DNA from: a virus
Taxonomy: Duplodnaviria > Caudoviricetes
DNA: 25,739 nucleotides
IMG/VR virus record: IMGVR_UViG_3300031655_000038
Location: 1 to 25,739 of that record
Direction: 5' to 3' (one strand)
Numbering within the stretch: position 1 is the stretch's first letter; the number at the start of each line of letters is the position of its first letter. The position numbers and the translations under genes are program-made. Positions 1 to 25,739 of the stretch are shown one piece after another. The notes beneath the pieces were generated by a model, which worked only from the letters and a program-made list of their open reading frames with translations, did no database searches and was not told where the DNA came from.

Positions 1-419
1 TTGCCATTTCTATGTTAGCTCAAGCACTCAAAGACTCTGCTAAGACAGCTTTTGCAGATGATGAAGCTAAGGAGAGAAAGGAAGATTATCTTAATGATTG
101 GCAGAAGTTTTTGAGAGGTATATATGGTTCAGGTGCTATAGGTGTATTTGAACGGCCTATAGACTTCCTAATGCCAATATACGGTGCCAGATCTACAGCT
201 ACAGGTAATGCTTTGGGCAAAACCGGTATACCCTTTGTGAAAGGTATAGCAAATGCTGTTATAGGTGAAGCCCCAGGCCTATCCTATTTAGATAGTACAT
301 TCAAAGCTGCCCATAGTGTAGCTACCCAAGATGAAAATGCTCTACGTAACGTTATTAAAGTAACCCCCATGGTAGCACCATTCAAAGACTGGTGGGCACC
401 GTATAAGGAAGGAAATTAA
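1..419 (+). CDS. C-terminal part of a probable internal virion/ejection protein (likely 5'-truncated by the window)
   Basis: Frame is open from position 3, upstream of the ATG at 12. Gly/Ala-rich amphipathic C-terminus resembles podovirus internal proteins. AAGGAAGG near its end is the SD for the next gene. Function inferred from composition and context. Confidence 0.45.
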   Translation, partial: AISMLAQALKDSAKTAFADDEAKERKEDYLNDWQKFLRGIYGSGAIGVFERPIDFLMPIYGARSTATGNALGKTGIPFVKGIANAVIGEAPGLSYLDSTFKAAHSVATQDENALRNVIKVTPMVAPFKDWWAPYKEGN

Positions 420-421
420 CA

Positions 422-3400
422 ATGGCTAAGTCAGGTTATAATGCAAGTGCAGTAGCTCAGAGTCGTGCTGGGTATGCACCCACTGAATATGATAAGATGA
501 TGGGTTCAGTAGTACCTACTATGCCTTCTGAAAGGATTGCAGGGCAGATACCATTACCCTATGATGAGCAGCAAGCTGTACCAGTCACAGAAGGTCAGAT
601 GGCAGAGTATGAGCAGGCTGTCCCACCAAACGGTTGGGCACCTGTATCATATGGCCCTGAAGGTCCACCAGCTCCCGTTGCACAGCAAGCAGAAGTTCCA
701 ATACAAGCGGGTAGCAATGTAGTACCTATTATGCCGATGGAGCAACAGGTTGTAGCGAATCCTAATAACACCAACAATGTGGTATTACCTACAGATAAGA
801 TGACAGGTCGTAGGGGTTTAGATAACATCGAAACTACTGCACAACCTTTCCAACCTACTGCATTTGATCCTGATGAGGTCGTACGTGACCCTAATACAGG
901 CCTCGAGCTATCTGTAGAGGCTAAGAAGGCTTTATGGGATAAGGAGCAGAAGTTTCAACAGGAAAGAGTAGCAAATAGTAGTATGGATCTCACCGCTACA
1001 ACTAGAGAGGAAGTGAATGCGTCTATTAATAATAACCGTATGAATGGCCCTAAAGAACTTGGTGCTGTGTTTACACTGGGTGAGAACCTAGCTAATGCTT
1101 TACTCGCATTTACTGGTTTTTTCTCTACACCTGACAATGCTCCTGATATTTTTAAGGGTAAGGATGTAACACAGATATTAGCTCATCAATTTAATACAAC
1201 AGCCTTGAAAGTTGTTAACGCTGCAACAGAATCTGCAACTAAGGTGTTAGCAGCTATCGGTCAAGCTAAGTTGAGGGGTGCTATCAGGCAGGAGGTGATA
1301 GAAGGTGATTTCGATGTGGATGCCTTCTTTAGCGAGAGCGGAGAGAGTGAGAGTCTAATTAATGATGCCGATGGTACCATGGGTGTCGAAGTGGAAGCAA
1401 TGCACAGATGGTTAGCAGCATCTACTGACAGTATCATAAGAGGTTCCGACCAAACCCCAAGTCAGTCACAGGGTGTGGGTAAAGCTGGTTATATCTTAGC
1501 ACAAGGTTTAGAATCTGCTGGTTACATTATGAGAGATGATTACCAACCTTTAGATGTGAATACAGGTGAACCTAAAGGCCCTAGGATTAAAGCTTATCTT
1601 CTTACTGCCAAAGGTAAGGCTGCTGGTTCTTCTTTAATGAACTACACTACTCATAAAGGTATGAGGGGTGGTGCTTCTGCTATGTCAGGTAACACTACTG
1701 AACATATAGGGGCTTCACAATTAGTGGCAGGTAAAGGTGATAGTAGCAGGGCAGGACGTGATCAACCCGGTAATAAGGGTGTGAAAGTTATGCGTAAACT
1801 AGGTCGAATGATTAGTAATGCTATTAAAAGAGTAGATACTAATATGGTGGCCTTGTCAAGCACTATGCTAGCAGGGCTAAACACTACACCATCGGGGGAT
1901 GCTAACTCTTTCCTTAATCGTTTTCATGCTATGGCTCAGGATATACTTAACATAGACCAGAAGACAGTAATGGAGGCAGAAGAGTTTGGAGGTAAGGGAG
2001 TAGAAAGGAATATACCTATAAATGAATCAGCAAAAGCTAAGAAAGCTAGAAATGATATCTCTAATATCAGCCAATTACATGCACGTACCCCTTTACACAA
2101 GACCCCTAGTTTTGTAGACCCTTCTTCTTGGCGTAACTATGGTACTGTGTTTGACTCTAATGGTCAAGAGTCCATTACTCATCGTAATGTTGTTGTTGGT
2201 ATTGCACAGTCAGTAAATATAAAAGGTATGATGCCTGCCAAACTCAGTGATGGTAGTGAGTTGGTTACCAAATCACAGATGGATGCCTACAATAAATGGA
2301 TTAAAGGTGACTACCCAGCCAGCCCTACTGTTACTTATGTGGCCCATATGATAGCACTAGGTAATAGTTTAGTTCGTGGTTCTAGGGATTATAGCAATCA
2401 ACATACTCTGAATCAGATGAATGGTAACACACTACTAGAACACGCTAGAATAGGTCGTTCTATACAGAAGTTTATAGATATTAACGGTGAAGTGCAAGCT
2501 ACCCTTATTAAAAGTCCTGAGGAGCAAGGTAACCCTGCTGTAGAAATTAATATGGAAGGACTCACAGCTACGGAACAAGGTGATATCTTATCTGTTATGG
2601 AGAAGATAATATCTACTGGTAGTGAGAAGGAGTATGGAGCTATATTTAGGGGTTACATTGTTGCGGCTCAATATGCTGATGCTCATGCATCTGGTAAGAG
2701 TTCTATGTTTGTATCATTACCTACTGCGGCAGATATGAAGTCTGCGGGTCGATTATTCTCAGCTGTAGATATTATGGATGATGACACAGTATCCCGTGTG
2801 GGTATCGCTATGAATGCTGTAGCTGATGGAGCACCTGAGCATAGTGCCTTCCCATTAGGTAACCCTAGGCTGTTTTATACGCAGACATTAATAGAAGCTT
2901 TAAGAAGCCCTGATAATGGACCTAGTGGTTTCCCTAGAGGTAATGCGGATTTCACAGAATTCACAGCGCAACAATCAGCAGAAGTTGCAACATTACTTAG
3001 TGCTATGATGGACAAACAAGGCCCTACCTTTGCTGATATGACTGCTAAGTTGATACTTATGGTGGCTGACTATGGTAAGGCGGCAAGTCAGAATACTTTC
3101 GAGGTTAGTGTATTCTTAAGGAAGGCTGAAAAGAATGATCCTCAATTATTTGCTGAACTTCAGAATATATTTGAAGGGCAACCAGAAGGGGCTATAAATC
3201 AGTTCTTCGAGGAGGCTATGTGGAGTGCTACCACACAGATAGTTAATAGTAAGAATTCTGGTACTATAAAAAGAATGGCTGAAGCAATGGCTTTACTTAA
3301 CGTACAACCTTACTACATAGGTATCGGTGGTATGCGTGTACGTATTGGTAGAGGCATACAAGAGGTTATGCCGGGTTATACTTTCACCTTACAAACCCTA

Positions 3401-4306
3401 CATGGGTTAGAGGTTACTAATCTACAGACACAGTATAATGTAGATGATCCACTTCAGAAATCACCAGCTAGAATGTTGGAGGATGGAAGAACTTGGTATA
3501 CACCTGGGGTTGCTTCTGCGGCAGTTAACGCTACAGCACCTGCAATAGGCCACTCAAGAGAATCAGCAGCAATGGCATTAGCCTTATCAATGGTTGTAGA
3601 TAGACTTGGTGAGGGTATATTTATAGATCAGGTGTATGACTCTGTGACGTTAGAGCCGGAAGCCGCTGCATTATATAATCATTATCTTAATGAGATAGCC
3701 TTGTTTGAAGTATTAGCTGTTAACGATGCACACCAACTATCTCTAGCTTTTTGGGAAACCATGAAGACTGAGATAAATGGTAAGCCTGCTGATAAAGCAA
3801 CAGGTGAGCCAGCTATAAAAGGGATATTGCATAGAGATACAGTGACAGTTGGTCCTAGTGGAGAATTCTCTGGTTGGACTACTAAGCTAGATGAGGAATG
3901 GGCAGCGTTAACCACACCTCATGATAAGAAGCTAATTAAGAGTCAGAAGTTCTTAAACAATATAAAAAGTGCAGAAGGTAATCTAATAAGGAAATTACAT
4001 GCGGCTCAAGAGGCAGGCTTATGGAATCCCCCGGGCGACCGAGATATAACCCATACAGCGTATAGTAATAAGAAAGGTGTACCTGACAAAACCTATACCT
4101 TCACACCCAGAACCCCTAACTTGGATATATGGCTAGTGGATGGTAGAAAGTTTGGTACATGGTTATCTCTGCATGTAGTTAAAGATCTTAAGAAGAAAGG
4201 AGAAGAGTTGTGGTCCCCTAGCGACAGTAAGCGTCGTATAGAGTTCATAAAGCGTATGATGGCTGTCCAGAATAAGGCATTCCAATCACAAGGATTAGAT
4301 TTTTAA
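422..4306 (+). CDS. Large protein with a divergent T7/N4-type single-subunit RNA polymerase domain; putative virion-packaged RNAP
   Basis: Collinear motifs: FVDPSSWRNY..SNGQES (DxxGR-like, D566), LPTAADMKSAG (motif A, D771), TAKLILMVADYG (motif B, K876-x7-Y884G), TAPAIGHSRES (APNxxHSxD-like), QVYDSV (motif C, D1073). The N-terminal ~200 aa are Pro/Gln-rich. Confidence 0.75.
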   Translation: MAKSGYNASAVAQSRAGYAPTEYDKMMGSVVPTMPSERIAGQIPLPYDEQQAVPVTEGQMAEYEQAVPPNGWAPVSYGPEGPPAPVAQQAEVPIQAGSNVVPIMPMEQQVVANPNNTNNVVLPTDKMTGRRGLDNIETTAQPFQPTAFDPDEVVRDPNTGLELSVEAKKALWDKEQKFQQERVANSSMDLTATTREEVNASINNNRMNGPKELGAVFTLGENLANALLAFTGFFSTPDNAPDIFKGKDVTQILAHQFNTTALKVVNAATESATKVLAAIGQAKLRGAIRQEVIEGDFDVDAFFSESGESESLINDADGTMGVEVEAMHRWLAASTDSIIRGSDQTPSQSQGVGKAGYILAQGLESAGYIMRDDYQPLDVNTGEPKGPRIKAYLLTAKGKAAGSSLMNYTTHKGMRGGASAMSGNTTEHIGASQLVAGKGDSSRAGRDQPGNKGVKVMRKLGRMISNAIKRVDTNMVALSSTMLAGLNTTPSGDANSFLNRFHAMAQDILNIDQKTVMEAEEFGGKGVERNIPINESAKAKKARNDISNISQLHARTPLHKTPSFVDPSSWRNYGTVFDSNGQESITHRNVVVGIAQSVNIKGMMPAKLSDGSELVTKSQMDAYNKWIKGDYPASPTVTYVAHMIALGNSLVRGSRDYSNQHTLNQMNGNTLLEHARIGRSIQKFIDINGEVQATLIKSPEEQGNPAVEINMEGLTATEQGDILSVMEKIISTGSEKEYGAIFRGYIVAAQYADAHASGKSSMFVSLPTAADMKSAGRLFSAVDIMDDDTVSRVGIAMNAVADGAPEHSAFPLGNPRLFYTQTLIEALRSPDNGPSGFPRGNADFTEFTAQQSAEVATLLSAMMDKQGPTFADMTAKLILMVADYGKAASQNTFEVSVFLRKAEKNDPQLFAELQNIFEGQPEGAINQFFEEAMWSATTQIVNSKNSGTIKRMAEAMALLNVQPYYIGIGGMRVRIGRGIQEVMPGYTFTLQTLHGLEVTNLQTQYNVDDPLQKSPARMLEDGRTWYTPGVASAAVNATAPAIGHSRESAAMALALSMVVDRLGEGIFIDQVYDSVTLEPEAAALYNHYLNEIALFEVLAVNDAHQLSLAFWETMKTEINGKPADKATGEPAIKGILHRDTVTVGPSGEFSGWTTKLDEEWAALTTPHDKKLIKSQKFLNNIKSAEGNLIRKLHAAQEAGLWNPPGDRDITHTAYSNKKGVPDKTYTFTPRTPNLDIWLVDGRKFGTWLSLHVVKDLKKKGEELWSPSDSKRRIEFIKRMMAVQNKAFQSQGLDF

Positions 4307-4327
4307 TTAAGTAATATCGATGTAAAT

Positions 4328-4385
4328 AAAAAACCCCCACAGGATATCTAAGAATTAACTTAGGTATCTTGTGGGGGATTTTTTT
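4328..4385. terminator. Bidirectional intrinsic terminator between the convergent arms
   Basis: 19-bp stem CCCCCACAGGATATCTAAG / CTTAGGTATCTTGTGGGGG (4334-4377, two G-U pairs on +), A-run on the left and T-run on the right, between convergent stop codons. Confidence 0.9.
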
Positions 4386-4659
4386 ATTTCTTGTTCAGTA
4401 ACTCTGTGTAGCCTTTTCTAGCGGTAGCATAGTCTCGATTAGCGGTTATACTAGCCTCACTAGGTGCCATGCCAGTCTTAAGGTAACCTTCTTCGTTAGT
4501 CTTACGATAATGTTTCATGACAAACTCAGGGCCTTCCTTAGTGTACAGCAGACTATCAGGTATAAACACCTCTACTTCTGCCATATCAGCTTGCCACTCC
4601 TTGTCATCATAGTCGTAACCCCTAAGGGCACTCTTGTTGTAACTCTTTTGTTCAGCCAT
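4384..4659 (-). CDS. Hypothetical protein (paralog of 4756-4977)
   Basis: 91-aa ORF with AGGGAG SD and TAATG coupling; shares YN..LRG..DDK..P..L.Y with its neighbour. Confidence 0.8.
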   Translation of the reverse strand: MAEQKSYNKSALRGYDYDDKEWQADMAEVEVFIPDSLLYTKEGPEFVMKHYRKTNEEGYLKTGMAPSEASITANRDYATARKGYTELLNKK

Positions 4660-4754
4660 TAGTAAAGCTCCCTTTTGCTATCAAATATACCATATACAGT
4701 GCTAACTATCAGTATCGGTAACCATACAGCTACTAAAACCATTACGATAACCAT
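4659..4754 (-). CDS. 31-aa single-TM membrane peptide (not in ORF track)
   Basis: GGAGG SD, MVIVMVLVAVWLPILIVSTVYGIFDSKRELY*, stop overlaps the next start (TAATG). Confidence 0.7.
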   Translation of the reverse strand: MVIVMVLVAVWLPILIVSTVYGIFDSKRELY

Positions 4755-4755
4755 A

Positions 4756-4977
4756 TTAAACCTCCATCCTCCAACTATTAAGTAAACCTTGGTCTGCAAG
4801 CAACAGTTGGATATGCTTCAGGGCTTTAATGGGGTTTTCATGTGTAGATATATACACACTATTAATTTCTCTGTCATACATTAATGCCGGGGGTAACCCT
4901 TCCTTTGCACAGTATGCTTTATCATCTATATTCGTAAACCCACGAAGATAGAGATGATTATAATTTTGTTTAATCAT
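4756..4977 (-). CDS. Hypothetical protein (paralog of 4384-4659)
   Basis: Start moved to ATG 4977 (MIKQ...), which follows AGGAGG. Confidence 0.8.
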   Translation of the reverse strand: MIKQNYNHLYLRGFTNIDDKAYCAKEGLPPALMYDREINSVYISTHENPIKALKHIQLLLADQGLLNSWRMEV

Positions 4978-4985
4978 AACACCTC

Positions 4986-7397
4986 CTAACAAAAGAAGTA
5001 ATCAGAGTGTAACACTTCTGATACGTCTAGTGTACCTTCTACAGGTAATTTAATGTTGCCCATATCTGATTTAGATAAGACATTGTCTCTGATATGTTCG
5101 AACTGACCTTTGGGTCCATACATATCTACGAATACTTCTTTAATAATAGTTGATAGTTCTTCTACATCACAAGCATGGGTAGCAAATGAATCATGTACCG
5201 GGGCTATCTCTCCGCTAAACTTATCTACTACTAACGCCATATGAGATGCGTCTTGTGAGTGTATATAGTTAGGAGCTATACCCGACGCATAACCTTGTTT
5301 GTCAGGTATTGTGGTCTCCACAGCTAATACATGCTTAAGTCTATTACGTGAGCTTATTCCCTTTAATACAGAGTCTATTTTCCATTCCTTCATAAGGTAG
5401 GCTCTATACTTCACAGGGAATCCAGAGGGGGATACCCAACTTAACTCCTTAGCACCATTACCTTTGGCAATGTAACTAGATATCATGTTGAACTTCTGGC
5501 TTAGCTTGTCTAACTCGATTATGTCTTCATTAGACTTTAATTTCTTACGTTGAATAACTTTCTTAGCAGCTATCAACTTACTTCTATCATGTTTACTAAC
5601 AGATTCACCTGTTAATTTGTGTAAATAACCTGTCTCACCTAACTCATAAGCAGCTAGTTGTTGGAGGAAAGTTTTGACCGTATCCGCACTAGGGCATACT
5701 GAATTAATAGCTTGTATAACAGACCTACTGAGTAGAGTACAATCAAACATATCAATGCTGTATTGATTAGTGAAACCTTCGGTGTAGCAGTCTTCATACA
5801 TATTATCCGCTATACGTGAGGTCCCAGCAGCATACTGTCGTACCATAGTGGCACGTTTAGTAATACCTTTTCTTATGTGCTTCATAGGTATCTTACGTGG
5901 GGTGAACCAATCGGGTAAGCTATCTACTAACACCTTAGCCACCTTGATATACAGATCACAAGGTACATCTGTCTTAGTAAGCCCTACCATAGCACCTGTT
6001 ATTGGGTCTTTACTCATTGCAGCGCTGTGTTGAATACCATTGCACATACCATCAATGGGTATGGGGAGGTGCGATATAACTTCTTCCCCTTCTTCACAGG
6101 AATTCCATGCTAACCACTCACAGGCACATGCAAAGAATACTATAGGCTTTTCACAGTCAATAAATTGGCCTTCAATAGCAGTAGCTAGTACCATATCATA
6201 GTTTTGTTCTAACCACCTAACCCTATCATCAAGGTTCATCTTATCTACAGAGATAGATTCTAACCCTTCCTTCTTTAATAGTGCTTTATAATCATATTCA
6301 CACCAAGAAGGGATAGATTCTATTGCATACGATTCATTAAAGCTATTAGCCGTGTGTATAGCCAACCAAGTGACACCTTTAGGGGTCAGGGGCTTTCCTT
6401 TTCCGAATTGTAGCAAACCTCTTGCTAGATCACCTCCTTGATAATTCAGGAACTGCTCTCGGATATAGTATCTTCCTCGATAGTCAACATCAACTAGCTG
6501 GAAGAAAGGCTTACCATATCCTTTAAGGGTGCTAGCCTTCTCTTTAATGATTTGAAATTCATAGTTTTTACTACGGGCTTTAAGTACTTTCTTTTTCTTA
6601 TTCCATAAATCTACTTCAGTAGCGTAGCAATTCTTAGTTTCCTGGGTTTCTTTTTTCTTTAGCGCTGTATAAGCTTTACGTACGGCTAACATAGAACCCG
6701 CTTCAGGTAAGGCTGTTTCCTTATGTAGAAAGTAACCTGTGTTACTCATCATAGCCTCATAAACACTTTCGTTGATAGACCACTTCATTTTATTTAGGGA
6801 GTTAAGCGATCTAAGCCAAGGTTCATCGATGTATTGTGGGAACTCACGTTCATCTTGAACACCCCATCGTTTAATTGCGGGGTAACCTAGGGTGTTTAGC
6901 TCAGTGATGCTCTCAGGCTTATGTAGAACAGTGTTGGGTAATAGCGCATCCCTAACAGAGTTGGGTACGTCACTAATAAAGCCCCATAGAGGACCCGGAG
7001 TGACCACGTAGGGGGCTGTGATAGCTCTGTCGGAAAATCCTTCTTCTCTAAATGTAGATATACAATCTTTAGCTTTGAATGCTTCTACAAACAGATCACC
7101 AAGGCGTATGGCTTTATCTTTAGGTAGTGGGGTGCCACCCATATAGGCACTTAGGGTTTCCCCGATAGATACAGATACCGAGGTTAGCTTAGCCATACCT
7201 GCTATGTCTCCATTGGCATCTCGTGAGAACTTTAATTGCATTTTCTCAGATGCTAGGTATACCATAGTAGGTAGCTTGAGCTTATAGTCAGGGTAAAAGG
7301 CTAATACTATGCACCCGGTATTGCCTCTAGGGCTGTTGGTGTTAGCTTTTTCAATACGTTCAATCAGATATTCAGCTATTTGTTCGATTAAATTCAT
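4986..7397 (-). CDS. T7-like single-subunit DNA-directed RNA polymerase
   Basis: DYRGRYY, NYQGGDLARGLL, motif A PIDGMCNGIQH, motif B RKGITKRATMVRQY, GIAPNYIHSQDASH, motif C VHDSF, C-terminal SDYFFC. Confidence 0.97.
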   Translation of the reverse strand: MNLIEQIAEYLIERIEKANTNSPRGNTGCIVLAFYPDYKLKLPTMVYLASEKMQLKFSRDANGDIAGMAKLTSVSVSIGETLSAYMGGTPLPKDKAIRLGDLFVEAFKAKDCISTFREEGFSDRAITAPYVVTPGPLWGFISDVPNSVRDALLPNTVLHKPESITELNTLGYPAIKRWGVQDEREFPQYIDEPWLRSLNSLNKMKWSINESVYEAMMSNTGYFLHKETALPEAGSMLAVRKAYTALKKKETQETKNCYATEVDLWNKKKKVLKARSKNYEFQIIKEKASTLKGYGKPFFQLVDVDYRGRYYIREQFLNYQGGDLARGLLQFGKGKPLTPKGVTWLAIHTANSFNESYAIESIPSWCEYDYKALLKKEGLESISVDKMNLDDRVRWLEQNYDMVLATAIEGQFIDCEKPIVFFACACEWLAWNSCEEGEEVISHLPIPIDGMCNGIQHSAAMSKDPITGAMVGLTKTDVPCDLYIKVAKVLVDSLPDWFTPRKIPMKHIRKGITKRATMVRQYAAGTSRIADNMYEDCYTEGFTNQYSIDMFDCTLLSRSVIQAINSVCPSADTVKTFLQQLAAYELGETGYLHKLTGESVSKHDRSKLIAAKKVIQRKKLKSNEDIIELDKLSQKFNMISSYIAKGNGAKELSWVSPSGFPVKYRAYLMKEWKIDSVLKGISSRNRLKHVLAVETTIPDKQGYASGIAPNYIHSQDASHMALVVDKFSGEIAPVHDSFATHACDVEELSTIIKEVFVDMYGPKGQFEHIRDNVLSKSDMGNIKLPVEGTLDVSEVLHSDYFFC

Positions 7398-7412
7398 CGC
7401 TACGCTGCTCCC

Positions 7413-7703
7413 TTAGAATGATTTTAGATATTTAAATACTTCAGTTCCTTCGCCATAAGCTATTGCTAACTTAGGCTTTGACAGTATTGCTGCTAGTACA
7501 TCCTCCTTGGGTATCTTAGTTGATTTTATAAGAGGTATTATATCTATATCCTCTAGTTTTTGCTCGGTATGGGTACCAAATGCTGTTAATTTATACGATA
7601 ATTCGTACAATAAACTATCTAGAGGTGATATTAACAACCCCATATCGTCTACTACACAACTTTCATATCGTAATGGTTGCTCAAGTTCTGGTGAGTCTAT
7701 CAT
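7413..7703 (-). CDS. Hypothetical protein
   Basis: 96-aa ORF with AGGGAG SD, coupled to the upstream peptide. Confidence 0.75.
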   Translation of the reverse strand: MIDSPELEQPLRYESCVVDDMGLLISPLDSLLYELSYKLTAFGTHTEQKLEDIDIIPLIKSTKIPKEDVLAAILSKPKLAIAYGEGTEVFKYLKSF

Positions 7704-7789
7704 TAATATATCTCCCTATCGATATCTATCATTCCAAATGCAACACTAAACACCATTACAACTACCCAAATACCTAATAAAATAACCAT
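7703..7789 (-). CDS. 28-aa single-TM membrane peptide (not in ORF track)
   Basis: MVILLGIWVVVMVFSVAFGMIDIDREIY*; TAATG overlaps at both ends and it fills the gap exactly. Confidence 0.7.
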   Translation of the reverse strand: MVILLGIWVVVMVFSVAFGMIDIDREIY

Positions 7790-9420
7790 TAGAAGTCCTC
7801 CTTTACTGTGTTAATGCTTGTTAATCTACCTGTATCAATGTCATATGATGCGGCACCTGCACTACCTGTTACTCCTGAGAATCTATTCTTAAGAACAGAG
7901 AAGTTTACTGTACTACGCTTGATTGGGTCATCAGATGTTAAGTCTCTAGAGAATCCTATGATATCAAAGGATACTTGTTTAACACTACCTGAACCTTTAA
8001 TATCATCTAATGAAGGCATTTTACCTTCTTCAAAAGACTTACCTTGTAGACCTGTTTTACGTAGGTGACTGATTAAGCCTATCCACACTTGATGCTTGTT
8101 ACAGATACGTAACAGTTCATTCATCATTCTATCGGTGGCTTCGTTACCTGTTAATTTCTCTACGCCTTCACTTACAGCTATAGTTAAATGATCAAGTATA
8201 AGATACTTACAACCCATCAGAGCTAGGTATTCAATCTTATCTACTAGACTACCATCAGATACAGCGCCTTGGTGATCTAGAAGAATTAAGCGCCCATCAC
8301 TAAACACTTCATCAAACGCTTTTCTTTCTTCTTCTTCTGTAGTATCACCTGTAGACATATCTTTCATAAGTTGCATACCTATGAATTTACCAGCAGTATA
8401 GCCGACAGATTCTTCTAGAGATATCATACCAACTTTCTCTTGGGTGGTACTAAGAATGTGTAGTACAGTTTCTTTGATGATGCTACTTTTGCCTATGGAA
8501 GTACCTGAAGTAAACAGGGTTATCTCACCTTGCCTAATACCTTTAAGCTTTTCTTGTACAACAGATAAGCATGGTGGATAGGGTATGGTGGGGATTTCCT
8601 TCTTGTCACGATAGGCTTCCCATATAGATTCACCTGACATTATACCAGCAGGGTTATAAGGCTGTGCATTCCAGATAGCTCTATTGACTTCCATGAAGCC
8701 ATGCTTAGTGTACTCATCTGATGCATCTTTTTCTTTACCTTTAACTATCTTAACCTTGTCGTAGCCACATATTTTAGCTAGCTTTAATATAGCTTCTTCA
8801 CCTGCTTTATCAGCATCCATCCACAAGCATATTTCACCGAAAGATCTTAGCCATTCTCGTTGTGCTAGAGGTGCTTTCATATTGCTTGCTGATGCTAAAG
8901 AGACTACAGGGTATATGGGTCCTTTCTGTTCATAAGATTCAGCTATGGCGAGAGTGTCTTCTTCCCCCTCTGTTATTACTAGTCTTTTTCCTCCTCCTGC
9001 GAAGTTCTGTTGACCGAATAACTGATCTCCCATATCACCTTGGAATCTAAAGGTTTTAGGCATTGTTCTTACTTTGCTACCTAGCTCTTCTTGATCTTTG
9101 TGGTAGGGATAGTAGACAGTATCTACTTGACCATTAGAATCATAGGAGCTTCTAACTCCAAACATCTCGGCTACCTTCTTACCTATCTTTCGTTTAGCAG
9201 CAGTACCATAGGGTAACCCACTCACTGGTATTACTGCATCTGCTTCTATTTGCACATAGGACTCCTTAGGCTTTTCACCTTCTTCATAGTTGTAATAATT
9301 TGTAGAGCAGCTAAAGCAATAACCTGATAGACGATCATCGTCTTCTAGGTATACTGCAACTGCATCTGAACTGTCACATTTGGCACAACTACTGTGCCTT
9401 TGGAATAGACCACTTCCCAT
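7789..9420 (-). CDS. T7 gp4-like DNA primase/helicase
   Basis: N-terminal Zn finger (CAKC...YCFSC), TOPRIM (ITEGEED, MDADKAG), Walker A GTSIGKS, ILDHL, SHLRK, DIKGSGSVKQ, KNRFSG, acidic-Phe tail. Confidence 0.97.
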   Translation of the reverse strand: MGSGLFQRHSSCAKCDSSDAVAVYLEDDDRLSGYCFSCSTNYYNYEEGEKPKESYVQIEADAVIPVSGLPYGTAAKRKIGKKVAEMFGVRSSYDSNGQVDTVYYPYHKDQEELGSKVRTMPKTFRFQGDMGDQLFGQQNFAGGGKRLVITEGEEDTLAIAESYEQKGPIYPVVSLASASNMKAPLAQREWLRSFGEICLWMDADKAGEEAILKLAKICGYDKVKIVKGKEKDASDEYTKHGFMEVNRAIWNAQPYNPAGIMSGESIWEAYRDKKEIPTIPYPPCLSVVQEKLKGIRQGEITLFTSGTSIGKSSIIKETVLHILSTTQEKVGMISLEESVGYTAGKFIGMQLMKDMSTGDTTEEEERKAFDEVFSDGRLILLDHQGAVSDGSLVDKIEYLALMGCKYLILDHLTIAVSEGVEKLTGNEATDRMMNELLRICNKHQVWIGLISHLRKTGLQGKSFEEGKMPSLDDIKGSGSVKQVSFDIIGFSRDLTSDDPIKRSTVNFSVLKNRFSGVTGSAGAASYDIDTGRLTSINTVKEDF

Positions 9421-9423
9421 AAC

Positions 9424-9813
9424 TTACTCCTTGTTTTCTTGTATTTCTGTTAGTGTAAAACTAAGATACTCTCGGCCTCTCCCTACTATAACTTTAGTAG
9501 CTGCGATCTTCATGATCTGTTTATCATCGAAGCCGAACCATCTTTGTAATACATCTAGCAGTGTTTTAATGGGGTTATCTACATCACTTAATGACGTAGC
9601 GAATCCCCACTGAATGTCAAGCTTGAATCGCATTTCTGCAACGTTACGATTCGGAGGTATTTCATAACCAAATAACTCCAACGCCATTAACTCTTCGAAC
9701 TTCCTATACTTGGCGCTTTTCTTGCGCTTCAAAGTATAAGCAGCGTTAATCGATAAGGGTTTTACGGGGCATAGCATATGCAGTTCCCATAATTCCTTAC
9801 TGTAGTTAGGCAT
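9424..9813 (-). CDS. RusA-like Holliday junction resolvase/endonuclease
   Basis: PLSINAAY near the N-terminus and DVDNPIKTLLD...DDKQI, the RusA catalytic pattern. Confidence 0.85.
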   Translation of the reverse strand: MPNYSKELWELHMLCPVKPLSINAAYTLKRKKSAKYRKFEELMALELFGYEIPPNRNVAEMRFKLDIQWGFATSLSDVDNPIKTLLDVLQRWFGFDDKQIMKIAATKVIVGRGREYLSFTLTEIQENKE

Positions 9814-10516
9814 TCAGTATCTCCTTTTTACCTGTTTGCACATTATAACGCTCATTGGGTTCCTGACGGATATAGATCAGGTCAGTCATAAGCTGACAAT
9901 ACTTTAACCATTCAGGTTCATTAGACAGCGTACGATAGGCTTCTTTTACAACAGATAACCTATTGGACGTTGGTACCATTAGCAGGATTTTCTCAGCCTT
10001 CTTGATACCGATACCTTTAATACCGGGTATACCGTCTGTACTATCACCTGTTAACATCTGTAAGTGTAACAGTAGATGCGCACCGTCTATGTCGGCAGGG
10101 TGGTGTATATCTTTTTGAGGGTTATACACTGGTACAGGTACAGTCCGCAGATCTTTATCTGGACTGATTATGGTACCATTGTTAGCCATTGCAAGATAGG
10201 CTACTACATCATCAGCTTCTTCACCATCAGCTTTAATAGCCTTATAGTGGTTAACCAATCGCTCGTATACAGCATCCATGATAGCTTTCTTTTCAGGGTC
10301 TTCTTCAGACTTTCGGTGAGATTTATACTGTGGGTATATATCGTGCCTAAAGTTTCCTTTACCCTTAACTACAAAGGTTACATCATCTATATGTGCCCAT
10401 AGTTCTGCTAAGACTGCCTCTATAGAATGGTCTAGTTTCTCTAAAGCTTCTTCAAGTGTTTTATCACCCCAAGAAGCTACATATACTAATGCATCAGCAT
10501 CATAGTAATATTTCAT
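9806..10516 (-). CDS. T7 gp6-like 5'-3' exonuclease
   Basis: DADAL, NFRHDIYPQYKSHR, EADD, SPDKDL, GDSTDGIPGIKGIG; start moved to ATG 10516 after GGAGG. Confidence 0.93.
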   Translation of the reverse strand: MKYYYDADALVYVASWGDKTLEEALEKLDHSIEAVLAELWAHIDDVTFVVKGKGNFRHDIYPQYKSHRKSEEDPEKKAIMDAVYERLVNHYKAIKADGEEADDVVAYLAMANNGTIISPDKDLRTVPVPVYNPQKDIHHPADIDGAHLLLHLQMLTGDSTDGIPGIKGIGIKKAEKILLMVPTSNRLSVVKEAYRTLSNEPEWLKYCQLMTDLIYIRQEPNERYNVQTGKKEILNA

Positions 10517-10529
10517 CAGTGAACCTCCA

Positions 10530-10721
10530 TTATATTGTTGTAGCTTCAGCATTATTATAATCTGGGTTGGCCCCTACTAGAGAGCAAAACTCAGTTATAG
10601 CTAGTTCTTCGGCTTCTTCTTGGCTGATAGCATCGATATAAATAGTACGTTCTATGCTACCTTCTACAACATTAATTATAAAACCTTTTAAGAATTTCTT
10701 ACTAATTGGTTTACTATTCAT
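10530..10721 (-). CDS. Small hypothetical protein
   Basis: 63-aa ORF coupled (TAATG) to the DNA polymerase stop. Confidence 0.65.
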   Translation of the reverse strand: MNSKPISKKFLKGFIINVVEGSIERTIYIDAISQEEAEELAITEFCSLVGANPDYNNAEATTI

Positions 10722-12541
10722 TAGTGTACCTCCAGATAGTCATTACCACATTTAACATCACCAGCGCACATAAGAGTTATGCCAAATTTCTTAGGTGTTT
10801 CTTCAAAGCAACGTCTTATAATTCCTTCTGCTTGACCAGCATCAACAGGGTCTATTTCCCAGCTACACTCATCGTGATACGCAAGTAATTGTAAGAACTT
10901 TATACCAGCGGCTTCGAATCCTTCATTGATATCTACTATAGTGTGTTTGAAGATGATAGCTTCTGTACCTTGAATAAGATAACAAAATGCTTTATAGCTT
11001 TCTTCTACGATAATCTTTCGACCATCAACACCATATAAATATCCTCTCTGTGCTGCAACTTGTGATCTTTTTGTTAGATCACGCAGAGTAGGCCATCGAT
11101 TAAGAAACTTATTCTTGGCTTTATTACCAGCAGATTCAGGTATACCTAAGATGCTAGCTAGTTTACGCCCACCTGCACCGAAAGCCCATGCAAAGAAGAA
11201 TGGTTTAGCCTCTGCTCTAGAACATCCTATTGCATCAGCGTTCTTCTGGTGTATATCACCTATGGTAATTTCTTTTATGAACTCTTTATCTTTAGTAAAG
11301 TGTGCCATGATACGGGCTTGGTAAGATGCACCATCTGCTGATATGATTGTTTTACCTTTAGGGACTTTGAATAACTTACGTATTTCAGAGCCATAGGCAG
11401 CTTTAGGGGAAGGTATATTAGCTATACCGATATGTGTTTGCCTACCTGTGGCAGCACCTATATCTATTACATCACCATGAAGACGACTATTCCAGTACAT
11501 CTTTTCCCATCCTGTTAGTACTGATAGCCTAGCACGTAGCGTGAAGAACCTATCTATCATAACACCAGTTGGCCCTATACGTGTTAAGGCACTGGTAGTT
11601 AGTTTAGGTGAGGTCTTTACAAAGGAACCATCTACTTTCTTGAAGTTCCAGTCATCCCATACAACACCATTACGCTCTAGGTAGTCTTTCAGATGATCTT
11701 GATTGCCTATACGTGCAGGTGTCAGTACACTCCGTTGAAAGTTGGTACCGGGTGCTATAGGGGGTGGTACCTTCAACGCATCGGAAGGGTCTACATAAGT
11801 ACCTAAGTACTCACCTAAGACTCTGGCAGATACAGAGGTGTACTCGCCATTCTTCTTATACTTAGGTGATTTAGGTTCCTTATCAATCATTATTGTTATT
11901 GAGCCAAGGAGGGGTTCTACAGTTTCTTCAATGTGGGTTAATTCATCTTGAATTAATTTCATTAAATTTAACTTACCTTCTTGGTCAAACTCCCAGCCGT
12001 TAGCACATTGCATGGCTGTATAGTGAGACATTTTATGCTCAATATCAATAGCTTGTTGATATTTACCTGAAGTATTACTTAGGATAATATCAGCTTCCTT
12101 GACTATTCTATGATAGATAGCTTCGTTTACAGTGACATCCTGTATACAATACTCCATCATTTCAGGACTGTATTCAGACCAGTCATTATAATCACCTTTG
12201 GGGAAGTTCAGATTCTCACCCCAAGACTTCATACTATGTTTACCTATTCTGTTGAACTGATTTAAGCGTGACATGATTAACGTATCATAGATCTTTTCAC
12301 AGGGTATGGTATAACCTAGTATCTTTGTGATAGCAGGACCATCAAACCTTATGAAGTTATGACCTATGATACGATCAGCAGCTTCCATATAGGGGATAGC
12401 TTCAGCATTATTAGGTAGATTGTCATCATAGTCTGAGAATGATAATGTACTACCATTTACCTCTTTGATTGCTATACACCAGATTGAGGTTAATTCTGTT
12501 AATAACCCATCAGTCTCAATGTCTACAATTATATTTTTCAT
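10721..12541 (-). CDS. Family A (T7-like) DNA polymerase with 3'-5' exonuclease
   Basis: ExoI DIETDG, ExoII GHNFIRFD, ExoIII YCIQDV, TGR, motif A SADGASYQAR, motif B RAEAKPFFFAWAFG, motif C YHDE. Confidence 0.97.
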   Translation of the reverse strand: MKNIIVDIETDGLLTELTSIWCIAIKEVNGSTLSFSDYDDNLPNNAEAIPYMEAADRIIGHNFIRFDGPAITKILGYTIPCEKIYDTLIMSRLNQFNRIGKHSMKSWGENLNFPKGDYNDWSEYSPEMMEYCIQDVTVNEAIYHRIVKEADIILSNTSGKYQQAIDIEHKMSHYTAMQCANGWEFDQEGKLNLMKLIQDELTHIEETVEPLLGSITIMIDKEPKSPKYKKNGEYTSVSARVLGEYLGTYVDPSDALKVPPPIAPGTNFQRSVLTPARIGNQDHLKDYLERNGVVWDDWNFKKVDGSFVKTSPKLTTSALTRIGPTGVMIDRFFTLRARLSVLTGWEKMYWNSRLHGDVIDIGAATGRQTHIGIANIPSPKAAYGSEIRKLFKVPKGKTIISADGASYQARIMAHFTKDKEFIKEITIGDIHQKNADAIGCSRAEAKPFFFAWAFGAGGRKLASILGIPESAGNKAKNKFLNRWPTLRDLTKRSQVAAQRGYLYGVDGRKIIVEESYKAFCYLIQGTEAIIFKHTIVDINEGFEAAGIKFLQLLAYHDECSWEIDPVDAGQAEGIIRRCFEETPKKFGITLMCAGDVKCGNDYLEVH

Positions 12542-12550
12542 ATAACCTCC

Positions 12551-12742
12551 TTAAAGGTCTTGGCCCTCATTGGAGCCACCTAGGTTAAGCTCTTCGGGGG
12601 TAACATACCCATCATTGATAAGTACTTGCTCTAGTGAATTTAATACATCTTCAGCGGTTTGGTGACCTCTTGTGTATTGCTTTACTAGATTAATTACTTT
12701 TTCAGATAACAGTTCTACAGTACCCATGCTGATATTCCCCAT
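12551..12742 (-). CDS. Small hypothetical protein
   Basis: 63-aa ORF in the operon. Confidence 0.6.
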   Translation of the reverse strand: MGNISMGTVELLSEKVINLVKQYTRGHQTAEDVLNSLEQVLINDGYVTPEELNLGGSNEGQDL

Positions 12743-12924
12743 AGAACACCGATAGATGCAACACCTACTGTAAATCCTAGCAATCTATCACGCCCAGATT
12801 TTGCTACTAGATAATTAGGGCAGCGGCTACCATGATCTCTACGATAGTTGGCACGATTTTTACCAGTTTTACCGCAGTGTTCACATTCCCAAGGCTTCTG
12901 GGTACCTTTAGTTTTACTATTCAT
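12715..12924 (-). CDS. Small zinc-finger protein with C-terminal TM segment
   Basis: CEHC...H...C plus hydrophobic tail LLGFTVGVASIGVLWGISAWVL; GAGG SD. Confidence 0.7.
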   Translation of the reverse strand: MNSKTKGTQKPWECEHCGKTGKNRANYRRDHGSRCPNYLVAKSGRDRLLGFTVGVASIGVLWGISAWVL

Positions 12925-12941
12925 AATTATTTCCTCTTTTT

Positions 12942-12966
12942 AGAATAAGGGGCCATTGCTGACCCC
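12942..12966 (-). terminator. Probable intrinsic terminator/hairpin after the SSB gene
   Basis: Minus strand GGGGTCA-GCAA-TGGCCCC followed by TTATTCT; GNRA loop. Confidence 0.65.
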
Positions 12967-12972
12967 ACAAGT

Positions 12973-13464
12973 TTAAAAGTCCGCAGCTTCTACTGCATCA
13001 CCTTCAATACCGAAGTCATCACTATCAGACTTTGGCTCATACTTCACTAGATCGGTGATCTGTATAGCCAATAACTGTACACCAGTGCCAGCTTTACCAT
13101 TAAAGTTATACTCGTAAGAGAATAGCTTAACATGGCCTTTAGAGCCGTGACCAATATTACGTGGATTGATAGCTGTTTTAGATTTAGCTGCATCTAATAC
13201 TTCTGGAGCCTCGTTAACGTCACCTGCCTTGTTGGTGGTAGGGCGTTTTACGTTACCGAAGAAGTAACCATCGTCATGCTTCTTAATACCAACACCTAGA
13301 TCAGTTAGACGCTTTGCAGTGTCTTGATCGTTGGTCCGAAGTTGGACATCCCAAATATCATTGCCGAATGGGGCATGTGGGCTAGCTAAGTGAGGATAGT
13401 GGAATTCCACATCACGGACTACTGCTACTTGGGTGCTGTTTTTCTTTGTTGCTTTTGCGTTCAT
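12973..13464 (-). CDS. Phage single-stranded DNA-binding protein (T7 gp2.5-like)
   Basis: IGHGSKGHV...LLAIQITDLVKY pattern, acidic tail ending in F, located in the replication module. Confidence 0.8.
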   Translation of the reverse strand: MNAKATKKNSTQVAVVRDVEFHYPHLASPHAPFGNDIWDVQLRTNDQDTAKRLTDLGVGIKKHDDGYFFGNVKRPTTNKAGDVNEAPEVLDAAKSKTAINPRNIGHGSKGHVKLFSYEYNFNGKAGTGVQLLAIQITDLVKYEPKSDSDDFGIEGDAVEAADF

Positions 13465-13531
13465 AATAATACTTCCTATTGATTGATTTTACTACGGTTT
13501 ATTCTTTTAGAAGAGAATCCTCTAGGTAGAA

Positions 13532-13885
13532 TCACCTTTTACCATTGTCTTCAATGTCTTTATGAAGACGTTCAAGGTACCATAAGGCCTTACCTAGGTC
13601 TTGTAGTACTGCATCTTTCTTACCTAACCTGAACATATACTTATAAGCATTAGCTAGACTAGCTGCTTGAGAGCCTTTCCATCCTTTAAGCACATGGTCC
13701 ATGATATCAAAGTATTCAAATCCGGGCACAATTTCTTTATAGTGACCGGGATTGATAGCTGCTTGTCTTAGACTTAGCTCATGATCTGATGGAAAGGTAT
13801 CATTTATCTCAGCGAGTGTCGGTTCGCCTCGATTCACATTACCCAACTCATCGATCAAGTCATTGGTCTTAGTTTTTTTCGTCAT
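13532..13885 (-). CDS. DUF3310 / T7 gp1.7-like protein
   Basis: INPGHYK...NAYKYMFRLGKKD...DLGKALWYL. Confidence 0.85.
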   Translation of the reverse strand: MTKKTKTNDLIDELGNVNRGEPTLAEINDTFPSDHELSLRQAAINPGHYKEIVPGFEYFDIMDHVLKGWKGSQAASLANAYKYMFRLGKKDAVLQDLGKALWYLERLHKDIEDNGKR

Positions 13886-13928
13886 ACTATTTACTCCAGT
13901 TGATCCCTTCTCTTAAAGGGTGCTATGG

Positions 13929-14783
13929 TTATACACTAAGTTTCCTTAGCATAATGGTTTTCATCCGACGCTTCAAGGTCGATGCAGCCCAGTTGACGGT
14001 CGTACCTGTACATGACTTCCAACCATCGGTGGTCATAGTTCGGACGACATAACGGGTTTCATATCTTAAGAAGGCTGGATGTTTGAAGTCGTGGTATTTT
14101 ACTAGCGTACCTTTGTCCGGGATATGTTCTTCTTCCCATGCTTTAGCAACTTCTATTTGCTTTACTCTAGATATGGGTCTACGTATAGTAACAACTTTAG
14201 TTGCGTAGGCTTCATAACCCTCAGGTGTGGTTGGTAGTTGGTTTGCATCAAGCACCATTGCTTCTCTACCTGCAATATCTTGTATGGATAGGTCTTTTCG
14301 GACAACTTTACGGACCCACGATGGACCGATTTGTATACTATAATGTAGGTAATTCATTATATTACCATTAGTATTATACTCTAACCGATGTAGATCACCA
14401 CCAATATGTATTTCAGGACAATCATGGTTGCTTAGTACTGTGGCGGTTTTTACTGCTATCTCTTTTAGTTTATTTAAACCTCCATGTCTATCATTGCCAT
14501 TAGGTAGCTTCGCAAGTGATTCTCTTGCTACTTTCATATCTCCTATACGAGATAGTATGGTATTATAAGCGCTTCGGAGTAGTTCATGGGGGATGTAGTT
14601 AGGGTCTTCTGTACTGATATCCCCCTGATACCCACCCCATCGATAATCATCACCCTTTACTTTAGCTATATCTTGAGGTTTTATTTGATATAATCGTAGC
14701 AATGTATCTATATCAGTACGATAACTTAGGACTCGTGTATTAAGCTTTACTAAGTCTGTTCTTTGATGCTCTAATCTACTCAT
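13929..14783 (-). CDS. Hypothetical protein
   Basis: 284-aa ORF with GAGG SD; no recognised motif. Confidence 0.8.
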   Translation of the reverse strand: MSRLEHQRTDLVKLNTRVLSYRTDIDTLLRLYQIKPQDIAKVKGDDYRWGGYQGDISTEDPNYIPHELLRSAYNTILSRIGDMKVARESLAKLPNGNDRHGGLNKLKEIAVKTATVLSNHDCPEIHIGGDLHRLEYNTNGNIMNYLHYSIQIGPSWVRKVVRKDLSIQDIAGREAMVLDANQLPTTPEGYEAYATKVVTIRRPISRVKQIEVAKAWEEEHIPDKGTLVKYHDFKHPAFLRYETRYVVRTMTTDGWKSCTGTTVNWAASTLKRRMKTIMLRKLSV

Positions 14784-14784
14784 T

Positions 14785-15924
14785 TTAGATTCCTCTTAAG
14801 TCTAGAACTTTACCGAAAGGTGCTTCTTGAGCACCTGTTGAACACCATAGTACAGGGTAGTATGGTGCTTGATCTGGGAAGTTAGAAGATCCTACTTCCA
14901 TATCAGAGAAGTATATCATTTGATCTATTTCCACATCATATTTTTCTACATACTCAAATACAGGTTTGAAGCAAGTGCCACCTCTACCTGTTACATGAAG
15001 TTCAGTGATATCATCACCGGGGTAGAAGGTAGAAGCACTGCTTACACCTGAGTCATTGTACAGTATTGTTATGGATTCATAGCCACAAGTTTGACTAATA
15101 CTGTTTAATTCAGATAAGAAGGATTCTAACTCTTTAGTTGATACTGAACCAGATGTATCAAGCCCACATACGATATTACCCATACCATGATGGTCTGTTG
15201 AGGGCATATAGATATCATAAGCACTTAACATTTTCCTATTAGGCTTTCTCCACGTTTGGTCATCAGGATTATTACCGCGCAAGGTGTTTTCCAATACCTC
15301 CTGCCACACTACCTTGGGCGCTCGGATTTTATCAACTAGCTCTTGCAACTGTCCAGGTATATGACCTTGTTTCTTTGAAGCATCTTCAGCAGCTTGAGTA
15401 GCCATTTGTTCAATGTCTGCTTTAAGCTCTGATTTCTCTGCATCTGACAGGTCTTTATTCTCATCAATATGATCGAAGATTTCAGCTATAGTGGGGTCAG
15501 CCGCCATTTGTTGATACTTTTCTTCTTGCTCTATGATGGAGTAAACTTGTTGCCAAGTCATTCCTTTGAACCTAGCTTCAGGCATTATACCTTCTTTAGG
15601 CAGTTTGTAGTTGCATTCGTTTTGTACAACTTCATTGATAACAAAGTCCATAGCTATGTTAGCTAAGGTTTTATTCTTATCTCCTAGAGGTATACAATGT
15701 ACAAACAATACATGTAATATCTCATGACATATAAGACCTACAGTTTCTTCTTCAGAGCAGTTATCAATAAACTCAGGTGACCACAATATAGACTTACCAT
15801 CTGTACAAGCGGTAGATATACGGGGTTCTGGTCTTACGTCTAAGCGCAATGCACAAGATCCAAAGAATGGATCTTCACAAGCTAGCTTAGTCAAGGCTCT
15901 ACTTATTTTCAGTTTTGCTTCCAT
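14785..15924 (-). CDS. DUF2201-type metallopeptidase-like + VWA domain protein
   Basis: TACTDG, HEILH (HExxH), MIDAS DTSGS, GRGGT, YFSD. Confidence 0.9.
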   Translation of the reverse strand: MEAKLKISRALTKLACEDPFFGSCALRLDVRPEPRISTACTDGKSILWSPEFIDNCSEEETVGLICHEILHVLFVHCIPLGDKNKTLANIAMDFVINEVVQNECNYKLPKEGIMPEARFKGMTWQQVYSIIEQEEKYQQMAADPTIAEIFDHIDENKDLSDAEKSELKADIEQMATQAAEDASKKQGHIPGQLQELVDKIRAPKVVWQEVLENTLRGNNPDDQTWRKPNRKMLSAYDIYMPSTDHHGMGNIVCGLDTSGSVSTKELESFLSELNSISQTCGYESITILYNDSGVSSASTFYPGDDITELHVTGRGGTCFKPVFEYVEKYDVEIDQMIYFSDMEVGSSNFPDQAPYYPVLWCSTGAQEAPFGKVLDLRGI

Positions 15925-16333
15925 CTTTATTCTCCTTAATTAATAACCAGCCTTCATCACCACACCATTGATAAGCTGTACCCCAGTCATCAGTGGCGGT
16001 ACCGGTGACAGTGAAGGCTATTTTCTCTGCGTACTGTAGCAGGGCGACGGCATCACCGGGTGTTTTAAATTGGATGCGCAGTTCATTTTCATCACCACTC
16101 ATAATGGCGTTATGATCATTTCTTGCATTCCATTTGGTAATGAAGTGATGCTCGAAGTTAGTTCCTTTCGGACAACTTCTAAGTATATTCATCCACCAGA
16201 AACTTGAATTACCATCTTCATACTGTTTGGTTAGTCTCATTTTTGATTGGACAGCTTTTAGGAGTATGTGTCTTGCTTTATTTTTGGCAACACTACCCTT
16301 TGCTGTCAGGGTTATATCTATCTTTGCTTCCAT
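15899..16333 (-). CDS. Hypothetical protein
   Basis: 144-aa ORF with GAGG SD, overlapping both neighbours. Confidence 0.75.
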   Translation of the reverse strand: MEAKIDITLTAKGSVAKNKARHILLKAVQSKMRLTKQYEDGNSSFWWMNILRSCPKGTNFEHHFITKWNARNDHNAIMSGDENELRIQFKTPGDAVALLQYAEKIAFTVTGTATDDWGTAYQWCGDEGWLLIKENKDGSKTENK

Positions 16334-16547
16334 CTTTTTGTACCTCTTCCATTATTGCCTTTCTTATAGAAGGCCAAGGTACTCCCAGTTTATAGAGTAC
16401 ATCACGTTTATTACGGGCAGCTTCTTTTTGATCTTCTGGCAATTCAGCAATGTATTTTTGCACTTTACTACGGATAGCCATACTTGTTTTAAAGTTTGCG
16501 TAATGACTGTTTTCTGTATTTGTTAGTAGGTCGTTAAGGAATTTCAT
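16293..16547 (-). CDS. Hypothetical protein (tandem paralog)
   Basis: Shares TS.AIR..V.K.I..LPE...EA.R.K..VLYK.G..W..I..AI with 16534-16752. Confidence 0.8.
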   Translation of the reverse strand: MKFLNDLLTNTENSHYANFKTSMAIRSKVQKYIAELPEDQKEAARNKRDVLYKLGVPWPSIRKAIMEEVQKDGSKDRYNPDSKG

Positions 16548-16752
16548 TTATTTCTCCTAAGATCGCTACTTTAATACCTTTCCAACTTATTCCCATCTTA
16601 TACAGGACTCTAAGCTTTTCACGTTGGGCTTCTTGCTTTTCTTCAGGTAGATTGTTAATGTGTTTTAGTACTCGATGACGTATGGCGTTACTTGTCATAA
16701 AGTCAGTATAATCATCATGGTCAGCTTGTCTTATAATTAGCTTGTCAGTCAT
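16534..16752 (-). CDS. Hypothetical protein (tandem paralog)
   Basis: Clear similarity to 16293-16547; GGAG SD. Confidence 0.8.
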   Translation of the reverse strand: MTDKLIIRQADHDDYTDFMTSNAIRHRVLKHINNLPEEKQEAQREKLRVLYKMGISWKGIKVAILGEINEIP

Positions 16753-17004
16753 TTATTTCTCCTCTAATTTCAGTTGAGTTATAATGGTATTCATATCTAT
16801 ACCTAATCTATGAAGAACTAATAATTTTTCAAACTCCGATATAAACTTTTCAACACATAGTCTATTTGTGGAGTTAGGGTTATTAATACTGTAGTGGCCT
16901 CTCCCTGCATTCCATAAATTATGTAATTTTATAGTGTTGCGTATTGAATCCTCTGAAGGCATCGAGTGTTTCGATACCTTCATTAGATTTTCTAGAGTAT
17001 CCAT
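16753..17004 (-). CDS. Hypothetical protein (distant paralog of the two downstream genes)
   Basis: EKLLVLHRLGI resembles EKLRVLYKMGI. Confidence 0.7.
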   Translation of the reverse strand: MDTLENLMKVSKHSMPSEDSIRNTIKLHNLWNAGRGHYSINNPNSTNRLCVEKFISEFEKLLVLHRLGIDMNTIITQLKLEEK

Positions 17005-17012
17005 AGGGTATC

Positions 17013-18035
17013 CTATAGTAGAAGGTCTTTACCTGTTGACAGTAGCCAATCACTGATAGGGCCTTTACCTTTGGCTAGATCAGGCTTACGTTTGATTGCA
17101 GTACGTATAGCCATGGCAGAGAATTCTTTCTTCTCGATACGATCTATCAGAGTAGTGAAATTCTTGGCTGAACTTTCAGTAACGTAGGCAGCTATTGCAC
17201 TACAGAAAGCATACAGAACTGCAGGTTTCTCAGGTATCATAGCTCCTAATGGATTAGCTAAAGACTTGATAGGGTCTGGTAGATCTCTCATAATCTTAAT
17301 GAAACCTATGAAGTCAGCACTTGCTGCACTACCGACTTGACCTGCTAATGTAATCATTTCTAAGTCTGATGGTAGACCTAGACCTACAATGGTATTAGCT
17401 CTTTCCCATGAACGTGGTGAGGGCGATACATTTACGTTAGCATCGAACATAGATAGGTATTCAGGTCTATGTAATAGAAATCCTGTAACCTCTGGAGTAA
17501 AATCTCTCTTGAAAGCATAATCTAAGAATGCTTCCGTATCTGGTTCGATATCAAAGTGTGTAAGACGATCTTTAAGGTGACTAGGCATTGCGTTAGTACC
17601 TGCTCGTGAGGCCATAGGATTACCTGCACATACTACAGTCCAACCTCTTGGTAGTTTATGCTCACCGATACGACCTTCGTTAACTAACTGAGCAGCAATG
17701 TTTTGGTTGCTAACAGGAGATTGTGGCAATTCATCTAGGAACAGAATACCTTGGCTATCTTCTTCAAAGGCCATGAAGAAAGGTTTAGCACGATTATATT
17801 GCTTTCGATCTTCTGATAATACAGGGAAGCCGCCTAACTCACCTGAATCGAATTGTGCGAATATTACTGTTCGGCACTCGATGTCTAGGTCTTCGGCTAC
17901 TTGTTTAACGATAGCAGATTTACCTAATCCGGGAGCTGAGTGTAGCATAGGTATTAGTTGTAATTCTTTTGAATCTGCATTCAAGTTAAATTTTACTAAA
18001 CCTTTTACTACTTCTTTTGCTTGTGAAATTTTCAT
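17013..18035 (-). CDS. MoxR-like AAA+ ATPase
   Basis: Walker A APGLGKS, Walker B ILFLDE, VVCAGN, LKDR, PSPRSW; near the VWA gene. Confidence 0.92.
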   Translation of the reverse strand: MKISQAKEVVKGLVKFNLNADSKELQLIPMLHSAPGLGKSAIVKQVAEDLDIECRTVIFAQFDSGELGGFPVLSEDRKQYNRAKPFFMAFEEDSQGILFLDELPQSPVSNQNIAAQLVNEGRIGEHKLPRGWTVVCAGNPMASRAGTNAMPSHLKDRLTHFDIEPDTEAFLDYAFKRDFTPEVTGFLLHRPEYLSMFDANVNVSPSPRSWERANTIVGLGLPSDLEMITLAGQVGSAASADFIGFIKIMRDLPDPIKSLANPLGAMIPEKPAVLYAFCSAIAAYVTESSAKNFTTLIDRIEKKEFSAMAIRTAIKRKPDLAKGKGPISDWLLSTGKDLLL

Positions 18036-18103
18036 AATTATTTCCTACTTATTGAGTTATAGAGTATTTTAGCTAGGCTCTCTATAGGCCTTATTGGGTA
18101 TTA

Positions 18104-18316
18104 TTAATTCAGGGTTATTACCCCACCTTCTTCAAGGTCTTTTAAGACAAGATTAGTATACATCAGAATATACTCATCTAGTTTTTCATGCATGTTTTTC
18201 TTGGCGAGCACGATTAGATGTTCATCACATGTATTAACATGTAGGTTGATTGAGTACTCTACTTCAACCATGAACTCTTCGAAGGCCGCATCTGTTGTTT
18301 CTTCGTTTATGTCCAT
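18104..18316 (-). CDS. Small acidic hypothetical protein
   Basis: 70-aa ORF rich in Glu/Asp. Confidence 0.65.
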   Translation of the reverse strand: MDINEETTDAAFEEFMVEVEYSINLHVNTCDEHLIVLAKKNMHEKLDEYILMYTNLVLKDLEEGGVITLN

Positions 18317-18317
18317 A

Positions 18318-18482
18318 TTAGTCTCTCGTTAATTTTTCGAGTTGAGCGTTAAGGACTAGTATTCTTTTTTCACCATATTTACTAAAGTAGTTATTACGGT
18401 CTACTATTTCCTCATAATTTAATATTTCATTTTTTATATGATTTACTTTCTTTTGATAGGCCAATTTTTCTTTTAATGTCAT
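18318..18482 (-). CDS. 54-aa hypothetical protein (not in ORF track)
   Basis: MTLKEKLAYQKKVNHIKNEIL...LTRD*, after GGAGG, fills the gap exactly. Confidence 0.65.
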   Translation of the reverse strand: MTLKEKLAYQKKVNHIKNEILNYEEIVDRNNYFSKYGEKRILVLNAQLEKLTRD

Positions 18483-18483
18483 G

Positions 18484-18897
18484 TTACCTCCGATAGAATG
18501 TATGTTGATCGATAGTCATTACTTTGTTCATTTCGTAGGCCCAATTTGGTGGGTCAATCCATGTTGCATGGTAGTGGGTTGCACCACCGCTGATATCTGT
18601 TACTCTTTTATAATAGATATTAGAGGCTAGTATTGTAGATTCTAAGAAATCGTGATCATTGGTAGGTATGTCAGACATACCATCACAGAACCAACTGTAC
18701 TGGCATTTGTGTCTGATGGGGTCTTTACTCCATCCGTTGTATTTTGCTTGCTTTACAACTTCACATACTTCATTTGGATAATGTTTATCAGCTACTCTAT
18801 TCATTGTAGAGAAACCTACGGCCAATTGCCCTGCAAGACTTTCACTTCTTGCTTCGAAGTATAGGTTAAGGGCTAAACACATTATAGAACTAAGCAT
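18484..18897 (-). CDS. SleB-like cell wall hydrolase (Hydrolase_2)
   Basis: CLALNLYFEARSE...MNRV...CQYSW...GATHYHA...P.WA...HTFY. Confidence 0.92.
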   Translation of the reverse strand: MLSSIMCLALNLYFEARSESLAGQLAVGFSTMNRVADKHYPNEVCEVVKQAKYNGWSKDPIRHKCQYSWFCDGMSDIPTNDHDFLESTILASNIYYKRVTDISGGATHYHATWIDPPNWAYEMNKVMTIDQHTFYRR

Positions 18898-19168
18898 TAA
18901 TAATGTCCTCTATCATTTTTTCTCTACGAATTTTGTAGATTTTCTTCAGGTCATGAGTGAACATAGCAGTGCCACAACTATTTGCGGACCTTCCAAGGAG
19001 TTTACCTATTTGTATATAGGTGAGACCGAGGGCTTTAAGGTCTGTGAGTTTATTTAATTCTTTAGTAGACCAATGAACTATTTCTCGCTTTACTGTTTTG
19101 GTTTTACAGTTTGACAGTTTTCCTGTTCCGAAATTAAAATTGATTTTAGGTTTAAATATTAAACTCAT
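18890..19168 (-). CDS. Myb/GcrA-like HTH protein
   Basis: WSTKELNKL...GLTYIQIGKLLGRSANSC. Confidence 0.7.
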   Translation of the reverse strand: MSLIFKPKINFNFGTGKLSNCKTKTVKREIVHWSTKELNKLTDLKALGLTYIQIGKLLGRSANSCGTAMFTHDLKKIYKIRREKMIEDIINA

Positions 19169-19184
19169 AGATTACTCCTTTATA

Positions 19185-19526
19185 TTATTTTTCTATTTTC
19201 CATTCTTCTACTACGGTACTGGGGCTAAGGCCTAGTTTAATTCTATCTTTTGGGCGATTATCTTCACCTAAAGGTTTATTAGACGTGTGTATTTCTAGAT
19301 TGTTTGCAATTTGATTAACAAACTTCTCATATACATTTGCCATTTCATTTAAGTCTTTTATAGATGATACATCAACTAGCTTCATCATTTTATTTGCTAC
19401 TTGATGAAGGGTTGAGTGGTACGTTTTTACCTCATAGGTCATTCTCGGGGTGACTCTTACTTCTGATAATATCCAGTTGTATTTATCACCTGATAGTATA
19501 AACTCATCACTTAGTTTAATCATCAC
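19185..19526 (-). CDS. Hypothetical protein
   Basis: 113-aa ORF with GGAG SD. Confidence 0.75.
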   Translation of the reverse strand: MMIKLSDEFILSGDKYNWILSEVRVTPRMTYEVKTYHSTLHQVANKMMKLVDVSSIKDLNEMANVYEKFVNQIANNLEIHTSNKPLGEDNRPKDRIKLGLSPSTVVEEWKIEK

Positions 19527-19779
19527 CGTACTCCTTTTCTAAGGCTGTCCATAAGCCTGCTGCGAAAGACATGGAGCCTGTTGCGGATACTAACTCGTCA
19601 AGGTCAAGTCCATCATTATTTTCACCTTCAACTTTAGTTATTTCCCATTCTAGCTCACCACCTTCTGCTGGGTAGCAATCTTCAGGCATTGCGTTTACTC
19701 TCTCTGGTATTGGCATACTTATGATGCCTACATCTACGTCTAGGGTGAAGTCCCCAATCTTAATTGTTACATTCCTCAT
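19516..19779 (-). CDS. Acidic hypothetical protein
   Basis: Start MRNV after GGAGG; contains PEDCYPAEGGELEWEI. Confidence 0.75.
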   Translation of the reverse strand: MRNVTIKIGDFTLDVDVGIISMPIPERVNAMPEDCYPAEGGELEWEITKVEGENNDGLDLDELVSATGSMSFAAGLWTALEKEYGDD

Positions 19780-19961
19780 AGATACCTCCATTGAATTACG
19801 GTGTATAGTGGTATGCTATGACTATCTACATAGCTTAACTCACTATTTAGTTTTGCATGTTTTATTACATTTGTTTCACCATCATCATCAAGGATGACAA
19901 GTAACGGTTTGTTGGGTTTTGGAAGATGATTCACATCTTTCCAGCTTCCGAATATTGTCAT
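19776..19961 (-). CDS. Hypothetical protein
   Basis: Start moved to MTIFGSW (GGAGG SD, ATGA overlap); W..V..LP...V.QWRYL pattern. Confidence 0.7.
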   Translation of the reverse strand: MTIFGSWKDVNHLPKPNKPLLVILDDDGETNVIKHAKLNSELSYVDSHSIPLYTVIQWRYL

Positions 19962-20134
19962 GCTAATTCCTCCATAGTTAAACCATGCTTTTTGGCTATT
20001 GCACAATCTTCAATATAGGCGACTAGCTTATGTCGTTTAGCTAGGCCTGTTTTGACTAACTCGTTATGTCGTTTAGTCTTTGCTTTTTCTTTATCTAATA
20101 TCTTTTTCAGGCTTTGTTCTTTTGTGAATACCAT
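19958..20134 (-). CDS. 58-aa basic hypothetical protein (not in ORF track)
   Basis: MVFTKEQSLKKILDKEKAKTKRHNEL...MEELA*, GGAG SD, ATGA coupling. Confidence 0.6.
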   Translation of the reverse strand: MVFTKEQSLKKILDKEKAKTKRHNELVKTGLAKRHKLVAYIEDCAIAKKHGLTMEELA

Positions 20135-20306
20135 TAGATTTTCTCCGGTCTTTGAAGTCAGTTATGGAATAGTCGGACACGTCTAGTTCAATCCAATAAG
20201 AGTTATTGGCTTCGGATGTGTATAGGAAATTCCTTTGTTCGTGGCTTACTTCATCATTAGAGATTTCTAATGAATCTATTAAGTCTTCTATCTTATCAGT
20301 GCTCAT
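20091..20306 (-). CDS. Hypothetical protein
   Basis: 71-aa ORF with AGGAG SD. Confidence 0.7.
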   Translation of the reverse strand: MSTDKIEDLIDSLEISNDEVSHEQRNFLYTSEANNSYWIELDVSDYSITDFKDRRKSNGIHKRTKPEKDIR

Positions 20307-20348
20307 AAGGCACTCCTTTTTTAGTTATTTAGTTAAGTATAACATGTA

Positions 20349-20657
20349 TTACACTATGTACGCTGCTACTAAAAATCCTAGTATGAACCCTGTTATAAGG
20401 GCTGAATAGCCGATTAGCATGTTACTACTTTTAACTTTTCCTTTTGCTTTTACTACTTTTTCTACTTTTACTTTTGGGTTTATCCTATTTCTAGGTTTTA
20501 GTGATTTCTTTAGAGTGGTTATCTGGTTGTAGATACCCTTCTCTGTACGACTTAGTTGAATAGCTATTGTTTCAGGGTGCATACCTTTATGGTACTTATC
20601 CCATATTAGTTTATTCTCCCTAGCTGTGTAGGGTTTGTTGTTTCGTGTATTATTCAT
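20349..20657 (-). CDS. Myb/GcrA-like HTH protein with C-terminal TM anchor
   Basis: YTARENKLIW...PETIAIQLSRTEKGIYNQI, basic linker, hydrophobic tail. Confidence 0.7.
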   Translation of the reverse strand: MNNTRNNKPYTARENKLIWDKYHKGMHPETIAIQLSRTEKGIYNQITTLKKSLKPRNRINPKVKVEKVVKAKGKVKSSNMLIGYSALITGFILGFLVAAYIV

Positions 20658-20686
20658 GGTTATTCTCCGTTATTTTTTAACATTTT

Positions 20687-20992
20687 TTATATAAAGTCAT
20701 CTGTGTCGTCACGACAAGCTTTTATAAACTTCCTTCTTTTTCTAGGATGCTCACTTGCATGAAATCCTATCCAAGCAAGTTCAGACATCATAGTTCCGCA
20801 CATTTCATAATTTAAGTTTAGTCTTTTTCTATACTTAATTATTGCAGCTGCGAATACTTTTAGCTGTTTTTTATACTCAACTAACGATTGGTCTTTACCT
20901 GCATCATCATCGACAACTCTGAATTCAAAGTTTGCCGCGAAATATGCTAGGTCACTTGCCATTTCTATTAGATTTTCTTCTTCATTGGTCAT
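20687..20992 (-). CDS. Hypothetical protein
   Basis: 101-aa ORF with GGAG SD. Confidence 0.7.
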   Translation of the reverse strand: MTNEEENLIEMASDLAYFAANFEFRVVDDDAGKDQSLVEYKKQLKVFAAAIIKYRKRLNLNYEMCGTMMSELAWIGFHASEHPRKRRKFIKACRDDTDDFI

Positions 20993-21008
20993 ACATTACT
21001 CCGTTTAA

Positions 21009-21365
21009 TTAATACCAAAGGGCTTGATAGTATTCTCCGAATAGCTTAAATCCTTCTTGCATTTTCTCGTCAGAATTTGGATCTGTATCCTCAAACTCCA
21101 TCAACTTATGCTCAAATGCATATATCATTCTGTCTTGTATTTGTTCCCATTTGGCCCTAGTTAAATTTCCGGGGTAACAATGGGTGGTTTCTTTAAGCTG
21201 TTTAAGCATAGGTAGAATAATACAAGCAAGGGTGTGATCCATGCTAAATGTGTCGTATGTGTCTATCTTGACTTTGACAGACTGTTTAGGACTATAGTTA
21301 AACCAGCTGTACAGTAGGCCGTGATAGAACCTATATTTTGGATAATTTCCAATTTTTACTTTCAT
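21009..21365 (-). CDS. Phage hypothetical protein
   Basis: D.FSMDHTLA.IILPMLKQLK...MIYAF...GFKLFG.YY.ALW resembles a widespread phage protein of unknown function. Confidence 0.75.
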   Translation of the reverse strand: MKVKIGNYPKYRFYHGLLYSWFNYSPKQSVKVKIDTYDTFSMDHTLACIILPMLKQLKETTHCYPGNLTRAKWEQIQDRMIYAFEHKLMEFEDTDPNSDEKMQEGFKLFGEYYQALWY

Positions 21366-21371
21366 AACTTT

Positions 21372-21599
21372 TTACTCCTTATTGTAATAATCTGCAGCAG
21401 ATTGTGCAGAACTAATTGCTTTAAGAATTTGTTTACAGGTTCCTAAAGATATGGCTTTTCCATCTTCTAATACTAAAAATATATTGACTTTATCGGGATG
21501 TTTTATTACCCCAGTATTGGACATTATGTTTGCATTAACTTTGTTGAAGGTTAATGCAGTTGGATAAACTTCATTTAAGTTGGTTATAAAATGATTCAT
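21372..21599 (-). CDS. Hypothetical protein
   Basis: 75-aa ORF with AGGAG SD. Confidence 0.7.
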   Translation of the reverse strand: MNHFITNLNEVYPTALTFNKVNANIMSNTGVIKHPDKVNIFLVLEDGKAISLGTCKQILKAISSAQSAADYYNKE

Positions 21600-21624
21600 G
21601 CTATTTCTCCTTATTGGTTGTTTA

Positions 21625-21682
21625 AAATACTTCTACGAAAGCTAATCCTTATTTCTAAGGATCAGCCTTGAGGGAAATATTT
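21625..21682 (-). promoter_or_regulatory. Long intergenic hairpin (RNase III-like processing site or terminator)
   Basis: Minus strand AAGGCTGATCCTTA-GAAA-TAAGGATTAGCTTT with outer stem AAATATTTC/GAAGTATTT. Confidence 0.65.
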
Positions 21683-21692
21683 CTAACTTAGA

Positions 21693-22139
21693 CTAGAAGT
21701 CTTCGTTATGAAACAGTTCTGGAGATTGATCTACAATCTCACTTACTGCCACTAGTTCTTTGACTAGAATGGCGTTCAGTTGGTGGCCGTAACCACTTTC
21801 TGAATAACTTGAAGGATAGATCTCTAACTTCAGATCAACTACACTTCCATTGCCTATCATTGCTGATGAGGGATTCTTATCAGCATCTAATAGCACTAGA
21901 GGGCGTTTCTGCACGCCCCTTTGTGTATTAGAGTAGCGACGGAAGTTAAAGCCTGAAATAGACTCACCTCCAGCAATAGCCGCTTCAGTTGGAACAATAC
22001 CATACTGAGCCAGTTTGATCTGGTCATCAGTGCTGATATTGCTAAAGAAAGCGGAGACTTCAGCGCCATACCCGTTGTTAGCAGGTGTAGTTAGACGTGA
22101 GAAGTTTACTACTGCTGACTTAATTACTAATGTACTCAT
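21693..22139 (-). CDS. Second SSB-like protein (paralog of 12973-13464), early region
   Basis: LLDADK...IGNGS...LNAILVKELV and acidic tail ending EDF; aligns by eye with the replication SSB. Confidence 0.75.
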   Translation of the reverse strand: MSTLVIKSAVVNFSRLTTPANNGYGAEVSAFFSNISTDDQIKLAQYGIVPTEAAIAGGESISGFNFRRYSNTQRGVQKRPLVLLDADKNPSSAMIGNGSVVDLKLEIYPSSYSESGYGHQLNAILVKELVAVSEIVDQSPELFHNEDF

Positions 22140-22206
22140 TTAATACTCCAATTTAAGACCTTTTGATTGAGTGGTCTACCGACTATATCGGGTTCTAACT
22201 CTGGTT

Positions 22207-22260
22207 AGAGACTTAATTGCCTCTCAGAAAGCCCCGTAAGGGCTTTGCAAGATTCAACTA
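22207..22260 (-). repeat. Structured intergenic repeat, copy A
   Basis: AGAGACTTAATTGCCTCTCAGAAAGCCCCGTAAGGGCTTTGCAAGATTCAACTA, near-identical to 22931-22983. Confidence 0.85.
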
Positions 22261-22902
22261 CCAACTTGCTCCATGTTTATTTAATTTAAGTTTAGCTTCA
22301 TCAATACTTGGCCACGACCTTTTACTTTGTTTATTTGGTAGTAACTTCATATTGACAATGACCTTATGACCTAAGGTAACTTTATTGCCATGATTCTTTT
22401 GATAGTATTCTACTAACAATTCTCTTTCCTCTTCCATGGAAAGACCCATTTTTCGGTGAGAATCATACGTACTCTTTGTGCTTTCTAATACGAAGAATAC
22501 ATCATCTTTCGTATGCACACGGACTACGTTGTTGGTAACATTATCGAATCCTACTACAATTATTTTTTTGAATCTTGTACTAGCTTTTTCTCTTTCAACT
22601 TTCTTTCGACTTTTTGGTAGTAATTTTATATTGGTAACTACATTATGATCTTTAGTAATTTGATTACCATAATCACGAACATAGTATTCTACTTGTAAGA
22701 CTCTCTTTTCTTCCATAGAAGAACCTAGCTTTCGCCAAGCATTACGAGTATTTTTTACTTTTTCGAATACCATGAAGACATCCCCTGCATGTGTATGTAC
22801 TCGTATTATATTGTCGGCAACATTACCGAAGCTTTCTACATAAATCCTTTTATACTTTGTAGGAGTTCCCTGCTCCTTGACTTCTGCTCTTGTTCTTGTC
22901 AT
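22258..22902 (-). CDS. Hypothetical protein with two tandem ~80-aa repeats
   Basis: K.I.V..F.NV..N..RVHT..DVF.V.E...RK.G.SMEE.R.L.VEYY....GN..T..H.V..N.KLLP occurs twice. Confidence 0.85.
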   Translation of the reverse strand: MTRTRAEVKEQGTPTKYKRIYVESFGNVADNIIRVHTHAGDVFMVFEKVKNTRNAWRKLGSSMEEKRVLQVEYYVRDYGNQITKDHNVVTNIKLLPKSRKKVEREKASTRFKKIIVVGFDNVTNNVVRVHTKDDVFFVLESTKSTYDSHRKMGLSMEEERELLVEYYQKNHGNKVTLGHKVIVNMKLLPNKQSKRSWPSIDEAKLKLNKHGASW

Positions 22903-22930
22903 AATACTTTCCTTATTTATTTAATTAAAC

Positions 22931-22983
22931 AGAGACTAATTGCCTCTCAGAAAGCTCCATAAGAGCTTTGCGAGATTCAACTA
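22931..22983 (-). repeat. Structured intergenic repeat, copy B
   Basis: AGAGACTAATTGCCTCTCAGAAAGCTCCATAAGAGCTTTGCGAGATTCAACTA. Confidence 0.85.
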
Positions 22984-23328
22984 CAGAAGATTATATACTG
23001 TACTACGACTTAGTCCAGTTAATTCTGCTATTTGATTTGTCATACCTGACCATGTTCTTAAAGATTCTATATGATTTATGTTATACTCGTTTATATTATC
23101 TATAGCCCTTAATTGTTCTCTCAACCATGTTCTAGGCCTTACTTTTTCCATTAACATTTCTATTTTTTCTTTTCTTCTTAACATGCGATACACATCTTCA
23201 TGTATTAGTATGTCCCTTACCTGTTCTATTACAGTTTTTTGATCAGCTTGTAATACTGCGGCCCTATATGTTTGGCCTGAGTTAATAAATTTAGACATAT
23301 TGTTTATTTCCCTATTTTTGCGACCCAT
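22981..23328 (-). CDS. Protein with C-terminal HTH
   Basis: TNQIAELTGLSRSTVYNLL. Confidence 0.75.
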   Translation of the reverse strand: MGRKNREINNMSKFINSGQTYRAAVLQADQKTVIEQVRDILIHEDVYRMLRRKEKIEMLMEKVRPRTWLREQLRAIDNINEYNINHIESLRTWSGMTNQIAELTGLSRSTVYNLL

Positions 23329-23352
23329 AAATGACCTGCTAGGCCTAGTTTA

Positions 23353-23643
23353 TTAATAGCTAATAAATAGCTACACATAGTTGACCTGCTGATAGGTAAA
23401 ATCATAGGTCAACTGCTATTAACCCTAATATTTGTGTTAATAACCTTAAGAACAATAAGGCATTAATAGAATATTAGAGAATATATTAGTAATATCCTGA
23501 TACCTATAAGTTGAACTTATATAGGAGAGATTATACTGAGGGGAATTCAGGTATAATCTAACCTCAGTATCAGGATATTCTGATATATTCTGGGGTATTT
23601 AGGGGTGATGGGGGGATTGTTTTTCGTCTCCCTCAAAACCCCC
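23353..23643. ncRNA. Candidate highly structured non-coding element (ncRNA or cruciform/origin)
   Basis: ORF-free gap with many nested inverted repeats, e.g. 23379-87/23406-14, 23353-60/23415-22, 23491-503/23567-79, 23528-36/23551-59. Confidence 0.45.
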
Positions 23644-23693
23644 AGCTCTTCTGTCGATTCCTAGCCTGTTGGCCAAGAAATCGACGTTTGGGT

Positions 23694-23942
23694 CTATATT
23701 AGGTCAGCAAACTCTAAGGTTATACCCTTGTGGACTTGGTATAGCCCCCAGAGCCTCTGAGCTTCCTCTATTGTTATAAAGTCTGCATTATAATCTGAAT
23801 TCAGCCTTTGAGCCATGGCCTCATTTAACCCACCTGACGCTACTATTGCATTGGGATACAACCCCTTTAAATAGAGGTTATAGTTATTTAGGGACTTTTT
23901 AATCGTTACCCCATTACGATCTATAGGTATAGACATATTCAT
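23694..23942 (-). CDS. Hypothetical early protein
   Basis: 82-aa ORF with AAGGA SD, followed by a minus-strand hairpin (23653-23685). Confidence 0.7.
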   Translation of the reverse strand: MNMSIPIDRNGVTIKKSLNNYNLYLKGLYPNAIVASGGLNEAMAQRLNSDYNADFITIEEAQRLWGLYQVHKGITLEFADLI

Positions 23943-23999
23943 TCCTTATTAATGTTTATTAATTTTATTAAAGGGATATATAAGAAGAAACTATGTATG

Positions 24000-24043
24000 T
24001 TTACCCTTAAATTACCCTTAGATTACCCTATAATTACCTAAGG
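24000..24043. repeat. Four degenerate 11-bp tandem repeats (ATTACCCTTAR)
   Basis: tttacccttaa attacccttag attaccctata attacctaagg. Confidence 0.75.
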
Positions 24044-24090
24044 GAGGCCCCCTTCCTTTTAGGGTGCTATCCCGAGATCCTTGCGGTGTA

Positions 24091-24234
24091 TCACATGTTA
24101 TCGGGGTCTGAGTGATACGTTGTTAGGTTACAGTCCTCGTAGTAGTTATCATCGTAGATAACTTCTCTTGTTAGGAGGATAGCTGTAGCACATAGGATGA
24201 TTGTTGAGGCTACAATAGCCTTTGCCACATCCAT
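24091..24234 (-). CDS. 47-aa peptide with N-terminal hydrophobic segment (not in ORF track)
   Basis: MDVAKAIVASTIILCATAILLTREVIYDD...NM*, TAATG-coupled to the upstream gene. Confidence 0.5.
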   Translation of the reverse strand: MDVAKAIVASTIILCATAILLTREVIYDDNYYEDCNLTTYHSDPDNM

Positions 24235-24452
24235 TATTGAAAAGACCTATCGATACGACAAGTCTCACCGTCACGATAGATATCCGAGCGTTCAACCCCC
24301 TGAGAGACCCAGTGGGCTATACAGGTATTCTGTAGATCCCACTGGGATTTGAAGATCCCGTGGTTAATATAGAGGGACGTGGCTAGCATCCCAAGCGATA
24401 GCATTATGCACATACCAATGGTTAGTACACAACAAAACTTTACAGCGCTCAT
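24234..24452 (-). CDS. Small membrane-anchored protein
   Basis: AGGAGG SD before ATG 24452; N-terminal TM segment, then CIA...GVERSDI....TC. Confidence 0.75.
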   Translation of the reverse strand: MSAVKFCCVLTIGMCIMLSLGMLATSLYINHGIFKSQWDLQNTCIAHWVSQGVERSDIYRDGETCRIDRSFQ

Positions 24453-24521
24453 AGGCACCTCCTTAGTTAAAGCATTAGTGCTTTCTAAAAGGACCCGTAC
24501 TCTTGAGGCCTTTTAAAAGAA

Positions 24522-24929
24522 CTAACCACCCATAGAGCATTGAAACACGTCAGGCTCTTTAGATTCGGACTTAGACCAACGAGCTTCAGCGTTAACCAAG
24601 ACTCTTTCTGGATCATGCCAAGCATTCCAAGCAGCACGATCAGCCAAGAAGGCTTCACTCGCCAAGAATTCAGACATAGCCAAATCAGCAATAGCCCGAC
24701 ATTCAGCAGCCATTTCTTCCGCACGGAACTGAATGGCTTCATCCTCTACAGCAGCAGAGAATTCCCAGTCACCAGCATCAGCCAAGGCAACAATACGACG
24801 CGCCTCCTTCAACTGGGCAGCAGCGATTAAGCGACGTTCACCACGATCACGGCCTTGAGAGCCTGTCGTATCCCCAACACGTTCAGCTTCTTCTAAGCAA
24901 GCCAAACCACTAAAATTAAAATTCCACAT
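24522..24929 (-). CDS. Ala/Glu-rich helical early protein (second gene of the arm)
   Basis: GGAGGTTGTT-ATG at 24929 (MWNFNF...), 135 aa, net acidic. Confidence 0.8.
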   Translation of the reverse strand: MWNFNFSGLACLEEAERVGDTTGSQGRDRGERRLIAAAQLKEARRIVALADAGDWEFSAAVEDEAIQFRAEEMAAECRAIADLAMSEFLASEAFLADRAAWNAWHDPERVLVNAEARWSKSESKEPDVFQCSMGG

Positions 24930-25034
24930 AACAACCTCCAGCAGACGCCCCCACAGCGATACGACACACCACGAGGGGCAAAGAGGTGTGAAGAAAGGAA
25001 GGACCTTTACAAAGGAGCCAAGACGGACCCTTTG

Positions 25035-25066
25035 AAAAGAACCCACGCCCCCCGAGAGGAGCGCAG
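25035..25066 (-). terminator. A-free hairpin plus U-tract after the adenine-free gene
   Basis: Minus strand CTGCGCTCCT-CTCG-GGGGGCGTGG then GTTCTTTT; the stem uses only G-C and G-U pairs. Confidence 0.6.
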
Positions 25067-25076
25067 AAAACAGCGG

Positions 25077-25496
25077 TTACAAAGCAGCAAGGCCGCAGAA
25101 GTAACCAGAACAAACGGAACCACGAGCACCCGGAGCACCGAGCACAGAGACCACGGCACCAGAGGCAAGAGCGGAGCGAACAGAAGCCGCAAGGGAAACC
25201 GCAGCAGGACCACCGAAGCCACCGGGAAGACCGGAGACAAGACAGCAGAACGAGGCACCAGAGGCGAGCGAGACAAGCACACCGGAACGACGAGGGCACC
25301 AGCCCACAGAGGCCACGACACCCGAGGCGACGGGAACAAAGCGAGACGCAGGCACAGACCCGGCACGCCCGAGGGAGAGCGAGGCAGGAGCGAACGGAAC
25401 GAAGGCAACGGCAGGAGCCACGGCAACAGGAGCAGCAACAGGGGCCGAACGAACGAAACCAACGGGAAGAACAAACGAAGGAGAGAAAGAAGACAT
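25077..25496 (-). CDS. Adenine-free first early gene, 139 aa (MSSFSPSFVLPVG...GYFCGLAAL)
   Basis: The only sense-strand A's in 25034-25628 are the ATG (25496), an in-frame TAC (25102) and the TAA (25078, 25077). An SD-like GGTGGTG precedes the ATG. Confidence 0.8.
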   Translation of the reverse strand: MSSFSPSFVLPVGFVRSAPVAAPVAVAPAVAFVPFAPASLSLGRAGSVPASRFVPVASGVVASVGWCPRRSGVLVSLASGASFCCLVSGLPGGFGGPAAVSLAASVRSALASGAVVSVLGAPGARGSVCSGYFCGLAAL

Positions 25497-25658
25497 AACA
25501 AACACCACCGCGCGGAAAGAGGGCCAAGCACGGACAACACCCACGGCCAAGACGGCCAGCCCACGGCACCGGACGACCCGGAACAGCAGGAGCAGAAGGG
25601 GGGGACCCCGGAAAAAAAAGGGAACCCCTCCCCCCCTCACTGTACCTATCCCGCATAG

Positions 25659-25739
25659 AACAAACCCTCCCCGATAAACTCTAACAATCCCTAAAACAAA
25701 CCTCCATACCCTAACATTTCACCACTATATCGACCCCAC
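25659..25739. repeat. G-poor terminal tract with degenerate CCCTAA(C)A-like short repeats; probable genome end
   Basis: Only two G's on + in about 80 nt; actctaaca, ccctaaaaca, ccctaaca. Confidence 0.4.

Follow-up and report, generated by a model that had tools for sequence, protein, structure and literature searches.

The stretch of DNA analysed here (the window, all 25,739 nt of the IMG/VR virus record IMGVR_UViG_3300031655_000038) comes, by its gene content, from a CRP-7-type podovirus: it has divergent arms, a Cobavirus-like DNA polymerase, a distant T7-like RNA polymerase and a T4-like terminase, and its nearest cultured phage is Roseobacter phage CRP-7 (MK613349), whose terminase is 60% identical. 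The early arm, which lies back to back with the terminase, portal and capsid genes, is headed by a gene whose sense strand is almost devoid of adenine. The features were assigned as follows.

25629 to 25739, minus strand: C-poor upstream segment in which A is still present, putatively part of the left terminal repeat (composition, conserved block)
25034 to 25628, minus strand: tract with a thymine-free template (A-free sense strand), comprising leader, gene and terminator (base counts)
25600 to 25624, minus strand: T[AT]CCC-N14-18-CCCCC element at the start of the tract (present at 53 of 82 non-redundant loci)
25503 to 25509, minus strand: A-free, Shine-Dalgarno-like GGTGGTG (sequence)
25077 to 25496, minus strand: first gene, encoding the 139-aa protein P0001 with an OB-fold core at residues about 33-139 (frame, homologs, structure model)
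25034 to 25067, minus strand: terminator-like hairpin (25067-25042) and U tail (hairpin folding; equivalent at 10430-10455 of the near-identical locus L011)
24522 to 24929, minus strand: second early gene, partially depleted of A (A at 5% of four-fold sites; codon-site composition)
24234 to 24452, minus strand: third early gene, where the gradient ends (19% A at four-fold sites; codon-site composition)
4986 to 7397, minus strand: gene for a T7-like RNA polymerase, closing the early arm (profile matches)
422 to 4306, plus strand: final gene of the structural arm, encoding a predicted virion RNA polymerase of 1294 aa with the fold of a single-subunit enzyme (structure model, Foldseek, motifs)

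Counting bases over the 595 nt of the tract gave 218 A, 193 G, 180 C and only 4 T on the plus strand, and the T-free runs of 43, 23, 393 and 132 nt listed by an initial annotation of this DNA were reproduced exactly. The four T's, at positions 25077, 25078, 25102 and 25496, are the sense A's of the ATG, of the TAC of Tyr132 and of the TAA, again as that annotation had it, and the GGUGGUG it proposed as Shine-Dalgarno sequence, as opposed to the GGAGG of the next gene, is likewise there. T makes up 32.6% of the window overall, the longest T-free run outside the tract region is 20 nt, and a run of 393 nt has a log10 P of about -67 per position under the base-composition expectation.

An assembly artefact, which the initial annotation had named as the first thing to check, was ruled out because contigs from sequencing runs agree and because CRP-7 independently carries an equivalent tract. 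Contigs from four of four public runs (which may include the window's own source), placed on the near-identical locus L011, spanned all or most of the tract with no differing letters. The search for T-free tracts in related phages that it had also proposed was positive: an A-poor tract covering gene and flanks was found at all 33 homolog loci fetched, many of them near-identical and some cut by contig ends. Loci L010-L012 are near-copies of the window and were excluded from independent counts.

The 139-aa ATG frame is a real gene, as had been claimed. Protein searches returned 15 close homologs and 41 representatives of homolog clusters, one of which was clearly spurious and several of which have an ordinary amino-acid composition. 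Aligned with the window, the six closest homologs had pN/pS values of 0.09-0.23 and seven distant ones 0.46-0.81 (uncorrected), and across these 13 comparisons no synonymous third-position change involved A; the alignment suggested by the initial annotation thus gave both purifying selection and synonymous third-position changes free of A. Amino-acid replacements were conservative relative to the homologs of normal composition. AlphaFold modelled residues 31-139 with a pLDDT of about 95 as an OB fold with a five-stranded topology and a helix. Matches were at fold level only, with Z values of 7-8 to AB5 B-subunit folds and about 5 to SSBs, which are not the best fold matches; these values may mirror the common fold alone and do not imply a toxin function. 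P0001 is a basic protein, unlike acidic DNA mimics. No family was named for it by Pfam, PHROGs, PADLOC, PDB-sequence or Atlas searches, and tblastn against cultured phages gave no match. A related subfamily of normal composition is encoded near the same place in close relatives, its link to P0001 being weak (E 2.6e-4), and one of its members is recoded A-free in L084. Since stop codons all start with T and include an A, the alternative frames stay open by default. Neither the opposite-strand ORF 25032-25658 nor any other open frame was accepted as a gene, the purifying signal, the fold and the homologs of normal composition being unique to the ATG frame.

The constraint itself was characterised in the 17 of 30 non-redundant tracts that have the ATG frame. 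A occupied 4 of 2265 third positions in these genes, 80 of the 86 A-containing codons encoded residues that have no A-free codon, and the leaders of A-free tracts held 18 A in 3057 nt, which bears out the earlier proposal of selection at the nucleic-acid level that includes the flanks. Lost A's were replaced evenly by C, G and T, and G was raised, not lowered. Residual sense AA, AG and GA were not specially depleted and isolated A's were purged as well; those A's that were retained stood for the most part within GA (44 of the 86 A-containing codons). The loss of the base is therefore per base, context-free and strand-specific, and it spans leader, gene and terminator. The stop codon behaved differently: TAA was used at 31 of 33 related loci as compared with 145 of 209 genome-wide, which simple per-A cost models do not explain unless termination efficiency outweighs the cost.

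Base loss begins at the T[AT]CCC-N14-18-CCCCC element, which likely marks a terminus or acts as a phage promoter directed towards the structural arm. A second CCC-N-CCCCC copy lies at 23723-23749 (plus strand) in non-coding early-arm DNA in the orientation opposite to the tract copy, and additional copies in G001, G004 and G023 point along the structural arm. Directly past the terminator-like hairpin, whose folding z was -0.6 in the window and -1.8 to -3.0 in homologs, A's reappear, and over genes 1-4 the share of A at four-fold sites rises from 0 to 5, 19 and 31%, with 31-59% further on. Farther along the early arm, 22258-22902 (minus strand) encodes a 214-aa protein with two internal repeats and no family match of note. 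The initial annotation had placed the gene at the probable first-injected end. Gene order confirms it at the head of the early arm, while the genome end itself I infer from a conserved block that relatives share (about 9748-9912 in L011) and from contig ends near it, which together suggest a terminal repeat. Between the terminase and this block, L011 9700-9755 holds two short inverted repeats and an AT-rich stretch, a segment that varies among relatives.

In addition to the polymerase of the early arm, the frame at 422-4306 is encoded among virion and ejection genes. It had no match in Pfam or PHROGs, and its structure model (pLDDT 73) showed the fold of a single-subunit RNA polymerase, including motifs A, B and C, and had Foldseek matches, at E about 1e-8, to the mitochondrial POLRMT, T7 RNAP and N4 vRNAP. 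The motifs are retained in CRP-7 gp33 (L035 17859-21566; a weak match, E 3.7e-4), and homologs measure 1215-1336 aa (lengths up to 2265 aa were searched). The product is likely virion-borne. In G023, G024 and G026, two adjacent large proteins each match part of the polymerase profile.

Among relatives, a sister clade has first genes that lack G instead of A; this and the frequencies that follow are for loci selected by their terminase, with 36 of 110 rows set aside for having little upstream DNA, and the terminase tree is a quick version. The 82 non-redundant loci comprised 21 A-free, 15 G-free and 46 that were neither, with none C-free or T-free, so that only sense purines, i.e. template pyrimidines, are dropped. 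One G-free run, in G022, reached 648 nt, and 47 of the 56 G-containing codons of this class were obligatory. Several protein families occupy the first-gene slot in the G clade; the proteins encoded G-free upstream of the terminase, at L226 among other loci of the clade, are rich in Asn, Gln, Ile, Leu and Pro and show no relation to P0001. Outside the clade, L253 has a G-free tract about 690-1200 nt upstream of the terminase, possibly of independent origin. Within the clade, the phage contig L142 lies inside a Pelagibacter-labelled assembled genome, a weak hint at the host. The long tract may be present or absent even between near-identical relatives, and a short A-poor leader is often retained: of the 37 anchored loci that lie outside the G clade, 23 have no more than 5 A among their first 100 nt.

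The sister clade also differs in its nucleotide enzymes. Thymidylate-synthase-family genes occurred in 12 of 41 records, all 12 in the G clade or its own sister; the remaining records, namely 7 G-clade fragments, 17 of the A lineage (3 of these at least 90% complete) and 5 others, had no such gene. An Asn to Asp change switches ThyA-family enzymes to dCMP (methylase or hydroxymethylase), and all 12 genes carry this Asp in place of ThyA's Asn. These genes (L279-L290, from marine podoviruses) comprise nine ThyA-like ones with the specificity-site Asp and three with T4-type dCMP hydroxymethylase motifs, and are accompanied by dCMP deaminase and MazG-like genes. They are predicted to modify cytosine, and the template of the G-free clade would therefore lack the very base predicted to be modified. 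The tracts of the 12 enzyme-bearing records were long and G-free in 4, short or weak in 7 and cut off in 1, and the link between enzyme and tract is essentially that of one clade or lineage.

Loss that is context-free, with no context effects of the kind expected from UV or toxins, points to a hazard at template pyrimidines or at the incorporation of ATP or GTP. A C-free template and a G-free transcript are indistinguishable by sequence; the template reading is preferred because the cytosine-type enzymes occur with the G-free clade. My favoured explanation, held tentatively and at somewhat less than even confidence, is that T is kept off the template of the first gene because, in incoming virion DNA, a T there would come under attack or could not be read as the predicted virion polymerase makes its first copy of that strand; the general rule would then probably be a template strand without the vulnerable pyrimidine. 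The polymerase would be ejected with the DNA, read the putative entering end first and pull the genome in, as proposed for N4. A template lesion would then halt both expression and genome entry, which damage to the T-rich coding strand would not. The OB-fold product may be a nucleic-acid-binding or inhibitor protein that reduces the hazard, and the constraint would consequently weaken along the arm. A T-free template had been among the earlier suggestions, and it is this part of that suggestion that fits best.

As for what might make T hazardous, my guess is partial uracil, or an unrecognised T analogue, excised by a host glycosylase. Its one support is that the A-lineage genomes G001-G003 have a dCMP deaminase and no ThyA-family gene. 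Against it, dCMP deaminase is present in G-clade genomes as well and absent from the window and CRP-7, and MazG and deoxyribosyltransferase-like genes, looked for as marks of uracil-DNA phages, are patchy. Fully uracil DNA resists standard sequencing libraries; CRP-7 and the contigs analysed here were sequenced without reported trouble. The hypermodified T of the initial annotation fared less well than its T-free template: no thymine-modifying enzyme was detected in the window, in 67 of 72 CRP-7 proteins, in G001-G003, or in 27 ORFs of the structural arm of the near-identical G674 (with a gap of some kb), and no dUMP hydroxymethylase of the 5hmdU type in 17 A-lineage records or CRP-7. PurZ, the mark of a Z genome, was absent from five near-complete genomes and from CRP-7, and C5 methyltransferases from five genomes. 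A more complete scenario for this widespread marine phage family, which I consider unlikely as a whole, would join an unrecognised virion polymerase of ~1300 aa to a three-letter gene whose template lacks the pyrimidine that each lineage makes non-canonical (modified C in one clade; in CRP-7 and the window phage an undescribed T substitute from an unrecognised pathway): the host would destroy the other strand, and the polymerase would read the survivor so that the protector is made.

The initial annotation had also suggested an mRNA that can be transcribed when ATP is depleted, and this part of its second hypothesis is a live rival, albeit one to which I would give little more than an outside chance. 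In a host that is starving or defending itself, ATP (or GTP in the sister clade) would be in short supply or poisoned; a transcript lacking that base could still be made, and the polymerase would pause where A-rich DNA follows. Energy supply and alarmones both involve ATP and GTP, and a restriction to purines, a context-free cost per base and a tract that stops at the terminator and gives way to a gradient are all in keeping with such economy. However, translating the gene costs as much ATP as transcribing it, G goes up in the A-free tracts, and the occurrence of cytosine-type enzymes with the G-free clade would go unexplained.

Restriction invisibility of the first-entering DNA, mainly towards bipartite m6A Type I systems as in the T7 leading region before Ocr, was the first hypothesis of the initial annotation and now appears improbable. 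With A missing from one strand, 123 of 181 palindromic specificities have no possible site and, logically, neither has any bipartite m6A system; GC-only palindromes are mildly depleted in the A-free genes (observed/expected 0.73, as against 0.87 for non-palindromes); and a gradient and a swappable cassette are compatible with an arms race. Nevertheless, the tracts are not free of sites: palindromic sites still number 9-16 per 100 bp in them, where DNA outside has about 17-18, and the 17 genes retain 127 GC-only 4-mer palindromes. About 110-120 bp closer to the putative end retain A, and P0001, being basic, is no acidic DNA mimic. To restriction, as to any strand-blind agent, G-free and C-free are equivalent (12 of 181 palindromic sites possible in each), yet the sister clade adopted the costlier spelling, with 11 amino acids available instead of 15.

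Resistance of the mRNA to a base-specific ribonuclease or RNA-modifying toxin, the other part of the second hypothesis, fared worse still and is distinctly improbable. The tract does coincide with the transcription unit, untranslated parts included. Toxins such as MazF (ACA), ToxN and CmdT (GA) are motif-specific and would not purge every context, though, and most of the A's that remain stand in GA; a context-free RNase would wreck host translation too. Only slightly poorer prospects attach to evasion of viperin chain terminators (ddhATP or ddhGTP), which would halt phage single-subunit polymerases and not host translation. Its logic is per base and strand-specific, and viperin genes were found in about 4 of 401 alphaproteobacterial genomes. 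According to the available portion of the source (10.1101/2023.09.13.557418), viperins produce ddhGTP in vivo but ddhATP in vitro only, yet A-free is the commoner class. None of 251 Pelagibacter-family genomes searched, with a positive control run, had a viperin gene, and, common as ddhCTP and ddhUTP are, no C- or U-free member exists. In three alphaproteobacterial genomes (L268, L270, L271) the viperin genes scored below the NCBIfam cut-off and strongly on PADLOC models.

Two further ideas can be dealt with briefly. Directed A-to-N hypermutation in the style of diversity-generating retroelements, instead of selection, would account for lost A's being spread evenly over C, G and T with obligatory A's alone surviving, but it is very hard to credit as no reverse transcriptase appeared in Pfam scans, the sister clade would require a separate G-specific process, and replacements are conservative relative to normal homologs. 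UV protection of the transcribed strand, which would suit marine phages inasmuch as a T-free template eliminates most dimer sites, is the least credible of all given the undepleted residual AA, AG and GA, the purged isolated A's, the retained TAA and the abundant template TT of G-free members; the UV part of the earlier third hypothesis thus lacks support. Weakening of the RNA:DNA hybrid was rejected as a cause of A loss, the effect being small (0.07-0.08 kcal/mol per step relative to distal DNA).

The literature covered, which takes in few of the subscription journals, holds no description of this feature, in line with the initial annotation, and no report of a modified-base phage with a gene purged of that base. 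What is new is a class of T-free templates, a switch of the missing base within one family, a cultured representative and a candidate virion polymerase, which as predicted would be a compact one. Natural folded proteins have here been rewritten with an alphabet of ten or eleven amino acids, which lets one strand go without a base. Selection has been strong and repeated and its cause is undescribed; which base is missing points to whatever attacks the phage's DNA or RNA within seconds of infection, and could be the sign of a novel DNA chemistry or a defence not yet recognised.

Compared with known systems, P0001 shares the OB topology of AB5 B-subunits and of SSB/PriB, without a sequence family match. 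T5 first-step-transfer DNA and the T7 leading region with Ocr are specialised first-entering DNA with an early gene that likely acts against host defence. The window resembles them in having specialised early-gene DNA at the head of the early arm (and, putatively, at the genome end), but T5 and T7 lack particular restriction sites whereas here a whole base is absent from one strand and GC palindromes stay. Modified-base phages include those with T4-type hydroxymethyl-C or 5-methyl-C and the dU roseophages; the dCMP-type thymidylate-synthase homologs of the sister clade are a point of likeness, in contrast to the A-free lineages, in which no T-modifying pathway was detected. That the identity of template-strand bases can matter is seen at AR9 promoters, as far as the accessible text of PMC5449584 goes.

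N4 likewise has a second single-subunit polymerase among its virion genes and small first genes at the entering end. Its polymerase is packaged in the virion, and its early transcription resists rifampicin and starts from hairpin promoters in single-stranded form. In the accessible part of PMC13434306, single-stranded DNA serves the N4 enzyme as template, a role for it in pulling in the genome is proposed, and no base-free early genes are described; the enzyme differs in its size, about 3500 aa with a large C-terminal domain against 1294 aa here, and a hairpin promoter like that of N4 was not identified in the window phage. The closest likeness is to CRP-7, which shares the gene order, the second polymerase (gp33) and an A-free tract at about 57384-57897 that encodes a distant P0001 homolog. 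The accessible text of its description (PMC6918029) mentions neither the tract nor the second polymerase, and the record leaves gp33 hypothetical and calls the stop-free opposite strand gp72 (L036 9272-9995 corresponds to CRP-7 57271-57994). The real CRP-7 gene is likely the A-free frame starting at L036 9609; annotation puts such genes on the wrong strand. As CRP-7 is in culture, the explanation is directly testable.
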